A stretch of DNA of 64,000 nt. It comes from a virus. Its lineage: Duplodnaviria; Heunggongvirae; Uroviricota; Caudoviricetes. The first letter of the stretch is position 1; every line of letters starts with the position of its first letter. The notes beneath the pieces were generated by a model. It was not told the origin of the DNA and did no database searches. It saw only the letters and a list, made by a program, of their open reading frames with translations. A program made the position numbers and the translations under genes. Location of the stretch: IMG/VR virus record IMGVR_UViG_2654587728_000014, positions 5,853 to 69,852 of that record; one strand, given 5' to 3'. Below are positions 1 through 64,000 of the stretch, one piece after another.

Positions 1-1
1 C

Positions 2-196
2 GGGATCGGTATGTCTTTTGATGCAATCAGAGGGGCTTTTTATGATGCAGGAACACGATCTGCGAGAATGCCGAATAACACAACTGATATAGGCAAAACC
101 GATGACCTTGGATTCGACGCCTCTCGTGTCGTGCCAACAGCTAATGAAAACCGTCCACGTAACATCGCCTTTAATTATATTGTGAGGGCTGCATAA
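2..196 (+). CDS. tail-fibre protein, C-terminal fragment (5' part lies upstream of the window)
   Basis: Frame is open from position 2; ends RPRNIAFNYIVRAA, the same C-terminal signature as the fibres at 38035-39489 and 1714-2220; immediately followed by a tfa gene. Confidence 0.6.
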   Translation, partial: GIGMSFDAIRGAFYDAGTRSARMPNNTTDIGKTDDLGFDASRVVPTANENRPRNIAFNYIVRAA

Positions 197-789
197 TGAA
201 ACCTGTTTTTGATGAAAATGGGCTGGCTACAGTGCCGGGTGATATGCGTTGTTATTATTATGATGCAGTAACGTCTGAATATACGGGCTGGTCTGATGAA
301 TATATTAATACTGGCGTAAGTATGCCCGTTTGTTCCACTGGTATTGACCCGGGCGAATACATTCCGGGAAGAGTGGCAGTATTTACGGGTAAGGGATGGA
401 GCCATGAAGAAGACCATCGCAATGAGACCGTTTACTCAACTGAAAATGGCGCAGCTGTTACAGTGGATTATATCGGTGCCATCAAAGACGGTTATGTCAC
501 GCTTTCACCGTTAACGCCATACGATAAATGGGATGGTGAGAAATGGGTGACGGATACCGAGGCACAGCATAGCGCCGCAGTAGAAGCTGCAGAAGCACAG
601 CGCCAGTCGCTGATTGATGCTGCAATGGCTTCCATCAGTCTGATTCAACTGAAATTACAGGCCGGGCGGAAGCTGACGCAGCCAGAAAACACCCGACTTA
701 ACGCTGTGCTGGATTATATTGACGCGGTGACGGCAACAGATACCAGCACAGCGCCGGACGTCATCTGGCCTGAACTGCCGGAGGCGTAG
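196..789 (+). CDS. tail-fibre assembly chaperone (Tfa / Mu U / P2 G family)
   Basis: 197 aa; conserved ETVYSTENG, KWVTDTE and LNAVLDYID blocks shared with the homologue at 39496-40110; start overlaps upstream fibre stop. Confidence 0.8.
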   Translation: MKPVFDENGLATVPGDMRCYYYDAVTSEYTGWSDEYINTGVSMPVCSTGIDPGEYIPGRVAVFTGKGWSHEEDHRNETVYSTENGAAVTVDYIGAIKDGYVTLSPLTPYDKWDGEKWVTDTEAQHSAAVEAAEAQRQSLIDAAMASISLIQLKLQAGRKLTQPENTRLNAVLDYIDAVTATDTSTAPDVIWPELPEA

Positions 790-1204
790 GCCATTCAATA
801 TCTGGCGCACCGGAAGTATCGACCAGTTCCAGTGCGTCCAGATAATCCAGCCACAAATTATATTGCGCCAGTTCCTCACCTTTCAGGCGACCAATCGCCG
901 CTTTACCAGGCCATTGCTTACTGTATATGTATTCGTTGACCTGATTAATCAATTGCTGCTTTTCCAGTTCGGCTGCAGCAATTTGTTCCTCATGAGTTGG
1001 CGGTGGAATTTCCCCCCAGGTGGGAAGGCCATCATCACCCGCGATGCGTACTTTCCCTTGCAACGTTCTGTCTTCAATAAATTCCAGGTAAGTGTCATAT
1101 GTCACTTCGACAACATCAGCAAGTTCCCATCCGGCCTGTTCATATTTCGCCACATCATTTTTAGCGAAAAAACTATTTTTTGAGGCGCTATAAACCATTT
1201 CCAT
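761..1204 (-). CDS. tail-fibre assembly chaperone, inverted copy (U'-like)
   Basis: 147 aa with LWLDYLDALELVDTSGAPDIEWP tail typical of Tfa C-termini; convergent with and overlapping the 196-789 gene by 29 bp. Confidence 0.75.
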   Translation of the reverse strand: MEMVYSASKNSFFAKNDVAKYEQAGWELADVVEVTYDTYLEFIEDRTLQGKVRIAGDDGLPTWGEIPPPTHEEQIAAAELEKQQLINQVNEYIYSKQWPGKAAIGRLKGEELAQYNLWLDYLDALELVDTSGAPDIEWPTPPAVQAR

Positions 1205-1205
1205 A

Positions 1206-1724
1206 TTAATACCCTACTGCAATATAAAAAACTGATTCACCAGCGTCCTGAGAACCTACCCCCGGAACGCCAGACCAGGTTTTGTTAATGAATGCAAAAC
1301 TGGTATTACTCAGATCAGATGCTCTGTACATCGGGCTGAACATCCAGTAGTTGGCTCCATATGTTTGTCCGAAAACAATGCCATAGCACTGATTTGTAAA
1401 TGGCGTAGAAAATAATTTTCCACCAGTACCAGCGATAGTCCCGAATCGCATCTGGAACCCATTCGGGAAATTAATTCCGCCTGCCGGTGAAGACCAGTAA
1501 GACATATCAGGTATTTGCCCAGCACTATTTCCCACGTTTTTTGTTGCAACGGTTCCTAACCCAAGATTAGCTCTTGCGTCAGATTTATTTGTTAACTCAT
1601 AAAGATTATTTGCCTTTTGAAGTGCTCCTATTATGCGTAAATCATCACCAGCGGCAACGGTTCCGACTGTCGTGCCCACATCCCTTTTCGCCGCTTCTCC
1701 TAAACCAACGTTTCTATGCCGCCC
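1206..1724 (-). CDS. alternative tail-fibre C-terminal cassette (Sv'-like), probably promoterless
   Basis: ORF 1206-1679 stays open upstream to a stop at 1725-1727; the extension encodes NVGLGE across the motif at 1695-1720; Gly/Thr/Asn-rich receptor-binding-like sequence. Confidence 0.5.
   Translation of the reverse strand, partial: GRHRNVGLGEAAKRDVGTTVGTVAAGDDLRIIGALQKANNLYELTNKSDARANLGLGTVATKNVGNSAGQIPDMSYWSSPAGGINFPNGFQMRFGTIAGTGGKLFSTPFTNQCYGIVFGQTYGANYWMFSPMYRASDLSNTSFAFINKTWSGVPGVGSQDAGESVFYIAVGY
1695..1720. other. candidate gix/hix-like crossover site 1
   Basis: TTCTCCTAAACCAACGTTTCTATGCC; half-site TTCTCCTAAACC plus AA core resembles hixL TTCTTGAAAACCAAGG (from memory); encodes the LGLGE junction. 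Confidence 0.35.
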
Positions 1725-2220
1725 TTACGATGTAATTAAACGCAATGTTACGGGGACGAATGGTCACATAATTAACCCCATCGCCTCGCGAAGGACCTGC
1801 AAATGAAAAACGGGAGAATCCAGGTTGGTTGTCAAGGATTTGGTCATAGTTATTGATTGAATGACCAGACCCAATGTCAAAATTACCTGCGTAATGAGAA
1901 AAACTTGTACCATCCTGCCGTGAAAGCAGATCGCGCCCTGTATCCACTTTTCGCCCGTCGTCCCATCCACGGATAAACTCACCGCGCAAATCGGGAAGAC
2001 GGAGGGTCGGGTAGACTCTGGCCAGAACAGGATATTGTTCTTTTGTAAAGGCGCGCCCGTCGCACTTTAACCAGCCTGCTGGCGGTGTGGCAGTGGGCCA
2101 CGGAACAGGTACACCAACGGGCAGCGCCGAGCCTTCCCCCAAACCAACGTTTTCGTTTTTATCCCTACCTATACCAACTCTGTATTTTTCACGAAACAAA
2201 GAGGATGTTTTTTTATGCAA
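1714..2220 (-). CDS. alternative tail-fibre C-terminal cassette 2 (Sv''-like)
   Basis: Encodes NVGLGEGSALPVGVPVPWPTATPPAGWLKCDGRAFTKEQYPVLARVYPTLRLPDLRGEFIRGWDDGRKVDTGR and ends RPRNIAFNYIVRAA; nearly identical over ~200 bp to the H gene at 40425-40625; track start is a TTG so the real unit probably begins at the motif near 2134. Confidence 0.55.
   Translation of the reverse strand: MHKKTSSLFREKYRVGIGRDKNENVGLGEGSALPVGVPVPWPTATPPAGWLKCDGRAFTKEQYPVLARVYPTLRLPDLRGEFIRGWDDGRKVDTGRDLLSRQDGTSFSHYAGNFDIGSGHSINNYDQILDNQPGFSRFSFAGPSRGDGVNYVTIRPRNIAFNYIVRAA
2134..2159. other. candidate gix/hix-like crossover site 2
   Basis: TTCCCCCAAACCAACGTTTTCGTTTT about 55 bp upstream of the invertase start; partial dyad AAACC-AA-CGTTT. 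Confidence 0.4.
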
Positions 2221-2814
2221 ATTGGCTATATTCGTGTGTCAACAAATGACCAGAACACGGATTTACAACGCAATGCACTGAACTGCGCAGGATGTGAACT
2301 GATTTTTGAAGATAAAATCAGCGGAACGAAATCAGCCAGACCGGGATTGAAAAAACTGCTCAGAACGCTATCAGAAGGAGATACGCTGGTTGTCTGGAAG
2401 CTGGACAGACTGGGCAGAAGTATGAAACACCTGATCACGCTTATTGAGGAATTGCGGGAAAAAGGTGTTAATTTCCGTAGTCTGACGGACAGCATTGACA
2501 CATCAACACCCATGGGGCGTTTCTTTTTTCACGTCATGGGGGCTTTAGCCGAAATGGAACGTGAATTAATTGTAGAGCGTACACTGGCCGGGCTGGCAGC
2601 AGCACGCGCACAAGGACGCATTGGCGGACGTCGCCCGAAGTTGACAAAAGAACAACACGAGCAAATAGCGAGGCTGATTAAAAACGGTCATGACAGGAAA
2701 CAACTGGCGATCATTTACGACATCGGCATATCGACGATTTATCGTTATCACCCTGTAGGCGATATACAGGCTGAAGAAACAACCAGGCAGACTCAGGAAA
2801 ATAAAAACCGCTAA
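2215..2814 (+). CDS. gin: DNA invertase, serine recombinase (Gin/Hin/Pin/Cin family)
   Basis: 199 aa; MQIGYIRVSTNDQNTDLQRNAL, VVWKLDRLGRSMKHLI and MGRFFFHVMGALAEMERELIVERT match the Mu Gin sequence as I remember it, including the catalytic Ser region and C-terminal HTH. Confidence 0.9.
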   Translation: MQIGYIRVSTNDQNTDLQRNALNCAGCELIFEDKISGTKSARPGLKKLLRTLSEGDTLVVWKLDRLGRSMKHLITLIEELREKGVNFRSLTDSIDTSTPMGRFFFHVMGALAEMERELIVERTLAGLAAARAQGRIGGRRPKLTKEQHEQIARLIKNGHDRKQLAIIYDIGISTIYRYHPVGDIQAEETTRQTQENKNR

Positions 2815-2833
2815 TCTGACCATTAGCGGTTTT
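2804..2833. terminator. bidirectional intrinsic terminator hairpin between invertase and gpU
   Basis: AAAACCGCTAAT-CTGACC-ATTAGCGGTTTT perfect stem with A and T runs on both sides, overlapping the invertase stop. Confidence 0.45.
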
Positions 2834-2840
2834 GCGTTAA

Positions 2841-3335
2841 TCAAAACAGCCCTTTAACGGAGCTGGCCGCGCTGTTAAGGGATGATGTGACCTTATCTTT
2901 GAAGCCGGACAGCATATCACTGAACGATGAGGATTGCAGGCGCTCCCGCAAATCCTCATCACAGCGTTCAAGAGTCAGTGAAAATTCTATCTTTTTCGCC
3001 TTACCGTAGCGATCAAACTCGGAACGGGTCGTATTCGTTTCAGTCAGTACATACATGCCGTAAATCTGCCCGACACCATCAATCAGAGGCCAGGGGCGTC
3101 CTGTATATGCCTGCGTGGTCAGCAACGAAAGCGACACTTCGCCACCTGTAATTTCAGGATAAAGCACGCCGGAAAGCACGATGCGATCATCACCTGCGCC
3201 GATATACTGCCAGCTTGCTGAACGGTTAACGCGTTCATTTTTCACATGCCGCCAGCTTTTGTTTTGCTGTAACTGCTGATGCGGCAATGTGCGCAGCTCA
3301 AAAACAAACATGCCGTAGATCATCATCATGGCCAT
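2841..3335 (-). CDS. phage tail protein, P2 gpU-like
   Basis: 164 aa starting MAMMMIYGMFVFEL with GVLYPEITGG and WPLIDGVGQIYGMYV, matching the P2 gpU pattern as remembered. Confidence 0.75.
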   Translation of the reverse strand: MAMMMIYGMFVFELRTLPHQQLQQNKSWRHVKNERVNRSASWQYIGAGDDRIVLSGVLYPEITGGEVSLSLLTTQAYTGRPWPLIDGVGQIYGMYVLTETNTTRSEFDRYGKAKKIEFSLTLERCDEDLRERLQSSSFSDMLSGFKDKVTSSLNSAASSVKGLF

Positions 3336-3341
3336 GACTCC

Positions 3342-4757
3342 TCAATCTTTATCGTAAAAACTGCCACGCCCGGCACGGGCGCGCCGTTCCATTTCTGCCC
3401 TGACCATTTCGCCAATCAGTTTCGCCAGTTCGCGGGGATTCTGTGTAACAACGTTATGCAGATGAACATGAATTTCACCGCCAAATCCGGAGGCAACAGG
3501 CTCCCGGTTACGGGAAGTTGCAGGAACTGATGCCACTGGCGATCGTATAGCCTCCGCCACCGGGCGGGAGCTGGCCGCAACAACAGGGACCAGCGCCGGA
3601 GGCAGCGGAGCCGGAACCACGGGTGTGATAGTAATTGCGGGGGCAGGCTTACTGACCTGCGCAATCTTCCGCTCCTGCCACTCCCCACGAACAGCAAGTG
3701 CGCGGGGCAGGTTCTTAAAGACAATATCGCCGGGGCCAATGCGTTTTTTCGTCTCATCAACCAGCTTACCTGTGTTATCAGCAATTTTGCTGAGTCTGCG
3801 TAGCGTACCGGTATTGTTGTCTGTGAGCGGTTTGTTGTCTCTGGGTTTATCGCCTTTTTTGTCGTCGACCTTATCTGACGGGGCCGGGCCGGGAGTCCAT
3901 GGTTTCTGAACCATTTTCTTGAGAACCGGATCCCATTCCCACATTACAGGAGCCTTTGAAGCGTTCTCTATTTTCTTTCTCGCCCGTTCCGCTTCATCCG
4001 GAAGCACTCCGAGCTTTTCAAGTATCCACGCCAGTGAATCCATCAATGCTTTTGTTGGCGTCAGGACAAGCTCTATCGCTCCACCGAGTACCCTGCCGAA
4101 TACCTCGCCAGCACTGGTACATTTATCCAGCGTTTCCTTGCTGGACTCCATCGGTGACAGCAGCGATTTAAACCAGTTAAAGACCTGAATAATCCCATCG
4201 CGCACGACATCAAAAACTGGACCGAACCGTTCAAAGGTTTCGCGCAACGGAGCCAGCCGTTCCATAATCCCACTGAACACCCCTGCATAAAACGCCTTGA
4301 TGGGTTCCCAGTATTTCCAGATGAGAACCGCCGCAGCCACAAACGCAGCAGCAATCAATCCGACCGGGCTGAACAGCGCCCCGATAGCGCCCCCCAGTAA
4401 CGAAACGGAACCCGTCACCATTCCCCATAGTGCTGGCAGGAGCCTGACAGCATTCATTGATCCGGTCAGGAGGGAAAAGCCAAGACGCAGTTTTGCCAGC
4501 GGGCCAGCAAGCACACCAATAGCCAACGACAACGAGCCGACCGTTGCAGTCATCGCCAGCAATGCCCCACCTGCAATCAGTAGCTGGCGCGTCAGTGCCG
4601 GATGGGCCTGCGCCAGCGCCGTCACCTTTGATACCACCCGCGTGAGCCACTGCGTGACAGAACGCAGCGGACCGTCAATCAGATCTGCAATGCGGATGCG
4701 CAACCCTTCCCATGCACTGCCGAGTGATTTCAGATCGCCGTCAAGGTTGTTGGCCAT
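3342..4757 (-). CDS. tail tape-measure protein, C-terminal part only (5'-truncated, likely pseudogene)
   Basis: 471 aa with Gly/Ala-rich TM-like stretches and a C-terminal proline-rich region; about half the length of P2 gpT; frame stays open upstream only to ~4895 where unrelated sequence begins. Confidence 0.6.
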   Translation of the reverse strand: MANNLDGDLKSLGSAWEGLRIRIADLIDGPLRSVTQWLTRVVSKVTALAQAHPALTRQLLIAGGALLAMTATVGSLSLAIGVLAGPLAKLRLGFSLLTGSMNAVRLLPALWGMVTGSVSLLGGAIGALFSPVGLIAAAFVAAAVLIWKYWEPIKAFYAGVFSGIMERLAPLRETFERFGPVFDVVRDGIIQVFNWFKSLLSPMESSKETLDKCTSAGEVFGRVLGGAIELVLTPTKALMDSLAWILEKLGVLPDEAERARKKIENASKAPVMWEWDPVLKKMVQKPWTPGPAPSDKVDDKKGDKPRDNKPLTDNNTGTLRRLSKIADNTGKLVDETKKRIGPGDIVFKNLPRALAVRGEWQERKIAQVSKPAPAITITPVVPAPLPPALVPVVAASSRPVAEAIRSPVASVPATSRNREPVASGFGGEIHVHLHNVVTQNPRELAKLIGEMVRAEMERRARAGRGSFYDKD

Positions 4758-4831
4758 AACCTTTGCTGTGCGTTCAGCCTCACCGCGCGCGCCTTCAAGT
4801 TCTTTTCTCAGTTTGGGTAAGGAGCCGTCAC

Positions 4832-4906
<75 letters not shown>

Positions 4907-4907
4907 T

Positions 4908-4964
<57 letters not shown>

Positions 4965-4993
4965 CAGAACTCGCGCCAGCCTGATTGCAGATA

Positions 4994-5383
4994 TTACTCT
5001 TTTTTCTCCGTATCTGCATCGGGTTCATCAGCAAATAGCTTGCCCTGCATCCGATCCAGTTCTTCTTTTCTTACCCGCTTAACCACGCTGTAGACCCACT
5101 GAAGCGAAACACCAAATTTGCGGGCCAGTTCGTGGTGGTTGCGTCCGTTAAACTCCCTGAAGATTTCCCGGTCGCGCTGACTGACCTTCCATACCATGCC
5201 CATCGGGAAATAAACGTTTTGCCCGCCCCAGACCTGCATCATTCGGTTCGCGACGGCCTGACCAATCTGGTCGGCAACTTCGGGCTCAATATCAATAATC
5301 TCGCGAACGGTCTCAGAGGTATGCTGTGCCAGTTCCACCAGGAGTTCCGGCCCCTTACTTCGAAACTGATTCAGGTCGCTCAT
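4994..5383 (-). CDS. Mor/C-family transcriptional activator
   Basis: 129 aa; C-terminal FNGRNHHELARKFGVSLQWVYSVVKR resembles the Mor HTH region (Mu Mor FNGRN...YG...VY..I.R); acidic tail. Confidence 0.65.
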   Translation of the reverse strand: MSDLNQFRSKGPELLVELAQHTSETVREIIDIEPEVADQIGQAVANRMMQVWGGQNVYFPMGMVWKVSQRDREIFREFNGRNHHELARKFGVSLQWVYSVVKRVRKEELDRMQGKLFADEPDADTEKKE

Positions 5384-5804
5384 GTTTGACTCCCGCAGCT
5401 CTGCGCTGCCACTTCTTCAGTTTCTCAATAACACTGCTTGCCTGTTCAGTACTGAGCCAGCGCAGGGCGCTGATGCCCGTTTCCCGCTTGATCCACCTCG
5501 CTAATGCATTTTCTGAACGGTCACGAACAATGCCGGCAGCAGCCATTTCAAGCCATAGCGCACGAATTTTCCTGGACTGCGGATGGTTATCCAGCGGTAA
5601 ACCGGAGCTGGCTTTTCTGGCTGGTTTAACGCGAAAGCCTTTCTTTTTCATGGATTCCAGCACGCAGTTTAGTTGTGTGGTATCCATTCCTTTGGTTGAG
5701 GCTTTACCGGTCAGCCCCTGTAACATCTGGCGGTAGGTGTCTTCATCCATACCCAGTTCATTACGGGCAATATGGATAAGCTGTATCAGGCGTTTTTTCT
5801 GCAT
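5355..5804 (-). CDS. GemA-like protein (Mu gp16 / DUF1018 family)
   Basis: 149 aa; LIQLIHIARNELGMDEDTYRQMLQ and KIRALWLEMAAAGIVRD blocks, position just upstream of Mor as in Mu. Confidence 0.5.
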   Translation of the reverse strand: MQKKRLIQLIHIARNELGMDEDTYRQMLQGLTGKASTKGMDTTQLNCVLESMKKKGFRVKPARKASSGLPLDNHPQSRKIRALWLEMAAAGIVRDRSENALARWIKRETGISALRWLSTEQASSVIEKLKKWQRRAAGVKHERPESVSK

Positions 5805-5805
5805 A

Positions 5806-6168
5806 TCATCTCCTTTTTTTCAGTCTGTCGGCAACAATGTCGGTTGCAGCTGGCAGGGTGACTGGCCAGAACAACATGACGGCGGTCATGTACAGGATGT
5901 AATGCGCGGTGTCGTAGTGCCTGCCATAGCCCAGGGAACGATGAAGTCTTGCGCTGCATGATCCTGCGTACATATACCAGAAAAGAAAACAGACAATGGT
6001 TTCAGTAGTCATTCTGAATACCTCCCCATTCGATATGAATATTACGGGCAGCAATGACAGGGTCGTTATTCCACCATGCACCTGACATGTATTTTTCAAC
6101 CTGTTCGCGTCCGGCAATAACACCAATTGTGATCCCCGGCCTGACGTTCTTAAAAAAGGCGCGGGCAA
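5806..6168 (-). CDS. small hypothetical membrane protein (probable start near 6012)
   Basis: Hydrophobic segments CFLFWYMYAG and ILYMTAVMLFWPVTL; abuts the GemA-like stop. Confidence 0.3.
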   Translation of the reverse strand: MPAPFLRTSGRGSQLVLLPDANRLKNTCQVHGGITTLSLLPVIFISNGEVFRMTTETIVCFLFWYMYAGSCSARLHRSLGYGRHYDTAHYILYMTAVMLFWPVTLPAATDIVADRLKKRR

Positions 6169-6232
6169 AAAGGTATCTGGCAGATATTCGGCAGGCTTTT
6201 AATTTCCGGCTTTTACCTGATAGCGTAATCAT
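6002..6232 (-). CDS. hypothetical protein
   Basis: 76-aa ORF in the early-operon strand between flanking genes; no recognisable motif. Confidence 0.25.
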   Translation of the reverse strand: MITLSGKSRKLKACRISARYLFARAFFKNVRPGITIGVIAGREQVEKYMSGAWWNNDPVIAARNIHIEWGGIQNDY

Positions 6233-6948
6233 CTGGCCTCCAGTTTCTGTTGTTCCTGCCCACTGACCGGGCGGTGCAGTCTGACGTTCTGCCCTTCACG
6301 AAACCCCGCATAGCGCGAGGCGTCGCCATTGCGGCTTCTTCCCGGTTTACGCGCCCTGGTGGTTTGCGTCTGCGGGTATTTATGTTCCAGCCACTGCTGC
6401 ATCAGTTCACGCTCATCATCGGTCAGGGCAAAGGACTGTATTTCACTGATAACGGCCAGCACCCAGCCTTCGGCAAACTGGTCTCCACGGCTGGTGCGGG
6501 TGGCGGTTTTTATTCTTTTGTTCTGTGCACTGATATACTGCTGACGCGCCTTTTTCAGCTGACGGGCCAGCACTTCCCAGGTGTATGCAGCCAGTGCCGC
6601 ACGTTCCCGGTTGCCGTAGAACCCCACAGACGGATGCGTGCCGGGGTGAATGATGGAGTTAACACCAAATACCTCGCGGATGATGTTCATCAGGCCCAGC
6701 ATGTAGCGCGGTGGACGGAGACTGCCTGTCGGCCAGTAGTGACTGATGGTTTCATCAATATCACTCATAGCAATGTCGGAATGTGTGATGCCGTGAACAT
6801 CCATCAGTTTACGGGCTCGGCACAGTGCCAGAGCGGCCTCGTGCGGGTTGCCGGATGCGGCCAGCGCCAGCAACTTTTTCAGTTTCTCAATGTGTTTATT
6901 CTGGTCTGTCATTGTTCTGTATCTCCGGTATTTTTCTGCCGTTTCCAT
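6229..6948 (-). CDS. DUF2786-like protein
   Basis: 239 aa; N-terminal KLKKLLALAASGNPHEAALALCRARKLM motif typical of the DUF2786 family as I recall. Confidence 0.45.
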   Translation of the reverse strand: METAEKYRRYRTMTDQNKHIEKLKKLLALAASGNPHEAALALCRARKLMDVHGITHSDIAMSDIDETISHYWPTGSLRPPRYMLGLMNIIREVFGVNSIIHPGTHPSVGFYGNRERAALAAYTWEVLARQLKKARQQYISAQNKRIKTATRTSRGDQFAEGWVLAVISEIQSFALTDDERELMQQWLEHKYPQTQTTRARKPGRSRNGDASRYAGFREGQNVRLHRPVSGQEQQKLEAR

Positions 6949-7124
6949 GCCCGGACAGCGTCGGACAGCTCTTTCAGGCTGTATGCTGCTTTAAGCTTTT
7001 CCCATAACCACTGTGTTGTTATGTGCATCAGCAGGGCAGCCAGGGCTGCCCCCGCACTGAGGCATGTCGCCAGGCCAGTAAGAATCAGTATCCATGCGGT
7101 GATTTCCCTGAGTATGTCAGCCAT
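6909..7124 (-). CDS. small membrane protein
   Basis: 71 aa with one clear TM helix WILILTGLATCLSAGAALAALLM. Confidence 0.35.
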   Translation of the reverse strand: MADILREITAWILILTGLATCLSAGAALAALLMHITTQWLWEKLKAAYSLKELSDAVRAWKRQKNTGDTEQ

Positions 7125-7138
7125 TGAATGCCTCCCGG

Positions 7139-7435
7139 TTACTCGTTCGTGTAAATCACGCCCAGTCGTGCAGCCAGACGTTCCAGTTTTTTCTGTTTGT
7201 GGAAGTCAATCAGCCGGTCCATCCCCTGAAGGCGCAATTGCTCTGTCATGATTTCCACGTCTGCCAGCTCTGCCGCGAGGTCGCTTTCGCTGCCCTGTCC
7301 GTTCAGATTGCGGGCAGCACTGGCCGCCAGTTCAGCGGCCTCTTCTGTCAGTTTCAGGGCCTGTGCGTCCGGCCCGAAACGCTGCAGGGCCAGACGGTAG
7401 AGGGCGGTGCGGGTGAGTATGGTGTTCCGTGTCAT
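7139..7435 (-). CDS. hypothetical protein, possible MazG-like all-alpha fold
   Basis: 98 aa; LTEEAAELAASAA and ELADVEIM motifs resemble MazG/HisE-type helices; weak. Confidence 0.3.
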   Translation of the reverse strand: MTRNTILTRTALYRLALQRFGPDAQALKLTEEAAELAASAARNLNGQGSESDLAAELADVEIMTEQLRLQGMDRLIDFHKQKKLERLAARLGVIYTNE

Positions 7436-7444
7436 GCCGCGCCC

Positions 7445-7717
7445 TCAGTGCTTCCGGCTGACGGTGATGTGCAGGCCGCCTTCTGCAGTGGTTTCCATCC
7501 GGTACGGCACCTCATGCGCTGCCGTGTGGGTTAGTGTGTTCACCAGTACCTGCAGGGCAGCCGCCTTTCCGTTGGTCGCCACAATGGCTTGAGCGGTCAT
7601 GCTGATTAGCGCCGTCAGGACGTGCTTCACATCGGTGAGGTCGCGGCATTCACACTCGTTGACATAGTGTTCAACAAGGGTTCGGGTGCGCTGTCGTGCT
7701 TCCTGTGGGGTAATCAT
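7445..7717 (-). CDS. hypothetical protein
   Basis: 90-aa ORF tightly packed in the minus-strand operon. Confidence 0.35.
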   Translation of the reverse strand: MITPQEARQRTRTLVEHYVNECECRDLTDVKHVLTALISMTAQAIVATNGKAAALQVLVNTLTHTAAHEVPYRMETTAEGGLHITVSRKH

Positions 7718-7908
7718 TGCGAGTCCTCCCTGTCAGGGCGGGAGAATTCCATGACGGGCACGTCTGCCGAAAAATGCTGGCTGCAGTACGGGCAGACCAG
7801 GGTGACGCGTACCGCAGGGATGTGGTATTTACCGGACATCACGGCGATGGCGCTGTGAAAACGCAGGGCTGTTATATCCCTCTCGCACTGAATACATTTA
7901 AATATCAT
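7714..7908 (-). CDS. small Cys4 zinc-ribbon-like protein
   Basis: 64 aa with CIQC...CPYC spacing typical of a zinc ribbon. Confidence 0.35.
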   Translation of the reverse strand: MIFKCIQCERDITALRFHSAIAVMSGKYHIPAVRVTLVCPYCSQHFSADVPVMEFSRPDREDSQ

Positions 7909-8005
7909 GATTTAATTCTCCTCTGTTTCCGGCGTGCAGAAGCCCGCGGCGCTGACGTCGGAATAAAAAAGAAAATGTTTTTATTAAATAATTAACGTGG
8001 TGTGT

Positions 8006-8536
8006 TTACTGCACATCCTGCTCAAAAGGAATTATTGAAAAATCCTCAATGTCGCTTTTAATGGAAATACCGGGAATATTTTTCACGGCCTCTTTTTCAT
8101 TCAGGATAGCGTCTTTATTTATTTCCTCTTTTACACGAATAAAGCGCTCAAGCCCCAGACGTCTCAGCAGTTCAATGACATTATCCGCCCCGCGAATGCT
8201 GACTGACGGCGGACGGTTTCGCCACTGCACCTCGCCGGTGGTGAGGTTAGCGAACTTCACCTTCCCGTTGCCGGTCAGTTCATCACGGTGCGCCTCACAC
8301 CATGTCTGGATACCGGACTGCAGTTCGGCCATGCGTTTTTTCAGGCTCTCGGTGAGCGGGGCATAACGTGCAGTGATGTCGCCAATGGTGTCATTCATTT
8401 CTGTTTCAGCCCTGACCAGTTCACGTTGCGCGTCACCAAGCAGTCTGATTCCCTCAATGACCTCTTCGCGTGTCCCCGGCACCCAGAGTGCTGCTGCGGC
8501 TTTGATACGTTTTGCCCCTTTTGTACTTTTTGCCAT
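8006..8536 (-). CDS. gam: host-nuclease inhibitor protein Gam (Mu Gam family)
   Basis: 176 aa; MAKSTKGAKRIKAAAA, ELTGNGKVKFANLTTGEVQWRNRPPSVSIRG and GISIKSDIEDFSIIPFEQ match Mu Gam closely as remembered. Confidence 0.85.
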   Translation of the reverse strand: MAKSTKGAKRIKAAAALWVPGTREEVIEGIRLLGDAQRELVRAETEMNDTIGDITARYAPLTESLKKRMAELQSGIQTWCEAHRDELTGNGKVKFANLTTGEVQWRNRPPSVSIRGADNVIELLRRLGLERFIRVKEEINKDAILNEKEAVKNIPGISIKSDIEDFSIIPFEQDVQ

Positions 8537-8563
8537 ATTTTATGACTCCTCCTGTTGTGCTGA

Positions 8564-8833
8564 TTACCACAAAGATTCCGGCCACACGACGCGACAGCCG
8601 TGCAGTTCGAAAACGCCCTGACGGAAATGTCCCCTGTGGTCATGACCGGTATACAGATAACAGGCCTTTCCCTGCTCAAGCATGCGCATGCAATGCGCAC
8701 TCCGGGAAACGCGGATGACAGGTTTGTTACCCCTGATGGTGATGCTTTGTACATCCGTGTTCGTCGCCTTAAGCGCCATAATGGCTGACTGCACTTTGCT
8801 GATTTGCTGGTTGATACCTGTGGTGGATTTCAT
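8564..8833 (-). CDS. hypothetical protein (kil position between B and gam)
   Basis: 89-aa ORF. Confidence 0.4.
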   Translation of the reverse strand: MKSTTGINQQISKVQSAIMALKATNTDVQSITIRGNKPVIRVSRSAHCMRMLEQGKACYLYTGHDHRGHFRQGVFELHGCRVVWPESLW

Positions 8834-8835
8834 TA

Positions 8836-10041
8836 TTAAACCCCTTTGACAACGTCAGCGTTGACCTGTGGAACCCCGATTTCAGCGGCCAGATTCATGG
8901 CGGCTATTACCAGGTTACTGACGGCCAGCGGATACAGCAGGCTGACCATATTTTTACGATGACTTCCCGGATTGCTCAGGCGGGCACGTATGGCATCCAC
9001 TGCGCTGGCGTCCATAATGTCCGTCAGTTGTTTACCGGCCCGTTGCAGTTTGAACGTCAGAAACTCTTCAAGGTTATTGTCCAGAGGCAGAAGTTCGACC
9101 ACCTCACAGCGCTGAACGACTTCACGGACTTCCATATTGCGTTCAGACAGTTTTGTCGCCAGTTCCGGCTGGCCAATCAGCACGATGGACAGCAGTTTTT
9201 TGAAACCGGACTCCAGCTCAAAAAAGCGTTTGAGGTGTTTCAGTGTCGGAATGGGCAGACTGTGGGCCTCCTCAATCACCAGAACGTGGCTGAACCCCGC
9301 CTGGCTGCTGTCTTTCAGGACGCGATGCAACTGGCGAAAGCGGGCGTCCTGACTGCGTCTGATGCTTTCCAGTGGTGCGATGGTACTGATAATGGCTTCG
9401 GCAATCGCTGCTGCCTTCAGGGTTTTCCCTTTCACATCGTTGTCTTCCATAGCGATGATGTATGGCTCGATAACAATTACCGGCGCATTCTCGCGGTTGA
9501 TACGTTCAGTCAGGTCGCGGCGCAGCGTGGATTTACCCGCACCGGACTCACCGATGACGGCCATAAACCCACCATGACGGGCTGTCTGGTACAACGCCTC
9601 ACGCACGTAGCGAATATCCGGGGTGGTGAACACATCATCAGAACCCTGCATGGCTTCGTCGGCGAACGGGTCACGGAAAAGACCAAACGCTTTTTTGGTT
9701 GCTGGAAATAACACCTGTTTTTTGAGTAACATATTCTCTTCCTCACTGAGGCTCGTTTTATCTGTGGTACCCGCTGTACGGGGCGTGGCCGCGCCCTGTA
9801 CAGCATCAAAACTCTTCGTTGTATCAATCCCCTGACTTTCCAGCCAGGACGCAAGACGCCGGCGCACTTCTCCGGGGCTGGTGCGGGGCCACGCGTTATG
9901 ATTCACAATCTGGGCCAGCGTGGCCTCAGAAACATCGACAGCTCTCGCCACCACCGCCTGTGGAATACGGGCCTCTTTCAGTTGCTGCTTCAGTACCAGC
10001 ATGTTTCCCTCCTCAGTTGCCGTTAACAATGCTGATAACAC
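8836..10041 (-). CDS. Mu-type transposition protein B (AAA+ ATPase)
   Basis: 401 aa; N-terminal HTH-like region, Walker A VIGESGAGKST, directly downstream of and overlapping the transposase. Confidence 0.8.
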   Translation of the reverse strand: MLSALLTATEEGNMLVLKQQLKEARIPQAVVARAVDVSEATLAQIVNHNAWPRTSPGEVRRRLASWLESQGIDTTKSFDAVQGAATPRTAGTTDKTSLSEEENMLLKKQVLFPATKKAFGLFRDPFADEAMQGSDDVFTTPDIRYVREALYQTARHGGFMAVIGESGAGKSTLRRDLTERINRENAPVIVIEPYIIAMEDNDVKGKTLKAAAIAEAIISTIAPLESIRRSQDARFRQLHRVLKDSSQAGFSHVLVIEEAHSLPIPTLKHLKRFFELESGFKKLLSIVLIGQPELATKLSERNMEVREVVQRCEVVELLPLDNNLEEFLTFKLQRAGKQLTDIMDASAVDAIRARLSNPGSHRKNMVSLLYPLAVSNLVIAAMNLAAEIGVPQVNADVVKGV

Positions 10042-11782
10042 TGCTGCGGGCCGGTGTGGTCAGCGTGGCCATGACTTCATCCAGTGCGGCTTCCGGTACG
10101 CCGTCCGGGTACTGTGCCGTTAACTGGCGGTAATGTTCCGGCGTCCAGGTAAGGCCGTCGGCGCTGAACTTATCGCGCAGGGCTTTCGCGGCCTCCACAT
10201 GAGTCATGGGACGTTGTTCAGTGCGCGGCCCGCGTACGTCAGAGGCCTGACCACGCTTCGGCATATAGGCCGGAAGTGTGGTGTCGTCGATATGTTTATA
10301 CGGGTCAAGCCGCCCGCCGAACGGCAGCGCCTTCGCCTTGCGTGCGGCGGCTGCATCTGCGGCGTTGTCTGTACCGGTAACCAGCGCTTCGGTTTCTTTT
10401 GCCGCCATCTGTGCCGGGGTTTCCGGCAGGGCTTTGTAACTTTCGCCAAATACCGCCGCGCCTTCAGCAAAGCCAAACTCGTTCTTTCTGACCTCTTCGA
10501 CCAGGAAGAACGTCTCGTGGCCGTCCTCACCGGTCAGAACCACCTGTGCCACATCGCTGCGCCATGGGTTACGGGTAATCATCAGTTTTTCACCAACCAG
10601 TACGCCCGGTACCGTTGATACGTCAAATTCAGTGCCCCGGAACGAGACACGAAGTTTTGGCGTGACTTTGCGGAGTTCTGGTGCCGCCACAGCCAGTTCA
10701 CGACATACCTCAACGGAAGGCGCTTTTTTCAGCTGCTCAGCAGTAATCTTCAGCCAGATATCCGTGCGGGTTTTACCGTGGCGGCTGTGAACAGCCGTGG
10801 CGTTAAAGTGGCTGCGCCATTTCGCGGCCAGCGCGTTGAGTTCTTCCAGACTGTGAACCGGCCGGAACTTCAGACCCGGCTCCAGCTTGCGTTCGATAAT
10901 GTCACGCGCCTTTTCCACCTGTCCGGTGGCGCGGGCGTTATGCGGCTTGTGCGCTATCAGGTCGATGCCCAGTGAGCGGCACATGTTTTTCGTCATACCC
11001 GCGGTGTTTGCCGAGCCGGGGTCGAGATAGAGTATTTTCGGCACGCCGTGCAGCACGTCTGCGCCGCCACGCTCCTGCATGGCGTTGATAAGCACAGAAC
11101 ACAGGTTCTCACCTGATTCCGCGCCCGTCACATACTCAACGTAAATCCAGCCGCTGGCATGGTCGGTAATCTCGTAACTCCACACGCGGTCACTGGCGAT
11201 ACGGGCAAGGTTAGCGGGCTTGTTCTTGTAGAACTTCGCGCTGTCCATCACCTGCAGCCCTTTATGTCCATTGCTCAGGTAGTAAAGCGTGCAGAGTGAG
11301 GCGTCAATCTGCCAGACATGATTGGGATGCAGACTGGCCACTTCGGTATGTGGTGCAGGGGCATCCAGTTGTTCCGGGTGCAGGCCATAGTTACGCAGAG
11401 CACGGCTGATGGCATCTTCAGACAACGGGAAAAACTCACTGGTGGTTTCATCTGTTCTGCCTGCGGTGATAAAGCCGTTAGCCCGCAGGGTTTCCACTGC
11501 ATCTGCGATGGAATAGAGACGCTTACCGTTCTTGCGGGTGGCCTCACGCAGTGTGGCAGATATCAGCGCGGCTTCGTCGCGGGTCAGGGCGCTGCGCCCG
11601 GCATCGGCGCGTTTTTTGCGTTTATCAGTCACAGATACCTCCTTCAGCCTGCGCAGCAGAGTGGCGCGGGACATGCCAAGTTCAGCACAGGCAGCGTCGT
11701 ATATTGCACCGCGTTTACCATGCCCCGCGTCACGTGCCGCGCGGGCTGTTTCAACCAGTTTTTCAGTCAGTGCCGGGGTCAT
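10013..11782 (-). CDS. Mu-family DDE transposase (A protein)
   Basis: 589 aa; N-terminal DNA-binding region, then catalytic core with VWQIDAS, LYLDPGSANT and QVEKARDIIE consistent with a DDE triad. Confidence 0.85.
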   Translation of the reverse strand: MTPALTEKLVETARAARDAGHGKRGAIYDAACAELGMSRATLLRRLKEVSVTDKRKKRADAGRSALTRDEAALISATLREATRKNGKRLYSIADAVETLRANGFITAGRTDETTSEFFPLSEDAISRALRNYGLHPEQLDAPAPHTEVASLHPNHVWQIDASLCTLYYLSNGHKGLQVMDSAKFYKNKPANLARIASDRVWSYEITDHASGWIYVEYVTGAESGENLCSVLINAMQERGGADVLHGVPKILYLDPGSANTAGMTKNMCRSLGIDLIAHKPHNARATGQVEKARDIIERKLEPGLKFRPVHSLEELNALAAKWRSHFNATAVHSRHGKTRTDIWLKITAEQLKKAPSVEVCRELAVAAPELRKVTPKLRVSFRGTEFDVSTVPGVLVGEKLMITRNPWRSDVAQVVLTGEDGHETFFLVEEVRKNEFGFAEGAAVFGESYKALPETPAQMAAKETEALVTGTDNAADAAAARKAKALPFGGRLDPYKHIDDTTLPAYMPKRGQASDVRGPRTEQRPMTHVEAAKALRDKFSADGLTWTPEHYRQLTAQYPDGVPEAALDEVMATLTTPARSSVISIVNGN

Positions 11783-11797
11783 AGCTTGTCTTCCCTG

Positions 11798-12115
11798 TTA
11801 TCCGATTCTGGCGGCAATTTTTCTGGCGAGGTCGCACAGTGTTTCGCCATCGCAGGTTTTCACCACGGTATTTACCGGTTGCGGTGCAACTACCGGGCGT
11901 AATGCTGACTGATTCTGCAGACGTCTTATCTGCTGCATCAGCATCACCTCCATCGTCAGTACAAACGGGTGCGTCTCCTGTGCGGGTACGCAGATTTCAC
12001 CGGAAGGGGTCACCACGCGGAAACCCTGCACCATCTCCGGCAGCAGATTACACAGTGCGTGCCCCAGTGCCTCCGGGCTGTCCATCAGGGTATTTTGTGT
12101 GTTATTCGTATTCAT
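11798..12115 (-). CDS. hypothetical protein
   Basis: 105-aa ORF immediately upstream of the transposase. Confidence 0.4.
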   Translation of the reverse strand: MNTNNTQNTLMDSPEALGHALCNLLPEMVQGFRVVTPSGEICVPAQETHPFVLTMEVMLMQQIRRLQNQSALRPVVAPQPVNTVVKTCDGETLCDLARKIAARIG

Positions 12116-13035
12116 TACTGCATATCCTCCGGTCGGTTGATTTCAGGTTCCGGTTCGGTCAGCCAGGCGGGGGCATCGTTACCCGATGGAGCGGCCTCAA
12201 GGTCAAACGTCTCACGTAATGCATGAACACTGCGTTCAATCTGGCAGACCAGACCGGCCATGAAATCTCTGGGGGTATCGATCATGTTTTTGGTGCAGTA
12301 TTCACACAGGGTCTCAAAAACACTGGACAGCCGGACGGCGATAGCCGATTCGGCCTCAACCGCTAATGCCGTCACTTCCGCCCGCAATTTTTTCAGTTCT
12401 TCGTCTGGCGGCGGAGGTTGCAGGCGCGATTTCTTCTCCAGTTTTGTGGCCAGTTCGTTGATTTTTTCGTCCTTTCCGGCAAGCACCTGTTGCTGAGCTG
12501 CGTTGGTTTCGCGCGCTTCACGCAGGGCGGCCTTCAGTTCGCGGCTGGTCATGCGATCAATATCATCAAGCGTTGCACCGGCGACGGTTCCACCATCAGC
12601 TAATGCGTCGAGTTCTTCGTCATCCAGAACCATCAGTTCATATAACTTGGTTTTTCCCAAAACGCTCAGCGCTGAGCGTTTTGGCTGTTCATCTCCATTG
12701 CCGAGAAATTTCACGCTGGCCTGCATCATGCGACGAGCTACCTGTGGTGCTAATCCGAGGTCGTTTTCCAGAATATTTGTGAAATCACCATGCGGTTCAT
12801 TTTCTTTTAAGATGATCAGCCGCTTACCCGCTTCCAACATAGATTCAGCACTCTGCGCCATATAAAAACGTGCTTCGTGAACGATGCGTTCACGTTCATA
12901 AGGCAGTCCATCACCAAACTGCTGCATGATCTCCATGCGATGCTGTGTCATGGCATTCAGGCTGACGTTGAGATCATCCGACAGCGGTACATCGGCGTTC
13001 AGTTCAGTGTTAATCGGTGATTTGGTACGTCCCAT
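12115..13035 (-). CDS. DUF3102-like protein
   Basis: 306 aa, coiled-coil-rich; family commonly found next to transposases in Mu-like prophages (from memory). Confidence 0.45.
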   Translation of the reverse strand: MGRTKSPINTELNADVPLSDDLNVSLNAMTQHRMEIMQQFGDGLPYERERIVHEARFYMAQSAESMLEAGKRLIILKENEPHGDFTNILENDLGLAPQVARRMMQASVKFLGNGDEQPKRSALSVLGKTKLYELMVLDDEELDALADGGTVAGATLDDIDRMTSRELKAALREARETNAAQQQVLAGKDEKINELATKLEKKSRLQPPPPDEELKKLRAEVTALAVEAESAIAVRLSSVFETLCEYCTKNMIDTPRDFMAGLVCQIERSVHALRETFDLEAAPSGNDAPAWLTEPEPEINRPEDMQ

Positions 13036-13045
13036 TGATTACTCC

Positions 13046-13360
13046 TTACAAACGACTACCTGAAATGACACGTTGGTTAATTTCGTTAATACGATCCTGT
13101 GCACGTGCCATCTCGTTACTGTGGGCCATGGCGATCTGCAGTAACTGGATGCCCGGTGCAAAACGTCCGTTCTCCAGTTTCAGAGCCAGCCCTTCTTCAA
13201 TGAGGGTGTTGAGTGCCCGGTTGATGTTTGCCGGTGACTCGTGCAGTGCTGTCGCCAGTTCACCGTTAGAAATACCGTTCAGGGCATGACCGCGCAGCGC
13301 TTTGAGTACCCGGAGGATGCGACTGCCGGAGCTTGAAACATTCGTCTTACTCATCTGCAT
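13046..13360 (-). CDS. putative winged-helix DNA-binding protein
   Basis: 104 aa; GISNGELATALHESPANINRALNTLIEEGLA looks like a winged HTH. Confidence 0.4.
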   Translation of the reverse strand: MQMSKTNVSSSGSRILRVLKALRGHALNGISNGELATALHESPANINRALNTLIEEGLALKLENGRFAPGIQLLQIAMAHSNEMARAQDRINEINQRVISGSRL

Positions 13361-13406
13361 ACCTCTTTTGCGATATGTGATAACCTTTTACAAAGACTCA
13401 AAATAT

Positions 13407-13595
13407 TTAGGCCGCCTGAGCTGTTGATTTCAGTCCCAACTTCACGGCGATTTCATGGGATTTACCGTAACGGGCTTTGGTCTGCCCGTTGAGAACGCGG
13501 TATACCTCATTGCGGTTGTAGCCGTTTTCTTCTGCCCAGCGGGTGAAAGTGATCCCGCGCTGGCGGAAGAGAGCTTTGACTTGTTCTGCAGTCAT
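13407..13595 (-). CDS. Ner-like DNA-binding regulator
   Basis: 62 aa basic HTH protein at the head of the early operon, divergent from the repressor. Confidence 0.45.
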   Translation of the reverse strand: MTAEQVKALFRQRGITFTRWAEENGYNRNEVYRVLNGQTKARYGKSHEIAVKLGLKSTAQAA

Positions 13596-13688
13596 CGTTG
13601 TCTCCTTTGTTGATGCAATGATGTTTGCCTTATATGTGTTAGATTATTGCTCATAATTATGAGCATATCAAGATAGAGATTCACTTTT

Positions 13689-14045
13689 ATGAGCAAAGAT
13701 ATAGGAGAGCGCGTTATTTCTGTGAGGAAGAAAGCAGGGTTGAACCAGAGAGAATTTGCAGCTCGTTTAGGTATTTCTAATGGTGGTATCAGTCAGATTG
13801 AAAATGGAAAGGCGATGCCTGGAGGGGAGTTTCTGTTAAAGATGCATCAAGAGTTTAATGTTGATGTAAATTGGTTGCTCACTGGAATGAGCACAGATGG
13901 TATGACTAGAAACCAGAATCAAATTTCCCCAGAAAAACAAAAACTAATAGATACTTTTGACGACATGACACCAGACCAACAACGCTCATTTCTTGAGATT
14001 GGGCGATTCTATACTCAGCCAAAACCAGGAAAAATCGCAGGCTGA
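13689..14045 (+). CDS. XRE-family HTH repressor (c-repressor analogue)
   Basis: 118 aa; N-terminal HTH LNQREFAARLGISNGGISQIENGK; divergent from the Ner/transposase operon. Confidence 0.7.
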   Translation: MSKDIGERVISVRKKAGLNQREFAARLGISNGGISQIENGKAMPGGEFLLKMHQEFNVDVNWLLTGMSTDGMTRNQNQISPEKQKLIDTFDDMTPDQQRSFLEIGRFYTQPKPGKIAG

Positions 14046-14130
14046 TACTGACCCGGACACAAAGGACAGGTGGTTGATCTGGATGCTTTCAGAAAACATC
14101 GCCAGTGACATAGTGGAAGTTGTTTGGTTT

Positions 14131-14160
14131 ACCGGAAAGCATTGTGCTTTCCGGTTTTGT
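14131..14160 (+). terminator. intrinsic terminator after repressor gene
   Basis: ACCGGAAAGCA-TTGT-GCTTTCCGGTTTTGTTT hairpin followed by T run. Confidence 0.5.
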
Positions 14161-14161
14161 T

Positions 14162-14926
14162 TCAGAAGTTGCAGATTAGCAGTTCACGGCGCGGCGTGGG
14201 TTTACCCGCCAGACTGTAGTTGATATTCACTGTCTGTATGTTCAGTCCAGTGAACACCTCGCGCATCTGCGGGATGTCGTTCACCGAAATTATCATTTTT
14301 CCTCTGATGCACCGGGCCAGCTCTGCCAGCCGCGAGTAGTTCCCTTCAGGAAAATCCACACCATAGCCTTCCGTACCCAGGTACGGTGGGTCGCAGTAGA
14401 ACAGCGTGTGCGGACGATCATAACGCTCAATGCACTGTTGCCAGTCCATGTGTTCTATGACTGTTCTGGAAAGCCGCAGGTGTGCCGCTGACAGTTCTTC
14501 TTCAATACGTAGCAGGTTGAAGCGTGGCGGGGATGTGGTGGAGGTACCGAAGCTGTGCTCTGCCACCTTGCCGCCAAACGCCTGCTTCTGAAGGTAGTAG
14601 AACCGTGCCGCACGCTGGATATCCGTCAGTGTTTCTTCCGGGGTGATCTGCAGCCATTTGTAGATCTGACGGCTGACCAGCGCCCATTTGAACTGGCGGA
14701 CAAATTCTTCCAGGTGATGCTTTACCACCCGGTACAGATTCACCAGTTCACCGTTGATATCATTGATGACTTCGATCTTGCCGGGTGTCTTAAGAAAATA
14801 GAGCGCTGCTGCCCCACAAAACGGCTCCACATAACATTCATGCGCCGGAAACAGCGGCAGAATGTGTTTTGCAAGGCGGCGTTTGCCACCAATCCACGGC
14901 ACGATGGGTAATGTCTGCATTTTCAT
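14162..14926 (-). CDS. DNA N6-adenine methyltransferase (Dam-like)
   Basis: PIVPWIGGKRRLAKHILPLFP AdoMet-binding start and DPPY catalytic motif; probable start at the internal MKMQ. Confidence 0.8.
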   Translation of the reverse strand: MKMQTLPIVPWIGGKRRLAKHILPLFPAHECYVEPFCGAAALYFLKTPGKIEVINDINGELVNLYRVVKHHLEEFVRQFKWALVSRQIYKWLQITPEETLTDIQRAARFYYLQKQAFGGKVAEHSFGTSTTSPPRFNLLRIEEELSAAHLRLSRTVIEHMDWQQCIERYDRPHTLFYCDPPYLGTEGYGVDFPEGNYSRLAELARCIRGKMIISVNDIPQMREVFTGLNIQTVNINYSLAGKPTPRRELLICNF

Positions 14927-15116
14927 AATCTGCAAGCCTTTTACAATTATTAAAAAATATGGCAGTCTGGTCAGGTCTCGCGAGACTGACTGAACCTTGG
15001 TCGGCTCACAGCGCATTCCTGTGGGGCGATGACCAGCCCGGCTTTCGGGTGCCGGGCTGGTCGTTCTTTCATGATGCGGCAGGGATGGCGGGATTTCTGT
15101 TAATGTGGTTTAGGGA

Positions 15117-15332
15117 TTATCCGGGGCGATTTTCTGACCTTATCCGGTCCAGGGCATAAGTAATACCTTCTGCAAAAACAGAAGTATCAAACTGCTTTTG
15201 TATTCCCTGAAAATGAAAAGCGGCACGACAGACACTCAGTTCTCCGCGGTATAACCGGATAATATCTTCCAGAACATTGTTCACTGCTTCAGCACGGCGC
15301 TGATGTTCTGTTAACGTTAATCGGGGATTCAT
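15117..15332 (-). CDS. hypothetical protein
   Basis: 71-aa ORF with strong Shine-Dalgarno (AAGGAG, 6-nt spacer) upstream of its ATG. Confidence 0.4.
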   Translation of the reverse strand: MNPRLTLTEHQRRAEAVNNVLEDIIRLYRGELSVCRAAFHFQGIQKQFDTSVFAEGITYALDRIRSENRPG

Positions 15333-15735
15333 GATGCACTCCTTAAATGATGATTTTTATGTACTCACCGGCAAAATATTCTGCCGATTACTGAACACGC
15401 ATCCGGCACCTCAGGTTTTGATTTATTCTGGTTTTTTCGATATCCCGGACCAGGTTGATCACGACCAGAAAAAGTGCCGGTGTTTTATTGATACGCTGAT
15501 ATGGCTTCGGGATAACAGCTATATTCGTTACTCTCAGTTGCTGGCTGTGGGAGCGGCTGATGTCGTCCTCACGGAAAAAACGCTCTGTCTGCTCAATGCC
15601 ATGCCGACCTTTCTGCAGCCCCGGCCCGTACCATTTAAAGAGTCACTTCTGGATGCAGTAAAAACCGGTGAAAATGCAGTCATCGCTGAATGCGTATCCC
15701 GGATTATGCGTTACGTGTTTAATGAACGTAAGTGA
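15331..15735 (+). CDS. hypothetical protein (uncertain; lone plus-strand ORF in the island)
   Basis: 134-aa ORF with weak GGGG RBS; convergent with and overlapping the P-loop gene. Confidence 0.25.
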   Translation: MMHSLNDDFYVLTGKIFCRLLNTHPAPQVLIYSGFFDIPDQVDHDQKKCRCFIDTLIWLRDNSYIRYSQLLAVGAADVVLTEKTLCLLNAMPTFLQPRPVPFKESLLDAVKTGENAVIAECVSRIMRYVFNERK

Positions 15736-16439
15736 GGTTTATCCGCTGTCTGCATAATCCCGATAGCCAGTGCGAGGGGAAGTAATTCCGGGGAAACTCT
15801 TTCAAACAGCGATGCCCATTCTCCTCTCGCCATCACTCTGTCCAGCCCGCCCTCCAGTTGCATTTCAGCAATCTTCCTGATTTCCCGGAACAACGCCGCT
15901 TTGATCTCTTCATGCTCAGCTTTATTTTCCGGTGTCAGAAGGTATTCGTCGAAGAACCGGGGAGGCTGGTTAATCGGGATGTGTTCCTGTTTGCCGTACT
16001 TCGGGGACGAACAACATTCTGTTGACTGACCAGTGAGTTTACGTAACTCCTTCATGAGCAGCTCCTGATCGTAAACTGTCATCAGTGCCGCAATGGTGGC
16101 ATGCAGTGCATCGGGCAGTATCCAGGGTTGCCGGCCCGTGGGGCATATAACATCCAGCAGCTCATTCGTCCGACAGATACGCTCCTCGCCGTATGACAAC
16201 AGGCCCTGTCCCGTGTATTCCTCCAGCCTGATCACTGTGCCAGCCCGTGGTTTCTGCCATGTGCTCAGATCATCCCCACTCATACGGCGCTCACCGTCCA
16301 CGTCTGCGGCGTCGACAATGACGCTGTTTCCGAATTCCTGTTTCACCACTTCCTCTATTCGCGCCAGTACGTAACTTTTACCGCTGCCCACAGGACCGGA
16401 CACGGTGACAGTGATGACCGGATTCAGTGTCTGCGTCAT
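15711..16439 (-). CDS. P-loop NTPase of unknown function
   Basis: 242 aa; N-terminal Walker A VSGPVGSGKSYV, candidate Walker B VIVDAADVD; C-terminal 150 aa without recognisable motif. Confidence 0.55.
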   Translation of the reverse strand: MTQTLNPVITVTVSGPVGSGKSYVLARIEEVVKQEFGNSVIVDAADVDGERRMSGDDLSTWQKPRAGTVIRLEEYTGQGLLSYGEERICRTNELLDVICPTGRQPWILPDALHATIAALMTVYDQELLMKELRKLTGQSTECCSSPKYGKQEHIPINQPPRFFDEYLLTPENKAEHEEIKAALFREIRKIAEMQLEGGLDRVMARGEWASLFERVSPELLPLALAIGIMQTADKPHLRSLNT

Positions 16440-16536
16440 ATCGTATTCTCCTCTGTGAATAATTCATCGTTTATCCTGCACATCCCGTATCCCCGGCTCT
16501 CTTAACGCGCTTTAAAATCCTTCGCGCCCTGTATTT

Positions 16537-16920
16537 GTGATGCTGTCTCCACCAGATAAGGAGACACACATGAAAAAACTGAAAAAATTCATTCCCCCTG
16601 TTAAAAAACCTCGCCTCAGCGGCTGGCTGCTGACCTCAGTGCTGTTGCTGGGCACCATCGCTCTGGTCTCACCACAGCAGCTGCCTGTTGTGATCTACAA
16701 GCTGGCACTCATCACGCTGGCAGCAGTGCTGGGTTACTGGCTTGACCGTTCGCTCTTCCCCAAAGCCCGTCCCGGTCAGTACCTGAAACATGACGACAGG
16801 CTGATGGCTGAAGGGCGTTTCCCGGTACAGACCGGCCTTCACCTGGTGTTTTCTGCTGCGTTAATCCGCCGTGCACTGATTGTTGCAGCGGTCTGCCTGG
16901 CTGTTGCGATGGGGCTTTAA
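16537..16920 (+). CDS. putative holin / lysis-cassette membrane protein
   Basis: Three hydrophobic helices; first gene of the plus-strand late arm, directly upstream of the endolysin; probable start at MKKLKKF near 16570. Confidence 0.4.
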   Translation: MMLSPPDKETHMKKLKKFIPPVKKPRLSGWLLTSVLLLGTIALVSPQQLPVVIYKLALITLAAVLGYWLDRSLFPKARPGQYLKHDDRLMAEGRFPVQTGLHLVFSAALIRRALIVAAVCLAVAMGL

Positions 16921-16922
16921 TC

Positions 16923-17663
16923 ATGAACTGGCCGCAGATCACCTGGATTGTATGCATGTCCCTGAAACTGGCTTTCGAAGCCTTTCGGGTCTTCATCAGA
17001 ACCGAACGCCTGTCAGTCCGCGCCGGGACCTTTCTGGTTCATATGGCATGGGTATTCTTTGTCGCAATGTTGCTCTGGTGTGGCGGCTTTTTCAGCCAGG
17101 CATGCGCAGCACAACCTCCGCAGGCTGCGCTGCAGTATCGCGATGATGTGATCCGTAATGCCCGGCTTGAATGGGGACTGTCTGCGCCGGTGGCCGATTT
17201 CGCCGCGCAACTGCATCAGGAAAGCGGCTGGCGACCTGATGCGATCTCGCCGGCTGGCGCTCAGGGACTGGCGCAGTTCATGCCTGCCACTGCCGACTGG
17301 ATAAGCCAGTTGATACCGATGCTGAGCAGTCGTGAGCCGTTTAATCCGGCATGGGCTATCCGGGCGCTGGTCAGCTATGACCGCTGGCTGTGGCAGCGTG
17401 TCAGCGCCGCCAGTGACTGCGAGCGTATGGCCATGACACTGTCGGGCTATAACGGTGGTCTGGGCTGGGTACAACGGGACAGGCGGCTTGCATCACAGAA
17501 AGGTCTGGACAGCACCCGCTGGTTCGGACATGTCGCCACGGTGAATGCCGGACGCAATGCGGCCAGCTGGCGGGAGAACCGCCATTATCCGCAGCGCATC
17601 CTGCGCGAACTGGCACCGCGATATCTCACATGGGGAGGCAGCAGTTGTGTGGCATCTGGTTAA
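16923..17663 (+). CDS. endolysin, lytic transglycosylase (SLT domain) with N-terminal hydrophobic segment
   Basis: 246 aa; ISPAGAQGLAQFMPATA SLT signature; N-terminal TM-like helix suggests a signal-anchor-release type. Confidence 0.75.
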   Translation: MNWPQITWIVCMSLKLAFEAFRVFIRTERLSVRAGTFLVHMAWVFFVAMLLWCGGFFSQACAAQPPQAALQYRDDVIRNARLEWGLSAPVADFAAQLHQESGWRPDAISPAGAQGLAQFMPATADWISQLIPMLSSREPFNPAWAIRALVSYDRWLWQRVSAASDCERMAMTLSGYNGGLGWVQRDRRLASQKGLDSTRWFGHVATVNAGRNAASWRENRHYPQRILRELAPRYLTWGGSSCVASG

Positions 17664-18297
17664 AAAGCTGCCGTGGCGCGGCATTCTGCTGGCCATTCTT
17701 ATCAATGCCTTTCTGGTCGGCCTGTATGCCATGGGATACAGAAGTGGTCATGACTCTGCAAAGCGTGACGGTGATACCGCGCTAAGTCAGTTGCAGTCAG
17801 CATTTGACGCGTACAAAACGGAGCAGGCAACGCTTGAGAATGCTGCGCTGCGGGCCTGGGCCAGACGGTATCAGGAGCAGGTGGCCGCCGGGCAGCGGGC
17901 TGAAGCCGGTTATCTTGAGCAGATTGCTCAACTGGAGAGCCGGAACAAACAACTACAGGGGCAAATTAACGATGTCACACAGCGCTGGATTGATGAAAAA
18001 GGTAAGAGTCATCCCATTGAGTGCGTGTTTACTCGCGGTTTCGTGCGCCAGTACAACGCCGCACTCGGATATGACAACGCATCCGTCGACACCGGTCATT
18101 CAGACTCAGTTGCCGCCACTGGCACCCGCTCTGGCACAGCGACCGGGCAACCTGAAACCACTGACACCCGGTTACGCGATTCGGGTGTCTCCCAGCGTGA
18201 CGTTCTCGCCAACATCATCGACAACGCATGGCAATGTCGTCGCTGGCGGAACCAGATAAACGCGCTGCTGGATGAACGGGAAGGATTACAGAAATGA
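17647..18297 (+). CDS. i-spanin (Rz-like)
   Basis: N-terminal TM helix GILLAILINAFLVGLYAMG then coiled-coil periplasmic domain; probable GTG start at 17647. Confidence 0.5.
   Translation: MWHLVKKLPWRGILLAILINAFLVGLYAMGYRSGHDSAKRDGDTALSQLQSAFDAYKTEQATLENAALRAWARRYQEQVAAGQRAEAGYLEQIAQLESRNKQLQGQINDVTQRWIDEKGKSHPIECVFTRGFVRQYNAALGYDNASVDTGHSDSVAATGTRSGTATGQPETTDTRLRDSGVSQRDVLANIIDNAWQCRRWRNQINALLDEREGLQK
17993..18259 (+). CDS. o-spanin (Rz1-like lipoprotein) embedded in the i-spanin gene
   Basis: Starts MKKVRVIPLSACLLAVSCAS with lipobox LAVSC, then proline-rich region; in +1 frame entirely inside 17647-18297. Confidence 0.5.
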   Translation: MKKVRVIPLSACLLAVSCASTTPHSDMTTHPSTPVIQTQLPPLAPALAQRPGNLKPLTPGYAIRVSPSVTFSPTSSTTHGNVVAGGTR

Positions 18298-18620
18298 CAC
18301 TGCAGGTTGAATTCTGGACGGTGGTGAGTTTTCTGCTCACCTTCATGGGGTTTGTGGGAGGGCTCGCCAAATGGTTGTTCAGTAAAACAGAAGAACGCCA
18401 GGCGGCACGATTCGCCTCCCTTGAACAGGCCCTGCAACAATCCGCCTCCAACTGGGGCGAGCTGGAAAAAGAATTTATGCGATTTAAAGCGGATTTACCG
18501 CTGAATTATGTCCGTCGAGAGGATTATATCCGTGGCCAGACAGTCATTGAGGCCAAACTGGACGCGCTTTATAACAAACTGGAAGTGGTACAGCAGTACC
18601 GCAATACCGGAGGTCAATAA
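18294..18620 (+). CDS. small membrane protein
   Basis: 108 aa; N-terminal TM VVSFLLTFMGFVGGLAKWLF then coiled coil. Confidence 0.4.
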   Translation: MTLQVEFWTVVSFLLTFMGFVGGLAKWLFSKTEERQAARFASLEQALQQSASNWGELEKEFMRFKADLPLNYVRREDYIRGQTVIEAKLDALYNKLEVVQQYRNTGGQ

Positions 18621-18931
18621 TGGTCGATATTACCCGGGTACGCCGCGAATCCCTGCGCTGGAGTCTGCTGGTTGCCCTGAACAAGACCCGCCCTTACACC
18701 GCCAGCGAGACGCTGCTGCTGGATGTGTCCCGTGCCATCTACCCGGACACCACACCGCTGGAACTGCGCCGCGAACTGGATTATCTGGCTGACCGTAAAA
18801 TGGTTGAGCTGGAGAAAAAACCTTCTGGCGACTGGTTTGCTGACCTGACCCGCCTCGGCGTAGACCTGGTGGAATACACCGTGGAATGTGGTCCGGGTAT
18901 TGCCCGCCCGGAAAAGTACTGGAGTGAATAA
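18620..18931 (+). CDS. hypothetical protein
   Basis: 103-aa ORF, start overlaps upstream stop. Confidence 0.45.
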   Translation: MVDITRVRRESLRWSLLVALNKTRPYTASETLLLDVSRAIYPDTTPLELRRELDYLADRKMVELEKKPSGDWFADLTRLGVDLVEYTVECGPGIARPEKYWSE

Positions 18932-19476
18932 TGGCCAGACGCAGCACAATAGAAAAGCTGCCGGAAGACGTGCGCCGCTGGCTTGAACGGGCGCTGACTG
19001 AATCCGGCTTCAGCGGGTATAACGAGCTGGAGTCACTGTTGCGTGAGCGGGGGTACGTCATCAGCAAATCCGCTATCCATCGCTATGGACAGAAGATTGA
19101 GCGCCGCTATGGTGCTATCCGTGCGGCAACAGAAGCGGCCCGCATGCTGACCGAAGGCGCAGCAGACGATCAGGATGCGCGTTCGGAGGCTGTGATAGCC
19201 CTTATTCAGACCGAGCTGTTCGAGAGTATTGTCCAGTTGCAGGAGGCGGAAGAAGGCGAAGTCGATCCTAAAGAACGCGTGGCCCTGCTGTCGAAGGTGG
19301 CGAAGAATGTGGCTACGCTGTCCCGCGCGTCCGTCAACCTCAAAAAGTTCCAGTCTGAAGTACGGGCCAGAGCGCAGCAGGCAGCCAGCAACGCCGAGAA
19401 AATTGCCCGTAAGGGGGGACTGTCAAGCGACGCAGTACAGGCGCTTCGTCGCGAGATTCTGGGGATTGCCACATGA
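18931..19476 (+). CDS. putative terminase small subunit (Mu gp27 / DUF3486-like)
   Basis: 181 aa, position immediately upstream of the large terminase; helical and charged. Confidence 0.5.
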   Translation: MARRSTIEKLPEDVRRWLERALTESGFSGYNELESLLRERGYVISKSAIHRYGQKIERRYGAIRAATEAARMLTEGAADDQDARSEAVIALIQTELFESIVQLQEAEEGEVDPKERVALLSKVAKNVATLSRASVNLKKFQSEVRARAQQAASNAEKIARKGGLSSDAVQALRREILGIAT

Positions 19477-21068
19477 CAAAATCATCCGGAGTGATTTTAA
19501 ACGCCGCTGGCGGCGGCCCCGAAGGGATGAGTCCCATGGACGGGAGGAATAACCTTGCTCCCGTTTTGCCTGATACCTCGGCGCTGGATGCCCCTCCCGT
19601 TCTGTTGCCTTACCAGCAGCGCTGGGTGGCAGACACCTCTCCGCTTAAGGTGATAGAAAAGAGCCGTCGTACCGGTATTACATGGGCTGAGGCATCCGAT
19701 AACGTACTGACCGCCGCCTCTTCTGCGCCAGCAGGCGGGATGAATGTGTATTACATCGCTTATAACCAGGACATGACCGTCGAATACATTCAGGCGTGTG
19801 CGATGTGGGCACGGGCATTCAACTATGCGGCCAGTGAAATTGAAGAAGGATTCTGGGAAGAGGACGACGACGACAAACACATCAGGACTTACACCATCAA
19901 ATTTCCTGACTCCGGCTTTCGTATTGTTGCGCTCTCCAGCCGCCCGTCTAACCTGCGTGGCCGTCAGGGTATTATTGTTATCGACGAAGCGGCGTTCCAT
20001 GAGCAACTGGACGAACTGCTGAAAGCGGCGCTGGCGATGCTTATCTGGGGGGGAAAGGTACGCGTTATCTCCACCCATGACGGTGACGACAATCCGTTCA
20101 ATACGCTTATCGGGGATATCCGTGCCGGACGTCAGGGAGGCAGCATACATCGCATCACTTTCCGGGAAGCCGTATCTGAGGGGCTGTTCCGGCGCGTCTG
20201 TCTGCGCACCGGGAAGGAATGGTCGGAGGCATCCGAGCAGGCCTGGATGGCATCGGTGTACAAATTCTACGGTGCCGGCGCATCCGAAGAGCTTGACTGT
20301 ATTCCGGCCAACGGTGGCGGTGCCTGGCTGTCCCGTGCCCTGATAGAGTCCCGCATGTCCGCTGATACGCCGGTATTGCGTCTGACCTGCAAGGAAGGTT
20401 ATGAACTGCTGTCTGATGAGGTTCGCTTCCGCGAGACGCAGGACTGGCTTGATGAGTATCTGAAACCATTGCTGGAGGCACTCCCCACTGATGCCCGCTC
20501 TTTCCTGGGGCGCGACTTTGGCCGTAGCGGTGATTTGTCGGTGGACTATCCCCTGCTGCAGGAGAAGAACCTGGTACGACGCGTGCCATTCGTACTGGAG
20601 CTGCGTAACGTGCCGTTCAGACAGCAGGAGCAAATCACCTGGTATCTGATGGATGGCCTGCCCGGTCTGCTGGGTGCAGCGTTTGATGCCCGTGGTAATG
20701 GTGCCTATCTGGCTGAATACGCCATGCAGCGCTACGGCTCCGGCCGGGTTCAGCAGGTGATGCCAACCGAAGGCTGGTACCGGGAGCATATGCCTCCGGT
20801 CAAAGCTGCACTGGAAGACGGCAACCTGGTGGACTTACCAAAGGATGAAGACACACTGGATGACCTGCGGGCCGTTCAGGTGGTGAACGGTGTCCCCCGC
20901 GTACCGGAGCAACGCTCAAAAGCAAAGGCTGACGGTGGTAAACGCCACGGGGATTCAGCCATCGCACTGGCGCTGGCGTATTTCGCCAGCCGTGAAATTA
21001 ACAAAGGGCCGGTGAAGGCAAGCTCACGCCGTCGTCGTCAGGCGGCCCGTATGCTGGAGGGATTCTGA
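19473..21068 (+). CDS. terminase large subunit (Mu gp28-like)
   Basis: 531 aa; position and size, ATPase-like N-terminus and acidic nuclease-like motifs (IVIDEAAF). Confidence 0.8.
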   Translation: MTKSSGVILNAAGGGPEGMSPMDGRNNLAPVLPDTSALDAPPVLLPYQQRWVADTSPLKVIEKSRRTGITWAEASDNVLTAASSAPAGGMNVYYIAYNQDMTVEYIQACAMWARAFNYAASEIEEGFWEEDDDDKHIRTYTIKFPDSGFRIVALSSRPSNLRGRQGIIVIDEAAFHEQLDELLKAALAMLIWGGKVRVISTHDGDDNPFNTLIGDIRAGRQGGSIHRITFREAVSEGLFRRVCLRTGKEWSEASEQAWMASVYKFYGAGASEELDCIPANGGGAWLSRALIESRMSADTPVLRLTCKEGYELLSDEVRFRETQDWLDEYLKPLLEALPTDARSFLGRDFGRSGDLSVDYPLLQEKNLVRRVPFVLELRNVPFRQQEQITWYLMDGLPGLLGAAFDARGNGAYLAEYAMQRYGSGRVQQVMPTEGWYREHMPPVKAALEDGNLVDLPKDEDTLDDLRAVQVVNGVPRVPEQRSKAKADGGKRHGDSAIALALAYFASREINKGPVKASSRRRRQAARMLEGF

Positions 21069-22564
21069 TGGCGAGGGGTATCTGGGTTTCACCCGATGAA
21101 TTTGTTGCTTTTTCTGAGCCTCAGAAATCACTGACCGCGCAGATTGCCTCCCGCAGCCGCGCGATCGACTTTTACGGACTGGGCATGTATCTGCCCAATC
21201 CTGATCCCATTCTCAAGGCTCAGGGACGGGATATCCGTATCTACCGCGAACTGCGCACCGACCCGCTGGTCGGGGGCTGTATCCGCAGACGTAAAGCAGC
21301 GCTTAAATCGCTGGAGCGTGGACTGGAGCGTGGTCACGCCTCTGCCCGGGTCTTCCGTTTCATCCGCGACATGCTCGACGATCTGGATCTGTCCCGCATC
21401 ATCGGTGAAATGAGCGATGCCGTGCTCTACGGGTATCAGCCCTGTGAAATCATGTGGGGCCGTTCGGTCAGGTCGTGGGCGGTGACGGATATTGTCGGCA
21501 AACCGCCTGAGTGGTTTCAGTTTGATACGGACAACTGCCTGCGCTTCCGGGCGCGTGATGCGGGTGTGGAGGGTGAGCTGCTGTCACCGTCAAAATTCGT
21601 GGTGCCGGCACAGGATGCCTCGTATGACAATCCTTACGGTTTCCCGGACCTGTCCATGTGCTTCTGGCCGGTCGCCTTCAAGAAAGGCGGGATGAAATTC
21701 TGGCTCCGCTTTGCCGAAAAGTTTGGCTCCCCGTGGGTGATCGGTAAGCACCCGAGGGGTGCAAATGATGCAGAGATTGAAAAACTGCTGGACTCCATGG
21801 AGCAGATGGTGGAGGACGCGGTGGCCGCCATCCCCGATGACAGCAGCATCGAACTCAAAGCCGCGGATGGTAAGGCGGACAGCAGCGAGGTATTCCGCGA
21901 GCTGATCACACTGTCACGCAGTGAGATCTCCATTGCATTACTCGGTCAGAATCAGACCACGGAAGCGAACAGTAACAAGGCCTCTGCACAGGCCGGGCTG
22001 GAGGTAACGGCTGATATCCGCGATGCGGATGCGGACATCATTCAGGCGGCAGTGAATCAGGTCATCAGAACGGTGGTCACCCTGAACTTCGGCGATGTGC
22101 CGTGTCCGGTCTGGGCCATGTGGGAACAGGAGGCCATTGATGACACCCGTGCCACCCGCGACGAAAAACTCACCCGGGCGGGTCTGCGTCTGACCCCGCA
22201 GTACTTCAAGCGTGAGTACCAACTGCAGGACGGCGATATTGACGAGACACCACCGTCGGAACGACAGAATAACATGCTGCCGCTGTCATTTGCCGAGGCG
22301 ATTGATGCTGATATTCAGGCTCAGCAGCAGCTTGACGACGCGCTGGACATTCTGATGAACGGAGGCGCGTTAAATGGCACGCTGGAACCCGTCCTGGCAC
22401 CTCTGTTCAGGCGGGTCGAAAATGGGGTTAACCCGTCTGAGCTGCTGGGCGAACTGGCGGAGCTCTACCCTCAGATGAACACGGACGATCTGCAGGAGCG
22501 GCTGGCCCGCATTCTCTTTGTGACAAATATCCGGGGGCGTCTGCATGAGCGTGACAACGGCTGA
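21068..22564 (+). CDS. portal protein (Mu gp29 / DUF935-like)
   Basis: 498 aa, between terminase and MuF-like gene. Confidence 0.8.
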   Translation: MARGIWVSPDEFVAFSEPQKSLTAQIASRSRAIDFYGLGMYLPNPDPILKAQGRDIRIYRELRTDPLVGGCIRRRKAALKSLERGLERGHASARVFRFIRDMLDDLDLSRIIGEMSDAVLYGYQPCEIMWGRSVRSWAVTDIVGKPPEWFQFDTDNCLRFRARDAGVEGELLSPSKFVVPAQDASYDNPYGFPDLSMCFWPVAFKKGGMKFWLRFAEKFGSPWVIGKHPRGANDAEIEKLLDSMEQMVEDAVAAIPDDSSIELKAADGKADSSEVFRELITLSRSEISIALLGQNQTTEANSNKASAQAGLEVTADIRDADADIIQAAVNQVIRTVVTLNFGDVPCPVWAMWEQEAIDDTRATRDEKLTRAGLRLTPQYFKREYQLQDGDIDETPPSERQNNMLPLSFAEAIDADIQAQQQLDDALDILMNGGALNGTLEPVLAPLFRRVENGVNPSELLGELAELYPQMNTDDLQERLARILFVTNIRGRLHERDNG

Positions 22565-23366
22565 ACTGGCGTACTGCATGACGCTTCCCCCGAAGCGGGC
22601 AATCAACTACCTGAAGTCCAAAGGGTATCAGATTACCTGGGACTGGGAAGAAATGTGGCAGGAGGCCCATGCCCGCGCCTTTACCGTTGCTAAAGTGACC
22701 CGCCTGGATATCCTGGAAGATATTCGCGGGGCACTGCAGCAGGCTGTCGATGAAGGAAAAACCGATCGCTGGTTCCGGCAGGAGCTGGAGCCGGTGCTGA
22801 AGCGTAAGGGATGGTGGGGACCACGTGACACGACTGACCCGGTAACGGGTGAGCCAGTCACCATTCAGCAGGGCAGTCCGTGGCGGCTCGATACCATCTT
22901 TCGCACCAATATGTCCGTACTCTACAGCGCCGGTCGTTGGGCGGAACAGATGGAAAACGTCGACGACAGGCCGTACTGGATGTATACCGGCATCAACGAC
23001 AGCCATACCCGCAGGAGCCATCTGGCGCTGCATGGTCTGGTGCTGCGCTGGGATGACCCGTTCTGGCAGGCATTTTACCCGCCGAACGGCTGGCGCTGCC
23101 GCTGTAGTGTGATTGCCCTGAGTGCGGCGGATGTACGTGCCCGTGGCCTGAAGGTTATCAGCTCCGGCTCTGCCATGGGCCAGGAACTGAAACTGGTCTC
23201 AGAGAAAACCGGCGAAATGCGGAACGTGGCCACCTTTAATACCGGCACCACGAAGGTGATCACCGACGTCGGCTGGTCTTATGCACCGGGGGCAGCATAC
23301 CGTCCCGACCTGGCCCGCTATCAGGGTACGCTTCAGCCACTGGCACAACAGGAACTGAGAGGATAA
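22545..23366 (+). CDS. head morphogenesis protein (Mu F-like)
   Basis: 273 aa; WRTVLDSRTR-like core (DSHTRRSHLALHG) typical of the MuF family. Confidence 0.7.
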   Translation: MSVTTAELAYCMTLPPKRAINYLKSKGYQITWDWEEMWQEAHARAFTVAKVTRLDILEDIRGALQQAVDEGKTDRWFRQELEPVLKRKGWWGPRDTTDPVTGEPVTIQQGSPWRLDTIFRTNMSVLYSAGRWAEQMENVDDRPYWMYTGINDSHTRRSHLALHGLVLRWDDPFWQAFYPPNGWRCRCSVIALSAADVRARGLKVISSGSAMGQELKLVSEKTGEMRNVATFNTGTTKVITDVGWSYAPGAAYRPDLARYQGTLQPLAQQELRG

Positions 23367-23368
23367 CA

Positions 23369-23827
23369 ATGGCTTCCGATAACCTGGTCAGTATCACCAT
23401 TAACGATAAATCCCTGCGCCGGAGCCTCCGTGCGCTGGATCTTGCTGCCACAGACCTGGAGCCCGCGATGCGCAAAATTGCCGGAACCCTGCTGGCGGAA
23501 ACACAGTTTAACTTTCTTGATGAGGGGCGTCCGGGGTGGATGCCCTCGCTGGCAGCGGAAGAGCGTGACGGGCAGACACTGCAGGATACCGGGCGTCTGA
23601 TGGGGTCAGTATCAACCGACCATGACGACCGGCAGGCTGTTGTGGGGACCAACGTTGTTTACGGTGCCATTCACCAGTTCGGGGGTAAAACGGGGCGTAA
23701 TGAGTCTGTTGAACTTCCGGCCCGCCCGTTCCTGCCGGTGACGGGGGATGGAGAACTACAGCCTGAAGTGGTAATCCCCATCCTCGATACCATTGTCCGC
23801 CATCTTGAATCAGCGGCCCGTCGCTGA
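23369..23827 (+). CDS. virion morphogenesis protein (Mu G-like)
   Basis: 152 aa following the MuF gene. Confidence 0.5.
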   Translation: MASDNLVSITINDKSLRRSLRALDLAATDLEPAMRKIAGTLLAETQFNFLDEGRPGWMPSLAAEERDGQTLQDTGRLMGSVSTDHDDRQAVVGTNVVYGAIHQFGGKTGRNESVELPARPFLPVTGDGELQPEVVIPILDTIVRHLESAARR

Positions 23828-24041
23828 GTTTTCTCTCTTCAGGCGGGTGATTTATCATTGCCAGCGAATGAGGGGCTGTATTACCTTTATAAAGGCTTTA
23901 CAGCCTCTGTTTTATAACCGCCTCCGGTTCACCGTATTGCTTTCCCTGTCCTTCTCCCCTGATGTTTTCTAAAGCAGATTAAAATCGCCGGGCCTGCATT
24001 TCTCACAAACTGTCTCCGACAACATAACGCGGGACAGCAAA

Positions 24042-25157
24042 ATGTCAGCCATTCACATTTTTAAAGCCGGTACTCATACCGATATGCACGGCAAAAAACT
24101 GCCGTTCACGCCAGACGATCTTGCCGCCTGCGTGAAAGCCTATGACCCGTCCGTCCATGAAGCACCACTCGTGATTGGTCATCCCAGAACGGAAGACCCG
24201 GCGTGGGGCTGGGTGAAAGCCCTGTCGCTCAGCGGCGTCGATCTGATGGCAGAGCCTGCCCAGCTGGACCCGCAGTTTGCTGAGATGGTCACCGACGGAC
24301 GATTCAAAAAAGTGTCCGCCTCTTTCTACCTCCCGGATTCACCGTCCAATCCGAAGCCCGGCGTGCTCTACCTGCGCCATGTGGGCTTTCTCGGGGCACA
24401 GCCACCTTCCGTCAAGGGGCTGAAACAGGTGTCCTTCAGTGAGCAGGAAGAAGGTGTGGTGGAGTTCGCCGACTGGCAGGCCATCACGAATGCCTCCCTG
24501 TGGGGAAAGCTGCGCGATTTTCTGATCGCCCGCTTCAGTCTGGACGAAGCAGAAAAAGTCCTGCCGGAATGGCAGCTCAACAATCTGCGCGAAGAGGCGT
24601 ACCGCGACACACCGTCGCAGGATGCAGCAGGTGCGCAATTCAGTGAGACAGGCCAGGTGCCGTCTTCCGCAAGTAACGAGGAATCATCGATGACAAAAGA
24701 AGAGATTGAAGCCCTTCAGGAGGAGAACCGCCGCCTGAAGCAGCAGGCTGCTGATCGCGATGCGCGTGATGCACAGGTCAGACAGGAGCAACTGCATAAG
24801 GACAATGTGGCCTTTGCAGAAAAACTGGTCGCAGAGGGCCGTCTGGCTCCCCGCGCCTCCTCCGTGGTGGTTGCCCTGCTGGATGCCGTCGCCGGTGGCG
24901 ACAAGCCGGTGGAGTTTGCTGAGGGGGAAAGCCGCACACCGCTGGCCACCGCCTTTCGTTCATTGCTCTCCGACGGGGAGCCGGTGATGAATTTCGCCGA
25001 ACAGGCCACAAAAGAGCGTGTCGGCGACACGGTGAAGGTGGATGTGGCAGAGTTTGCGGAAGCCGATCCTGAGCGTCTGGCCCTGCATCAGAAAGCAGTG
25101 GCCCTGTCCAAAAAAGAAGGCATCAGCTATGAGGCTGCTGTCGCACGCTGCCTGTAA
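24042..25157 (+). CDS. head maturation protease / scaffold (Mu I-like)
   Basis: 371 aa; N-terminal protease-like domain, C-terminal coiled-coil scaffold-like region, upstream of the major head gene. Confidence 0.6.
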   Translation: MSAIHIFKAGTHTDMHGKKLPFTPDDLAACVKAYDPSVHEAPLVIGHPRTEDPAWGWVKALSLSGVDLMAEPAQLDPQFAEMVTDGRFKKVSASFYLPDSPSNPKPGVLYLRHVGFLGAQPPSVKGLKQVSFSEQEEGVVEFADWQAITNASLWGKLRDFLIARFSLDEAEKVLPEWQLNNLREEAYRDTPSQDAAGAQFSETGQVPSSASNEESSMTKEEIEALQEENRRLKQQAADRDARDAQVRQEQLHKDNVAFAEKLVAEGRLAPRASSVVVALLDAVAGGDKPVEFAEGESRTPLATAFRSLLSDGEPVMNFAEQATKERVGDTVKVDVAEFAEADPERLALHQKAVALSKKEGISYEAAVARCL

Positions 25158-25171
25158 TTTAAGGAGAGAGC

Positions 25172-26125
25172 ATGTCTGATTACTTAAAAGGTAAACGTGT
25201 CGTTGATCCGGTACTGACCAGTATCGCCCGTGGCTATAAAAATGCCGCATTCATCGGCGAACGTATTTTCCCCGTCGTGCTGACGGACAAGGAAGGCGTG
25301 CGTGTACCGACCTTCGGGAAAACCGCCTTTGTGGAATATGACACCGAGCGTGCCGTCGGGGCGGACAGCAATGTTCTGGTTCGTGAAAAAACAGGCACGC
25401 TGGACCTGGTGCTGGGTGAACACGATCTGGCTGCGCCGGTGGACTATCGCGAGCAGGCGGAGTCCATGTTTAACGAAGAGAGCAAGGCCATCCGTCGCGC
25501 CACGAATGGCGTGAACCTGCGCCGTGAACTTATCGCTGCCCGTCTGGCTCAGGATGAAAAGGTCTACCGTACCGGGCACGTCAAAAAACTGACAGCCAGT
25601 GATCGCTGGGTCGGTGGTAAGGGGGACCCCATCGGGGTGATTGAAGCCGGTATGGAAGCGGTCCGTACGGCCACGGGGCTGCGTCCTAACCTGATGACCA
25701 TGGGGGCCGGCGTGATGGCGCTGCTGAAGTTCCACCCGGCGATTCAGGCCGCCATCGGAGCCAACGAACGCAAGCGCATCACCACAGAAATCCTGCAGGA
25801 CCTCTTTCAGATCGAAGAGATCGTCATCGGTGCCCCAGTCTCCCTGCCGTCCATGAAAGCGGCAATGGATAAGAACAGCGTGCCGGCGGATATCTGGGGA
25901 GACAATCTGATGCTGCACTATGTCGGCAAACCGCAGCCGGGGGCGGACAGCGCGGACGAGAACGAGCCGTCCTTCGGCTACACCCTGCGTCGTAAGGGGA
26001 TGCCTGTTGCCGACAAATACGACGGAGCCGGTGGCAAGGTGAAGTACTGCCGTTATACCGATATCTACAAAGTCGCCGTGGTTGGTGGCGATGCCGGGTA
26101 TCTCATTACCGGTATCAGTAAATAA
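25172..26125 (+). CDS. major head protein (Mu T-like)
   Basis: 317 aa following protease/scaffold; strong RBS GGAGAG. Confidence 0.7.
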   Translation: MSDYLKGKRVVDPVLTSIARGYKNAAFIGERIFPVVLTDKEGVRVPTFGKTAFVEYDTERAVGADSNVLVREKTGTLDLVLGEHDLAAPVDYREQAESMFNEESKAIRRATNGVNLRRELIAARLAQDEKVYRTGHVKKLTASDRWVGGKGDPIGVIEAGMEAVRTATGLRPNLMTMGAGVMALLKFHPAIQAAIGANERKRITTEILQDLFQIEEIVIGAPVSLPSMKAAMDKNSVPADIWGDNLMLHYVGKPQPGADSADENEPSFGYTLRRKGMPVADKYDGAGGKVKYCRYTDIYKVAVVGGDAGYLITGISK

Positions 26126-26134
26126 GGAGGCGTT

Positions 26135-26473
26135 ATGGGAACCACTCAGCAGGTCATTCTGATCACAACCGTAACGGCAGGGGCAGCACTGGCACAGCAG
26201 CGTTTTGTCGGGGCAGATAATACCCCCTGTAAAGCCGGTGCCGCAGCGCTCGGGGTTGCCGAAGTGGATGCTGTTACCGGCGACAGCACGCCGGTGAGCG
26301 TTCTGGGCATTATTGCTGTCGAGGCCGGGGCCGCTGTCAGCCGTGGTGTGGCTGTTCAGTCAGATGCTCAGGCCAGAGCCGTGCCGCAGTCCGGCGACGG
26401 TAAATCCTGTGGTATTGCACTTGATGAAGCCGGGGGTGAAGGCGACGTCATTCGTATCCTGCGCGGGGTGTGA
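26135..26473 (+). CDS. head-associated hypothetical protein (DUF2190-like)
   Basis: 112 aa Ala/Val/Gly-rich. Confidence 0.4.
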   Translation: MGTTQQVILITTVTAGAALAQQRFVGADNTPCKAGAAALGVAEVDAVTGDSTPVSVLGIIAVEAGAAVSRGVAVQSDAQARAVPQSGDGKSCGIALDEAGGEGDVIRILRGV

Positions 26474-26474
26474 C

Positions 26475-26921
26475 ATGTACTGCACCCTGGAGGATTTGCT
26501 TGCGCAGGTGCCGGAGCGGACGCTTATCGAGCTCACCAGTGAAGAGATGGACTTCGACTCGCCTGCAACAGTGAATACCCGTGTGGTGGACAGCTGTATC
26601 CGCTATGCCGACGAGCTGATTGATGCCCATCTGCGCGGACGCTATATCCTGCCACTGGCAGAGATACCGACTGTTCTGCGGGACATTGCCATCACGCTGG
26701 TCCGTTACCGGCTCTACGCCCGCCGCCCGGAAGGTGACCTCCCGGATACGGTGAAGGATGACCACAAAGAAGCGCTGCGGCAACTCAGGGAGTTACGTGA
26801 TAACAGGCTCACGCTGGGGCTGCCGTCCACTCAGAAAGATGTGCCTGAGCCTGGCGAGTTTCGTGTACGCAGTCGCCCGGCCACTTTCGGCGGTCGTGAC
26901 GGTTTACTGGAGAAATACTGA
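26475..26921 (+). CDS. Mu gp36-like protein (DUF1320)
   Basis: Position after head genes; ATG at 26475. Confidence 0.45.
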   Translation: MYCTLEDLLAQVPERTLIELTSEEMDFDSPATVNTRVVDSCIRYADELIDAHLRGRYILPLAEIPTVLRDIAITLVRYRLYARRPEGDLPDTVKDDHKEALRQLRELRDNRLTLGLPSTQKDVPEPGEFRVRSRPATFGGRDGLLEKY

Positions 26922-27385
26922 TGAACGTTCTGCCCGTCCTTGATGCGGTACTGGCCCGGTTACGCGAGAAGCTGCCGCAACTGCAGGTGGAGTACTTCCC
27001 GGAGAAACCGGCTGAATATCGCCTGAACCATCCGGTTGGCGCGTTGCTGCTGAGCTATGCCGGTTCGCGCTTTGACAGGCCGGATGATACCGGTGCGGTG
27101 ATCCAGTCTCAGACTATCCAGCTCTGCGTCACGGTGGTCTTCCGCCAGCTCAACGGTAAAAAAGGGGCGATTAATGTCCTGGATGCTGTCCGCCGCATTC
27201 TCGGTGGCCACACCCCGCCCGGCTGCCGCCGCCGTATCTGGCTGACCCGCGAGGTGTTTATCGGTGAAGTCAGGGGGCTGTGGCAATACGCCCTCGACTT
27301 CGCGACTGAAAGCATCTTTATCGAAGACAGCGATTTACCGTCCGGCCCGCTGTTAACCGAAGTGAACTATGAGGAAAGCGAGTGA
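26921..27385 (+). CDS. Mu gp37-like protein (DUF1834)
   Basis: 154 aa in head-tail joining position. Confidence 0.45.
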   Translation: MNVLPVLDAVLARLREKLPQLQVEYFPEKPAEYRLNHPVGALLLSYAGSRFDRPDDTGAVIQSQTIQLCVTVVFRQLNGKKGAINVLDAVRRILGGHTPPGCRRRIWLTREVFIGEVRGLWQYALDFATESIFIEDSDLPSGPLLTEVNYEESE

Positions 27386-27636
27386 TGAAAGCATACCGCT
27401 ATTCCGGCCCGGCCAGCGGCGTCACGCTGTCGGACGGAACCGAAATCCTGCTCTGGCCGGGGAAGGCGGTTTCCCTGCCGGAGGAGCATGACTACGTGAA
27501 GGTACTGGTGGCGCTGAAGCATCTGACGCCGGTACCAGAAGATACTAAACCCGCCGTCACACCGGCTGTGCAGTCACCAAAGCGCAGAAGCAGCAGTGAC
27601 AGCGAAGTGAAAACGGAGGACGCCCATGGCAGCTAA
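27382..27636 (+). CDS. hypothetical protein
   Basis: 84-aa ORF with overlapping start/stop coupling to neighbours. Confidence 0.4.
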   Translation: MMKAYRYSGPASGVTLSDGTEILLWPGKAVSLPEEHDYVKVLVALKHLTPVPEDTKPAVTPAVQSPKRRSSSDSEVKTEDAHGS

Positions 27637-29053
27637 CTATCTGCATGGTCCCGAAACCATTGAGGTGGAAAACGGAGCCCGCCCGGTTAAAACGGTGAAA
27701 TCTGCCGTTATTGGCCTGATTGGTACCGCCCCGATGGGGGATGTCAATACGCTGGTACAGTGCCTGTCTGAGAAAGACGCAGCGGCATTTGGCAGCCAGT
27801 TCACCGGCTTTACCATTCCGCAGGCGCTGGATGCGATTTATGACCATGGTGCAGGCACCGTTCTGGTCATTAACGTCCTCGACCCGGCGAAACATAAAAC
27901 GGCGATCGAGGATGAGGTGGTTACCTTTGACAAATCGACAGGGCAGGCCAGACTGGCGCATCCGGTTGTCGCTAATGTGGTGGTGAAAAACAGTGAAGGC
28001 AGCACCACCCACACGGCGAACACGGACTACCGTGTTGATGCGCAGGCGGGTGTGCTCACGAACCTGGGCAAGGCTATTGAGGCCGGTGGCAGCGTGAAGG
28101 TGAGCTATGAGTACGCGGACCCGTCGAAGGTGACTGCGGCGGACATCATCGGCGGGGTGAACAGCGCCGGAAACCGAACCGGCATGAAGCTGCTTAACGA
28201 CAGCTTCAACCTGTACGGCTATTTCGCCAAAATTCTGATTGCGCCGGTGTTCTGCACCCAGAAGAGTGTCGCAGTTGAGCTTATCGCCATGGCAGAGAAG
28301 CTGGGCGCGGTAACCTACATTGATGCGCCTGTCGGTACCACCTTTGCACAGGCTCTGGCAGGTCGTGGCCCGGAAGGCACCATCAACTTCAATACCAGCT
28401 CCGACCGCGTCCGTCTGTGCTATCCGCATGTGAAGGTATATGACCCGGTGACAAACACAGAGCGTCTGGAGCCGCTCAGCCAGCGTGCAGCAGGTCTGCG
28501 TGCCAGAGTCGATCTGGACAAGGGCTACTGGTGGTCATCCTCCAATCAGGAGATTCTGGGGATCACCGGCGTGGAGCGCCAGCTGTCCGCGATGATTGAT
28601 GACCCGCAGAGTGAGGTAAACCTGCTTAACGAACAGGGGATCACCACGGTATTCAGCAGTTACGGCAGCGGCCTTCGTCTGTGGGGTAACCGGACGGCAG
28701 CATGGCCAACGGTCACCCATATGCGTAACTTTGAGAACGTTCGCCGCACCGGTGATGTGATCAACGAGTCCATTCGTTATTTCAGCCAGCAGTACATCGA
28801 CATGCCGATTACTCAGGCGCTGATTGATGCACTGACGGAGTCGGTCAACGCCTACGGTCGCAAAATGACTGGTGATGGTGCGGTACTGGGCTTCCGTTGC
28901 TGGTTTGATCCGGCCCGCAATCCGGAGACGGAGCTGGCCGCCGGGCACCTGTTGCTGAGCTACAAATATACGCCACCACCGCCGCTGGAGCGACTGACGT
29001 TTGAGACTGAGATCACCTCGGAATACCTGTTAACCCTGAAAGGGGGCAACTGA
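27626..29053 (+). CDS. tail sheath protein
   Basis: 475 aa directly upstream of the tube gene; typical contractile-tail order. Confidence 0.8.
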   Translation: MAANYLHGPETIEVENGARPVKTVKSAVIGLIGTAPMGDVNTLVQCLSEKDAAAFGSQFTGFTIPQALDAIYDHGAGTVLVINVLDPAKHKTAIEDEVVTFDKSTGQARLAHPVVANVVVKNSEGSTTHTANTDYRVDAQAGVLTNLGKAIEAGGSVKVSYEYADPSKVTAADIIGGVNSAGNRTGMKLLNDSFNLYGYFAKILIAPVFCTQKSVAVELIAMAEKLGAVTYIDAPVGTTFAQALAGRGPEGTINFNTSSDRVRLCYPHVKVYDPVTNTERLEPLSQRAAGLRARVDLDKGYWWSSSNQEILGITGVERQLSAMIDDPQSEVNLLNEQGITTVFSSYGSGLRLWGNRTAAWPTVTHMRNFENVRRTGDVINESIRYFSQQYIDMPITQALIDALTESVNAYGRKMTGDGAVLGFRCWFDPARNPETELAAGHLLLSYKYTPPPPLERLTFETEITSEYLLTLKGGN

Positions 29054-29574
29054 TGTCAAAGATTGAGATAAACCGCATCACGAATGCCAACATCTATCTG
29101 GATGGTACTAACCTGCTGGGACGGGCTGAGGAAGTTAAACTCCCCGATGTCTCCATGATTATGCAGGAACACAAGGCGCTGGGGATGGTGGGTAAGGTGG
29201 AACTCCCGGCTGGTTTTGACAAACTGGAAGGCGAAATCAAATGGAACAGCTTTTACCGCGATGCGATGCTGTCTGCCGCTAACCCGTACAGGTCGCTGGC
29301 ACTGCAGTGTCGTTCCAGCGTCCAGCGCTACAGCTCGCAGGGGCTGATTGACGAAATCCCGCTGGTCACCTTCCTGACGATTATGTTCAAGAAGAACCCT
29401 CTGGGGACGTTCAAACAGCACGAGAACGCCGAGTTCTCCAGTAGCTTCACCTGCACGTATATCAGACAGGTACTGGATGGTGAAGAGCTGCTGCAACTGG
29501 ACTATCTGGCCAACATCTTCCGGGTCGGCGGTGTTGATCAACTGACTGACTACCGTATCAATATCGGGGGCTGA
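29053..29574 (+). CDS. tail tube protein
   Basis: 173 aa following sheath. Confidence 0.7.
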   Translation: MSKIEINRITNANIYLDGTNLLGRAEEVKLPDVSMIMQEHKALGMVGKVELPAGFDKLEGEIKWNSFYRDAMLSAANPYRSLALQCRSSVQRYSSQGLIDEIPLVTFLTIMFKKNPLGTFKQHENAEFSSSFTCTYIRQVLDGEELLQLDYLANIFRVGGVDQLTDYRINIGG

Positions 29575-29652
29575 CGATGAGTGTTGAACTGACGGATAAA
29601 GGAAGACGATGTGCGGCACTGGGCATGTCAAATGGTACGTGGTTAACCCTCC

Positions 29653-29859
29653 TTGATATTCCGGGGGGTGGAAACCCTTTTTAATACCCGTAAAACCAAT
29701 GACCCGATTGACTGCACACGTTCAAAGGCCCGCAAACTGGCGGATTTGATTGAAGCATGGGAGCCTCCCGACCACTGGTTCTCCGGCACCGGCAAATCTG
29801 AGGGAAAGACGCTTCTCATCGCTTTCCTGCGTAACTGCAAGGGGTTTCGCACTTGCTGA
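29653..29859 (+). CDS. hypothetical small protein
   Basis: 68-aa ORF followed by hairpin terminator at 29867-29888. Confidence 0.25.
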   Translation: MIFRGVETLFNTRKTNDPIDCTRSKARKLADLIEAWEPPDHWFSGTGKSEGKTLLIAFLRNCKGFRTC

Positions 29860-29866
29860 CATCACA

Positions 29867-29888
29867 GGGGCTCCGGCCCCTTCTTCTT
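29867..29888 (+). terminator. intrinsic terminator hairpin
   Basis: GGGGCTCCGGCCCC followed by TTCTTCTT. Confidence 0.35.
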
Positions 29889-29956
29889 AATCTCCTTTAA
29901 TATCCGTCACGCGCTTCTCCCGACATACTGCCCTGAACTTACACAGGAGCACAATC

Positions 29957-30229
29957 ATGTCACAGACCCCATCCGATACTTTTAAATTGTCTTATCCCTT
30001 CACCACTGCTGCAGGCACCAGAATTGAGCAGGTTGAACTGAAACGCCTGACGGTAAAAGACCTGAAGCAGGTGCGCAAAATCAGCAAAAACCCGGCAGAC
30101 TGGGACGAACCGCTGATTGCCCGCAGTACTGGTCTTCTCCCGGAAGATCTCGACAATATGGATCTGGCTGATTACCTGCAGTTACAGAAACGATTTCAGC
30201 TCATCACGGGGATGGGTGAGAGCAACTAG
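29957..30229 (+). CDS. tail assembly chaperone (upstream of tape measure)
   Basis: 90 aa acidic protein in the position of P2 E / lambda G. Confidence 0.5.
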   Translation: MSQTPSDTFKLSYPFTTAAGTRIEQVELKRLTVKDLKQVRKISKNPADWDEPLIARSTGLLPEDLDNMDLADYLQLQKRFQLITGMGESN

Positions 30230-30374
30230 GGCGCTGACGCAGGCGCAGGGGCTGCTGGCGAGATGGTTCCGGTTTCAGCCGGGGGAGATTGATGCCCTCG
30301 ATACTGACGATCTGGAGATGTGGCTGGAGCAGGCTGAAGAGCAAATAAAAAGCGAGTACGGCGACAAATCATAG
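30210..30374 (+). CDS. candidate frameshift extension of the tail assembly chaperone (+1 frame)
   Basis: +1 frame relative to 29957-30229 continues as an acidic protein-like sequence (EIDALDTDDLEMWLEQAEEQIKSEYGDKS) past the zero-frame TAG at 30227. Confidence 0.35.
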   Translation, partial: GWVRATRALTQAQGLLARWFRFQPGEIDALDTDDLEMWLEQAEEQIKSEYGDKS

Positions 30375-30449
30375 TACAGACAGCCGCCAGTAGCGGCTGT
30401 TCTGCGTTATCCCCTCACGTCTTCTCACCTTCCCCGGAGGTTAACCACT

Positions 30450-33140
30450 ATGTCGGGACAGTTTTCAGTCGGCGTTGTTATCGGCGGGATGATTGGTAGC
30501 ACATTCCGTTCTGCAATGAGCGGTACCCGCCGTGCGCTTGATTCCCTGAGCGATACCTCACGCCGCCTGCAGGAACGTCAGAACGCTTTAACCCGTGCAA
30601 CAGAACGTTATGGTCAACTGGGTTCTTCCCGGATGCAGCATCTCAACAGCGAGCTGCTGCGGGTAAGCCGCACCATGGAGCAAATTGAGCGCCAGCAGCG
30701 CCGTCTGTCAGCGGCATCCGCTACCAGTGATGCGCTGAAAGCTAACCGCATGGCGCTGTATGGTCAGGGGATTGAAGCGTATGGCATGGCACAGACTGTT
30801 TATCATACGGTTTCCCCTGCCGTTCAGCAGTCCATGTCTTTTCAGGACAAAATGATTGATATGTCGATCACCGCAAAATATGACAATAAAACGCGGGATG
30901 GACTTGCCGGACAGATAAAAGGCTGGGCGCTTAAATACAATCAGTATCAGGATGAGCTGCAGGAGGCGGTGGGTTCACTCATCAGCGACAATATTGATAA
31001 TGTGTCAGATATCGGTTTTCTGATGCCGGATATTGCCCGCGCGGCAACGGCAACACGCACGTCTGCTCAGGACTGGGCAAAAGTGGCCGCAGTCTGGCAA
31101 AACTCCCTGAAAGGTGCGGCCAGAGATTTTGGTGCCGTTCAGAATATTATGGCTTATGCCGGTGACCAGGGGTCATTTGAAATCCCGGATCAGGTCAAGT
31201 GGATGCAGTCCCTGGCCCCAATGATGGCGGGTATTGCCAGTGGAAAAGAGGCTGTTGCTGAAATCGGGGCCAGTCTCCAGATAGCAAAAATCGGTGCAGG
31301 TTCCACCGACGAAGCAGCCAATAATTTTAAAAACTTTCTTACCAAAATTTTTGCCCGCGATACTCAGAAACAGTTTGCTGATCTGGGTATTGATTTGCAG
31401 GGATCTATTGCGAGTTATAAAGCTGCGGGGATCTCTCCGATTGAAGGGATGTTGAGTGTTATAGAACGTTACCTCAATGCCAAAAGCCCCGAAGCGCTGG
31501 CCGGCTTCAAATCAGCCATGAAAATAAAGAATGATACGGCAAGAGATGAGGCACTTCAGGCTCTGGCGAAAAACTTTGGTCTGGGCGATATGTTCGCGGA
31601 TATGCAGGTCATGGCATTTATCCGCCCGATGCTGGCCAACATGGACAGATATCGAGAGATCCGTGCCGGTGCTCTCAGGGCTGCGGATAACGATTTGCTT
31701 GCCAGTGCTTATGATCAGCGGCTGAAATCTCCCCTTGAAGCCACTAAAACACTTATGGTCAGCAGTCGCGATCTGGCAATTACGCTGGGCGATCAATTAG
31801 CTCCATCTTTTATTTCTTTGACTCAGGAACTGCTTCCACTCATTCAGGGGGCAAAACACTGGGTAGCGACTCACCCGCAATTTGTCAGTGGGGCTTTTAA
31901 GCTCATCAGTGCGCTCCTTGCGATTAAGATAGCGACTGTTGGTCTCAAACTGGGGCTGAATCTCCTTATTTCCCCCTTTGTAAGTGTCTGGAAAAATGCT
32001 GTTTTACTTCGGGCCAACTGGCTTCGTCTGTCGCTCGCACTGGGGCAAGGCGGTAAGCTCCGCTGGCTGGTGACCGGATTTAGCGCCGTCGCCAGAGGAG
32101 CCAGAACACTGAGTGGCGTGCTCTCCGGGGGGCTGGTTCGCGGAATTATGCTCGCCGGACGTGCTGTTCTCTGGATTGGACGTGCGCTGATGATGAATCC
32201 CATCGGTCTCGTTATCACCGCTGTCGCGGCAGCAGCTTACCTTATCTACCGCAACTGGGGGGCAGTCAGTGGCTGGTTTAAACAGCGCTGGGCAGACATT
32301 CAGGAAGCCTTTAACGGCGGCATTGTGGGAATTGGTAAGTTACTGATTAACTGGTCGCCGGCAGGCCTGCTCTATAAAGCCTTTGCAGCTGCGCTGAAAT
32401 ATCTTGGTGTTGATCTGCCGGCAAAGTTTACCGACTTCGGTGGCCATCTTGTCGATGGTCTGATTAACGGTATCAAAAACAAATGGGAGTCGCTCAAATC
32501 CAGTGTAACCGGAATGGGTGACAGCATCAGTGGCTGGTTCAGCGAAAAGCTGGGCATTCATTCGCCGAGCCGCGTGTTTATGGGCTTTGGTGACAATATC
32601 GCGCAGGGGGCCGCCATTGGCCTGCAGCGGACCACTCCGCTTGCAGCTCTGGCCGGGCAGCGAATGGCCAGTGAACTGCTCCCCAGAATGCCCGTGAGCA
32701 TCCAGGGGCCAGAAATACGGGATAACACTTCAGGTGTTCGCTTCAGTATGCCGTTGCCCGATATCAATGGGTTTATGTCGTCTGCTAAAAATGCGATCGG
32801 AGCCGTAATCAATAGTTTGTCTTCCATGCCCGCTATTCCGCTCTCCACCCGGGCATCGATTTTACCAGGGCAACGTCTGGCAAATGAGATGACACCGGAT
32901 GTTCCCCGTATCCCCTCGCCTGAAATCCTGGCTGCCGGATATTCAGGCCGTGGTGCAGCTGCAACCGGCGGTGGAACGTCTGGTGGTATCCAGGTCAGCT
33001 TTAATCCTCAGTTTTTCCTCAATGGCAGGGAAACCACAGCGCCTGCAGGACTGACTGGTGCCCTGAATATGAGTCTGCATGAGCTGGAAAAAATGCTGGA
33101 GCGTCTGCTGGCTCAGAAACAACGTAAGGAGTACCGCTGA
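30450..33140 (+). CDS. tail tape-measure protein
   Basis: 896 aa, helical N-terminal half and Gly/Ala-rich hydrophobic central segments. Confidence 0.85.
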   Translation: MSGQFSVGVVIGGMIGSTFRSAMSGTRRALDSLSDTSRRLQERQNALTRATERYGQLGSSRMQHLNSELLRVSRTMEQIERQQRRLSAASATSDALKANRMALYGQGIEAYGMAQTVYHTVSPAVQQSMSFQDKMIDMSITAKYDNKTRDGLAGQIKGWALKYNQYQDELQEAVGSLISDNIDNVSDIGFLMPDIARAATATRTSAQDWAKVAAVWQNSLKGAARDFGAVQNIMAYAGDQGSFEIPDQVKWMQSLAPMMAGIASGKEAVAEIGASLQIAKIGAGSTDEAANNFKNFLTKIFARDTQKQFADLGIDLQGSIASYKAAGISPIEGMLSVIERYLNAKSPEALAGFKSAMKIKNDTARDEALQALAKNFGLGDMFADMQVMAFIRPMLANMDRYREIRAGALRAADNDLLASAYDQRLKSPLEATKTLMVSSRDLAITLGDQLAPSFISLTQELLPLIQGAKHWVATHPQFVSGAFKLISALLAIKIATVGLKLGLNLLISPFVSVWKNAVLLRANWLRLSLALGQGGKLRWLVTGFSAVARGARTLSGVLSGGLVRGIMLAGRAVLWIGRALMMNPIGLVITAVAAAAYLIYRNWGAVSGWFKQRWADIQEAFNGGIVGIGKLLINWSPAGLLYKAFAAALKYLGVDLPAKFTDFGGHLVDGLINGIKNKWESLKSSVTGMGDSISGWFSEKLGIHSPSRVFMGFGDNIAQGAAIGLQRTTPLAALAGQRMASELLPRMPVSIQGPEIRDNTSGVRFSMPLPDINGFMSSAKNAIGAVINSLSSMPAIPLSTRASILPGQRLANEMTPDVPRIPSPEILAAGYSGRGAAATGGGTSGGIQVSFNPQFFLNGRETTAPAGLTGALNMSLHELEKMLERLLAQKQRKEYR

Positions 33141-34024
33141 TGTTTGCCGTACTGGGTGATATTGAGTTTGAGCTGATTACCTACTGGGACGGCTTCGAGG
33201 CCACGTTCGGCGTCGATTATGCGGAGCATGCCCGCATCGGGGGTAAGCCTGGCCTGCAGTTCGTCGGCGACAGGCTGGACGAAATCCAGATAACTCTGGT
33301 TTTCCATCAGCATTATTGTGTACCCGATGTGGAGCTGGCGAGACTGCGAACAGCCATGAAAGCCCATCAGGCACTGGCGCTGGTCTTCGGCAACGGTGAC
33401 TATCGCGGCTGGTTCGTGATTACCGATGTGACTGCAACCAGCGAGCAGACTGACAGTACCGGCAACGTGCTGGCTGTCAGTGCCACCGTGTCTCTCCGGG
33501 AATACACCGGTGACCCGAAAAATCCTCTGCAACCACCGGCAATACGCACGAAGCTCCCGGGTGTCGGGGCGGTCTCCGGTGCCATACCTTCACCTTCAGG
33601 GGTGGCGCAGTTCATCCGCAACGGCGTCAACTATGCGAAACAGGCGCAGTCTGTACTCCAGACCACTATCAGCGCCGTTCGGGTGACACAGAAAATGAAG
33701 GATAACCCCGTTGTCGCACTGACCCGTGTGCCGGGGCTGATGAGCGGACTGGGTAATATCTCCGGGGCTCTGGGGAAAAGTGTTCCGGCGTTTAACGCAC
33801 TCTCTGAATCCATGCCCGATGCCATCAGTCTGGCCAGAACAGCCAGCGAAGCAGCCACGTATGTACAGCAGGCACAGTCTGCGCTGAGTGGTGTGGACAA
33901 AAGAAATATTGCAGGTGCTCTGGATACCGTTTCCGGGCAGCTTAACGCCGCCGGCACAGCATTCAACCGCATGTCTCCGGAATTAAGTGCAATGGCCGCC
34001 AGAATACTGACGAGGAGTGTGTGA
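33140..34024 (+). CDS. tail protein with P2 gpU-like N-terminal domain
   Basis: Starts MFAVLGDIEFELITY, parallel to the gpU-like start at 2841-3335. Confidence 0.55.
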   Translation: MFAVLGDIEFELITYWDGFEATFGVDYAEHARIGGKPGLQFVGDRLDEIQITLVFHQHYCVPDVELARLRTAMKAHQALALVFGNGDYRGWFVITDVTATSEQTDSTGNVLAVSATVSLREYTGDPKNPLQPPAIRTKLPGVGAVSGAIPSPSGVAQFIRNGVNYAKQAQSVLQTTISAVRVTQKMKDNPVVALTRVPGLMSGLGNISGALGKSVPAFNALSESMPDAISLARTASEAATYVQQAQSALSGVDKRNIAGALDTVSGQLNAAGTAFNRMSPELSAMAARILTRSV

Positions 34025-34236
34025 TGTTTCTTGAACATGTTACCCGTGACGGAGAGCGCTGGGATTCGCTGGCATGGCAGTACTACGGTGACCCGCTGGG
34101 CTATCCCCGGATTATTGCCGCCAATCCGCACGTGGCCATCACGCCGGTGCTGCCCTCCGGGCTGTTGTTACTGATCCCGGTGATTGAGGCTGAAGAAGCC
34201 CGTACAGAAGAGGATATTGCCCCATGGCTGAGATAA
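34021..34236 (+). CDS. tail protein X-like (LysM-like)
   Basis: 71 aa; GERWDSLAWQYYGDP pattern like P2 gpX. Confidence 0.5.
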   Translation: MMFLEHVTRDGERWDSLAWQYYGDPLGYPRIIAANPHVAITPVLPSGLLLLIPVIEAEEARTEEDIAPWLR

Positions 34237-35378
34237 ACAGCACTGCGCAAGTCACATCAGCGTTAACCGGCGTCAGCGATGTGCTGACACCGGTGTTCAC
34301 TTTGTGGTATCTGCAGAAAAACATCACCTCTGATATCGCGCCTTATGTCACCCGTGTGACCTGGAGCGATAACATCAAAAATGAGTCCGATACCATTGAG
34401 GTGGAGCTGGACGACACCGATGGCCGCTGGCTGGATAAATGGTATCCGGGCAAGGGTGACACGCTGACGCTGAAAATGGGCTATCAGGGCGAGAAGCTGC
34501 TGTCCTGCGGTACGTTCTCTATAGACGAGATCGAAGTGAGTTCGCCCGCTTCCGTTGTTTCTATCCGTGGGGTGGCCACCTCGGTTAACAGTGCCCTGCG
34601 GACTAAAACCAGTCGTGGTTTTGAGAACACCACGCTGGCAGCTGTTGCGGGGCGGATTGCCAGAAAGCACCGACTGAAACTGGTGGGCAGCATTGAGTCC
34701 ATCAGAATCGACCGGGTGACCCAGTATGCTGAAACCGACGTGGGTTTTCTGCGCCGGCTGGCCAGCGAGTATGGTTATGCAGTGAAAGTGGTCAGTGACC
34801 AGCTGATTTTTTCTCATCTGGCCACACTGCGCAGTCAGGAGCCGGTCAGGCAGTTAAAACCGCAGGATGTGGCCCGCTTTTCCCTGCGTGACACCATCAA
34901 CCGGGTCTATAAATCTGCAAAGGTAAAACACCAGAAAAGCAGCAGTAAAAAACTGATCGTCTACGAAGCTGATGGTGGTACCCGTGAAAGCGACAAAAAG
35001 CTCAAAGGTGGTAAGGTTACCAGCGCTGACTCACTTAAAGTTAACAGCCGCGTCAGCGACCCGGACAGTGCCCGGATTAAAGCGGATTCAGCACTGGCCA
35101 GACATAACGAATACCAGCAGAACGGCTCCCTGACGCTGACGGGAACACCTCAACTGACAGCAGGCAACAAAATTGAACTGGTGGGTTTTGGGCAGTTATC
35201 CGGGCCATGGCTCATAACCACTGCCCGCCATGCGTTTGACCGTAACAGCGGCTACACCACAGAGCTGGAAGTGGCACGGGGGCCAGTCACAAGAGGGAAA
35301 AAACAAAAAACTCAGAAACTCACGGTTTATCACCCGGATGGCAGTACATCGACGGTGATTAAGGAGAAGAAAAAATGA
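34224..35378 (+). CDS. tail protein, P2 gpD / Mu P-like
   Basis: 384 aa in the position after tape measure and X. Confidence 0.7.
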   Translation: MAEINSTAQVTSALTGVSDVLTPVFTLWYLQKNITSDIAPYVTRVTWSDNIKNESDTIEVELDDTDGRWLDKWYPGKGDTLTLKMGYQGEKLLSCGTFSIDEIEVSSPASVVSIRGVATSVNSALRTKTSRGFENTTLAAVAGRIARKHRLKLVGSIESIRIDRVTQYAETDVGFLRRLASEYGYAVKVVSDQLIFSHLATLRSQEPVRQLKPQDVARFSLRDTINRVYKSAKVKHQKSSSKKLIVYEADGGTRESDKKLKGGKVTSADSLKVNSRVSDPDSARIKADSALARHNEYQQNGSLTLTGTPQLTAGNKIELVGFGQLSGPWLITTARHAFDRNSGYTTELEVARGPVTRGKKQKTQKLTVYHPDGSTSTVIKEKKK

Positions 35379-35971
35379 CTGGTGTCACTCGTCAGGTCGG
35401 TACGGTCAGTGCCGTTGATGCCGACAGGGTTCAGGCCCGCGTTCGTCTGCCTGAATGCGATAACCTGCGCACAAACTGGCTTAACGTGCTGCAGCGCAAT
35501 ACCCAGGATAACAAAGATTACTGGCTCCCTGACGTGGGGGAGCAGGTTGAGGTGCTGCTCGATGCCAACGGCGAGGATGGTGTTATTCTGGGCGCGGTGT
35601 ATTCAGACGTCGATAAACCACCGTTCAGTGACAAAAATATCCGGGGAACCCGGTTTGCTGATGGTGCAGAGTACAGCTACAACCGGAAGACGCACACTCT
35701 GACCATCCGGGGCGGCATTGAGCATATTGTCATTGAGTGTGGTGCTGATGTGGTATTGAAAACACAGAAAGCCACGATTGACGCACCGGAAACCGAACTT
35801 ACCGGAGATCTGCGTGTCAGGGGTAAGCTGATTTACGAAGGAGGCATGGCGGGTTCTGGTGGTGAAGGTGTTACCGCGACCATCCATGGCAATATCGAGA
35901 TTAAAGGGAATGCCCATGCCACGGGCAGTATGTTGTCTGATGGCGAAAACTCCAGCCACCACTCCCACTGA
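35375..35971 (+). CDS. baseplate assembly protein V (spike)
   Basis: 198 aa; order V-W-J-I. Confidence 0.7.
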   Translation: MTGVTRQVGTVSAVDADRVQARVRLPECDNLRTNWLNVLQRNTQDNKDYWLPDVGEQVEVLLDANGEDGVILGAVYSDVDKPPFSDKNIRGTRFADGAEYSYNRKTHTLTIRGGIEHIVIECGADVVLKTQKATIDAPETELTGDLRVRGKLIYEGGMAGSGGEGVTATIHGNIEIKGNAHATGSMLSDGENSSHHSH

Positions 35972-36025
35972 GCTTTTTAAACGCCTTTAATATCAGCGTT
36001 CCCGCACGGGGGCAATACTGCCCCC

Positions 36026-36373
36026 ATGAAAACAACCTCAGTATTCTGGCAACCGACCCTGCAGGCTCCCGGCGAAATTGTCCGGGGGCTGGATGATATC
36101 CGGCAGGCGATTCAAATTATCCTGCGGACTCCCCGCGGCAGCGACCCGCATCGCCCGGAGTTCGGCAGCAATCTGCATCTTTATATCGACTGGCCTGTAG
36201 ACCGGGCCATTCCGCATGTGGTGCGCGAATCCGTCGATGCCATCCGGCGCTGGGAGCCCCGCTGCCAGCTTATGTCAGTTAAACCCGCCGTCGACGGCGA
36301 ACATCTTACGCTCCGGGTGAGCTGGAAAGGCTCAGACGGACAGACCCGGACTCAGGAGCTGCTATGGCGCTGA
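36026..36373 (+). CDS. baseplate protein W (gp25-like)
   Basis: 115 aa between V and J. Confidence 0.65.
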   Translation: MKTTSVFWQPTLQAPGEIVRGLDDIRQAIQIILRTPRGSDPHRPEFGSNLHLYIDWPVDRAIPHVVRESVDAIRRWEPRCQLMSVKPAVDGEHLTLRVSWKGSDGQTRTQELLWR

Positions 36374-37467
36374 CAGAACCCGATTTTATTGAACGCGATG
36401 CCGACAAAATCACGGCAGAAATGATTGCGAAGTATGAAGCGGATACCGGCAAAACGCTGTACCCGGCACAGGCAGAACGTCTGCTGATTGATCTGTGGGC
36501 CTATCGCGAAATGCTGGTCAGGGTTGCGGTACAGGAGGCAGCAAAGCAGAATCTGGTCGCCTTTGCCCGTGAGCCGATGATTGATTACCTCGGTGAACTG
36601 GTCGGTGTATACCGTCTTGCCGCGCAGCCTGCCACTACCACGCTCCAGTTCTCCGTAGATGAGGCACTGGCCATTGATGTGCTGATCCCGGCAGGCACCC
36701 GCGTCAGCGCTTCCGACAGCGTTATTTTTGCCACCGATACAGATGTGGTACTGAAGGCCGGATTGCTGCTGGTCAATGTCACGTCCACCTGTACCGAACC
36801 CGGTACCGCTGGTAACGGCTGGCAACCTGCGCAGGTCAGTCAGTTACTCGATGAGATTGATAACGTCGACCTGCTGGTGAGCAATCTGACGGCCAGTTCC
36901 GGCGGTTCAGAACAGGAAGACGATGACAGGCTCCGGGAGCGTATCAGGCTGGCCCCGGAGTCATTCACCAATGCCGGAAGCCGTGGCGCATACCGCTTTC
37001 ATGCCATGCAGGCCCATCCCAACATTGTCGATGTTGCTGTGCTTTCCCCGGTTCCCGGGACCGTAGATCTGTATCCGCTGCTCAGTACCGGTCTGCCGGA
37101 CGGCGGTGTTCTCACGCTGGTAGAGAGTTTCTGCTCTGATGAGAAAGTCAGGCCACTCACTGATACAGTGCGGGCTAAAACACCAGTGAAGGTGGATTAC
37201 ACCATTGAAGCCAAGATTACGATCTATCGTGATCAGGATGCCAGGTCTGTAAAAGATGCCGCTAACAGCGCCATACAGAACTGGGTGGCATCACGTGCCG
37301 CCACGCTGGGGCGCGATATTGTCCCCAGCCAGATTATCAGTGCATTGTCCGTTTCCGGGGTGTACCAGGTTGAACTGGTGACACCGGCACTGCGGGTGGT
37401 GGCAGAAAACGAATGGGCAAACTGTACGGCAATCACTCTTAACATGACTGGAGTGTCTGATGACTGA
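36364..37467 (+). CDS. baseplate protein J
   Basis: 367 aa. Confidence 0.75.
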   Translation: MALTEPDFIERDADKITAEMIAKYEADTGKTLYPAQAERLLIDLWAYREMLVRVAVQEAAKQNLVAFAREPMIDYLGELVGVYRLAAQPATTTLQFSVDEALAIDVLIPAGTRVSASDSVIFATDTDVVLKAGLLLVNVTSTCTEPGTAGNGWQPAQVSQLLDEIDNVDLLVSNLTASSGGSEQEDDDRLRERIRLAPESFTNAGSRGAYRFHAMQAHPNIVDVAVLSPVPGTVDLYPLLSTGLPDGGVLTLVESFCSDEKVRPLTDTVRAKTPVKVDYTIEAKITIYRDQDARSVKDAANSAIQNWVASRAATLGRDIVPSQIISALSVSGVYQVELVTPALRVVAENEWANCTAITLNMTGVSDD

Positions 37468-38038
37468 GCCATTACAACTCCCGCCACCGCTTGAGGGTGA
37501 TATCAGTCTCAGGACGCTGGGAAGACTGGCAGGACGGCTGGATAACATCGACCTGAGCGTACTGATGGTCTTTCTCGTCGATATCGTCGACAGTTCCGCG
37601 CTGCCATGGCTGGGCGAGCAGTTCTCACTGTCTGGCGATGGCTGGGAGCTGGCGGAATCGGACGATGTTCGCCGCATGCTTATAAAAGCAGCCATCGAAC
37701 TGCACCGGTATAAAGGGACGCCGTGGTCAATCCGGGAAGTTATCCGCCGTTTTGGCTTTGGTGAAGTGGATCTGATTGAAGGCACAGGTCGTCTCAGTTA
37801 CGACGGCAATCGCAGCTATAACGGACTGTTTGTTCATGGAGATGCAGCCGCCTGGGCAGTTTATCGCGTTATTCTGAAACAGCCCATTACTAACGATCAG
37901 GCCGCGATGCTGCGTCAGACGCTCGCTGCATTTGCACCGGCCCGCTGCCATCTGGCCAGCCTGGAGTATCAGTCTGTGGCCATTCGCTATAACAATACCG
38001 CCATCCATGATGGCAGTTATAACCACGGGAGCAGTTGA
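37460..38038 (+). CDS. tail protein I (baseplate, fibre attachment)
   Basis: 192 aa between J and the tail fibre. Confidence 0.65.
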   Translation: MTEPLQLPPPLEGDISLRTLGRLAGRLDNIDLSVLMVFLVDIVDSSALPWLGEQFSLSGDGWELAESDDVRRMLIKAAIELHRYKGTPWSIREVIRRFGFGEVDLIEGTGRLSYDGNRSYNGLFVHGDAAAWAVYRVILKQPITNDQAAMLRQTLAAFAPARCHLASLEYQSVAIRYNNTAIHDGSYNHGSS

Positions 38039-39489
38039 TTATGGGAAACCTGAATGAAACAGAAAAGTGGGAAGAAAATATCTATCAACTGGAGACATCA
38101 GATCCGGTTCTGGGTGGTGCAGACGGGATATCAAATCGAGCCCCCCGGCAACTGGCAAACAGGACGAAATGGCTGAAGAAAAAAACGGAGGAAGCCGCAC
38201 AGTCACTGGCTGAACACGTACGTTCCCGTAACCACCCGGACGCGACACTGACAGCTAAGGGGTTCACCCAACTGAGCAGTGCCACCAACAGCACCTCTGA
38301 AACGCTGGCCGCCACACCAAAGGCCGTCAAGGCTGCATATGACCTGGCTGCCGGCAAGGCCCCCGTCAGCCATACTCACCCGTGGAGTCAGATAACGGGA
38401 GTGCCTGCTGCCTCGCTGACGGCAAAAGGCACCGTACAACTGAGCAGCGCCACGGACAGTCAATCAGAAACTGAGGCTGCCACGCCGAAGGCGGTCAAGG
38501 CTGCATACGACCTTGCAGCCGGCAAGGCGCCCGTCAGCCACACTCACCCGTGGAGTCAGATAACGGGAGTGCCTGCTGCCTCGCTGACGGCAAAAGGCAC
38601 CGTACAACTGAGCAGCGCCACGGACAGTCAATCAGAAACTGAGGCTGCCACGCCGAAGGCGGTCAAGGCTGCATACGACCTTGCAGCCGGCAAGGCGCCC
38701 GTCAGCCACACTCACCCGTGGAGTCAGATAACGGGAGTGCCTGCTGCCTCGCTGACGGCAAAAGGCACCGTACAATTGAGCAGTGCCATCAACAGCACGT
38801 CTGAAATACTGGCCGCCACACCGAAAGCGGTCAAGGCTGCATACGATCTGGCAAACGGAAAACAACCGGCAGATGCCACGCTCACTGCTCTGGCAGGACT
38901 TGCCACTGCAGCAGATCGGTTGCCTTATTTTACCGGAGCAGACCGCGCAGAGCTGGCAACCCTTACAGCTATTGGTCGCGCTATTATCGCTAAGGGCAGT
39001 ATAAAAGATGTCCTCAATTACCTTGGTTTGGGGGAAGGCTCTGCATTGCCTGTTGGTGTACCGGTTCCATGGCCCACCGCCACACCGCCAGCAGGCTGGT
39101 TACAGTGCAACGGAGCTACGTTCACCAAAGAACAATATCCTGTTCTGGCCAGAGTCTACCCGACCCTCCGTCTTCCCGATTTGCGCGGTGAGTTTATCCG
39201 TGGATGGGACGGTGGTCGCAAGGTTGATACCGGGCGTGCGCTACTTTCATTTCAGGAAGGGACTATCGTATCCGGTTTTGATGATAATGATACCGGAGAT
39301 ATCAGTTCGCTCGGCTCTACACAATACGGATTTGGTGACGCTTTAACCTCTAATCAACTGGGGGTCTTAAATGGCAAAAAGTGGATATTTGATGCATCCT
39401 CTAAAGGTGCACAAAGATATGACTGGTGGGCTTATGTATCAGCTCGCCCCCGCAATATCGCATTTAACTATATCGTGAGGGCGGCGTGA
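38035..39489 (+). CDS. tail-fibre protein of the Mu-like prophage
   Basis: 484 aa; three 56-aa shaft repeats; C-terminal NYLGLGEGSALPVGVPVPWPTATPPAGWL...RPRNIAFNYIVRAA shared with the P2-like H gene; no tfa gene follows on this strand. Confidence 0.85.
   Translation: MIMGNLNETEKWEENIYQLETSDPVLGGADGISNRAPRQLANRTKWLKKKTEEAAQSLAEHVRSRNHPDATLTAKGFTQLSSATNSTSETLAATPKAVKAAYDLAAGKAPVSHTHPWSQITGVPAASLTAKGTVQLSSATDSQSETEAATPKAVKAAYDLAAGKAPVSHTHPWSQITGVPAASLTAKGTVQLSSATDSQSETEAATPKAVKAAYDLAAGKAPVSHTHPWSQITGVPAASLTAKGTVQLSSAINSTSEILAATPKAVKAAYDLANGKQPADATLTALAGLATAADRLPYFTGADRAELATLTAIGRAIIAKGSIKDVLNYLGLGEGSALPVGVPVPWPTATPPAGWLQCNGATFTKEQYPVLARVYPTLRLPDLRGEFIRGWDGGRKVDTGRALLSFQEGTIVSGFDDNDTGDISSLGSTQYGFGDALTSNQLGVLNGKKWIFDASSKGAQRYDWWAYVSARPRNIAFNYIVRAA
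38251..38880. repeat. tandem 168-bp coding repeats (~3.7 copies) in the tail-fibre gene
   Basis: Copies at about 38419-38586 and 38587-38754 look identical by eye; flanking copies diverged; each encodes TAKG..QLSSA..S.SET.AATPKAVKAAYDLA..K.PVSHTHPWSQITGVPAASL. Confidence 0.7.
39011..39036. other. gix/hix-like motif in the Mu-like fibre gene
   Basis: TCCTCAATTACCTTGGTTTGGGGGAA; its GGTTTGGGGGAA half is the reverse complement of the TTCCCCCAAACC half at 2134. Confidence 0.3.
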
Positions 39490-39495
39490 TACCGT

Positions 39496-40110
39496 TCAGC
39501 CGGCAAGCGCCAGTGGCGCTTCCGGCCAGCTGATTTCAGGTGCCTTGCTGATATCCAGTGCGTTCAGCTCGTCGATATAATCCAGCACGGCGTTCAGTTT
39601 TGCCGTTTCTTCTGGTTTCAGACTGCGACCAGCACGCAGTTTGAGGTTGATAAGATCGACGGACGCCATCGCCTGTTTCACCCGTTGCTGGCGTTGCTGT
39701 CTGGCAACCTCCAGTTCTGCGGCTCGCTGCCGTTCAGTATCGGTTACCCACGCCTCACCGTTCCAGGTATCCCATGGCGTGGCTGGCTGTTTTGTGGTGG
39801 TGTCCGCCGGGTAATCACCCGGTTGGGTAATCAGAACGGGGTTACCGTTCTCCGTGCTGTATACCGTCTCGCCGCGGTGATCAGGCACATGCTCCCACCC
39901 GTTCAGCGTGGCAGTCCGGCAAACCACGTAACCCGAAATTGCTTCCGGCGGTGCATCGGCGCACGAATGTGCCGGAGTACCCACCCCAAGGGCGAGATAC
40001 TCCACAGAGGATGAGGTGTATTCCCGGGTTTCCTCGTCATAGTGATATACAGTGATATCGCCCGCTACAGTGGCGATACCGTTTTCATCCAGAACTGCAG
40101 TGTTACTCAT
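39496..40110 (-). CDS. tail-fibre assembly protein (P2 G-like)
   Basis: 204 aa homologous to the Tfa at 196-789; start overlaps the H stop. Confidence 0.8.
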   Translation of the reverse strand: MSNTAVLDENGIATVAGDITVYHYDEETREYTSSSVEYLALGVGTPAHSCADAPPEAISGYVVCRTATLNGWEHVPDHRGETVYSTENGNPVLITQPGDYPADTTTKQPATPWDTWNGEAWVTDTERQRAAELEVARQQRQQRVKQAMASVDLINLKLRAGRSLKPEETAKLNAVLDYIDELNALDISKAPEISWPEAPLALAG

Positions 40111-41759
40111 TAAACTGCCCTCACAATGTAATTAAGTGCAATGCTACGGGGTCTGACAGTGATACCCTTCGCATACCCGCTTCTGATAGAGGTCAGAATA
40201 GTAGCCTGCATACCATTGTCTGACATTGCCACGACAGGATCGCTGAATGTTGTCCCGTCCGGCATTTTAAAGCTGCCCTCACGAAGGTCTGTAATGGAAT
40301 CTTCATTGTTGAATCCCATGCCGACTATCCCCGAGGTTCCCGTAGTGTCCTGGTTATAATAATCCAGCATTGCTGTTCTTAACAGCGTTGCCCCTTGTGC
40401 GGACAGCAACTTACGTCCTGTATCAACTTTGCGCCCGTCGTCCCATCCACGGATAAACTCACCGCGTAAATCGGGAAGACGGAGGGTCGGGTAGACTCTG
40501 GCCAGAACAGGATATTGTTCTTTTGTAAAGGCGCGCCCGTCGCACTTTAACCAGCCTGCTGGCGGTGTGGCGGTGGGCCACGGAACAGGCACACCAACGG
40601 GTAGCGCCGAGCCTTCTCCTAAACCAAGGTAATCAAGAACTCCCTGAGTGCTGGTTTTACCAAGAATGGCACGTCCAACACTTGTCAACGCGGTTAACGC
40701 GGCACGATCTGCCCCTGTAAAATATGGGAGTTTATCTGCTGATGTAGCAAGCTCCGCCAGCGCCGTCAGGGTGGCATCCTTCGGTTGCTTACCCGCAAGC
40801 GCGTTAGTCATGGTGGTCGCAAAATTCGGGTCATTGCCCAGCGCTGCAGCCAGTTCGTTCAGCGTGTTCAGTGCATCAGGTGACGAATCTACAAGTGCGG
40901 CAATCGCAGCCATAACGAAAGCCGTGCTTGCGATCTGGGCACTATTAGTCCCCTGTGGCGCTGTTGGTGTTGTTGGCGTTCCGGTCAGTGCCGGGCTGTT
41001 TAATGGTGCTTTCTTGTTCGTTTCATCCATTACCGCCTTAACAGCTTTTGGTGTCGCTGCCAGCGTTTCAGACGTGCTGTTCGTGGCGCTACTGAGCTGA
41101 ACAATCCCTTTTTGTGTAGTGGTGGCGTTCTGGGCGGTATATTTCCCGTTAGCCAGGTCATATGCAGCCTTAACCGCTTTCGGTGTTGCGGCCAGTGTTT
41201 CTGATTCACTGTTAATTGCACTGCTTAACTGAGTAAAACCTTTTACGGTCAGCGAGGCGTCCGGGTGACGTCGTGACTGTTCGTGCTCTGATATTTTATC
41301 ATCCACATATTTGCGGGTTGCCAGAACCACAGACGGGTCGATTTTCAGCGTGATGGCTTCGGTGTTCGTGACAACCAGAATCATGCGGATAGTCTGGGTG
41401 CGTCCACTGCCTTCCTGCAACTGCGGTTTGTACGTTTCCGGGCAGTTTGCCACCGCAATGAGTGCACCTTCATCATCATAAAGACCAATCTCACGGATCC
41501 AGAATCCTCCCTCGTTTTCAGGGATGATTTGCTCCGCAATAATCTGGCTCTGATTGTTAGGGTCAACACTCAGAAGATTCAGCGGTGCAATGCGTTTCTG
41601 GTTAATCAGTTTTGTTTGTGCAGGGTCTGGTGTTGGTAACACACCATTTGCATCACCAACGGCCATTTGCGTCAGATTCAGCTTACTGCCGAGCATCGTC
41701 GCGTTAGCCAGTCGTGCTGCGCCCTGATTAGTCAGAATGGCGTAGTATTTCACTGTCAT
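40110..41759 (-). CDS. tail-fibre protein (P2 H-like)
   Basis: 549 aa; N-terminus MTVKYYAILTNQGAARLA with WIREIGLYDDEGALIAVAN matches the P2 gpH N-domain as remembered; C-terminal region shared with the other fibres. Confidence 0.85.
   Translation of the reverse strand: MTVKYYAILTNQGAARLANATMLGSKLNLTQMAVGDANGVLPTPDPAQTKLINQKRIAPLNLLSVDPNNQSQIIAEQIIPENEGGFWIREIGLYDDEGALIAVANCPETYKPQLQEGSGRTQTIRMILVVTNTEAITLKIDPSVVLATRKYVDDKISEHEQSRRHPDASLTVKGFTQLSSAINSESETLAATPKAVKAAYDLANGKYTAQNATTTQKGIVQLSSATNSTSETLAATPKAVKAVMDETNKKAPLNSPALTGTPTTPTAPQGTNSAQIASTAFVMAAIAALVDSSPDALNTLNELAAALGNDPNFATTMTNALAGKQPKDATLTALAELATSADKLPYFTGADRAALTALTSVGRAILGKTSTQGVLDYLGLGEGSALPVGVPVPWPTATPPAGWLKCDGRAFTKEQYPVLARVYPTLRLPDLRGEFIRGWDDGRKVDTGRKLLSAQGATLLRTAMLDYYNQDTTGTSGIVGMGFNNEDSITDLREGSFKMPDGTTFSDPVVAMSDNGMQATILTSIRSGYAKGITVRPRSIALNYIVRAV
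40614..40639. other. gix/hix-like motif in the H gene
   Basis: TTCTCCTAAACCAAGGTAATCAAGAA; left half identical to site 1 at 1695; inverted relative to the motif at 39011. Confidence 0.3.
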
Positions 41760-42397
41760 GCGTTTACTCTCAGATTATCAATTAAATGAATGGCCGGGGC
41801 AGGGAAATAATCCCCTTCGACAATAATGGACTCCGGGGTGTAGGGATAAACCGTCAGGGCATCGCCGTGATAGCATCCCGTACCAACGAAAATCTTTCCG
41901 TTCACACTCAGGCTGATCGCCAGCCCCGTCAGATGGCGACTTACTGGTTTTGCATCCGCAATAAGGCGCTCAAGTTCCTGATACATTTCATCGGTGATGC
42001 CCTGATCAAGTACTCCGACAACAATGCGAAATGTTCCTGGCTCCTCGTTGAGTTGCCACCACTCCTTTACTTCAATCAGGTAGCCGAGAGGCTCCACGGC
42101 TCTTCGCAGTGCGCTGATGGTCCCTTTGTGTCGGTGTATCAGCCATGCATCACGAATTACCTGTCGCTTTGTCTCTTCCGGCCAGTTGCGATCCCAGCGG
42201 TCAACGGAAAACGCCCAGGCGAGATAAGGCAGCAGATGCACCGGGCAGGTGTCCGGCGACCACAGCGTGTTGAGGTCTACCGGAATGTCTGTAATGCGTG
42301 TTCCGACGGCTTCGGCACAACGCATGAAATTGCTGGCTGATGGTGGTAACAGTGAATTACTCATTGCGTCCACCTTCGCTGATGGTGAATGACTCAC
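41756..42397 (-). CDS. tail protein I (P2 gpI-like)
   Basis: Position between J and H. Confidence 0.7.
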   Translation of the reverse strand: MSHSPSAKVDAMSNSLLPPSASNFMRCAEAVGTRITDIPVDLNTLWSPDTCPVHLLPYLAWAFSVDRWDRNWPEETKRQVIRDAWLIHRHKGTISALRRAVEPLGYLIEVKEWWQLNEEPGTFRIVVGVLDQGITDEMYQELERLIADAKPVSRHLTGLAISLSVNGKIFVGTGCYHGDALTVYPYTPESIIVEGDYFPAPAIHLIDNLRVNA

Positions 42398-43253
42398 AGC
42401 GCGCCGCCTGTATGTCGCTGATGGTCATATTCTGTGTGGGTTCGATTATCTCCACGCGTTGCACACCGTGCACATGCAGTGCGGCAGCAATGGCGGACAA
42501 CGCCACGTCCTGACCGATAAGCCCCTGCTCAGCCAGCCACTTCCTGAACGACGATTCAGCCGCGGCCAGAATAGGTTCGGATTCCGGGCCGGGGTAAAAG
42601 TACAGTTTTGCATTCAGCCGCCATGTCACGATTCTGGCGCTCTGTACGGTCAGGCGGTCGGCCACCGGGCGGGTATCCTCTGCATTCAGAACGGCGCGAA
42701 CGGTATTAAGCAACGCCTCCGTTGCTGTGCCGTCGCCTTCAGTGGACAGGATGGAAACCGTCACATTTGCCGGAGACGGACTGATAGCCCGCGCATCACG
42801 CACCAGACCGCTGGCGCTGCGGGCAAAATACTCGTATGCACCTGACGGGCCAGCAACACTCAGGCCATCGTACGCCCGCTGTGCCCGCAGTCTCAGCGAG
42901 GTGTCACTTTCCATCACTGCGTCGGTGGTATCCGTTGCCGGAGTGATGGTCAGGCGCTTTGTGTTCATATTGCCCGCGAGGTTGTCCAGGTCTGTCCCGG
43001 CGCTGTGGCTTAACATGCAGGCGTGTGCCCCCTCATTGACCCGCTGGCGTAACAGCATTTCACGAAACGCTGTTGTCTGGGCGATAACGTTCAGGGGTTC
43101 CGATTCCAGCTCCAGCGCGGCGGAGACGGCTTCACGCTGTTCGGCGGGATAAGCCGCAATCATCATGGCCTTTGTGTCAGCCAGAATTGCCTCAAAGTCA
43201 GGCTCCGCGATGATGGCGGGTTCCGGTAACTGGGAAAGGTCAACGGCGGGCAT
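42357..43253 (-). CDS. baseplate assembly protein J
   Basis: 298 aa; size and position as P2 gpJ. Confidence 0.75.
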   Translation of the reverse strand: MPAVDLSQLPEPAIIAEPDFEAILADTKAMMIAAYPAEQREAVSAALELESEPLNVIAQTTAFREMLLRQRVNEGAHACMLSHSAGTDLDNLAGNMNTKRLTITPATDTTDAVMESDTSLRLRAQRAYDGLSVAGPSGAYEYFARSASGLVRDARAISPSPANVTVSILSTEGDGTATEALLNTVRAVLNAEDTRPVADRLTVQSARIVTWRLNAKLYFYPGPESEPILAAAESSFRKWLAEQGLIGQDVALSAIAAALHVHGVQRVEIIEPTQNMTISDIQAARCESFTISEGGRNE

Positions 43254-43256
43254 GAT

Positions 43257-43607
43257 TTACTCCTTCAGCGTGATGGTTAACTCAACATTCTGCATGGTCT
43301 GCATGACAGTGCCCGACAGCGTCACCCCGGCGCGGCCTCCCGCTTTCCAGACAACGTCGATGGCGTCCAGGGCAATGCGGGGTTCCCATCGTGTCAGCGC
43401 AATCACGGCAGCACTCATGCATTGCAGACGAGTTGTGTTATTCATGGGTTCGTCAATCAAATCAGGCACAAGGCTGCCATATTCCCGTCGCATAACCCGG
43501 CTTGCCAGCGGGGTGATCAGGATGTCCCTGACTGACTGTTTCAGGTGCTCCATATCGTTCAGGTTTCCCGTCCCGTCCGGATTCATTCCTGTGTAGCGGG
43601 TTGTCAC
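43257..43607 (-). CDS. baseplate protein W
   Basis: 116 aa gp25-like. Confidence 0.7.
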   Translation of the reverse strand: MTTRYTGMNPDGTGNLNDMEHLKQSVRDILITPLASRVMRREYGSLVPDLIDEPMNNTTRLQCMSAAVIALTRWEPRIALDAIDVVWKAGGRAGVTLSGTVMQTMQNVELTITLKE

Positions 43608-44185
43608 TGCGGGCCTCCTGTCGAATCGCTGCCACCTTTAACGCCACCGTGCTTATGCGTATGCACTGTGATGCCGTTTGAGGTGAAATCGCCGCCGCTG
43701 TGCGTGATATTGCCGCTCATCTTTCCCCCTTTTGTGACGTCAAGCGTCGCTGTTCTCAGAAGGTCTGTGCATTCCACGACGGGCGTATCCAGTGTCACGC
43801 TGACGGATGCCTGCAGGGTGGCTGTTTTCATGCCGCTGGCGCTCAGTGCGCCTGCGTCCGTGTCGTAGCGGAACACCGCGCCATCCGGCGCGCTGATCAC
43901 GATTTCTTTCAGGCTTTTGCCGGGGGCCGGACTGGCATCACTCCACAGGCTGCCAATTATCATGGCGGTTTCCGGGTTGCCGCCAATGCAGGCAATTACC
44001 ACCTGTTCGCCTGGTGATGGCGGCAGCCACACATTGAAGGCTCCCGCGCGCGTGGTGTTCCAGCGCAGCCAGCCTGTTTCCAGTTCGCCGCTGCGAACGC
44101 GCACGCACCAGGATTCCTCATCAACTTCAGAGATGATCCCGGTACGGATGATGTTGCTCAGCAGTCGCATGAGTTCTGCGCTCAC
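43604..44185 (-). CDS. baseplate spike protein V
   Basis: 193 aa. Confidence 0.7.
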   Translation of the reverse strand: MSAELMRLLSNIIRTGIISEVDEESWCVRVRSGELETGWLRWNTTRAGAFNVWLPPSPGEQVVIACIGGNPETAMIIGSLWSDASPAPGKSLKEIVISAPDGAVFRYDTDAGALSASGMKTATLQASVSVTLDTPVVECTDLLRTATLDVTKGGKMSGNITHSGGDFTSNGITVHTHKHGGVKGGSDSTGGPQ

Positions 44186-44826
44186 CGTACAGCCTCCGCA
44201 ATCCGGCCCAGCACCGTGTTATAAATCAGGCGCTCATCTGCCTGGCTGATACCCAGCAGCTCACGTACCGGGTAATCGGTGAAAATGCCCGGCGCAACCT
44301 GATCGCGCTCACCGAACTGATGAACGCGTGCAATACGTGCGGCCACGCCGCTGTAACCCACCGTCACACCGGAAGCATCTGCACGGGCTTTCAGGTAGCG
44401 GGCGGTGCGCAGTTTTACGAACATGGGGACGCGCTTTGTGCTGTCCTGGTTGATGCGCCGGGTGCGTATTTCCAGAAAACGGTCGATGTCATCCCGGTAA
44501 AACGTGCGGATATTGTTTTTATCCTCATCCCACCCGGTAATGGTTCGCCCGTATTTCCCCGTGTCGTGATGCCAGTTTTTCAGCGTGCGTGCTTCGTTAT
44601 TCCAGATAAAGCGAATGCGCTCCTGTATCCGGGTTACGCGGCGTCTGCGTGGTGTCCATGCGGTCCCGTCCGGCGCTTTCTGTGACCGGATGCGCGCCTG
44701 CTGGGCGCGGCGTAAATCCTGTGCCAGCTTTCTGGCGATGTTATTGATGGCCTGCTGATTCAGGCTGTCGCGGATGGCCTCAAAGGTTTCATCCACACGG
44801 GTGAATGCCTTATCCATCGCTTTCAC
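44182..44826 (-). CDS. tail completion / virion morphogenesis protein (P2 gpS-like)
   Basis: Position between R and V. Confidence 0.5.
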   Translation of the reverse strand: MKAMDKAFTRVDETFEAIRDSLNQQAINNIARKLAQDLRRAQQARIRSQKAPDGTAWTPRRRRVTRIQERIRFIWNNEARTLKNWHHDTGKYGRTITGWDEDKNNIRTFYRDDIDRFLEIRTRRINQDSTKRVPMFVKLRTARYLKARADASGVTVGYSGVAARIARVHQFGERDQVAPGIFTDYPVRELLGISQADERLIYNTVLGRIAEAVR

Positions 44827-45277
44827 CCCACGTCACATCCTGGAATATATGCGACCAGTCGCCTTCGGAAGATGGCAGACGGGGTTTTGGCTCCGGCAGG
44901 TGCTCTGCCTGCGGTGTCCCCTGACTGCTGCGCGTAATGCGAACGCGTTCCCGCAGGGGGAGCGTAAACAGGAGATCGGCGCTGTCATCGTCATTGATAA
45001 CGGCGGAGAATTTGATGTCCTGATTACGCTCCGGATTGAGCAACAACTGTGGCTGATTTTCGGATAACCACGCCAGTAGCGGCAGCGTGAGGTCGTCCAG
45101 CTCCCCGGCGTAATCCATGACAAACATCACCATCTGATAGCGGTAAACAAACGAGGGCGTTTCTCCGGTCGTTTCAATGTTGCCGCTCTCCACGAAAATG
45201 GTGAATTTTTCCGGGTTGGCCTGACACCATCGGCATGAACGGGTCATGGCTTCACGCAGGGAATCAGTTTTCAGCAT
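44810..45277 (-). CDS. tail completion protein (P2 gpR-like)
   Basis: 155 aa, same size as P2 gpR. Confidence 0.55.
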   Translation of the reverse strand: MLKTDSLREAMTRSCRWCQANPEKFTIFVESGNIETTGETPSFVYRYQMVMFVMDYAGELDDLTLPLLAWLSENQPQLLLNPERNQDIKFSAVINDDDSADLLFTLPLRERVRITRSSQGTPQAEHLPEPKPRLPSSEGDWSHIFQDVTWGESDG

Positions 45278-45584
45278 GGTTGTTGTCCTCGTTGTTCAGT
45301 CGTTGCAGTCTGCGCTGTTCCAGTAATTCAATGGCCCGTTTATCCGCGTTACAGGTTTCCAGTGCATCCAGAAGGCGGTCGCCCCATATACCGAGATTTC
45401 CCCATGTGGGAGTGTCAGGGAAGGGGGGAGGCGTTACCGGTATGGTCAGCGTCTGCGGTATAAGCCGGACTGACGGCGCTGGCCGTGGCGCGTTCTGCGT
45501 GCCTGCGCAACCTGTCAGTAAAACGAGCATCAGACAAAGCGTGGGCGCATTCATCTTTTGCAATATCGTTGCGTAGCTGTTCAC
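45264..45584 (-). CDS. o-spanin lipoprotein (P2 LysC-like)
   Basis: Lipobox LLTGCAG after a signal sequence; overlaps the 3' part of the i-spanin gene in another frame. Confidence 0.5.
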   Translation of the reverse strand: MNSYATILQKMNAPTLCLMLVLLTGCAGTQNAPRPAPSVRLIPQTLTIPVTPPPFPDTPTWGNLGIWGDRLLDALETCNADKRAIELLEQRRLQRLNNEDNNHAEN

Positions 45585-45822
45585 GTCTGGCTTCTCCGTC
45601 CTGATTGCGTTGCTGATTTTCCACGCGGAGTTGCGCCAGCACCTGCTGCATATCCTGTACCCCGGTGCTGATGATATTCAGGGTGTCGACGGTACTTTTC
45701 AGGGTGCTGGCCTGCGCTTCGTTTCTGGCGTTCTCCCGGCCCAGCGACCACGACAGACGTATGGATGTTCCCCATGCGGCAATCAGAAGGAAAGCGACAC
45801 CCAGCGTGGGCCAGAGCTTCAT
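45415..45822 (-). CDS. i-spanin (P2 LysB-like)
   Basis: Start MKLWPTLGVAFLLIAAWG (TM helix) overlapping the endolysin stop as ATGA; coiled-coil periplasmic domain. Confidence 0.5.
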   Translation of the reverse strand: MKLWPTLGVAFLLIAAWGTSIRLSWSLGRENARNEAQASTLKSTVDTLNIISTGVQDMQQVLAQLRVENQQRNQDGEARREQLRNDIAKDECAHALSDARFTDRLRRHAERATASAVSPAYTADADHTGNASPLP

Positions 45823-46211
45823 GCCGGATAGGCTCCGTGTGGTAACTGAAAATGCGGTCCGTCTTTCAGGGTCTTCCAGTCGCCGCCCCATTCCACCGGA
45901 ATATTCAGTTCCCGGCTGGCCTGTCTGAATGCTGCTGCGATTTTTTCGTACAGCGACCATTCCCATGACACCTGGCTGCCGATATAAGCCACAACATCCA
46001 CGGCATGCCCCGTAAGGTGGCGGCTGTTCATGGTCTGGCTCTTACCCGTGGCCACCAGTTGCTTCTGGCGGTAACGGCTGCGCAACCCTTCGGTGATACC
46101 AAAATCCACTTCCGAGATTTCCAGTGCCCGTCGGGTCACTTTCACCAGATCAGGATTTACGCCCTGCAAATTCTTTTCGCTCCGGCTGCTGAATTTAAAT
46201 GTGTTGCTCAT
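45819..46211 (-). CDS. endolysin, peptidase M15-like
   Basis: 130 aa; SRHLTGHAVDV and WGGDW...GPHFQL resemble the Zn-binding motifs of M15 peptidases. Confidence 0.55.
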   Translation of the reverse strand: MSNTFKFSSRSEKNLQGVNPDLVKVTRRALEISEVDFGITEGLRSRYRQKQLVATGKSQTMNSRHLTGHAVDVVAYIGSQVSWEWSLYEKIAAAFRQASRELNIPVEWGGDWKTLKDGPHFQLPHGAYPA

Positions 46212-46531
46212 TCGTCCTTCTCCTTCACCCTGCGATTAAAGGCCGCAATAACCTTGTCGCGTGCTTTCTCTGCCCCCATAAAACCGATTGATGCGCCGAT
46301 AAACGTCACGGCATCTTCAGGAAAACCGAAGAAGCGCAACGACCCGGCCACGGCCATGGCAAGAACGCCGCACGCCAGCGATCCCGTTACGGTCTGAACC
46401 AGTGTTCGTCCGTCATAAAGACTCATCAGCGCGGAAATGCTGACCGCCGCGCCTACTGCATACACCGTTGGCAGGTGGTCAAAGAGCCATGCAATAACCT
46501 GCTCTGTGATCCCTGTTTGAATGGTGCTCAC
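46208..46531 (-). CDS. putative holin
   Basis: About 108 aa with two or three TM helices directly upstream of the endolysin; start codon uncertain. Confidence 0.4.
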   Translation of the reverse strand: MSTIQTGITEQVIAWLFDHLPTVYAVGAAVSISALMSLYDGRTLVQTVTGSLACGVLAMAVAGSLRFFGFPEDAVTFIGASIGFMGAEKARDKVIAAFNRRVKEKDE

Positions 46532-46533
46532 TG

Positions 46534-46734
46534 CTACTCCCCCCACAACGGAATCATTTCTCGTTTCTTCTTCTCCGGCTCCGGCATCTCCACTTCCTGC
46601 CCGGCGTCCAGAAATACCTGCTGACAGAGTCCGGGGTTGGCATCCAGCACCTTTTCGGTGACGCCCTGCGTCGTGCCGTAGTACCGGAAACAGAGCGAAT
46701 CCACGGTGTCGCCTTCCAGTGCCTTTACTTTCAT
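46534..46734 (-). CDS. tail protein X (LysM-like)
   Basis: GDTVDSLCFRYYGTTQG pattern typical of P2 gpX. Confidence 0.5.
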   Translation of the reverse strand: MKVKALEGDTVDSLCFRYYGTTQGVTEKVLDANPGLCQQVFLDAGQEVEMPEPEKKKREMIPLWGE

Positions 46735-47237
46735 CAGCACAACTCCGCAAAGATTCGCGGACGGCACAGAATGTCAGAGATGGCCCAGCTCACATCACGC
46801 CACAAATCCGATGTCTGTATATCCAGTGCGTCCGCCCGGCGGTCGCCCTTGTCCGTTGTGTCCGCATCGCGGTAACGCTCCAGAATCAGGGCGCGTGTGG
46901 CGGTGTAAACCGCATTGCGCCAGTGCCAGAGATTGACACTTTCTCCGTTAATTACGGGTGCCGGAACATCGGCCAGCGTCTGATGGCCAGCCGCCTGCTG
47001 TTCCTGCTGCCATGCTTCCAGCTCGCGGGTAACATGTGCCACAGCCCCGGTGGCGGTATGCAGCAGACGGGAGGTGGTCACACGGCCCGGCAGTCGTACC
47101 GCCAGACGCAGCTCACGCAGCACAATATCCGGCCAGAATGCACCCGCTGAAATACGGGTATCACCATCATCGGTATCGGTGATGTCGTCCTCTGCGGGGC
47201 CGGGGTTGGTTCTGGCAACCATACTCATGGGGTTCAC
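46734..47237 (-). CDS. head completion protein (P2 gpL-like)
   Basis: 167 aa, position after M. Confidence 0.65.
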   Translation of the reverse strand: MNPMSMVARTNPGPAEDDITDTDDGDTRISAGAFWPDIVLRELRLAVRLPGRVTTSRLLHTATGAVAHVTRELEAWQQEQQAAGHQTLADVPAPVINGESVNLWHWRNAVYTATRALILERYRDADTTDKGDRRADALDIQTSDLWRDVSWAISDILCRPRIFAELC

Positions 47238-47330
47238 TCCTGAAAAAAATCGGGCGGTGGGTGCGCGGTGTAAACGGTCACGGAGTCAAACCGGAACACC
47301 GCGCACGCCGCCCGCTGACGGGGTCAGTCG

Positions 47331-48131
47331 TTAACCGCGCTTCGCCTTCTGCGTCGCGGTGGTTTTTCGTGTTGCAGGCTTCCGCGTTGTCTTTTTACTT
47401 TTGCTGCTTTCGTCCTGCGCCTGCTGTGCGCTGGCGTCTTCTGGTTCGGCTGCGGAATCGGCTTTTTTCAGGGCGCGGGAAAGGGTTGCAATCTCGCGTT
47501 TCACACCTGCATTCGGGTTCAGGTGCATTGCTTCGCGCAGCAGCTTCAGTGACAGGGCCATGCTGTCCGCATCACTCAGGCCACGACGGGCAAAGGCGCA
47601 CGCCTTGCATAATTTGGCGCGCACTTCGTCCGGCATGTCCTGGTCGGTGACAATCTCCCGGAGGGTATCCAGTGGTTCGATAAAGGCGGACAAATCCGCG
47701 TCGGCATCCGTCCCGGCCTGCGTCAGTACCGGGTTGCAGATTTCTTCGGTCAGCACTGTGGCAGCAGTACGGCCAAAGTTATCCGGCATAATGAGGTTAT
47801 GACGGACCACATACGCACCAATACGCAACGCCAGCGGAAGATCGCCGCAGTCAATCGCCCACACCATCAGCGTGGCAATCACTTCATCCTGCTGCCCGCC
47901 GTCAGCCTCCAGCGTTCCCTCAATCCAGCCGGAAAAGTCCGGCAACAACTCTTTTTTGATGGCGGCTTTCGCGCTTCTGGCCTGTACGCCCTTAAGCCGG
48001 GCCTGTGCCAGACGCAGACGATACAGCACCTCTTCATGCGCGGTACGCGCGGCGTGGTCCACGCCTTCGTTCGCCCGGCCTGCGCGCTGTGCCATCACGT
48101 TCTGCCAGTGTTGCTGTGCAGGAGTAATCAT
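47331..48131 (-). CDS. terminase endonuclease (small) subunit (P2 gpM-like)
   Basis: 266 aa; basic C-terminal tail; position N-M-L. Confidence 0.7.
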   Translation of the reverse strand: MITPAQQHWQNVMAQRAGRANEGVDHAARTAHEEVLYRLRLAQARLKGVQARSAKAAIKKELLPDFSGWIEGTLEADGGQQDEVIATLMVWAIDCGDLPLALRIGAYVVRHNLIMPDNFGRTAATVLTEEICNPVLTQAGTDADADLSAFIEPLDTLREIVTDQDMPDEVRAKLCKACAFARRGLSDADSMALSLKLLREAMHLNPNAGVKREIATLSRALKKADSAAEPEDASAQQAQDESSKSKKTTRKPATRKTTATQKAKRG

Positions 48132-48176
48132 TTTTTCTCTCCGTTACAGGCGGGCATGATGCCCGCTGTGAGTTGA

Positions 48177-49229
48177 TTAGCTGTCGGCGAACTTCAGGCC
48201 AGTGACCATCGCGCACTTGCCATAGTCTTCAACGACATAAGCGTCATTGATGGACTGGTAGGTGGCGATGCGGTTGTATTCCGGTTCGTCTTTCATCAGA
48301 CGACGCATTGAACCTTTCTGCCAGTAAATCGACAGGTTGTTGAACGAGGTGATCAGCATCGTTGCATCCGGGAAGAACGGCGCAAGGAACACACCCAGCC
48401 CGCCAATGGTGCGCGATGACAGGATGAGCTGTCCGGCGAGTAATTCCGCATTGGGATTCTGGCCGCTGATGCTGTTCAGCACGGGCAGACGCAGCGAGTT
48501 AAACAGGTTGCGCCCCATAATCACCACGAGGTCGTCAGCTTCCTTGTGCCATTCATCCAGCAGGGATGAGCGTGCGTCCTGAACCAGTGCATCAGCGTTC
48601 GCATACTCACCCGCGTGCGCCACGGTGTTGTCCATGTTGCGGGAGGTCAGCGTCACGTCATTCATTACGCGCGCGCTGGCATTGGTTCTGATGTGCTCCA
48701 GCCACCCCACGTTAACGTCCTGAAGCAGCTTGTTGGTGCTGAAGTTGGATTTTTCCGCGTGTGACGTGCCGTTAAAGCCGATCATGATGCGGTCAAGCGC
48801 CACCTGTCGGGCAATCTGTGCGCTGATGCGGGTCTGGAAGTCATTGTGCGCCGCCCAGGCATCAAGCTGCGGATACGAAATAAACGTGTCGTAGTTCACC
48901 TGCTCACACTGGTACTGACGGGACTTCAGGTCGACAGCGTTAATCGGGTTGCGGCGATCTGTGCCGTCATAACTGGTATTTGTGCGCGCAATCGGCCCGG
49001 TGGTGTCCATGAGGACTTTTTCGCCTTTCTGGTCGGTCACACCGATCACGTTAATTTTTTTTGTAAGTTCGGTGCTATCCTTTGAGGCGTTTTCAAAACG
49101 CTGCTGCACCGAGGGTTCCACGGTAAATCGCGATACCAGCCCAGAAACCGGGATATTGTTAATCGACGCCTGTCGCGTCATGTAGCAGCCCAGCTTGTTA
49201 CGGGCATTATCTGACATCACCAGATTCAT
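48177..49229 (-). CDS. major capsid protein (P2 gpN-like)
   Basis: 350 aa. Confidence 0.8.
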   Translation of the reverse strand: MNLVMSDNARNKLGCYMTRQASINNIPVSGLVSRFTVEPSVQQRFENASKDSTELTKKINVIGVTDQKGEKVLMDTTGPIARTNTSYDGTDRRNPINAVDLKSRQYQCEQVNYDTFISYPQLDAWAAHNDFQTRISAQIARQVALDRIMIGFNGTSHAEKSNFSTNKLLQDVNVGWLEHIRTNASARVMNDVTLTSRNMDNTVAHAGEYANADALVQDARSSLLDEWHKEADDLVVIMGRNLFNSLRLPVLNSISGQNPNAELLAGQLILSSRTIGGLGVFLAPFFPDATMLITSFNNLSIYWQKGSMRRLMKDEPEYNRIATYQSINDAYVVEDYGKCAMVTGLKFADS

Positions 49230-49252
49230 AAAAAATTTGCTCCTTTGTCTTA

Positions 49253-50122
49253 TCAGAAGTCAGCCAGCTGGTCGGAGGCTGCGCCCGTTGCGGTGAACCG
49301 GTTCTGCGGATCGCCGTCCTGCGTGCGCAGCTTTTCCTTCAGTGCTGTCAGCTCTGTGGTCAGCGAAGTGATTTTCTGGCTGTCCTGCTGATGGCGGGTT
49401 TCCAGTGCATTAAAGCGGTCGATAATATCGGCCTGTGACGTTGCGACACCTTCCACCGCTTCCTGAATACGGGAGAAACTGGCGTCATCCGCTTTGCGGC
49501 CACGGCCAATAATCCCCATAACGCGGTTAAACCACTGGGTGCCTTCTTCCTGACGTTGTTCGGTGAGTTCGATAAGTTCTGACTCCATAGCGGCGGTGAA
49601 CATCGCCACGTCTCCCTGCTGACAGTTGAATGTCATCAGTTGCATACGTTGTTGTGCCGCAAAGGCCAGACGTTCCGTGCCCAGGCTGGCGGGGGTGTCG
49701 GTCATTGCCAGCCCGCGCAGGTAAGGGCCTCCCGTGATGGTTGACTGTGGTTCCAGCTCAATACTGGAGTAAATTTTTTTACCATCGTTAAGCAGGGACA
49801 TCATGCGAGCGGTCGGCTCAATTTCGGCATACAGTGCCGTGCGGCCTGCCAGCGGGCCATCGGTTATGTCTTCGGTGCTCAACCCCACAACATCGCCCAT
49901 AGCGGAAAACTCGCTACCGGGGAGTGGTGACAGGATGTGCTCAATATTCACACGTGCACCATAAACGGACGGGTTATAACTGGTGGCGGCAGCTTTCAGC
50001 ATGTCGCCGTTGATTTCGCGCCCGTCTGCCGTCACACCGGAGACAGCCACGCGAAACTTTTTGCGGGATGTCTTTTTTTCATTAGTCATAGTTTTTGCCC
50101 CTCTGACTGGTTCTTCAGTCAT
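49253..50122 (-). CDS. capsid scaffold protein (P2 gpO-like)
   Basis: 289 aa; divergent from P-Q. Confidence 0.7.
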   Translation of the reverse strand: MTEEPVRGAKTMTNEKKTSRKKFRVAVSGVTADGREINGDMLKAAATSYNPSVYGARVNIEHILSPLPGSEFSAMGDVVGLSTEDITDGPLAGRTALYAEIEPTARMMSLLNDGKKIYSSIELEPQSTITGGPYLRGLAMTDTPASLGTERLAFAAQQRMQLMTFNCQQGDVAMFTAAMESELIELTEQRQEEGTQWFNRVMGIIGRGRKADDASFSRIQEAVEGVATSQADIIDRFNALETRHQQDSQKITSLTTELTALKEKLRTQDGDPQNRFTATGAASDQLADF

Positions 50123-50243
50123 GATGGCAAAGCGTAACAGGCTGATACAAAGGGCTTTTGTTGTAAGAAAACAGTCAGAACAGGGGGTTAAGGAGAACGG
50201 TTTCGCGCGCGGGTAATCTTCCTGTAATTACTCAGGGGGAGCA

Positions 50244-51995
50244 ATGATTCAGGACGCTTTTGTGCGCCAGCGTGCGCGGCAACTTTACTGGCAGGGTTAT
50301 CCGCCCGCAGAAATATCACGTCTGATGGGAATAAACCCGAACACGATTTATGCGTGGAAAAAACGCGACCAGTGGGATGAAACGCCACCCGTGCAGCGTG
50401 TCACGCAGTCCATCGATGCGCGCCTCATCCAGCTTACTGAAAAACAGAATAAAACAGGTGGTGACTTCAAGGAAATAGACCTGCTGACCCGGCAGCTTAA
50501 AAAGCTGCATGATGGCCAGCCGGATGTGATGGCCGCAGGAAAGAAAGGCCGGGCGAAAAAACTCAAAAATCATTTCACGCCGGAACAGATTGCCGCACTG
50601 CGGGAAAAAATCATCAGCAGGCTGGAGTGGCATCAGCGGGGCTGGTTTGACTCCCTGACCCTTTGCAGGGAAGCCGGGATACGTAACAGGATGGTCCTGA
50701 AATCCCGACAGATTGGGGCGACCTGGTATTTTGCTCAGGAAGCACTGCTGATGGCGCTGCGTGACGATGTGGCGCAACCTTACCAGCGTAACCAGATTTT
50801 TTTGTCTGCGTCGCGTCGTCAGGCGTTCCAGTTTAAAAGCATTATTCAGGAGGCTGCATCTGAAGTTGATGTGGAGCTGAAAGGGGGCGATAAAATCATC
50901 CTCTCCAACGGCGCAGAGCTGCATTTTCTTGGTACTTCTGCTGCGACGGCACAGTCCTACACGGGCAATTTTTATTTTGATGAATTTTTCTGGGTCAGTC
51001 GCTTTGCTGAACTGCGCAAGGTGGCTGGCGCTATGGCAACCCTCAGCGGACTGCGGCGCACCTACTTCTCCACGCCATCCACCGAAACGCACGAGGCATA
51101 CGCCTACTGGAACGGCGACCGCTGGAACGAGAAAAAGGCCTCGCATAAACGCCAGCGTTTTTCTGTGGACTGGAAAACGCTGCATAACGGGCTTATCTGC
51201 CCTGACCGGACGTGGCGGCAAATTGTCACGCTGGAAGATGTGGTTAATCACGGCTGGAAACACACCGATATTGATGAAATTCGTGATGAAAACACCGAAG
51301 ACGAGTTCCTCAATCTCTATATGTGTGAGTTTGTCCGCGAAGGGGAATCGGCATTTAACCTGAATATCCTGATTGGCTGTGGTGTTGACGGATACGACGA
51401 CTGGAAAGACTGGAAACCTTTTGCTCCCCGCCCGATGGGGAATCGTCCGGTATGGATTGGGTATGACGCAAACGGCAGCAGTGGAAACGGCGACAGCGGC
51501 GCTGTGTCCGTGGTGGTTCCTCCGGCTGTTCCTGGCGGCCGTTTTCGAACGGTGGAGACGCGACGCGTTCAGGGGCTGGAGTTTGAAGAACAGGCCAGAG
51601 TCATTGAAGAGTTCACGTGTCGCTACAACGTGGAACACATCGGCATTGATGTGACAGGCGGGAACGGGGAGGCTGTTTATCAGATAGTGAAACGGTTTTT
51701 CCCTGCTGCTATTCCGTACACCTTCACGCTGTCATCAAAACGGTCGCTGGTACTGAAAATGCTGCAAATAATGCGTGCCGGGCGGTGGGAATACGATCGC
51801 GCCGAACGCGAGCTGGTCGCAGCCTTTAACGCCGTGCGTAAGGTGAAAACACCGGGCGGCTTTATCACTTACGAAACGGACCGCGCGAGGGGGATCAGCC
51901 ACGGCGACCTTGCGTGGGCAACCATGCTTGCTGTCATTAACGAACCAATTGGCGGCGAAGGAGAAAACGAGCGTTTCACGGTTATGGAGTTCTGA
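50244..51995 (+). CDS. terminase ATPase (large) subunit (P2 gpP-like)
   Basis: 583 aa; N-terminal HTH-like, ATPase and nuclease regions. Confidence 0.8.
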   Translation: MIQDAFVRQRARQLYWQGYPPAEISRLMGINPNTIYAWKKRDQWDETPPVQRVTQSIDARLIQLTEKQNKTGGDFKEIDLLTRQLKKLHDGQPDVMAAGKKGRAKKLKNHFTPEQIAALREKIISRLEWHQRGWFDSLTLCREAGIRNRMVLKSRQIGATWYFAQEALLMALRDDVAQPYQRNQIFLSASRRQAFQFKSIIQEAASEVDVELKGGDKIILSNGAELHFLGTSAATAQSYTGNFYFDEFFWVSRFAELRKVAGAMATLSGLRRTYFSTPSTETHEAYAYWNGDRWNEKKASHKRQRFSVDWKTLHNGLICPDRTWRQIVTLEDVVNHGWKHTDIDEIRDENTEDEFLNLYMCEFVREGESAFNLNILIGCGVDGYDDWKDWKPFAPRPMGNRPVWIGYDANGSSGNGDSGAVSVVVPPAVPGGRFRTVETRRVQGLEFEEQARVIEEFTCRYNVEHIGIDVTGGNGEAVYQIVKRFFPAAIPYTFTLSSKRSLVLKMLQIMRAGRWEYDRAERELVAAFNAVRKVKTPGGFITYETDRARGISHGDLAWATMLAVINEPIGGEGENERFTVMEF

Positions 51996-53041
51996 TGAGC
52001 AGAAAAAATAAAAAAGTGCGCATGAGTTCACGCATTGATCTCGCTGATGCGCTCAGGAAAGAATCATCGCTCAGTGCATTCACATTTGATGGTCCTTATC
52101 GCCTGACCGGGCATGACCTGCTGGACAATATGTACTGTGCTGATAACGGGCGGTGGTATGAAACCCCGGTGGACTGGTACGGTCTGGCAAGAGCAGCCCG
52201 GCAAACGTCCTGGCATCAGTCTGCGCTTTACTTTAAGCGCAATGTATTACTCGGTTGCTACATCCCGCACCCGCTGCTTTCCCGGCAGGATTTCTCGGCG
52301 CTGGCGCTGGACTGGTTTGTGTTCGGTAACGCATTCCTTGAGCTTCGAAGCAATATGCTCGGCGAACCGCTTAAATTACGGCACGCCCTGGCGAAATACA
52401 TGCGACGCGGAAGCGATCTTGAATCATGGTGGTATGTGCAGGATGGCAAGGACGCGTTTCAGTTTCGTCCTGGCAAAGTGTGCCACCTGATGAATCCGGA
52501 TATTAACCAGGAAATCTACGGCATGCCGGAATATCTTGGCGCATTACTCTCGGCCAGCCTTTCTCATTCGGCGGACATGTTCAGAAAACTGTACTACGAC
52601 AACGGATCCCACGCCGGGTGCATCATCTACATCGGTGCAGCGCAGGTAAACCGCGAAAGCATGGACTCCCTGAAAGAAACGCTACAGGGGGCACGTGGTG
52701 GTGGTGCGTTTAAAAACGTGCTCATTCATGCGCCCAACGGGGGCAAAGAGGGGGTGCAAATTTTGCCGTTCCAGCAGATCACCGCAAAAGATGAATTCAT
52801 GAATGTTAAGGCGGCATCCCGTGATGATGTGCTGGCTGCGCACCGCGTTCCGCCGCAACTGATGGGGGCGATGCCGGGCGAAAAAAGTGCGTTTGGCGAT
52901 GTGGAGAAGGCAGCGCGGGTTTACGCAATTAACGAGCTGATGCCCGTCATGGAGGCTATGAAGCACATCAATGACTGGCTTGGCGAAGAGGTGATCCGTT
53001 TTAACTCTTATGCTCTTCTTGATGAAAAAACAGCCCCGTGA
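51995..53041 (+). CDS. portal protein (P2 gpQ-like)
   Basis: 348 aa immediately after P. Confidence 0.8.
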   Translation: MSRKNKKVRMSSRIDLADALRKESSLSAFTFDGPYRLTGHDLLDNMYCADNGRWYETPVDWYGLARAARQTSWHQSALYFKRNVLLGCYIPHPLLSRQDFSALALDWFVFGNAFLELRSNMLGEPLKLRHALAKYMRRGSDLESWWYVQDGKDAFQFRPGKVCHLMNPDINQEIYGMPEYLGALLSASLSHSADMFRKLYYDNGSHAGCIIYIGAAQVNRESMDSLKETLQGARGGGAFKNVLIHAPNGGKEGVQILPFQQITAKDEFMNVKAASRDDVLAAHRVPPQLMGAMPGEKSAFGDVEKAARVYAINELMPVMEAMKHINDWLGEEVIRFNSYALLDEKTAP

Positions 53042-53057
53042 TGGGGCTGTCCTTTTT
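53025..53057. terminator. bidirectional terminator hairpin between portal and cargo gene
   Basis: AAAAAACAGCCCC-GTGAT-GGGGCTGTCCTTTTT overlapping the Q stop. Confidence 0.4.
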
Positions 53058-53619
53058 ACCAGAGTTGAACCATTTTCTGGGTGCCGTCAGGCTTGAGATT
53101 ATCAATTTCAGAGAGAACGTAATATTGAATGGCTTCACAAACGGTGGTGTAGGGTGAATTACCTTCTTTAAGTGGCACGATATTATTATTAACGCGAACC
53201 TGTATTTCATCGTTATACATTGCGATCGAAACAGGCGTGTGCACGAACGCGACTTCGCCAGGTGTGTCGTCAACCACCGTTTCAATACTAAAAGTCAGTT
53301 TTCGCTCATCATTGCTGCCCCGTGCTTTGGGGGTAGCGGCAGGGATCTGGGATAAAGGCATTCTGCGAAATCCTTCGGCTGCTTCCAGTCCGCATGAAAC
53401 GTAATGCTGGCGATTACCGTCGCTATCTGTCCAGGTCTGTGATGGCAGCTCCAGCGAGATTTCATAAGCATCAACAATGCCCTGGGCAAGGCGTACAAGC
53501 GGGGTCAGATCTTCATTGCGGCGAAAGCTCTCCTTTACCTGCTCCCGTTTTTCTCTTAACTGCTTGTAATTAATGACCATAAGACAGCCTCCATTGATTT
53601 CTTTGCTCGTATTTTGCAC
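53056..53619 (-). CDS. hypothetical cargo protein (ORFan)
   Basis: 187-aa ORF (likely start at MVINYKQ) convergent with Q and bounded by terminator hairpins. Confidence 0.4.
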   Translation of the reverse strand: MQNTSKEINGGCLMVINYKQLREKREQVKESFRRNEDLTPLVRLAQGIVDAYEISLELPSQTWTDSDGNRQHYVSCGLEAAEGFRRMPLSQIPAATPKARGSNDERKLTFSIETVVDDTPGEVAFVHTPVSIAMYNDEIQVRVNNNIVPLKEGNSPYTTVCEAIQYYVLSEIDNLKPDGTQKMVQLW

Positions 53620-54108
53620 TTATGAAGTATGGTCGGCAAGGTGCCGTATCGCTGACGCGCTTCGCTTGTCTGCTGCTTCGCCGGGGCATAAAAAATTTAT
53701 GCCCCGGCTCTCCAGCTCCTGTATCAATCAGATAATTTCACGACGCCTTCCAGTTTATCGCCACCATCGACGGTCAGACTCTTACGCAATTCCACCGCGT
53801 TGACTGTATGTTCTCGCTGCCTCAGTGCGATTTTGACGGCCTTACCTTTCACCCCATCAAATCAAAAGCCCTCACGCCTTTTTCATGCTCAGCGTGAGAA
53901 ATATGGCCATTCTGTTGTGTCTCTGCGACATCGTTCAGGGAATGCTATTTACCCCCTGAAACGCGGGCTGTTCCCCCGTCACCTGCGCGCAGAAAAAACG
54001 CGTTTTTTTGTGCACGTACGGATCCTTGACGGATCCAGCCACCACGCGGGCCGGAAGTACAAAAAGTCGTTCAAAAAAATTGTGCAAACTTGTGCACTAT
54101 CGTGCAAA

Positions 54109-54135
54109 CAAAAAAAGCGCCTTATCGGCGCTTCA
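54109..54135 (-). terminator. intrinsic terminator after small cargo gene
   Basis: On minus strand GAAGCGCCGATAAGGCGCTTTTTTT. Confidence 0.4.
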
Positions 54136-54141
54136 AAAGTA

Positions 54142-54411
54142 TCAATTGTTGCTGTTTATTAATCGCCAACCACGAACATATGCTTCATAGGCATCTCTGT
54201 GCCTTACAGTTCCAGCCTGGCTAAACGGAATGTTAGCTAAAACTAAATCATTCTGAGCCATAGCGCGTCCTTCAAGCGCATCTTTTATGCCTAGCTCAAA
54301 AGCACAGGCAGCGCATTTGTGCCGACCTTCTTGTCCTTGATATTCAGGGAGAGACAGAAATGTTGGATTATAACGATGAGGGTTCTTGCAAATACCTGTT
54401 TTAGCCCGCAC
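54142..54411 (-). CDS. hypothetical small protein with His/Cys cluster
   Basis: 89 aa; GTG start with GAGGT RBS; RHKCAACAFE cluster. Confidence 0.4.
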   Translation of the reverse strand: MRAKTGICKNPHRYNPTFLSLPEYQGQEGRHKCAACAFELGIKDALEGRAMAQNDLVLANIPFSQAGTVRHRDAYEAYVRGWRLINSNN

Positions 54412-54536
54412 TTTATTTACCTCATAGGAAAAATATGCGTGCCTTTACAGAGGTGCGTGTAAGCAATAAAATATACGACGCACATTTTGATTTACTTCGG
54501 AAGGCACGCATATCAGGTTAAGTGAGCCCGACCGAG

Positions 54537-54577
54537 TTTTACGCCCCAATAGTTGCTGCTATTGGGGCGTTTTGCAT
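54537..54577 (+). terminator. hairpin with T run (plus-strand terminator-like)
   Basis: TTTTACGCCCCAATAG-TTGCTG-CTATTGGGGCGTTTTG. Confidence 0.35.
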
Positions 54578-54775
54578 GGACAATGCCGCGCAATTATCTT
54601 GTCGCTCACAATGCGAACGATCTTACAAAAAGGCACATTACTGTCAAGATAATTGATCGTTTTAATCGATAGATAATAGACAATCTATTTGTTTAACAGA
54701 TCGATTATTGAAGTAAGTGTGCCAAATGGAATGATACTGTCTCTATAAACGTGAGCATTTTTCGCGCAGATGCTT

Positions 54776-55087
54776 TTACTCAGGAAATAACGCCCGGATA
54801 TTCCCAGCCATCTGGCTGGTTATCTTAGCCACTGGTGCAGACTGTGCTTCAAACTTTTTTGAGCTGATTTGTGTCACAGGTAACATCTCATCATCAGCCC
54901 ATGCGGCCAGTCGGTAAGCCTCTGCCGGATTCGTCTTCAGAAGTGCCAGCCCGGCCAGAAAAGCCACGCGTTGGCCGCTTTTGCGGGCTTCTGGTGTAAG
55001 GCTGTCCAGCCAGGCGCATGCTTCTCCTTCGTTCTTGACGGCGGCGGGCTTCAGATAGAAACTTATCCGTCTGGTTGGTGTCGTCAT
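54776..55087 (-). CDS. ParR/StbB-like partition adaptor protein
   Basis: About 104 aa from the internal Met; ISFYLKP start resembles R1 ParR IAFKLNP; start overlaps the ParM stop. Confidence 0.45.
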   Translation of the reverse strand: MTTPTRRISFYLKPAAVKNEGEACAWLDSLTPEARKSGQRVAFLAGLALLKTNPAEAYRLAAWADDEMLPVTQISSKKFEAQSAPVAKITSQMAGNIRALFPE

Positions 55088-55091
55088 TGGT

Positions 55092-56051
55092 TTACTCCTT
55101 GTCCATTGCGTACAGCCCATTAACCAGAGCAAACTGTGGCACCCCGTCCGCGATGAAAGTCGCATTAACTCCGCAGGCTTCGCGGATAGCGGGTGCCACA
55201 ATCTCCGCCCCGCCACCGACAACCATCACCCGCCCGTAACCCGAAAAAACCGCCAGCGCGCGGATCACGCGTTGTTTCAGTGTTTCTTCCTTTTCACGAA
55301 TAACCGCCATCAGGCTGGCGTAATGCGCGTCATTGTGGATGTGCTGGCGCAGCCAGGCTTCATTATGGCGATGTTCGATAATGGTATTGGCGATGTGGTG
55401 ACTGGTGCGCATACCGTTAGTGGCCATCACCGACAGTACGGCATCGGCCATAAGAGAAACGCCTACGTGTGGATCGCAAAACACCTGGCTGATACCTGCC
55501 AGTTGCCCCTGAACCTTTGCCACATCCAGCGTGGTTCCGCCCAAATCCACAATCAGCAGGGATTCAAACGGACTCATGTCAGCCAGTGCTTTAAAGCCAG
55601 CCGGAATGGATTCAGGCATAACCCGTACGTTACGGATAGTGAATGCTTCGCCGTTCTGGTACTCCACCGGGCGCATGACGTTCGCTTTTTTGCGGTTGAT
55701 GTTGGCCATGTCCGGCTGTGCGTTTGTGTCGAAATATTCGCTCAGTGGCAGGGTAACAACCACATCCACTTCCTGTGGCGTGATGTCTGATTTGACCAGC
55801 GCGTGATGAATGGCAATGACATTCACATCGCTGTACTGGTATTGCGTGTCGGTCGTCTGGACAAAGCGATCGCTGACCGGATCAAAACCATAGCGCACGC
55901 CATCAAGCATGTAGTTAGCAGGCTGCGAGCCACCGAACGGCGCAGACCATTCCGACTTGAAGCTGTTCGGGCTGATGGCGTTGCGGCGTTCGCCGTTCTC
56001 AGTCCATGCCAGCTTGATGTTGGTGGAGCCGTCGTCGATGTAAATTTTCAT
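55092..56051 (-). CDS. ParM/StbA-like actin-family segregation ATPase
   Basis: 319 aa; MKIYIDDGSTNIKLAW, SDVNVIAIHHAL, MPESIPAG and IVDLGGTTLD match plasmid R1 ParM as remembered. Confidence 0.7.
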   Translation of the reverse strand: MKIYIDDGSTNIKLAWTENGERRNAISPNSFKSEWSAPFGGSQPANYMLDGVRYGFDPVSDRFVQTTDTQYQYSDVNVIAIHHALVKSDITPQEVDVVVTLPLSEYFDTNAQPDMANINRKKANVMRPVEYQNGEAFTIRNVRVMPESIPAGFKALADMSPFESLLIVDLGGTTLDVAKVQGQLAGISQVFCDPHVGVSLMADAVLSVMATNGMRTSHHIANTIIEHRHNEAWLRQHIHNDAHYASLMAVIREKEETLKQRVIRALAVFSGYGRVMVVGGGAEIVAPAIREACGVNATFIADGVPQFALVNGLYAMDKE

Positions 56052-56074
56052 GTCGGTTTTCCTTATGTTGATTA

Positions 56075-56190
56075 ATTAATCGTTTACGGGATTCTGAAAT
56101 CCCGTTTTTGCCTGTTTTGTGCGCGCCTCATATATCGCTGCGCGTTTTTTGCTCATTTACGGGATTCGTGAGTCCCGTTTCTGTCTGTTT
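56075..56190. repeat. two ~40-bp direct repeats each containing a palindrome (candidate parC-like centromere)
   Basis: TTTACGGGATTCTGAAATCCCGTTTTTGCCTGTTTTGTG and TTTACGGGATTCGTGAGTCCCGTTTCTGTCTGTTTTTTG immediately upstream of parM; the second overlaps the 3' end of gene A. Confidence 0.3.
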
Positions 56191-58995
56191 TTTGTTTCCA
56201 CTGGTCAGGCCACCCCGCAGCAGGTCTGCTTTGCGGCTGGCGCGTTCAGTGGTTTCACTGATTCTCTGTGCGTGCTCTGCGTCGCGGATGGCGCGCAGCA
56301 TGTCAGAAAGCACGGTAACGGGTGTTTTCATGGTGTTCTGGTCCTGCTGAAGTGTGGATGCCAGGCGTGCGGCGGCTTCAGGGTCTGATGCCCCCAGCTG
56401 TGCCAGATAGCTGGCGACCGGGTTATGGCGGATCTCCGTGCTGCTTACGCCATGATTACGGCTCAGACGCTGCCAGAGCTGCGTGATTCGGCTGTCCGGG
56501 CGGGTATCCGGTTTGCGTACAATTTCAAATCCCTGCGGTGCAATGATGCTGCCGTCAACGTACAGACTGCCGCCCCGTAACAGGTGCTGCATCTGTTGTT
56601 CACCGATATGCAGGCCGAGAGATTCAGCAGACTCCCGCCATTCTTTAGCGAGTAACTCGTGGTTATCAGGCAAAGGCCGCTGCTGTTTGCGGCTCTGTGT
56701 CCAGTTCTGCATTTCATCGCTGCTGTTTTTTGCCTGTTTGTCACGAAGCGAACGCATCAGCGCCCGGCGTTCGTGCCGTTTCAGTGAGCGCATCCATTCA
56801 TTTACTTCAACGCCGTCAGGAAGCTGCGGCCACGGTGCTGGCCGTTCTTCCGGCTGTTCTGTCCCGTTGTTGCCTGTTTCCTGTACACGGGGACAGTTAT
56901 TGCCACGAGTCCAAGGGGCGGCAGGGCCGCCCTGAAGGTCAAAACCATTTTCGCGGGCGCTGTCTTCCGCTTCCGGTTTGCGTCTTACCAGCTTCCAGTT
57001 ATCCGGATGCGTGCATACGCGGGAAGACTCCCCAATGAGCGGCGACCAGATCCCGTAAATCTGTACGCTCTGTTCACCGTAATCGTTCAGCTCATCTGCG
57101 AGGTCGTAGGCGGTGCGAATCAGGTAGTCTTTGCGTGGAACAAGTACGCCACCCTGTTTCTCAATGTAGGTGGCAAAACATCCGGCATCAGCGGCAGCGA
57201 GTACCGCGTCCATTGCGTCATCCTTCAGCCGTTGCGGGCCTTCCGGATTGCGTGCCATCTGGCTGGCAAGGCGGCGCAGTTCACGCCACACCTGACGGGA
57301 GGGGATGCCAAAGAACTGGAACTGACGGACCCGGTGAAGGCGCGCCCAGCCGATGGCGCGCTCCACGCTCTCGGCCATTGATTTACCTGTTTCGTGGTCA
57401 ACGCGTGGCTTGCCCGTTTTCGGGTCGATGCCATCCACGGCGCGGCTGTCCAGGTTCTTTCCGATGTAGGTGGCGATGTAGCTGGTTGGCGTGCCTTTTG
57501 AGCCGTCGACGTACTCCGCCTTAAAACGCGGAGTTATGTCATCGCCCAGCTCGTGGCGGTCTTCCTGAATGGCAATATCGCAGACGTGGGACACGATGGT
57601 TTCAATCTCGTCCGGATGTGCAAAGACCATCATATGCCAGTGCACAGTGCCGTCATGGTGAGGCTCCACCGTGCGGATGCCATACCAGCGCAGGCCGTCG
57701 CGGTTCAGTTTTTTGCGGACCGCCGCAAAAAACGTGTTAACCAGGTAATCGCTGGAGTCGCGCATTGTGGCCCCGTTCCATTTGGGATTCGGATGACCGT
57801 TCTCCGTTGTTGCGTGGTATTTTGACGGGCAGGTGACAGTCAGAAACACCGCTCTGTCGCCACGGGCTTCGGCCAGAAGTTCCAGCCCCTTCATGGTGGC
57901 CATCATTTCTGCCTTACGGTGAACCGGGTTACTTACTCCCGCGTAATACACCGTCTCGAGATCAATCGTGAACCCGTCTTCATTTTCCAGCATGAAACTT
58001 TTCAGGAAATCGCGTGTTTTCTCGCGCTGTGCGCGAAACTCGCTTAACGCGTCCTGGCTCAGATAGGGTGATGTTTTTCTGGAAACCAGACAGGCGGCGC
58101 GGAGTTGTTCTTCCCGCCACTCGCAACGTAACAGCCACAGTTTGCGTTTCCACCATTCCGCACAGGTCAGGCGAAGGGTTGCGCCCGGCAGCAGCTCCGT
58201 GTCCGGTTCGTTCCTCCGGTCTTTGTCTGTTGTCAGTGCGTCATAATGTGGAGGCATGGCGTGCAGGTGTAACGCCATGCGGGCCAGCATCTGATACGCC
58301 TTCAGCGTTACATCCATGGTCAGCTCACCATCGGTCGCGCCAAAGCCATCGCAGAGTTTTTCGAAGGTGCTGCTGAACATCGCCGCCGTCATGGTGGCCA
58401 GCGTCTGTATCTGGTGCTTGTTGAGCTGCGGCAGGTAAAGCAAATCATCCAGGCGTTCGCGTCCGGCAAGGGAGCGATAACCCGGTGTCAGCCAGCGGTG
58501 GTCGGTGCGGTCCAGGCGTTCGAATATTTTGCGCAGGGTTCCGCGCGCGTAGCGTTCAGCCTGCCAGCTCTTTTTGCCTTTCTGGCGATCGGCTTCCTGT
58601 TTTTTGCGCAGGAAAGAGAGGTGGCGGCTCAGAGGTTTACGCAGATAAACGGGAAGCACCTTCAGTGTGGCAAAAGCACGGGCCACCGGGTCTTGTTCTG
58701 TTGCCTGACGCTTGCTGATGATGCTTTGTGCCAGCTTTTCACGCTGTCCGGCTTCCTCAAGGGATGCCATGAGTTTTTTACCCACGGTGGATTGTGCGAA
58801 AAAGGCTTCCTCCTTCGCTTCCTGTTCTTCCAGAGCCTTTTTGTCTGCCTCAAGGTAGTAACGGATGGCGCGTTGCAGGTCGGTTTCAGTTTCCTGCCTG
58901 TGCTCCGTAAATCTGGCCGGATCAATGGCTGGCCGTGGTTCATTCCAGCTCCATGCAAACTCATTCATGGCTGGTATCCCGTCACGCGCTGCCAC
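56128..58995 (-). CDS. replication initiation endonuclease (P2 gpA-like, rolling-circle HUH)
   Basis: 955 aa; HUH-like TVHWHMMVF and Tyr-containing YIATYIGK motifs. Confidence 0.8.
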   Translation of the reverse strand: MAARDGIPAMNEFAWSWNEPRPAIDPARFTEHRQETETDLQRAIRYYLEADKKALEEQEAKEEAFFAQSTVGKKLMASLEEAGQREKLAQSIISKRQATEQDPVARAFATLKVLPVYLRKPLSRHLSFLRKKQEADRQKGKKSWQAERYARGTLRKIFERLDRTDHRWLTPGYRSLAGRERLDDLLYLPQLNKHQIQTLATMTAAMFSSTFEKLCDGFGATDGELTMDVTLKAYQMLARMALHLHAMPPHYDALTTDKDRRNEPDTELLPGATLRLTCAEWWKRKLWLLRCEWREEQLRAACLVSRKTSPYLSQDALSEFRAQREKTRDFLKSFMLENEDGFTIDLETVYYAGVSNPVHRKAEMMATMKGLELLAEARGDRAVFLTVTCPSKYHATTENGHPNPKWNGATMRDSSDYLVNTFFAAVRKKLNRDGLRWYGIRTVEPHHDGTVHWHMMVFAHPDEIETIVSHVCDIAIQEDRHELGDDITPRFKAEYVDGSKGTPTSYIATYIGKNLDSRAVDGIDPKTGKPRVDHETGKSMAESVERAIGWARLHRVRQFQFFGIPSRQVWRELRRLASQMARNPEGPQRLKDDAMDAVLAAADAGCFATYIEKQGGVLVPRKDYLIRTAYDLADELNDYGEQSVQIYGIWSPLIGESSRVCTHPDNWKLVRRKPEAEDSARENGFDLQGGPAAPWTRGNNCPRVQETGNNGTEQPEERPAPWPQLPDGVEVNEWMRSLKRHERRALMRSLRDKQAKNSSDEMQNWTQSRKQQRPLPDNHELLAKEWRESAESLGLHIGEQQMQHLLRGGSLYVDGSIIAPQGFEIVRKPDTRPDSRITQLWQRLSRNHGVSSTEIRHNPVASYLAQLGASDPEAAARLASTLQQDQNTMKTPVTVLSDMLRAIRDAEHAQRISETTERASRKADLLRGGLTSGNKKQTETGLTNPVNEQKTRSDI

Positions 58996-59354
58996 TCCTG
59001 CGAGAAGAGGGCAGAAAGGCGGTTAAATTCAGCGGTGTATTCACTCAGCGAGGCACACCCGCCAGCAGTGCGATGCGCCAGCATTGCCGCAAATACGGAG
59101 GTCGGGGAGTCGTAATACGCCAGCAGTGATTCTCCGTGTGGTGTCAGGCAGTGCAACGCCAGCCCGTGTGGTGTGAAGTCCACGCGGTAGCAGTCGTCTA
59201 CTGTGAAATAAAGGGTGTCTGCATTCTCCGGTTTTGTGGTGCGTGCTCTGTTGTCACGACCACGGATGTAGAGATCAAATAATCCCTGAAGAACGGGAGC
59301 CAGACGGGTGTCCTGTGTGCGCACCCATCTTGTGAAGTCATGAGCGTCAATCAT
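58965..59354 (-). CDS. hypothetical early protein
   Basis: 129-aa ORF overlapping the start of A. Confidence 0.4.
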   Translation of the reverse strand: MIDAHDFTRWVRTQDTRLAPVLQGLFDLYIRGRDNRARTTKPENADTLYFTVDDCYRVDFTPHGLALHCLTPHGESLLAYYDSPTSVFAAMLAHRTAGGCASLSEYTAEFNRLSALFSQEWQRVTGYQP

Positions 59355-59426
59355 GCTGCAATTCTCTTTACTACAGATGTGCGAAGGCCTCCCGCCGCAA
59401 GGTGCAGGAAAGGCCCGGAACAGGAA

Positions 59427-59657
59427 TTAATGGGGTTTGTTTTGCTGCTCGATGAGCTGCTGAAGCTCGCGCAGATCATCCGCCAGATAGCTAAATACTG
59501 CGGCGGAGTAGGCGTTTGACAGCACGTGGCTGTGCTCATGTGACATGTTGATGAACATGATACGAGCGACGCGTGATGCGCGGTAAAGTCTGCGGTTGAT
59601 TTCAGTCTGGATGTGACGACGCGCAGCGTATGCGCGCTGTTGTTTGCGGTTTGCCAT
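59427..59657 (-). CDS. hypothetical small basic protein
   Basis: 76-aa ORF. Confidence 0.3.
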   Translation of the reverse strand: MANRKQQRAYAARRHIQTEINRRLYRASRVARIMFINMSHEHSHVLSNAYSAAVFSYLADDLRELQQLIEQQNKPH

Positions 59658-59979
59658 GGGGTGGCCTCTTTGGTTGTAAGTTTTGAAAACTCACCATCCA
59701 GAGGTGGAAAACTCGGGGTGGTGAGACGTACAGGGTTTCCACAACCGGCAACCAAAGAACCCGGCCCGACCGAAGTCGGCCCTGTACGCCCCACCATAAT
59801 TCGTGTGCGAAAAAGACGTGGCGATACGGTACGCACAAAAAAACCGCTGGCGCGGTTGTGCGCTTTGGTTGTCAGCGGGGTGGAAATCCCGGCACCCGTT
59901 TTATGAGGTGCAGCGGAAATGTAACCTGACTGATTGCGGCATGGCAAGCGGTTTTTTTGTGTGTGCATGTTCTGGTTTC

Positions 59980-60279
59980 TTACTGGTTCAGAAAAAAATC
60001 AAAAACCTTGTCAATGCGTTGCAGCAGCTCTTGCTGTATTGCTTCCGGCGTTTCCGGTTCGCCCGGCGCCTCCAACGTCGCGCAGAAATCAGCGATTTCA
60101 TGATGGAGCGTCAGGCGAATGGCAGGAGCCGTGGTTCTGGCGTGCTCCAGCTCATTCAGCAGTGCCAGCACAGCAGACGGCGAGAGCATTGCGCGAAATG
60201 CCAGTAATTTTTGAGGCGTTGCCATTCGTTGCAGGGCAAATGCCAGTTCGCGTAGCTTCTGGTGGTTGATGGTGCTCAT
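59980..60279 (-). CDS. hypothetical protein
   Basis: 99-aa ORF with start/stop coupling to neighbours. Confidence 0.35.
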   Translation of the reverse strand: MSTINHQKLRELAFALQRMATPQKLLAFRAMLSPSAVLALLNELEHARTTAPAIRLTLHHEIADFCATLEAPGEPETPEAIQQELLQRIDKVFDFFLNQ

Positions 60280-60542
60280 GCTCTGGCTTCCTTCAGTAGC
60301 TGGTTAAACATGTGAGTAAGTGGATTGCTACACCCGAACGGCATCGGGTTTACGTGGTAAGAAGCCTGGCCTCCTGTTTTGCGAGCGCGACCACCTGTGC
60401 TGCGGTTTGTTCTGATGACTAAGCCGCCGCGCCAAAGTCGGCGTAACTCAGCATTAATGGCTGTGGTTGGGGTATTCAGTGCTGCGGCGATCTCTCCGCC
60501 GCTACACCCCGGATGAGTAGCGATGTAGTCCAGAATGGTCAT
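60276..60542 (-). CDS. putative winged-helix DNA-binding protein
   Basis: 88 aa; ILDYIATHPGCSGGEIAAALNTPTTAINAELRRLWRGGLV. Confidence 0.4.
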   Translation of the reverse strand: MTILDYIATHPGCSGGEIAAALNTPTTAINAELRRLWRGGLVIRTNRSTGGRARKTGGQASYHVNPMPFGCSNPLTHMFNQLLKEARA

Positions 60543-60742
60543 CTGCGTGGCTCCTGTACCTGTCGGATAAGATTTACTCGCGCCACGTTGGTGGCGCAGA
60601 AGTAAGTGCCGTCAGTGAGGTAGATGTGGTGTGCATCCTTTTCCGAACGATGTTTGTCGATAGTGGTAATCAGGCGTTCGTCGACCTCGTATTCGCGCCC
60701 TCTGGAGGTAAAGCGAACGACGGGAAAATGCTTAATTGCCAT
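60539..60742 (-). CDS. hypothetical protein
   Basis: 67-aa ORF. Confidence 0.35.
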   Translation of the reverse strand: MAIKHFPVVRFTSRGREYEVDERLITTIDKHRSEKDAHHIYLTDGTYFCATNVARVNLIRQVQEPRR

Positions 60743-60765
60743 TGCGCCCCCTTTGTCCAGTAACC

Positions 60766-61182
60766 CTATGCGTTAAATACGGCACGTTGCGCGTCATCAA
60801 TGAATACAGCTTGAGAGCGTTCTATCAGGCGGAGATTTGTCAGAAGCTCTGACTCTTTTGTGTGGTAAGGCGTTATCAGGTATTTGCCGTGCAGTTCGGC
60901 AATAATGGTGTATTGCGTCATTATTGCCGAACCAAGAATGTAAATGCGGCGTCCAATGCTGGACGGATTCATGGCTGCAACTGTTGACTGTGTTTTAAGA
61001 GTATCGATTTCTTTGCCCTGTTCCTCAATAATTTTGGCTGCGTCAGCGGTGATTTTTGCAATGGTCAGTGCGTGAAGTGCTGCCATATGTTGGCTACGCT
61101 TCACGGCATCTTTAGCCATTTCATCTTCCGCTTCTGATATTTTTTTAAATGTGTCGATAATGCCTTCTTCTTTTGCTTTCAT
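60766..61182 (-). CDS. hypothetical protein
   Basis: 138-aa ORF. Confidence 0.35.
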   Translation of the reverse strand: MKAKEEGIIDTFKKISEAEDEMAKDAVKRSQHMAALHALTIAKITADAAKIIEEQGKEIDTLKTQSTVAAMNPSSIGRRIYILGSAIMTQYTIIAELHGKYLITPYHTKESELLTNLRLIERSQAVFIDDAQRAVFNA

Positions 61183-61384
61183 TTTATATCTCCGTTATTT
61201 ACGCGTGCGAATACCTCCATTAATACGGATGGTTTTCACGTTTTCTTATTTAATTTGATGTTTTATTTGTATCGTTATTCATCAGAGAAAAAACGCTCGA
61301 TCTTTTTCACTGAATTAATAATTCGCATAATCCCAATGGCGCAGACCACCGAAATAATCAGAACAAGCCATGAGATAAATATAC

Positions 61385-61630
61385 TCATGCGATATTTCCC
61401 AACTTATACGGTTCAATATGTTCCCCGCATTCTGCGGCACAGATCAGCTCGGAAAGTTCGTTAAGTGCATCCAGATCATCAGCGTAAAAAGCCACGTCAT
61501 ACAGACTTCGGATTGCTCTGGTCAATGAGTCACGGGCCGCACGTTCAGCATGAGCGCCTGATGCACTTAAGCGAAAATAAAAACGCTCAAGTGCTTTGTT
61601 AATGAGAGTTTTATATTCTTTGCCCATCAC
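61385..61630 (-). CDS. hypothetical protein
   Basis: 81-aa ORF. Confidence 0.3.
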   Translation of the reverse strand: MMGKEYKTLINKALERFYFRLSASGAHAERAARDSLTRAIRSLYDVAFYADDLDALNELSELICAAECGEHIEPYKLGNIA

Positions 61631-61638
61631 AACGCCCT

Positions 61639-62040
61639 TTAATCTGCTTTCTGTATTTCAGCTTCTGAATCCATACAAATAATTTCGATATAGGGTTCAT
61701 CGGCATTAACCTGGCGTGCCTTTTCAGCTTCGCTAATGATTTCTCGTACGGTCTGGTACGGAAGTTCCACAAGCAGTCGCGTGCCGTTCAGATAAACGTA
61801 AGTGGCTTCGTCGGTTCCGTTTTTACCCGCCGGAGTCACTCCGTCAATAGCGGATGCACGTAATAACAGTTCACCGCGAAAATCAATAAAACGGATAAAT
61901 ACACCTTGTGCATGGTCTTTGGTCATAAAGCGCCTGTTATAAATCAGCCTGTTTAATAAAACTTTGCCCGCGAAGCAGACGATCAACCGTGCGAAGTGCT
62001 TCGTATAATGTGAAATCCTGCCCGAACTGATTGTCGCCAC
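61639..62040 (-). CDS. hypothetical protein
   Basis: 133-aa ORF; partly overlaps 61937-62275 so one of the two may be spurious. Confidence 0.3.
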   Translation of the reverse strand: MATISSGRISHYTKHFARLIVCFAGKVLLNRLIYNRRFMTKDHAQGVFIRFIDFRGELLLRASAIDGVTPAGKNGTDEATYVYLNGTRLLVELPYQTVREIISEAEKARQVNADEPYIEIICMDSEAEIQKAD

Positions 62041-62275
62041 AGCTCAATGCAAAAATGCGGTTTCCGGTAAACGGATTGCGTGGGCATTTGTGGATCACGA
62101 TTCCAGCTTTCTCAATCAGCCAGGCGTGCTCGCCGATTTGTTTTACTGGGTAGCCATCCGGCGTTGCGTGTGTATCACTCAGGCTGTAGCGAGAGTTGCT
62201 GCGTGATGCACTGGTAGTGAAACGGTTAGCGTGGCGTTCTGTTCCGGTACGAAAATTACGGCGTTGCTTCAGCAT
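61937..62275 (-). CDS. hypothetical protein
   Basis: 112-aa ORF. Confidence 0.3.
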   Translation of the reverse strand: MLKQRRNFRTGTERHANRFTTSASRSNSRYSLSDTHATPDGYPVKQIGEHAWLIEKAGIVIHKCPRNPFTGNRIFALSCGDNQFGQDFTLYEALRTVDRLLRGQSFIKQADL

Positions 62276-62289
62276 AAAATGACACCTCG

Positions 62290-62568
62290 TTATTTTGTCA
62301 TCTGCACGTATTTTTCTGCGCTCCTGATTGTTTTCAGGAAAAGAGCGAAGAGATTTACTGTGCGTCTTGAGTTCTTTTCATCCTGGTTGATGGGAATTGA
62401 ACCTCTGTCAGCCTGTCTTTTCACTGTGTTAACAGCTTGGTTGGTACGCTTTGCGTAATCTTTCAGGCTTTCTTCAAGTACTGGTAACCCATGCTCATCG
62501 CGGTAGGGATAGAACGCTGCTAAACGCTCAAAGTCTGCCTGTTCGTGTGTGTTCAGGACTTTTGCCAT
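62290..62568 (-). CDS. putative early lytic regulator (Cox/Apl position)
   Basis: 92 aa, first gene of the minus-strand early operon, divergent from the C repressor; assignment by position only. Confidence 0.35.
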   Translation of the reverse strand: MAKVLNTHEQADFERLAAFYPYRDEHGLPVLEESLKDYAKRTNQAVNTVKRQADRGSIPINQDEKNSRRTVNLFALFLKTIRSAEKYVQMTK

Positions 62569-62664
62569 GTGTGATAACCTGCGCTATCTGTGGTTGTTTG
62601 TGACTTGGTGTACTTATAAGTACACCTTGTGCGCAAGCTTAGTGTACTTATAGGAACACTGTCA

Positions 62665-62973
62665 ATGCTTATCGGTGAAAAAATTAGAGTGATTCGTGAA
62701 TCAGAGGATTTAACGCGCGAAGAATTTTGCGGCCTGATTGATGTGCCTATCGGCACTTTGCGTCGTTATGAAACGGGGCGGATTGAAAACATAGGGGGCG
62801 AAGTGCTTATCAAGATTGTTAATCACCCTCGCTTTTTTAAGTACATGAATTGGCTTATGACGGGAAAAACAAATGAGGCTGCTGGGCAGATCAGTCCGTC
62901 TCTCTCCCCTGATGGGCCAAAAAGCACATCGCCTTCTCAAAAACCCCGCAAGACTGGCACACAGCCCGGCTAA
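62665..62973 (+). CDS. immunity repressor (P2 C-like)
   Basis: From internal Met MLIGEKIRVIRESEDLTREEF; HTH and C-terminal GQISPSLSPDG...SQKPRKTG parallel the P2 C repressor as remembered. Confidence 0.65.
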   Translation: MLIGEKIRVIRESEDLTREEFCGLIDVPIGTLRRYETGRIENIGGEVLIKIVNHPRFFKYMNWLMTGKTNEAAGQISPSLSPDGPKSTSPSQKPRKTGTQPG

Positions 62974-63022
62974 TCATGGAGCGCTGGGGGCATGGTGGTC
63001 TTGTAACGCTGGGGTTTCACGA

Positions 63023-64000
63023 ATGAGCATAAAATCAATTCCGGGAGGGTATCTTCTTGACATACGCCCGGAGGGGCGTAAAGGCAAACGCATTCGTAAA
63101 AAATTTAAAACGAAATCGGATGCAGTTTTATATGAGCGGTGGGTGCTGGCGCAACAGCATAACAATGAGTGGAAAGGAAACTCTATTGATCGCCGTCCGC
63201 TGTCAGTGCTTATTGACTTGTGGTGGAAATACCACGGCCAGCTAATGAAGTCAGGGCATAACACGCGCCTTAAATTGCTGCGCTTGAGTGAGGCAATGGA
63301 TGACCCGTGCGTGCATAAACTTAATACAACGATGCTCACCGAGCTACGTGTGTCCAGGATAGAGCAGGGGATACAGCCCAGCACCATAAATCGAGAGATT
63401 GGGGCGTTAAGCGCGATGTTTACCGCACTCATCTCATCCGGCCATTTTCTTAACGATAACCCCGTTCAAGGCCTTAAAGGAATGAAGGTTAACGAGCGCG
63501 AAATGGGATACCTGAGTAAGTCTGAATGTGTTCAGTTGCTGGATGCACTGGCTGAAAATCCCGATGAACGGCTGGCTGTCGAAATCCTTCTGTCGACCGG
63601 GGCGCAATGGGGCGAGGTAGCGGCACTGGAGCAGCGCCGTGTTCTTCATTGTCGAATCACTTTTTCAAAAACGAAGAACAGCAAAAACCGTACCGTTCCT
63701 ATTTCTGAAAGCCTGTTTGAAAAGATCAAAAAACGGGGCGGGAAACTGGTGTTTCCGACGCTGGATTATTCATTGGTTCGCGATGTCATCAAAACGGTCG
63801 CACCTGATGTTCCTGACGGCCAGGCTGTTCATGCGCTGCGCCACACCTTCGCCAGTCATTTCATGATGAACGGCGGCAATATTCTGACGCTCCAGAAAAT
63901 TCTGGGGCACGCAAAGATTCAGACAACGATGATTTATGCCCATCTTGCGCCGGATTACCTGCAGGATGCGGTGAGGTTTAATCCACTAGGAGGTGCTTAA
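63023..64000 (+). CDS. int: tyrosine integrase (P2 Int-like)
   Basis: About 325 aa; C-terminal catalytic motifs HALRHTFASHFMMNGGNILTLQKILGHAKIQTTMIYAHL; stop at 63998-64000. Confidence 0.85.
   Translation: MSIKSIPGGYLLDIRPEGRKGKRIRKKFKTKSDAVLYERWVLAQQHNNEWKGNSIDRRPLSVLIDLWWKYHGQLMKSGHNTRLKLLRLSEAMDDPCVHKLNTTMLTELRVSRIEQGIQPSTINREIGALSAMFTALISSGHFLNDNPVQGLKGMKVNEREMGYLSKSECVQLLDALAENPDERLAVEILLSTGAQWGEVAALEQRRVLHCRITFSKTKNSKNRTVPISESLFEKIKKRGGKLVFPTLDYSLVRDVIKTVAPDVPDGQAVHALRHTFASHFMMNGGNILTLQKILGHAKIQTTMIYAHLAPDYLQDAVRFNPLGGA

What the first reader, a model, noticed from the sequence alone, without database searches (positions are those of the whole stretch)
53056..54775. ORFan cargo genes in the P2-type hotspot between portal and replication genes
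In P2 the region between gene A and the portal carries tin and old and is a known hotspot for anti-phage systems (established knowledge). Here it holds two unrecognisable minus-strand genes (53056-53619, 54142-54411), each with its own terminator hairpin and separated by ~500 bp of non-coding DNA containing short GTGCA-type repeats. The 89-aa protein has a His/Cys cluster. These are candidate single-gene defence or anti-defence factors.
Basis: partly seen in the sequence, partly recalled or inferred. Interest (0 to 1): 0.6.

Follow-up and report, generated by a model that had tools for sequence, protein, structure and literature searches.

The report
Two accessory genes flanking prophage cos
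Two small genes of unknown function sit as swappable cargo on either side of the DNA-packaging site of a P2-family prophage of E. coli; one belongs to a widespread unnamed zinc-type domain family tied to nucleases and restriction systems, but neither has a demonstrated role.

Summary
The sequence features are real, but their description needs correcting. The window holds a P88-like (Xuanwuvirus, P2-family) prophage of E. coli.

- **Gene X** (53056-53580, minus strand, 174 aa) starts at an ATG behind a GGAGG, not at 53619.
- **Gene Y** (54142-54411, minus strand, 89 aa) is as described.
- **Both are autonomous cassettes.** Each has a predicted promoter and a terminator.
- **Both are optional.** Of 1149 E. 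coli genomes carrying this phage backbone, 397 have X, 166 have Y and 74 have both.
- **Neither is an ORFan.** Both are PHROG families, and both are listed as 'hypothetical' in the published P2 hotspot catalogue.
- **The ~500 bp between them is not a spacer.** It is an invariant phage backbone and most probably the cos packaging region. It splits the hotspot into a portal-side slot (X) and a replication-side slot (Y).
- **Sister phages carry known defence systems in Y's slot:** IetAS, PD-Lambda-5, AbiLi and several PDC systems.
- **Y has a conserved Cys/His pattern (C-H-C-C) and an unnamed two-repeat domain.** The domain is fused to NOV_C or HNH nucleases. It also occurs as a third gene of Dam-type restriction-modification operons.
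- **Phage copies of Y share a GATC-laden promoter and a predicted antisense RNA.**
- **X has no detectable relatives** by sequence or by fold.

A conflict role is plausible for Y and open for X. Neither is tested.

The parts
51995..53041 (+). Portal protein gpQ (context; left border of the hotspot)
   Evidence: Pfam Phage_portal E 8e-18; RefSeq 'phage portal protein'.
53017..53651 (.). X module: an optional insert that replaces ~21 nt, including the last codons of the portal gene, in X-less relatives
   Evidence: Probe mapping on 80 related loci. With X, the portal end matches throughout. Without X, the match stops at window ~53016 and the backbone resumes at 53652.
53030..53050 (.). Bidirectional intrinsic terminator shared by the portal gene (+) and gene X (-)
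   Evidence: 9-bp stem with T-runs on both strands (sequence). Minus-strand fold -21.5 kcal/mol, z -5.9.
53056..53580 (-). Gene X: 174 aa, acidic (pI 5.0), cytoplasmic, mixed helix/sheet protein of unknown function; phrog_5091; WP_000236495.1
53611..53639 (-). Predicted sigma-70 promoter of X (TTGCCG-17-CAAAAT), inside the X module
   Evidence: Both hexamers are conserved in position in homologues only ~60% identical (Salmonella L136/L137 and L138).
53652..54106 (.). Conserved non-coding backbone present in all P88-like phages; probable cos (packaging) region
   Evidence: 90-100% identical in all 76 loci where it could be recovered and in 16 P88-like phage records; the 53940-54115 part was found in 1149 of 5426 E. 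coli genomes.
53680..53708 (.). Perfect 13-bp hairpin at the left edge of the backbone; probably the portal-operon terminator in X-less phages (P2 tQ analogue)
   Evidence: Inverted repeat I5. Fold -30.1 kcal/mol, z -8.2. 96-100% conserved. P2 has terminator tQ at the equivalent place.
53952..53991 (.). Invariant core of the backbone; candidate cohesive-end sequence at 53965-53983 (minus strand GGTGACGGGGGAACAGCCC)
   Evidence: 100% conserved in all 72 distinct backbone sequences compared, window included. It is the best-conserved block against Enterobacter phage phiT5282H and Klebsiella phage ST16-OXA48phi5.4, in both between portal and cargo. It aligns with the P2 cos 19-mer at 13/19, which alone is not significant.
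54007..54109 (+). TGTGCA-type direct repeats (54009, 54081, 54091, 54101); inferred terminase-binding (cosB-like) sites
   Evidence: Local cluster against 27 copies in 64 kb. Conserved in phiT5282H and partly in the Klebsiella phage and in P2 at the equivalent position. Function is inferred.
54107..54775 (.). Y module in the replication-side cargo slot; always inherited with the 364-nt upstream region and a particular stbB allele
   Evidence: More than 25 alternative contents in 72 loci, an empty slot in L105, and Y in 12 of 72. The alternatives include known defence systems.
54114..54134 (-). Intrinsic terminator of gene Y
   Evidence: 8-bp GC-rich stem followed by seven T's. Fold -13.8 kcal/mol, z -3.4.
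54142..54411 (-). Gene Y: 89 aa, basic (pI 9.2), two-repeat protein with a conserved C-H-C-C pattern (probable zinc site); phrog_3941; WP_001594304.1
   Evidence: ORF and GAGG ribosome-binding site. phrog_3941 E 9e-49. 173 representatives at 50% clustering and 1598 clusters by profile. Invariant C8, H12, R30, H31, C33, C36, S64, Q65, R70, H71. AF2 pLDDT 88, pTM 0.82. No PDB relative by fold or sequence.
54444..54574 (+). Predicted cis-antisense RNA unit: promoter TTTACA-17-TAAAAT (54444-54472), RNA of ~95 nt, terminator hairpin 54541-54570 with a T-run
   Evidence: Promoter scan. Hairpin -25 kcal/mol, z -5.5. The same promoter position and a hairpin with a different stem sequence recur in four diverged phage contexts. 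No Rfam family reaches threshold. Not shown experimentally.
54620..54647 (-). Predicted promoter of Y (TTGACA-16-TAAGAT), ~200-nt structured leader; GATC at 54619, 54655 and 54699 around the promoter elements
   Evidence: Promoter scan, 10 of 12 matches. Conserved in the diverged modules L125 and L143. GATC clustering upstream of Y homologues in all six phage loci examined (four distinct upstream sequences; P 0.04 to 0.0002 per locus). Leader fold -70 kcal/mol, z -3.3.
54776..56051 (-). StbB (ParR-like, 54776-55087) and ParM (55092-56051) partition genes (context; right border of the Y slot)
   Evidence: Pfam Plasmid_stab_B E 1e-23; StbA_N and ParM C-terminal domain E 1e-80 and 3e-68.
56128..58995 (-). 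Replication protein gpA homologue (context; outer border of the published hotspot)
   Evidence: Pfam Phage_GPA E 5e-129.

Best explanation
The interval holds two independent, optional accessory cassettes ('morons') of a P88-like P2-family prophage. They sit on either side of the conserved packaging (cos) region.

**Cassette Y.**
- It expresses a small basic protein with a conserved C-H-C-C pattern (probable zinc site) and two repeats.
- The same domain serves elsewhere as the N-terminal module of NOV_C and HNH nucleases. It also occurs as a third gene of Dam-family restriction-modification operons. I infer that it binds nucleic acid.
- In phages its expression appears tightly gated: a promoter overlapped by Dam (GATC) sites, a ~200-nt structured leader, and a predicted ~95-nt cis-antisense RNA.
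- Most likely mechanism: the lysogen keeps Y low. When control is lifted, for example by an infecting phage shutting off host transcription or by a change in methylation state, Y accumulates and binds DNA. This blocks the invader or arrests the cell, as in a type I toxin-antitoxin abortive-infection module.

**Cassette X.**
- It expresses an acidic cytoplasmic mixed helix/sheet protein with no enzymatic motif, from its own conserved sigma-70 promoter.
- It most likely acts by binding and inhibiting a protein of a competing phage or of the host.

**Shown and inferred.**
- Shown: the modular anatomy, the optional distribution, the family memberships, the domain fusions and the neighbourhoods.
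- Inferred: DNA binding, zinc binding, the antisense RNA, the cos assignment and any phenotype.

**My confidence by level.**
- Cargo (moron) status: ~0.9.
- Y involved in nucleic-acid-based conflict: ~0.55.
- The specific gated-toxin mechanism: ~0.25.
- Any specific role for X: ~0.15.
For: - **Anatomy and optionality.** Probe mapping on 80 related loci shows X present or replaced by 21 nt. It shows an invariant backbone at 53652-54106 and a variable slot up to stbB. X is in 397 E. coli genomes, Y in 166, both in 74, and the backbone in 1149 of 5426.
- **The slot is a defence site.** Sister phages carry IetA/IetS, PD-Lambda-5, PDC-S20, AbiLi, RmrA-like, PDC-M11 and PDC-M04 in the Y slot. The interval is the published hotspot.
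- **Autonomous units.** Promoters and terminators are predicted for both genes. The X promoter is conserved in homologues ~60% identical.
- **Y family.** There are 173 representatives and 1598 clusters, with conserved C8, H12, C33, C36 and paired R-H motifs. Of 49 family members of 200 aa or more, 24 carry NOV_C, 15 carry HNH or HNH_2, 3 a DndB-like domain, 1 WYL and 1 HEPN.
- **Y neighbourhoods.** In six of six contexts of stand-alone homologues, the gene lies next to a Dam-family methyltransferase plus a type II restriction enzyme. It is often 18-20 nt after the restriction gene.
- **Only temperate phages carry Y homologues, at classic lysogenic-conversion sites.** These include the position directly downstream of cI in a P22-like phage.
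- **Shared regulatory design.** Four diverged phage contexts have the same GATC-overlapped sense promoter and ~200-nt leader. They also share an antisense promoter 30-34 nt upstream of the start codon. All four also have a hairpin with an unrelated stem sequence, T-rich on its 3' side in three of them.
- **X.** Homologues in Salmonella and Trabulsiella also lie in the gpA-gpQ interval of P2-like prophages, mostly abutting the portal. X has pI 5.0.
Against: - Neither protein hits any PADLOC model of known or candidate defence systems, nor Pfam or NCBIfam.
- No experiment exists for either. The hotspot catalogue lists them only as 'hypothetical', and the 2026 preprint's supplementary files do not mention them.
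- A DNA-binding domain with no effector partner in the cassette is an unusual toxin.
- The antisense RNA and the promoters are consensus predictions.
- The window's long leader hairpin (54433-54513) is not conserved in the diverged module L125.
- The restriction-modification-associated homologues have no GATC clusters upstream. The GATC link is therefore regulatory at best.
- Y is degraded in phage 503458, so it is dispensable.
- X has no informative relative by sequence or structure.
- The cos assignment rests on position and conservation. Similarity to the P2 cos 19-mer is no better than chance. The only related linear phage record is cut elsewhere, at 54061/54062.
Confidence: 0.45

Rival explanations
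1. Y is a restriction-modulating or anti-restriction factor, working like Lar/RalR of the Rac prophage or Ral of lambda. A free copy of a domain used by restriction-type nucleases and restriction-modification operons would compete with them or mis-regulate them. This would protect phage or prophage DNA rather than attack invaders.
For: - Stand-alone homologues are co-operonic with Dam-family restriction-modification genes in six of six contexts.
- The domain is the N-terminal module of NOV_C/HNH nucleases. A free copy could therefore act as a decoy.
- Precedent: RalR is a prophage toxin controlled by a small RNA (PMC4041452). That it is also the small zinc-type restriction-alleviation protein Lar is from my own knowledge.
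Against: - Y does not match the Lar family model in Pfam (no hit at E 0.1 or better).
- Y homologues were found only in temperate phages at lysogenic-conversion sites, including downstream of cI. None was found in virulent phages, where anti-restriction genes are common.
- Restriction-modification-type nucleases with this domain were not shown to exist in E. coli.
Confidence: 0.2
2. The Y cassette is a type I toxin-antitoxin-like addiction module. It would stabilise the element, for instance in a plasmid state supported by ParM/StbB, and have no role in phage defence.
For: - A predicted antisense RNA faces a structured leader.
- Y is always co-inherited with a particular stbB allele next to the partition genes.
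- The published survey suggests that the partition system may allow plasmid maintenance.
Against: - All 172 Y copies and all but one of the backbone copies in complete E. coli genomes are chromosomal.
- Y homologues in lambdoid and P22-like phages keep the same control region without partition genes.
- Toxicity of Y is untested.
Confidence: 0.15
3. Y is simply a small transcription regulator, a non-helix-turn-helix analogue of the controller (C) proteins of restriction-modification systems. In the prophage it would regulate itself or a few host or phage genes, with no direct action on invaders.
For: - Its size, basic charge and position as a third small gene in restriction-modification operons fit.
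- A palindromic element and GATC sites around its own promoter are conserved in L125.
Against: - About 88% of the long family members are fusions to nuclease or effector domains rather than to regulatory domains.
- In most operons the gene follows the restriction gene. From my own knowledge, C genes usually precede it.
- No helix-turn-helix or other known regulator fold was detected.
Confidence: 0.15
4. X is an accessory of packaging or head assembly rather than a conflict gene. This would explain why it keeps its place between cos and the portal gene in several genera.
For: X homologues 60-63% identical in Salmonella and a related contig abut the portal gene in P2-like prophages. In 80 P88-like loci the portal-side slot holds only X or nothing.
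Against: - X is absent from about 65% of otherwise near-identical P88-like prophages.
- It has its own sigma-70-type promoter and converges on the late operon.
- In Trabulsiella the homologue sits next to gpA with toxin-antitoxin genes instead.
- It shows no similarity to virion or terminase proteins.
Confidence: 0.12
5. One or both genes are neutral hitch-hikers or decaying remnants kept by linkage to the hotspot.
For: There are no functional annotations. Y is fragmented in phage 503458. NCBI's annotation pipeline (PGAP) leaves Y unannotated in 7 of the 12 records sampled.
Against: X is conserved as an intact ORF from 96% down to 46% identity, with in-frame indels only. Y belongs to a large family with invariant residues. 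Its control region is conserved across unrelated phage backbones.
Confidence: 0.08

Closest known systems
P2 old and tin, and the catalogued gpA-gpQ hotspot cargo of P2-like phages (Rousset et al. 2022, PMC9122126)
   Same: Same genomic interval, next to cos, between the replication gene and the portal gene. Content is optional and swappable. Sister phages carry recognised defence systems in the same slot.
   Different: X and Y are unrelated to Old or Tin and match no PADLOC model. Here the hotspot is visibly split by the cos backbone into two slots, and the replication side also carries a ParM/StbB module. Both exact proteins appear in the published table only as 'hypothetical'.
Lar/RalR-RalA of the Rac prophage (type I toxin-antitoxin; PMC4041452)
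   Same: Both are prophage-borne proteins controlled by a small RNA acting on the mRNA, and both have links to DNA and restriction (for RalR/RalA). That RalR is also the small zinc-type restriction-alleviation protein Lar is from my own knowledge.
   Different: There is no sequence relationship: no Pfam Lar hit. RalA is trans-encoded with 16 nt of complementarity, whereas here a fully complementary cis-antisense RNA is predicted. Y has no demonstrated nuclease or toxic activity.
Nucleases with N-terminal recognition modules: NOV_C/DUF3883 proteins (PD-T4-1, PDC-S36 class) and HNH_2 proteins
   Same: The Y domain occupies the N-terminal position in 39 of 49 long family members that end in NOV_C or HNH domains.
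   Different: Y is the recognition-type module alone, without any effector domain or adjacent effector gene. What the module recognises is unknown.
Third small genes of type II restriction-modification operons (controller C proteins)
   Same: Stand-alone Y homologues are small basic proteins encoded within or next to Dam-family methyltransferase and restriction-enzyme operons.
   Different: Y has no helix-turn-helix and usually lies downstream of the restriction gene. No regulatory activity is shown. The prophage copy has no restriction-modification partner.
Antisense-controlled phage genes: P22 sar-ant, hok/sok; and the Dam-gated mom promoter of Mu
   Same: The layout is alike: a convergent promoter inside the leader, a short terminated antisense RNA, and several GATC sites at the promoter. 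The comparison with these systems is from my own knowledge.
   Different: Rfam gives only sub-threshold hits on the hairpin (sar at 22-23.5 bits against a cut-off of 43). The regulated protein is unrelated to Ant, Hok or Mom.

Membership tests
Cargo of the P2-family gpA-gpQ (cos-proximal) hotspot | Lies between the portal gene gpQ and the replication gene gpA of a P2-like prophage | tested here: met
   Pfam Phage_portal and Phage_GPA flank the interval. RefSeq annotation of a 99.8% identical locus agrees.
Cargo of the P2-family gpA-gpQ (cos-proximal) hotspot | Content differs among closely related prophages while the flanks stay conserved | tested here: met
   X is present in 397, and Y in 166, of 1149 backbone-carrying E. 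coli genomes. More than 25 arrangements occur in 72 loci.
Cargo of the P2-family gpA-gpQ (cos-proximal) hotspot | The same slot holds recognised anti-phage systems in relatives | tested here: met
   IetAS, PD-Lambda-5, PDC-S20, AbiLi, RmrA-like, PDC-M11 and PDC-M04 occupy the Y slot. No alternative cargo was seen in the X slot.
Known or candidate anti-phage defence protein (PADLOC-DB v2) | Significant match to a defence-system HMM | tested here: not met
   No family at E 0.1 or better for X or Y.
Moron (autonomous accessory transcription unit in a prophage) | Own promoter and terminator, and absent from close relatives | tested here: met
   Predicted promoters and terminators for both genes, with presence/absence polymorphism. 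Promoter activity itself was not measured.
Type I toxin-antitoxin module | Antisense RNA gene overlapping the toxin mRNA | tested here: inconclusive
   An antisense promoter (TTTACA-17-TAnnnT) is conserved in position in four diverged contexts. Each also has a hairpin, T-rich on its 3' side in three of the four. No transcript data are available.
Type I toxin-antitoxin module | The protein is toxic when the RNA antitoxin is removed | not testable with these tools
   Needs expression experiments.
Lar/RalR restriction-alleviation family (Pfam Lar_restr_allev) | Match to the family HMM (CxxC...CxxC zinc ribbon) | tested here: not met
   The Pfam scan of Y returned only a sub-threshold Dimerisation hit (E 0.06) and no Lar match. 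Y has a C-x3-H ... C-x2-C pattern instead.
Controller (C) proteins of restriction-modification systems | Helix-turn-helix (Xre-type) DNA-binding fold | tested here: not met
   No helix-turn-helix family in Pfam or NCBIfam. The predicted fold has no PDB match.
Controller (C) proteins of restriction-modification systems | Small gene inside a type II restriction-modification operon | tested here: met
   True for stand-alone homologues in six of six contexts. Not true for the prophage copy itself.
   Pfam gives none. PHROG families 5091 and 3941 are of 'unknown function'. Fold searches give none.
cos site of P2-family phages (for 53652-54106) | Lies just beyond the portal gene, between gpQ and the cargo | tested here: met
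   Same relative position as cosL/cosR in P2. The conserved block lies between portal and cargo in four genera.
cos site of P2-family phages (for 53652-54106) | Sequence similarity to the P2 19-nt cohesive end GGCGAGGCGGGGAAAGCAC | tested here: inconclusive
   13 of 19 at 53965-53983, but 18 sites in the window match as well or better.
cos site of P2-family phages (for 53652-54106) | Virion DNA ends map to the site | not testable with these tools
   The one linear record of a relative (P88_4B11) is cut at 54061/54062 without terminal redundancy. How its ends were determined is unknown.

The most novel reading that the evidence does not exclude
The Y cassette is a new kind of self-contained prophage conflict module with three elements: a Dam-methylation-sensitive promoter, a cis-antisense RNA, and a ~10-kDa zinc-stabilised DNA reader. 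Type IV-like NOV_C/HNH nucleases and Dam-type restriction-modification operons would use the same module. The stand-alone phage copy would then act either as an abortive-infection toxin or as a decoy against those nucleases.
Probability: 0.2. Interest if true: 0.75.

Novelty: new member of a known kind. Interest (0 to 1): 0.45.

Why it matters
The cos-proximal hotspot of P2-like phages has been a productive source of new anti-phage systems. About a fifth of P2-like elements carry only unannotated genes at their main defence loci.

Three results make these two genes better candidates for testing than generic 'hypothetical proteins':
- They sit in two separate slots on either side of cos.
- Y belongs to a large unnamed C-H-C-C-motif domain family attached to nucleases and to Dam-type restriction-modification operons.
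- Phage copies of Y share a distinctive control region.

If Y's domain proves to be a DNA or DNA-modification reader, that would explain the N-terminal halves of many predicted nucleases (39 of the 49 long family members examined).

If the two genes do nothing measurable, the result is still useful. It marks which parts of the interval are packaging backbone rather than cargo.

Tried and rejected
- **Family libraries.** Pfam, NCBIfam and PADLOC scans of X and Y gave nothing.
- **Solved structures, by sequence.** The Y profile gave nothing. The X profile hit only de novo designed helical-repeat proteins over residues 125-168. I reject these as compositional, since designed proteins cannot be homologues.
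- **Fold searches.**
  - X against viral models gave nothing at E 0.001 or better.
  - The AlphaFold-database library was unavailable.
- **BLAST of the P2 cos junction against the interval.** No significant hit.
- **Counting near-matches to the P2 cos 19-mer.** The candidate is not distinctive.
- **Looking for a packaging end at viral contig ends.** A motif scan was uninformative, because most contigs are prophage excerpts.
- **The P88_4B11 record ends.** They fall at 54061/54062 and do not coincide with the conserved core.
- **Literature search for a mapped cos of P88-like phages.** None found.
- **Rfam.** Only sub-threshold hits to the hairpin.
- **The 42-aa ORF at 53724-53852, annotated in some phage records.** Rejected as a gene: no codon-position bias, and it is disrupted in 8 of 72 sequences.
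- **Does Y act on GATC sites in the restriction-modification operons of its homologues?** There are no GATC clusters upstream of those operons.
- **One PADLOC call failed** on a malformed reference.
Full report
**Context.** The window carries a P2-family prophage of E. coli of the P88-like genus Xuanwuvirus. The genes around the finding are:
- capsid (48177-49229, minus strand);
- scaffold (49253-50122, minus strand);
- large terminase (50244-51995, plus strand);
- portal gpQ (51995-53041, plus strand);
- the two genes in question;
- a StbB/ParR-like gene (54776-55087, minus strand);
- ParM (55092-56051, minus strand);
- a 955-aa gpA-type replication protein (56128-58995, minus strand).

A 99.8% identical E. 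coli chromosome and several P88-like phage records have the same layout.

**The observation.** Both ORFs are real.

- *Gene X.* It should be read from the ATG at 53580 (GGAGG 7 nt upstream; 174 aa), as RefSeq does, not from the GTG at 53619.
- *Gene Y.* It is 54142-54411 (89 aa, GTG start with a GAGG ribosome-binding site).
- *Terminators.* X ends 5 nt before a hairpin (53030-53050) that has T-runs on both strands and also terminates the portal gene. Y ends 7 nt before its own terminator (54114-54134).
- *TGTGCA repeats.* These are a true local cluster: three copies in 88 nt, plus CGTGCA. The hexamer is otherwise under-represented, with 27 copies observed in 64 kb against 57 expected.
- *Cys/His residues in Y.* They are present and conserved.

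**Not ORFans.**
- X matches phrog_5091 (E 1e-67) and Y matches phrog_3941 (E 9e-49). Both families are of unknown function.
- X has homologues down to 46% identity in E. coli, Salmonella and Trabulsiella.
- Y is a member of a large family. It has 173 representatives at 50% clustering with E 0.001 or better, and 1598 clusters by profile search.
- Both exact RefSeq proteins appear as 'hypothetical' in Table S5A of the published survey of this hotspot (PMC9122126). There are at least 167 mentions of WP_000236495 and 23 of WP_001594304 in the stored part of the file.

**Modular anatomy.** I fetched 80 related loci through the portal protein and mapped nine probes from the window onto them. The picture is sharp.

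1. *X module.* The portal gene is followed either by the X module (window ~53017-53651) or by about 21 nt. The junction lies in the last codons of the portal gene.
2. *Backbone.* Next comes a backbone, 53652-54106. It was detected in all but two truncated loci and recovered in full from 76, at 90-100% identity.
3. *Variable slot.* After it comes a variable slot that runs to stbB. It has more than 25 different contents in 72 loci and is empty in L105. Y is present in 12 of the 72.

Y always travels with its 364-nt upstream region and with a stbB allele 97-100% identical to the window's. Other loci have alleles 72-89% identical.

In complete E. coli genomes:

| Element | Genomes (of 5426) |
|---|---|
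| Backbone | 1149 |
| X | 397 |
| Y module | 166 |
| Both X and Y | 74 |

Independent assortment would give about 57 genomes with both. All X and Y copies are chromosomal.

**The '500 bp of non-coding DNA'.** This is phage backbone, not cargo.

- Within it, 53952-53991 is identical in all 72 distinct backbone sequences compared (the window plus 71 others).
- The same block (GGGCTGTTCCCCCGTCACCTGCGC) is the best-conserved stretch against Enterobacter phage phiT5282H (Novemvirus) and Klebsiella phage ST16-OXA48phi5.4 (Reipivirus). In both it lies between the portal gene and the cargo.
- In a multiple alignment it falls on the 19-nt cohesive end of P2, and the TGTGCA repeats fall on TGCA-type repeats of P2.
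- In P2 the cos site lies at the same place relative to gene Q.

I therefore read the backbone as the packaging region, and the repeats as likely terminase-binding sites. This is an inference, with three weaknesses:
- The 13/19 match to the P2 cohesive end is no better than 18 other sites in the window.
- No mapped ends were found in the literature.
- The one linear record of a relative is cut at 54061/54062.

The 42-aa ORF annotated there in some records is not under coding constraint. The perfect hairpin at 53680-53708 is probably the portal-operon terminator of X-less phages.

**The slot Y occupies is a defence slot.** Large proteins found there in sister phages match PADLOC models for:
- IetS and IetA;
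- the PD-Lambda-5 methyltransferase together with an ATPase;
- PDC-S20 (KAP-type NTPase);
- AbiLi;
- RmrA-like proteins;
- PDC-M11A;
- PDC-M04A.

This agrees with the published description of the gpA-gpQ interval. That description also notes that about a quarter of P2-like phages carry a partition system there.

**Gene Y, the protein.** Y is basic (pI 9.2).

- *Sequence pattern.* It consists of two related ~35-residue units of the pattern [S]Q[GA]G-x-G-R-H-K-C-x-x-C-A-Y-x-x-G. The first unit and the N-terminus supply C8, H12, C33 and C36. The second unit has lost the cysteines. R30-H31 and R70-H71 are invariant.
- *Model.* With 121 sequences AlphaFold gives a confident model (pLDDT 88, pTM 0.82). 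Each unit is a short strand pair followed by a helix.

**Gene Y, what the family tells us.**

- *Fusions.* Most members are stand-alone proteins of 80-95 aa. Among the 49 representatives of 200 aa or more, 24 end in NOV_C (DUF3883; PDC-S36 and PD-T4-1-like in PADLOC). A further 15 end in HNH or HNH_2. Three carry a DndB/DpdB-type DGQHR domain, one WYL and one HEPN. In the NOV_C and HNH fusions the Y-type units are N-terminal, often as two complete C-H-C-C-motif units. That is the usual place for the recognition module of a restriction-type nuclease.
- *Neighbourhoods.* In six of six contexts of stand-alone homologues, the gene lies in or beside a type II restriction-modification unit.
  - The methyltransferase belongs to the Dam family (TIGR00571, 323 bits against a cut-off of 115).
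  - The restriction enzyme is of the DUF6996/6997/7226 type (PADLOC REase_II) or is DpnII.
  - Y-type genes often sit 18-20 nt after the restriction gene.
  - Some contexts also include a DUF3644 protein (PADLOC PDC-S19), TIR or AbiEii genes.
  - In L141 the three genes form an island between housekeeping genes.

- *Reading.* From this I infer that the domain binds nucleic acid and works in nucleic-acid-based conflict. What it recognises is unknown.

**Gene Y, in phages.**

- *Where it occurs.* A protein search of about 50,000 phage records found homologues only in temperate phages. They sit at classic lysogenic-conversion positions:
  - the P88-like hotspot, including a diverged 92-aa version in L125;
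  - between the antiterminator Q and the lysis genes of lambdoid phages (L042, L043, L144);
  - two genes downstream of, and on the same strand as, the cI repressor of a P22-like Salmonella phage (L143). By my own knowledge, rexAB of lambda sits at that position.
- *Shared control region.* These four backbones have otherwise unrelated flanks, yet the upstream ~260 nt has one design:
  - a sense promoter TTGAnn-16/17-TAnnAT at -204 to -236;
  - GATC sites at or beside the promoter hexamers, 3-5 GATC in 300 nt, with per-locus Poisson P from 0.04 to 0.0002;
  - a leader of about 200 nt;
  - an antisense promoter TTTACA-17-TAnnnT, 30-34 nt upstream of the start codon;
  - a strong hairpin 30-62 nt downstream of the predicted antisense start. 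Its stem sequence differs in each context, and a T-rich tract follows it in three of the four.
- *In the window.* These features predict a plus-strand RNA of ~95 nt (about 54480-54575) fully complementary to the Y leader. The leader itself folds strongly (-70 kcal/mol, z -3.3).
- *Rfam.* No Rfam family reaches threshold. The sub-threshold 'sar' hits cover only the hairpin.
- *Reading.* This is the arrangement of a tightly gated, possibly harmful product. It is why I favour a type I toxin-antitoxin-like or otherwise switch-like conflict module. It remains a prediction.

**Gene X.** X is acidic (pI 5.0), has no signal peptide or membrane segment, and shows no conserved catalytic motif.

- *Model.* The model (pLDDT 80) has an N-terminal helical hairpin, an antiparallel sheet and a C-terminal helix.
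- *Position.* Homologues are confined to the gpA-gpQ interval of P2-like prophages. They usually abut the portal gene (Salmonella, L138). In Trabulsiella the homologue sits next to gpA and toxin-antitoxin genes.
- *Promoter.* TTGCCG-17-CAAAAT (53611-53639) is conserved in position in homologues ~60% identical.
- *Reading.* X is therefore an old resident of this hotspot, optional and independently transcribed. Beyond 'probably a binding protein', I cannot assign a mechanism.

**Verdict.**
- The genes are catalogued but unstudied members of known phage protein families.
- The intergenic DNA is the packaging backbone.
- A defence or anti-defence role has circumstantial support for Y and is open for X.
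- The kind of thing is known (hotspot cargo), so novelty is modest.
- The useful new leads are the Y-domain family, with its nuclease and Dam-type restriction-modification associations, and the conserved GATC-plus-antisense control region of the phage copies.

Noticed in passing
window 54776-56051: An actin-type partition module (ParM plus a StbB/ParR-like protein) lies inside an integrated P2-like prophage, between the cargo slot and gpA. All but one of the related copies in complete E. coli genomes are chromosomal, so whether these phages ever live as plasmids is open. No centromere-like site was identified.
   Followed up: partly
window 54664-54706: A palindromic AT-rich element (AATCGAT...ATCGATT with internal TAGA/TCTA repeats) lies between the stbB stop and the Y promoter. 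It is conserved in the diverged module L125 but absent from lambdoid and P22-like Y contexts. It could be an operator or a partition site linked to the co-inherited stbB allele.
   Followed up: partly
window 53680-53708: A perfect 13-bp hairpin (-30 kcal/mol) at the left edge of the backbone has no T-run on either strand and is 96-100% conserved. It is probably the portal-operon terminator in X-less phages.
   Followed up: partly
window 53724-53852: A 42-aa ORF annotated as a gene in the P88, PhiR44_2 and P88_4B11 records shows no codon-position bias in its variation. It is broken in 8 of 72 distinct sequences, so it is likely an annotation artefact within the cos region.
   Followed up: yes
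window 54017-54037: A direct repeat ACGGATCC ... ACGGATCC, each copy containing a GATC, lies inside the backbone between the invariant core and the TGTGCA repeats.
   Followed up: no
window 54061/54062 (L007, L008): The linear GenBank record of phage P88_4B11 begins and ends exactly here, with no terminal redundancy. It also has a short deletion in the otherwise invariant core. It is unclear whether this reflects real DNA ends or an assembly choice.
   Followed up: partly
window 54142-54411 in other genomes (hits H166-H177): NCBI's annotation pipeline (PGAP) is inconsistent for gene Y: 7 of the 12 sampled records with a 98.6-100% identical sequence list no feature there.
   Followed up: no
L003 6338-6670; L004 4969-5301; L136 2737-3093: A small ClpX-type zinc-finger protein (zf-C4_ClpX, ~110-118 aa) recurs in the gpA-portal cargo region of P88, PhiR44_2 and a Salmonella P2-like prophage. 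In the two E. coli phages it lies next to stbB. It is another unstudied small cysteine-rich cargo protein.
   Followed up: no
window 56128-58995: The gpA-type replication protein is 955 aa. The Phage_GPA domain covers only residues 194-518, leaving about 440 C-terminal residues unassigned.
   Followed up: no
L052 5001-9753; L049 5001-9076; L140 1203-5255: In low-GC metagenomic contigs (31-34% GC) a recurring island combines several genes. It has the Y-type gene, a DUF3644 protein (PADLOC PDC-S19), a ~100-aa ORF, a Dam-family methyltransferase and a DUF6996/6997/7226 restriction enzyme, sometimes with a TIR protein. It may be a composite defence island worth describing on its own.
   Followed up: partly
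window 60800-61400: GC content drops to 37-43% here, against ~55% in the prophage body. This may be another accessory region or the prophage end.
   Followed up: no

Follow-up and report, generated by a model that had tools for sequence, protein, structure and literature searches.

Type II partition systems, whose hallmarks are ATP-dependent filaments and the stabilisation of an unstable replicon, combine an actin-fold ATPase with the product of a downstream adaptor gene, in which a ribbon-helix-helix DNA-binding N-terminus is joined to a C-terminal segment that binds the ATPase, ParM. Their centromere, parC, is a set of repeated ParR sites ahead of parM that also spans the promoter of the operon. 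In plasmid R1, the parC region comprises ten iterons. Such systems are not confined to plasmids. SrpMRC, a type II partition system of the normally integrated SXT/R391 ICEs, stabilises the transient, excised and rolling-circle-replicating element, and its par genes are expressed only when activated (Carraro et al. 2015, PMC4489591). In prophage CGP3, the early-induced AlpAC/alpS system is required for full copy number of the circular phage DNA (Donovan et al. 2015, PMC4446434). Rousset et al. 2022 (PMC9122126) noted that around one quarter of P2-like phages encode what may be a partition system, serving "perhaps" to maintain them as plasmids. The cassette analysed here is itself already known, being annotated by RefSeq and PHROGs; new are its conservation across genera, its recurring two-dyad architecture, its lack of a strong promoter and its near-exclusive chromosomal location. 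P2 replicates by a rolling circle that yields monomer circles, and its early operon is repressed in the lysogen; to our knowledge, neither P2 itself nor phage 186 has such a module.

The cassette is a ParMRC module inside a P2-like (P88-type) E. coli prophage carrying an integrase, and its features all lie on the minus strand of the window, the 64,000-nt stretch of DNA that was analysed. The nature of the prophage, already proposed in the preliminary description, was confirmed by an integrase gene that ends at window position 64000 and by the 99.5% identity between positions 53648-63984 and a P2-like prophage annotated in E. coli O157:H7 FRIK944. The prophage is rearranged within the window. 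Directly upstream of parM, and co-oriented with it, is the gene for a gpA-type rolling-circle replication endonuclease (56128..58995), the product of which matches Pfam Phage_GPA (5.4e-129) and is named "replication endonuclease" by RefSeq. Between parR and the portal gene lies a stretch of cargo (53056..54411) containing an 89-aa ORF (54142-54411) and a 187-aa ORF (53056-53619), both assigned to PHROG families of unknown function and both without Pfam or PADLOC matches. This stretch varied among P88, 705R2, FRIK944 and the Serratia and Enterobacter loci with which it was compared, and it is this cargo beyond parR that constitutes the true variable hotspot, outside the par module. A search with a 19-nt P2 cos sequence, meant to locate cos, gave no match.

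The parM gene (55092..56051) encodes an actin-like segregation ATPase of 319 aa. Its earlier assignment to ParM/StbA held, with matches over the full length to Pfam StbA_N (E=9.7e-81) and the ParM C-terminal domain (E=3e-68), and with a match to R1 ParM (PDB 1mwk) over residues 1-316 (E=7.7e-92). The nucleotide-binding motifs DDGST, E147, DLGGTT and GGGA were invariant throughout the phage clade. Together, the domains, the 1mwk match and the motifs identify the protein as the actin-fold ATPase of a type II partition system, and thus as a member of the partition ParM family and not of a non-partition actin-like family, the outcome that would have overturned the preliminary description. Truncated parM genes were common in E. 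coli, for example with a frameshift after residue 224 (a cluster of 649 sequences) or as a 188-aa form (555 sequences). As truncated alleles are so common, the module is dispensable for lysogens, which is compatible with a role at the phage stage but also with weak selection.

The downstream gene, parR (54776..55087), starts 4 nt past the parM stop codon, with its Shine-Dalgarno sequence inside the final parM codons. In the program-made ORF listing its product begins at a TTG further upstream and is 148 aa long; read from the ATG at 55087 to the stop at 54776, it is a putative centromere-binding adaptor of 103 aa. The preliminary reading of this protein (then given as ~104 aa) as ParR proved correct, given its match to PF10784, Plasmid_stab_B (E=9.8e-24). 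Since the pLDDT of the AlphaFold2 monomer, at 55, was too low for a fold search, a profile search was used instead, in which a profile of phage and plasmid ParRs matched pB171 ParR (2JD3; E=3.7e-15). The N-terminal RRISFYLKP is invariant, the linker is variable and the C-terminal NI(R/Q)ALFPE is conserved; plasmid ParRs have both motifs in common with it, the C-terminal one as NIxxLFPE. Judged by its sequence, the product of this downstream gene therefore possesses both the DNA-binding N-terminus and the C-terminal ParM-binding segment of a type II adaptor.

Two 42-nt direct repeats, 81% identical and 73 bp apart from start to start (about seven helical turns), were found upstream of parM. The proximal repeat (56080..56121) lies 35 nt upstream of the parM ATG, with its dyad, ACGGGA-N8-TCCCGT, at 56086-56105; the distal repeat (56153..56194) has its dyad at 56159-56178, and both are candidate ParR sites. 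Two palindrome-bearing repeats of ~40 bp had been reported upstream of parM in the preliminary description, and the repeats themselves were recovered; of their 20-bp dyads, ACGGGATTCTGAAATCCCGT and ACGGGATTCGTGAGTCCCGT, however, the second is imperfect, and the distal repeat is not intergenic but lies within the last ~20 codons of gpA, the 3' end of which overlaps it; the two repeats flank the gpA stop codon (56130-56128). At 0 mismatches the dyad pattern is unique to these sites within the 64-kb window, where 0.65 matches would be expected by chance with up to 3 mismatches. The CGGGA/TCCCG core was nearly invariant among 51 distinct upstream sequences, and the two-dyad layout recurred at equivalent positions, with a spacing of 72-73 bp, in E. 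coli, Plesiomonas and Hafnia. Different repeats were found in phages whose ParR has the strand motif NRK instead of TRR. What stands in the place of a parC is a pair of conserved dyads upstream of parM, with only two sites and no consensus promoter between them. As these are far fewer sites than are present in characterised parC regions, the dyads might be operators only.

The core between the dyads (56106..56158) is without a recognisable sigma-70 promoter. A promoter search of this core returned no promoter-like site. In a separate comparison its best -35/-10 match was 7/12, versus 9-11/12 in the four plasmid parC regions. Upstream of all five phage-borne parM genes examined, no promoter of at least 9/12 was found, whereas each of the four plasmid parM genes was preceded, 56-69 nt from its ATG, by a promoter matching at 9-11/12. 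The absence of a consensus promoter is no proof of the absence of a promoter, and a weak -10 might be provided by ATTAATCAA, an element conserved in three genera that lies just ahead of the ribosome-binding site. No terminator-like site was found on the coding strand of the gpA-parM interval. With no strong promoter of its own and no terminator after gpA, the cassette is most likely co-transcribed with the early replication operon. The EHEC transcriptome and proteome papers covering CP-933T yielded nothing on parM or parR expression.

Of 5426 complete E. coli genomes, 1304 (about a quarter) carried the cassette; the gpA type of this prophage was found in 1442 E. coli genomes, so that parMR and this gpA are closely linked in the species. 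ParMs of 53-62% identity were found in Plesiomonas, Hafnia, Serratia and Enterobacter, all of them in P2-like prophages and all in the same module order, with gpA followed just downstream by parM and then by variable cargo. In a neighbour-joining tree the phage ParMs formed one clade, apart from the ParMs of plasmids and ICEs. Across these phages conservation is higher in ParM than in gpA or the portal protein, and synteny has been kept although the portal proteins are only 30-47% identical. In P2-like prophages from five genera the module is conserved with the lineage and keeps a fixed place right behind gpA. It is inherited vertically in P88-like (Xuanwuvirus) and related P2-like phages and is a property of the phages, not of a plasmid. 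Recent capture from a known plasmid was considered and rejected, as identity to even the nearest plasmid ParMs does not exceed 52%, and tblastn with ParR (E<=1e-3) against 72,556 plasmid records found no relative outside P88-like elements. The cassette was likewise rejected as variable hotspot cargo, being linked to gpA across genera, with the variable part starting within or after parR.

On balance, we consider it probable that the cassette is an intact, phage-owned type II module, expressed from the early operon, that transiently segregates or positions excised or replicating phage circles. By homology, ParM would polymerise as an actin-like ATPase, and ParR would act as a ribbon-helix-helix adaptor whose N-terminus should bind both dyads and whose conserved C-terminal helix should dock onto the ends of ParM filaments. 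Transcribed together with the early replication operon, parMR would come on once the phage has infected a cell or been induced, at a stage when its genome is a circle outside the chromosome, and would be off in the repressed lysogen. ParM filaments could then push apart circles loaded with ParR, so that, ahead of integration, re-integration or packaging, phage DNA would be spread through the cell or passed on to both daughters. This role and this timing of expression are inferred, and a transient extrachromosomal role is a plausible reading and the one preferred here. A wider formulation is offered more tentatively. In a large P2-like branch, the replication operon may have contained ParMRC since ancient times, as a trait that defines the lineage and works, in effect, as a viral cytoskeleton; the minimal two-dyad centromere in the end of gpA would tether fresh rolling-circle monomers to ParM filaments, dispersing or partitioning the circles and thereby raising lysogenisation, reducing prophage loss after abortive excision or aiding packaging.

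Given that the cassette is a genuine partition system, P88-like phages might instead persist as low-copy plasmids, at least in hosts without an attachment site, as has been proposed in the literature (PMC9122126). Such persistence would be in keeping with NZ_CP148288.1 (strain Z1323PEC0009), a complete circular 34.5-kb "plasmid" record that consists of a whole P88-like genome with integrase, and with a 32-kb Plesiomonas contig that is a phage-sized unit bounded near int. However, in complete E. coli genomes the cassette occupied 1450 chromosomal places and only 2 plasmid places, a distribution unlike that of the autonomous replicons of phage-plasmids. The circular record was the only phage-sized circle among 72,556 PLSDB records, the other matches being prophages within records of 228 kb to 1.4 Mb and one linear fragment of 26.8 kb, and spontaneous induction also yields separate circular contigs. 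Furthermore, gpA is the only replication function annotated in the FRIK944 prophage and the 34.5-kb genome, both of which have an integrase and neither of which is annotated with a plasmid-type replicon. The gpA gene belongs to the repressed early operon and serves rolling-circle replication in the lytic cycle. "Escherichia phage 520873" was rejected as an episome, since its record is linear, contains fragmented genes and runs into the host gene yecA at its end. With copies almost always chromosomal, and without the strong, autonomous promoter of the plasmid homologues, a stable plasmid prophage is unlikely, and the episomal phase suggested in the preliminary description was accordingly not upheld as a stable lifestyle.

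The location of the cassette between gpA and the portal gene, a known anti-phage hotspot in P2-like phages (PMC9122126), also raises the question of a function in lysogenic conversion or conflict, in which prophage ParR or ParM would hinder incoming plasmids or related phages through incompatibility, exclusion or defence. ParR is strikingly diverse, with alleles of 98, 83 and 55% identity beside near-identical parM genes and dyads, and this diversity could reflect conflict. It is, however, confined to the linker, a region that is unconserved in plasmid ParRs as well, whereas the DNA-reading N-terminus does not vary. PADLOC returned no match for ParM, ParR or the neighbouring ORFs, so that the locus does not resemble a recognised defence system, and the module keeps its place beside gpA across genera, the truly variable cargo lying beyond parR. 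No promoter active in the lysogen is evident, and the distance of the plasmid ParMs and the undetectability of their ParRs by tblastn (E<=1e-3) make cross-reaction with known plasmids unlikely. We therefore regard a conflict function as improbable; for the exclusion or addiction role suggested earlier, no positive evidence emerged, and truncated alleles are common in lysogens.

The palindromes could alternatively be RNA or transcription elements (hairpins, terminators or stabilisers of the gpA-end mRNA) rather than centromere sites for ParR. Both dyads do score as terminator-like hairpins followed by T-runs on the plus strand, and the coding-strand RNA folds well (z = -4.1). These T-runs, however, are antisense to gpA and parM, and the hairpins of the coding strand precede A-rich sequence, so that they are not intrinsic terminators for the operon. 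In E. coli the arms of the dyads are conserved while the centre varies without compensation, and the Plesiomonas elements (CGGG-N10-CCCG, with 4-bp arms and a 10-nt centre) would be poor hairpins, yet their symmetry and 72-bp spacing have been kept. An Rfam scan of positions 52900-56700 gave no family above threshold. It is accordingly improbable that the palindromes are RNA or transcription elements. That the cassette is a decaying hitch-hiker, captured once from a plasmid and carried without function, is suggested by the frequent truncation of parM but is highly improbable in view of a parM dN/dS of ~0.07, synteny retained between phages with such divergent portal proteins, conserved ParR motifs and dyads, and ~5,660 intact copies in the protein clusters. 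The cassette is real and under selection.

Should the preferred reading of a module acting on transient circles be true, active partition in a brief extrachromosomal phase, shown so far for SXT/R391 ICEs, would reach tailed coliphages, and mechanistic studies would gain a natural ParMRC that is very compact, having two sites and a ParR of 103 aa. If the wider formulation of a viral cytoskeleton also holds, it would be the first time that a small temperate coliphage was shown to position DNA with an actin-based system. If the cassette has no measurable effect, it is a well-annotated passenger.

In its parts, the cassette most resembles R1 ParMRC and the related StbAB systems of conjugative plasmids from enterobacteria (IncI, IncK, IncL/M; pB171 par1). 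The order of repeats, parM and parR is the same, the ParMs share about 50% identity from end to end along with every nucleotide-binding motif, and the ParRs belong to the same Pfam family, are linked by the profile match to pB171 ParR and share the C-terminal motif; in a Salmonella plasmid relative, the repeat blocks are likewise 73 bp apart. In contrast to these systems, the cassette is carried by an integrating phage, has two dyads instead of iteron arrays, is without a strong promoter between its repeat blocks and has its distal site within the gpA coding sequence. The phage ParR is also shorter (103 aa versus 124-147 aa), its middle segment does not align with the region that is conserved in the other ParRs, and the phage ParM clade is separate from the plasmid ParMs. 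Among 50,697 phage records, the only other ParM match was in D6, a P1-like tailed temperate phage with a StbA-type, R1-type ParM of 47% identity. D6 and P1 lysogenise as plasmids, with a plasmid replicon of their own and no integration, whereas P88-like phages encode an integrase and occur integrated.

For the proposed role, as distinct from the parts, the closest precedents would appear, by analogy, to be AlpAC of prophage CGP3 and SrpMRC of the SXT/R391 ICEs. As described, AlpAC likewise belongs to an integrated prophage, combines an actin-like protein with an adaptor whose repeated sites precede the operon, and acts on circular phage DNA. It differs in gene order and family, its host is a large cryptic actinobacterial prophage of C. 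glutamicum, and the proposed task of AlpC is to bring DNA to the membrane so that it can replicate, not to segregate it. SrpMRC lies within the int operon of an ICE, whereas the phage cassette follows a replication gene, and SrpR is without recognisable ParR homology, whereas the phage ParR is a clear family member; function has been shown for SrpMRC, whereas that of the phage cassette is predicted. What the two have in common is a type II partition system in an integrated element that replicates as a rolling circle when excised.

An intact ParM-ParR pair of the plasmid R1 type, under selection and accompanied by two conserved dyads, was found to hold a fixed place after gpA in a lineage of integrating phages. 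The parM gene (56051-55092, minus strand, 319 aa) is followed by parR (ATG at 55087, stop at 54776, minus strand, 103 aa), the stop of the former lying 4 nt from the start of the latter and the parR ribosome-binding site falling within the final parM codons. Directly upstream, in the same orientation, is the gene for a gpA-type rolling-circle replication endonuclease (58995-56128, minus strand, 955 aa; Pfam Phage_GPA, 5.4e-129). ParM gave full-length matches to the two Pfam ParM domains (9.7e-81 and 3e-68) and matched the R1 ParM crystal-structure sequence over residues 1-316 (E = 7.7e-92), and its phosphate-binding, catalytic and adenosine motifs are kept; by these matches the ATPase belongs to the ParM family and not to a non-partition actin family. 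The 103-aa protein matched PF10784 (StbB/ParR; 9.8e-24); a search of solved structures with this protein alone gave no match, and pB171 ParR (2JD3; E = 3.7e-15) was matched by a profile built from ParRs of phages and plasmids, this one among them. ParR alignments display the classical layout of this family: after an invariant N-terminal RRISFYLKP segment come two helices, then a linker that evolves fast, and lastly a conserved C-terminal NI(R/Q)ALFPE motif that plasmid ParRs have as well (RKNVQHLFPDDD and similar). Upstream of parM are two 42-nt direct repeats on the minus strand, one proximal (56080-56121) and one distal (56153-56194), each with a 20-bp dyad of the form ACGGGA-N8-TCCCGT. ORF coordinates, Pfam matches and repeat comparison therefore confirmed the three components named in the preliminary description, namely parM, parR and two palindrome-bearing direct repeats upstream, with one refinement: as the gpA stop codon (56130-56128) lies between the repeats, the distal one is gpA coding sequence.

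The neighbouring genes identify the carrier as a P2-like prophage of the P88 type (genus Xuanwuvirus, Peduoviridae). Positions 53648-63984 of the window shared 99.5% identity with a prophage annotated in O157:H7 FRIK944, including the integrase, and the cassette was present at 94-98% DNA identity in 14 phage records, among them P88, Citrobacter phage phiSM and several E. coli isolates. Of 5426 complete E. coli genomes, 1304 had the cassette and 1442 had a gpA of this type, so that cassette and gpA type are tightly linked. The ParR clade was carried by only three GTDB species representatives, making the P88-type variant narrow in host range. A 226-kb contig assigned in GTDB to 'Vagococcus sp. 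WN89Y' (NZ_JBQPOM010000071.1) has an E. coli-type P88 prophage (ParM 97% identical), which is probably contamination. The prophage in the window is itself split, a segment with tape-measure, gpU, invertase and tail-fibre-assembly genes lying reversed at 4831-508 and the remainder at 40432-63984, with Mu-like genes (rve transposase, MuB-like AAA protein, Mu portal, sheath, tape measure and tail fibre; 5000-40432) between them. It looks as if two prophages had undergone inversion or recombination through their tail-fibre/invertase segments, and this phage copy may therefore be defective. No functional study of the cassette was found in the literature. RefSeq names the proteins 'plasmid segregation protein ParM' and 'plasmid partitioning/stability family protein', PHROGs labels both 'partition protein', and Rousset et al. 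(2022, PMC9122126) remarked on a putative partition system in about a quarter of P2-like phages, "perhaps" for plasmid maintenance. Finding and interpretation are thus already on record, and the cassette is ordinary as a discovery.

An episomal phase had been suggested initially, and the location of the cassette bears directly upon it. In complete E. coli genomes, 1450 places were chromosomal and 2 were on plasmids. Of the seven matches in PLSDB, five were prophages embedded in records 228 kb to 1.4 Mb long, and another was a 26.8-kb linear phage fragment. The only phage-sized circle with the cassette in PLSDB was a plasmid-labelled record of 34.5 kb (NZ_CP148288.1, 1-34461), which spans a whole P88-like phage genome, integrase, cox, parMR and a Hok/Gef gene included, and may be either an episome that is stably kept or phage DNA that has been excised and is replicating. 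No plasmid replicon was present in the annotations of the FRIK944-type prophage or of this circular genome. Given mostly chromosomal places, a single phage-sized circle and no annotated plasmid replicon, stable plasmid maintenance is at most rare; the episomal phase was not borne out as a stable state, and maintenance of a plasmid prophage, of which the circle could be an instance, carries lower weight. The record of 'phage 520873' was rejected as evidence of an episome because it ends in a host gene.

In each of the four plasmid relatives examined, a sigma-70 promoter close to consensus (9-11 of 12 positions) precedes the parM start by 56-69 nt. The same scan of five phage-borne cassettes found nothing above 8/12 (7/12 at best in the window), and no terminator-like site was found on the coding strand from gpA to parM. 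From the lack of both we infer that parMR forms the distal part of an early replication operon, which would be expressed after infection or induction and silent in a repressed lysogen, the latter leaning on the control of the P2 early operon. A role in exclusion or incompatibility, which would be exerted in lysogens, is given lower weight beside this expected silence. Truncation of parM is common in E. coli (protein clusters P0093, P0101 and P0090); the truncated alleles include a frameshift after residue 224 (a cluster of 649 sequences) and a form of 188 aa (555 sequences; present on a contig of 5.1 Mb), alongside about 5,660 intact copies in protein clusters. Their frequency shows that the module is not needed by the lysogen, and such dispensability fits a role at the phage stage. 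A ATTAATCAA element (56066-56074), about 15-25 nt before the parM start, is common to the E. coli, Plesiomonas and Hafnia cassettes though ParM is only 62% identical, and could be a weak -10 or a translation signal.

The two 42-nt repeats are 81% identical and 73 bp apart, and the dyad pattern occurs in the window at this spot only. In 51 different upstream sequences, taken from IMG/VR among other sources, one dyad being set by the search pattern and the other free to vary, the CGGGA/TCCCG cores of both were essentially invariant and polymorphism fell mostly in the 8-nt centre and flanks; wherever a locus matched the pattern twice, the spacing was 73 bp and parM was present. Equivalents are found in Plesiomonas (CGGG-N10-CCC(G/A), 72 bp apart, the distal one within the gpA end) and Hafnia (two (T/C)GGG-N10-CCCA dyads, 73 bp apart), and a spacing of 72-73 bp would place both candidate sites on one helix face. 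Serratia and Enterobacter phages have a different inverted-repeat pair of 14-20 nt and a ParR strand motif NRKISFYLKP versus TRR(I/V)SFYL(K/N)P, the pattern expected if adaptor and site co-evolve. The palindromes might instead act at the RNA level, as the dyads form hairpins on the coding strand; these have no U-runs after them and the Plesiomonas versions would fold poorly, which favours candidate protein-binding sites and leaves an RNA role with lower weight.

In tblastn searches (E<=1e-3), no ParR relatives were found in 72,556 plasmids or in 50,697 phage records outside P88-like elements. The nearest genuine plasmid ParMs (IncI, IncK, IncL/M and similar) were at most 52% identical, the gap being bridged by those of Plesiomonas and Hafnia (62%), Serratia (58%) and Enterobacter (53%), all in P2-like prophages just 3' of gpA, where the cassettes precede variable cargo (HicAB, KAP NTPase and others), ogr and portal genes. 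Relatives of 48-51% identity were on one ICE and one plasmid. Phage-borne ParMs formed a single clade in a neighbour-joining tree without support values, and across these P2-like phages ParM was the best conserved of three proteins compared, at 53-62% against 30-56% for gpA and 30-47% for the portal protein. By its sequence relationships the cassette is a phage module and not recent plasmid cargo. Within the P88 group, dN/dS of parM is about 0.07, and the N-terminal 64 residues of ParR are constrained, the linker not; beside this, a functionless passenger carries lower weight.

The parR gene is mosaic: DNA similarity to 705R2-type phages ends about 18 codons into parR (break near 55033), ParR alleles 98, 83 and 55% identical occur alongside near-identical parM and dyads, and parR dS is about 0.6 in the linker versus 0.09 in the N-terminal part; a variable-hotspot boundary seems to lie within parR. 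Just 3' of parR is an AT-rich stretch with AATCGAT...ATCGATT inverted repeats, and a promoter-like TTGACA-N16-TAAGAT (the two jointly at 54620-54647 and 54655-54715) precedes an 89-aa ORF (54142-54411, minus strand; PHROG 3941). A 12-bp-stem hairpin followed by a T-run (54541-54570, plus strand) looks terminator-like for rightward late transcription, its resemblance to sar RNA being weak and sub-threshold (22 bits versus a gathering score of 43, E = 0.44). A 187-aa ORF (53056-53619, minus strand; PHROG 5091), with no Pfam or PADLOC match, adjoins the portal gene; the FRIK944 prophage, 96-99% identical elsewhere, lacks the stretch containing this ORF (53011-53647), which marks it as variable hotspot cargo.

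In the mechanism considered most likely, circular phage DNA would arise after infection or excision and gpA-driven replication, ParR dimers would bind its dyads, and ParR-capped ParM filaments would push copies apart, such that these might reach both daughters or disperse before integration, re-integration or packaging. What interest remains concerns the part that a partition machine may play in a phage that integrates, to which are added here its lineage conservation, a two-dyad architecture overlapping gpA, the missing promoter and a near-exclusive chromosomal location. Characterised parC regions have far more sites than two, whereas the phage cassette has two dyads as its candidate centromere. 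The closest functional precedents are SrpMRC of the SXT/R391 ICEs, whose expression requires activation and which stabilises the excised form that transiently replicates by rolling circle (PMC4489591), and AlpAC of prophage CGP3, which is induced early and without which the circular phage DNA does not reach its full copy number (PMC4446434).
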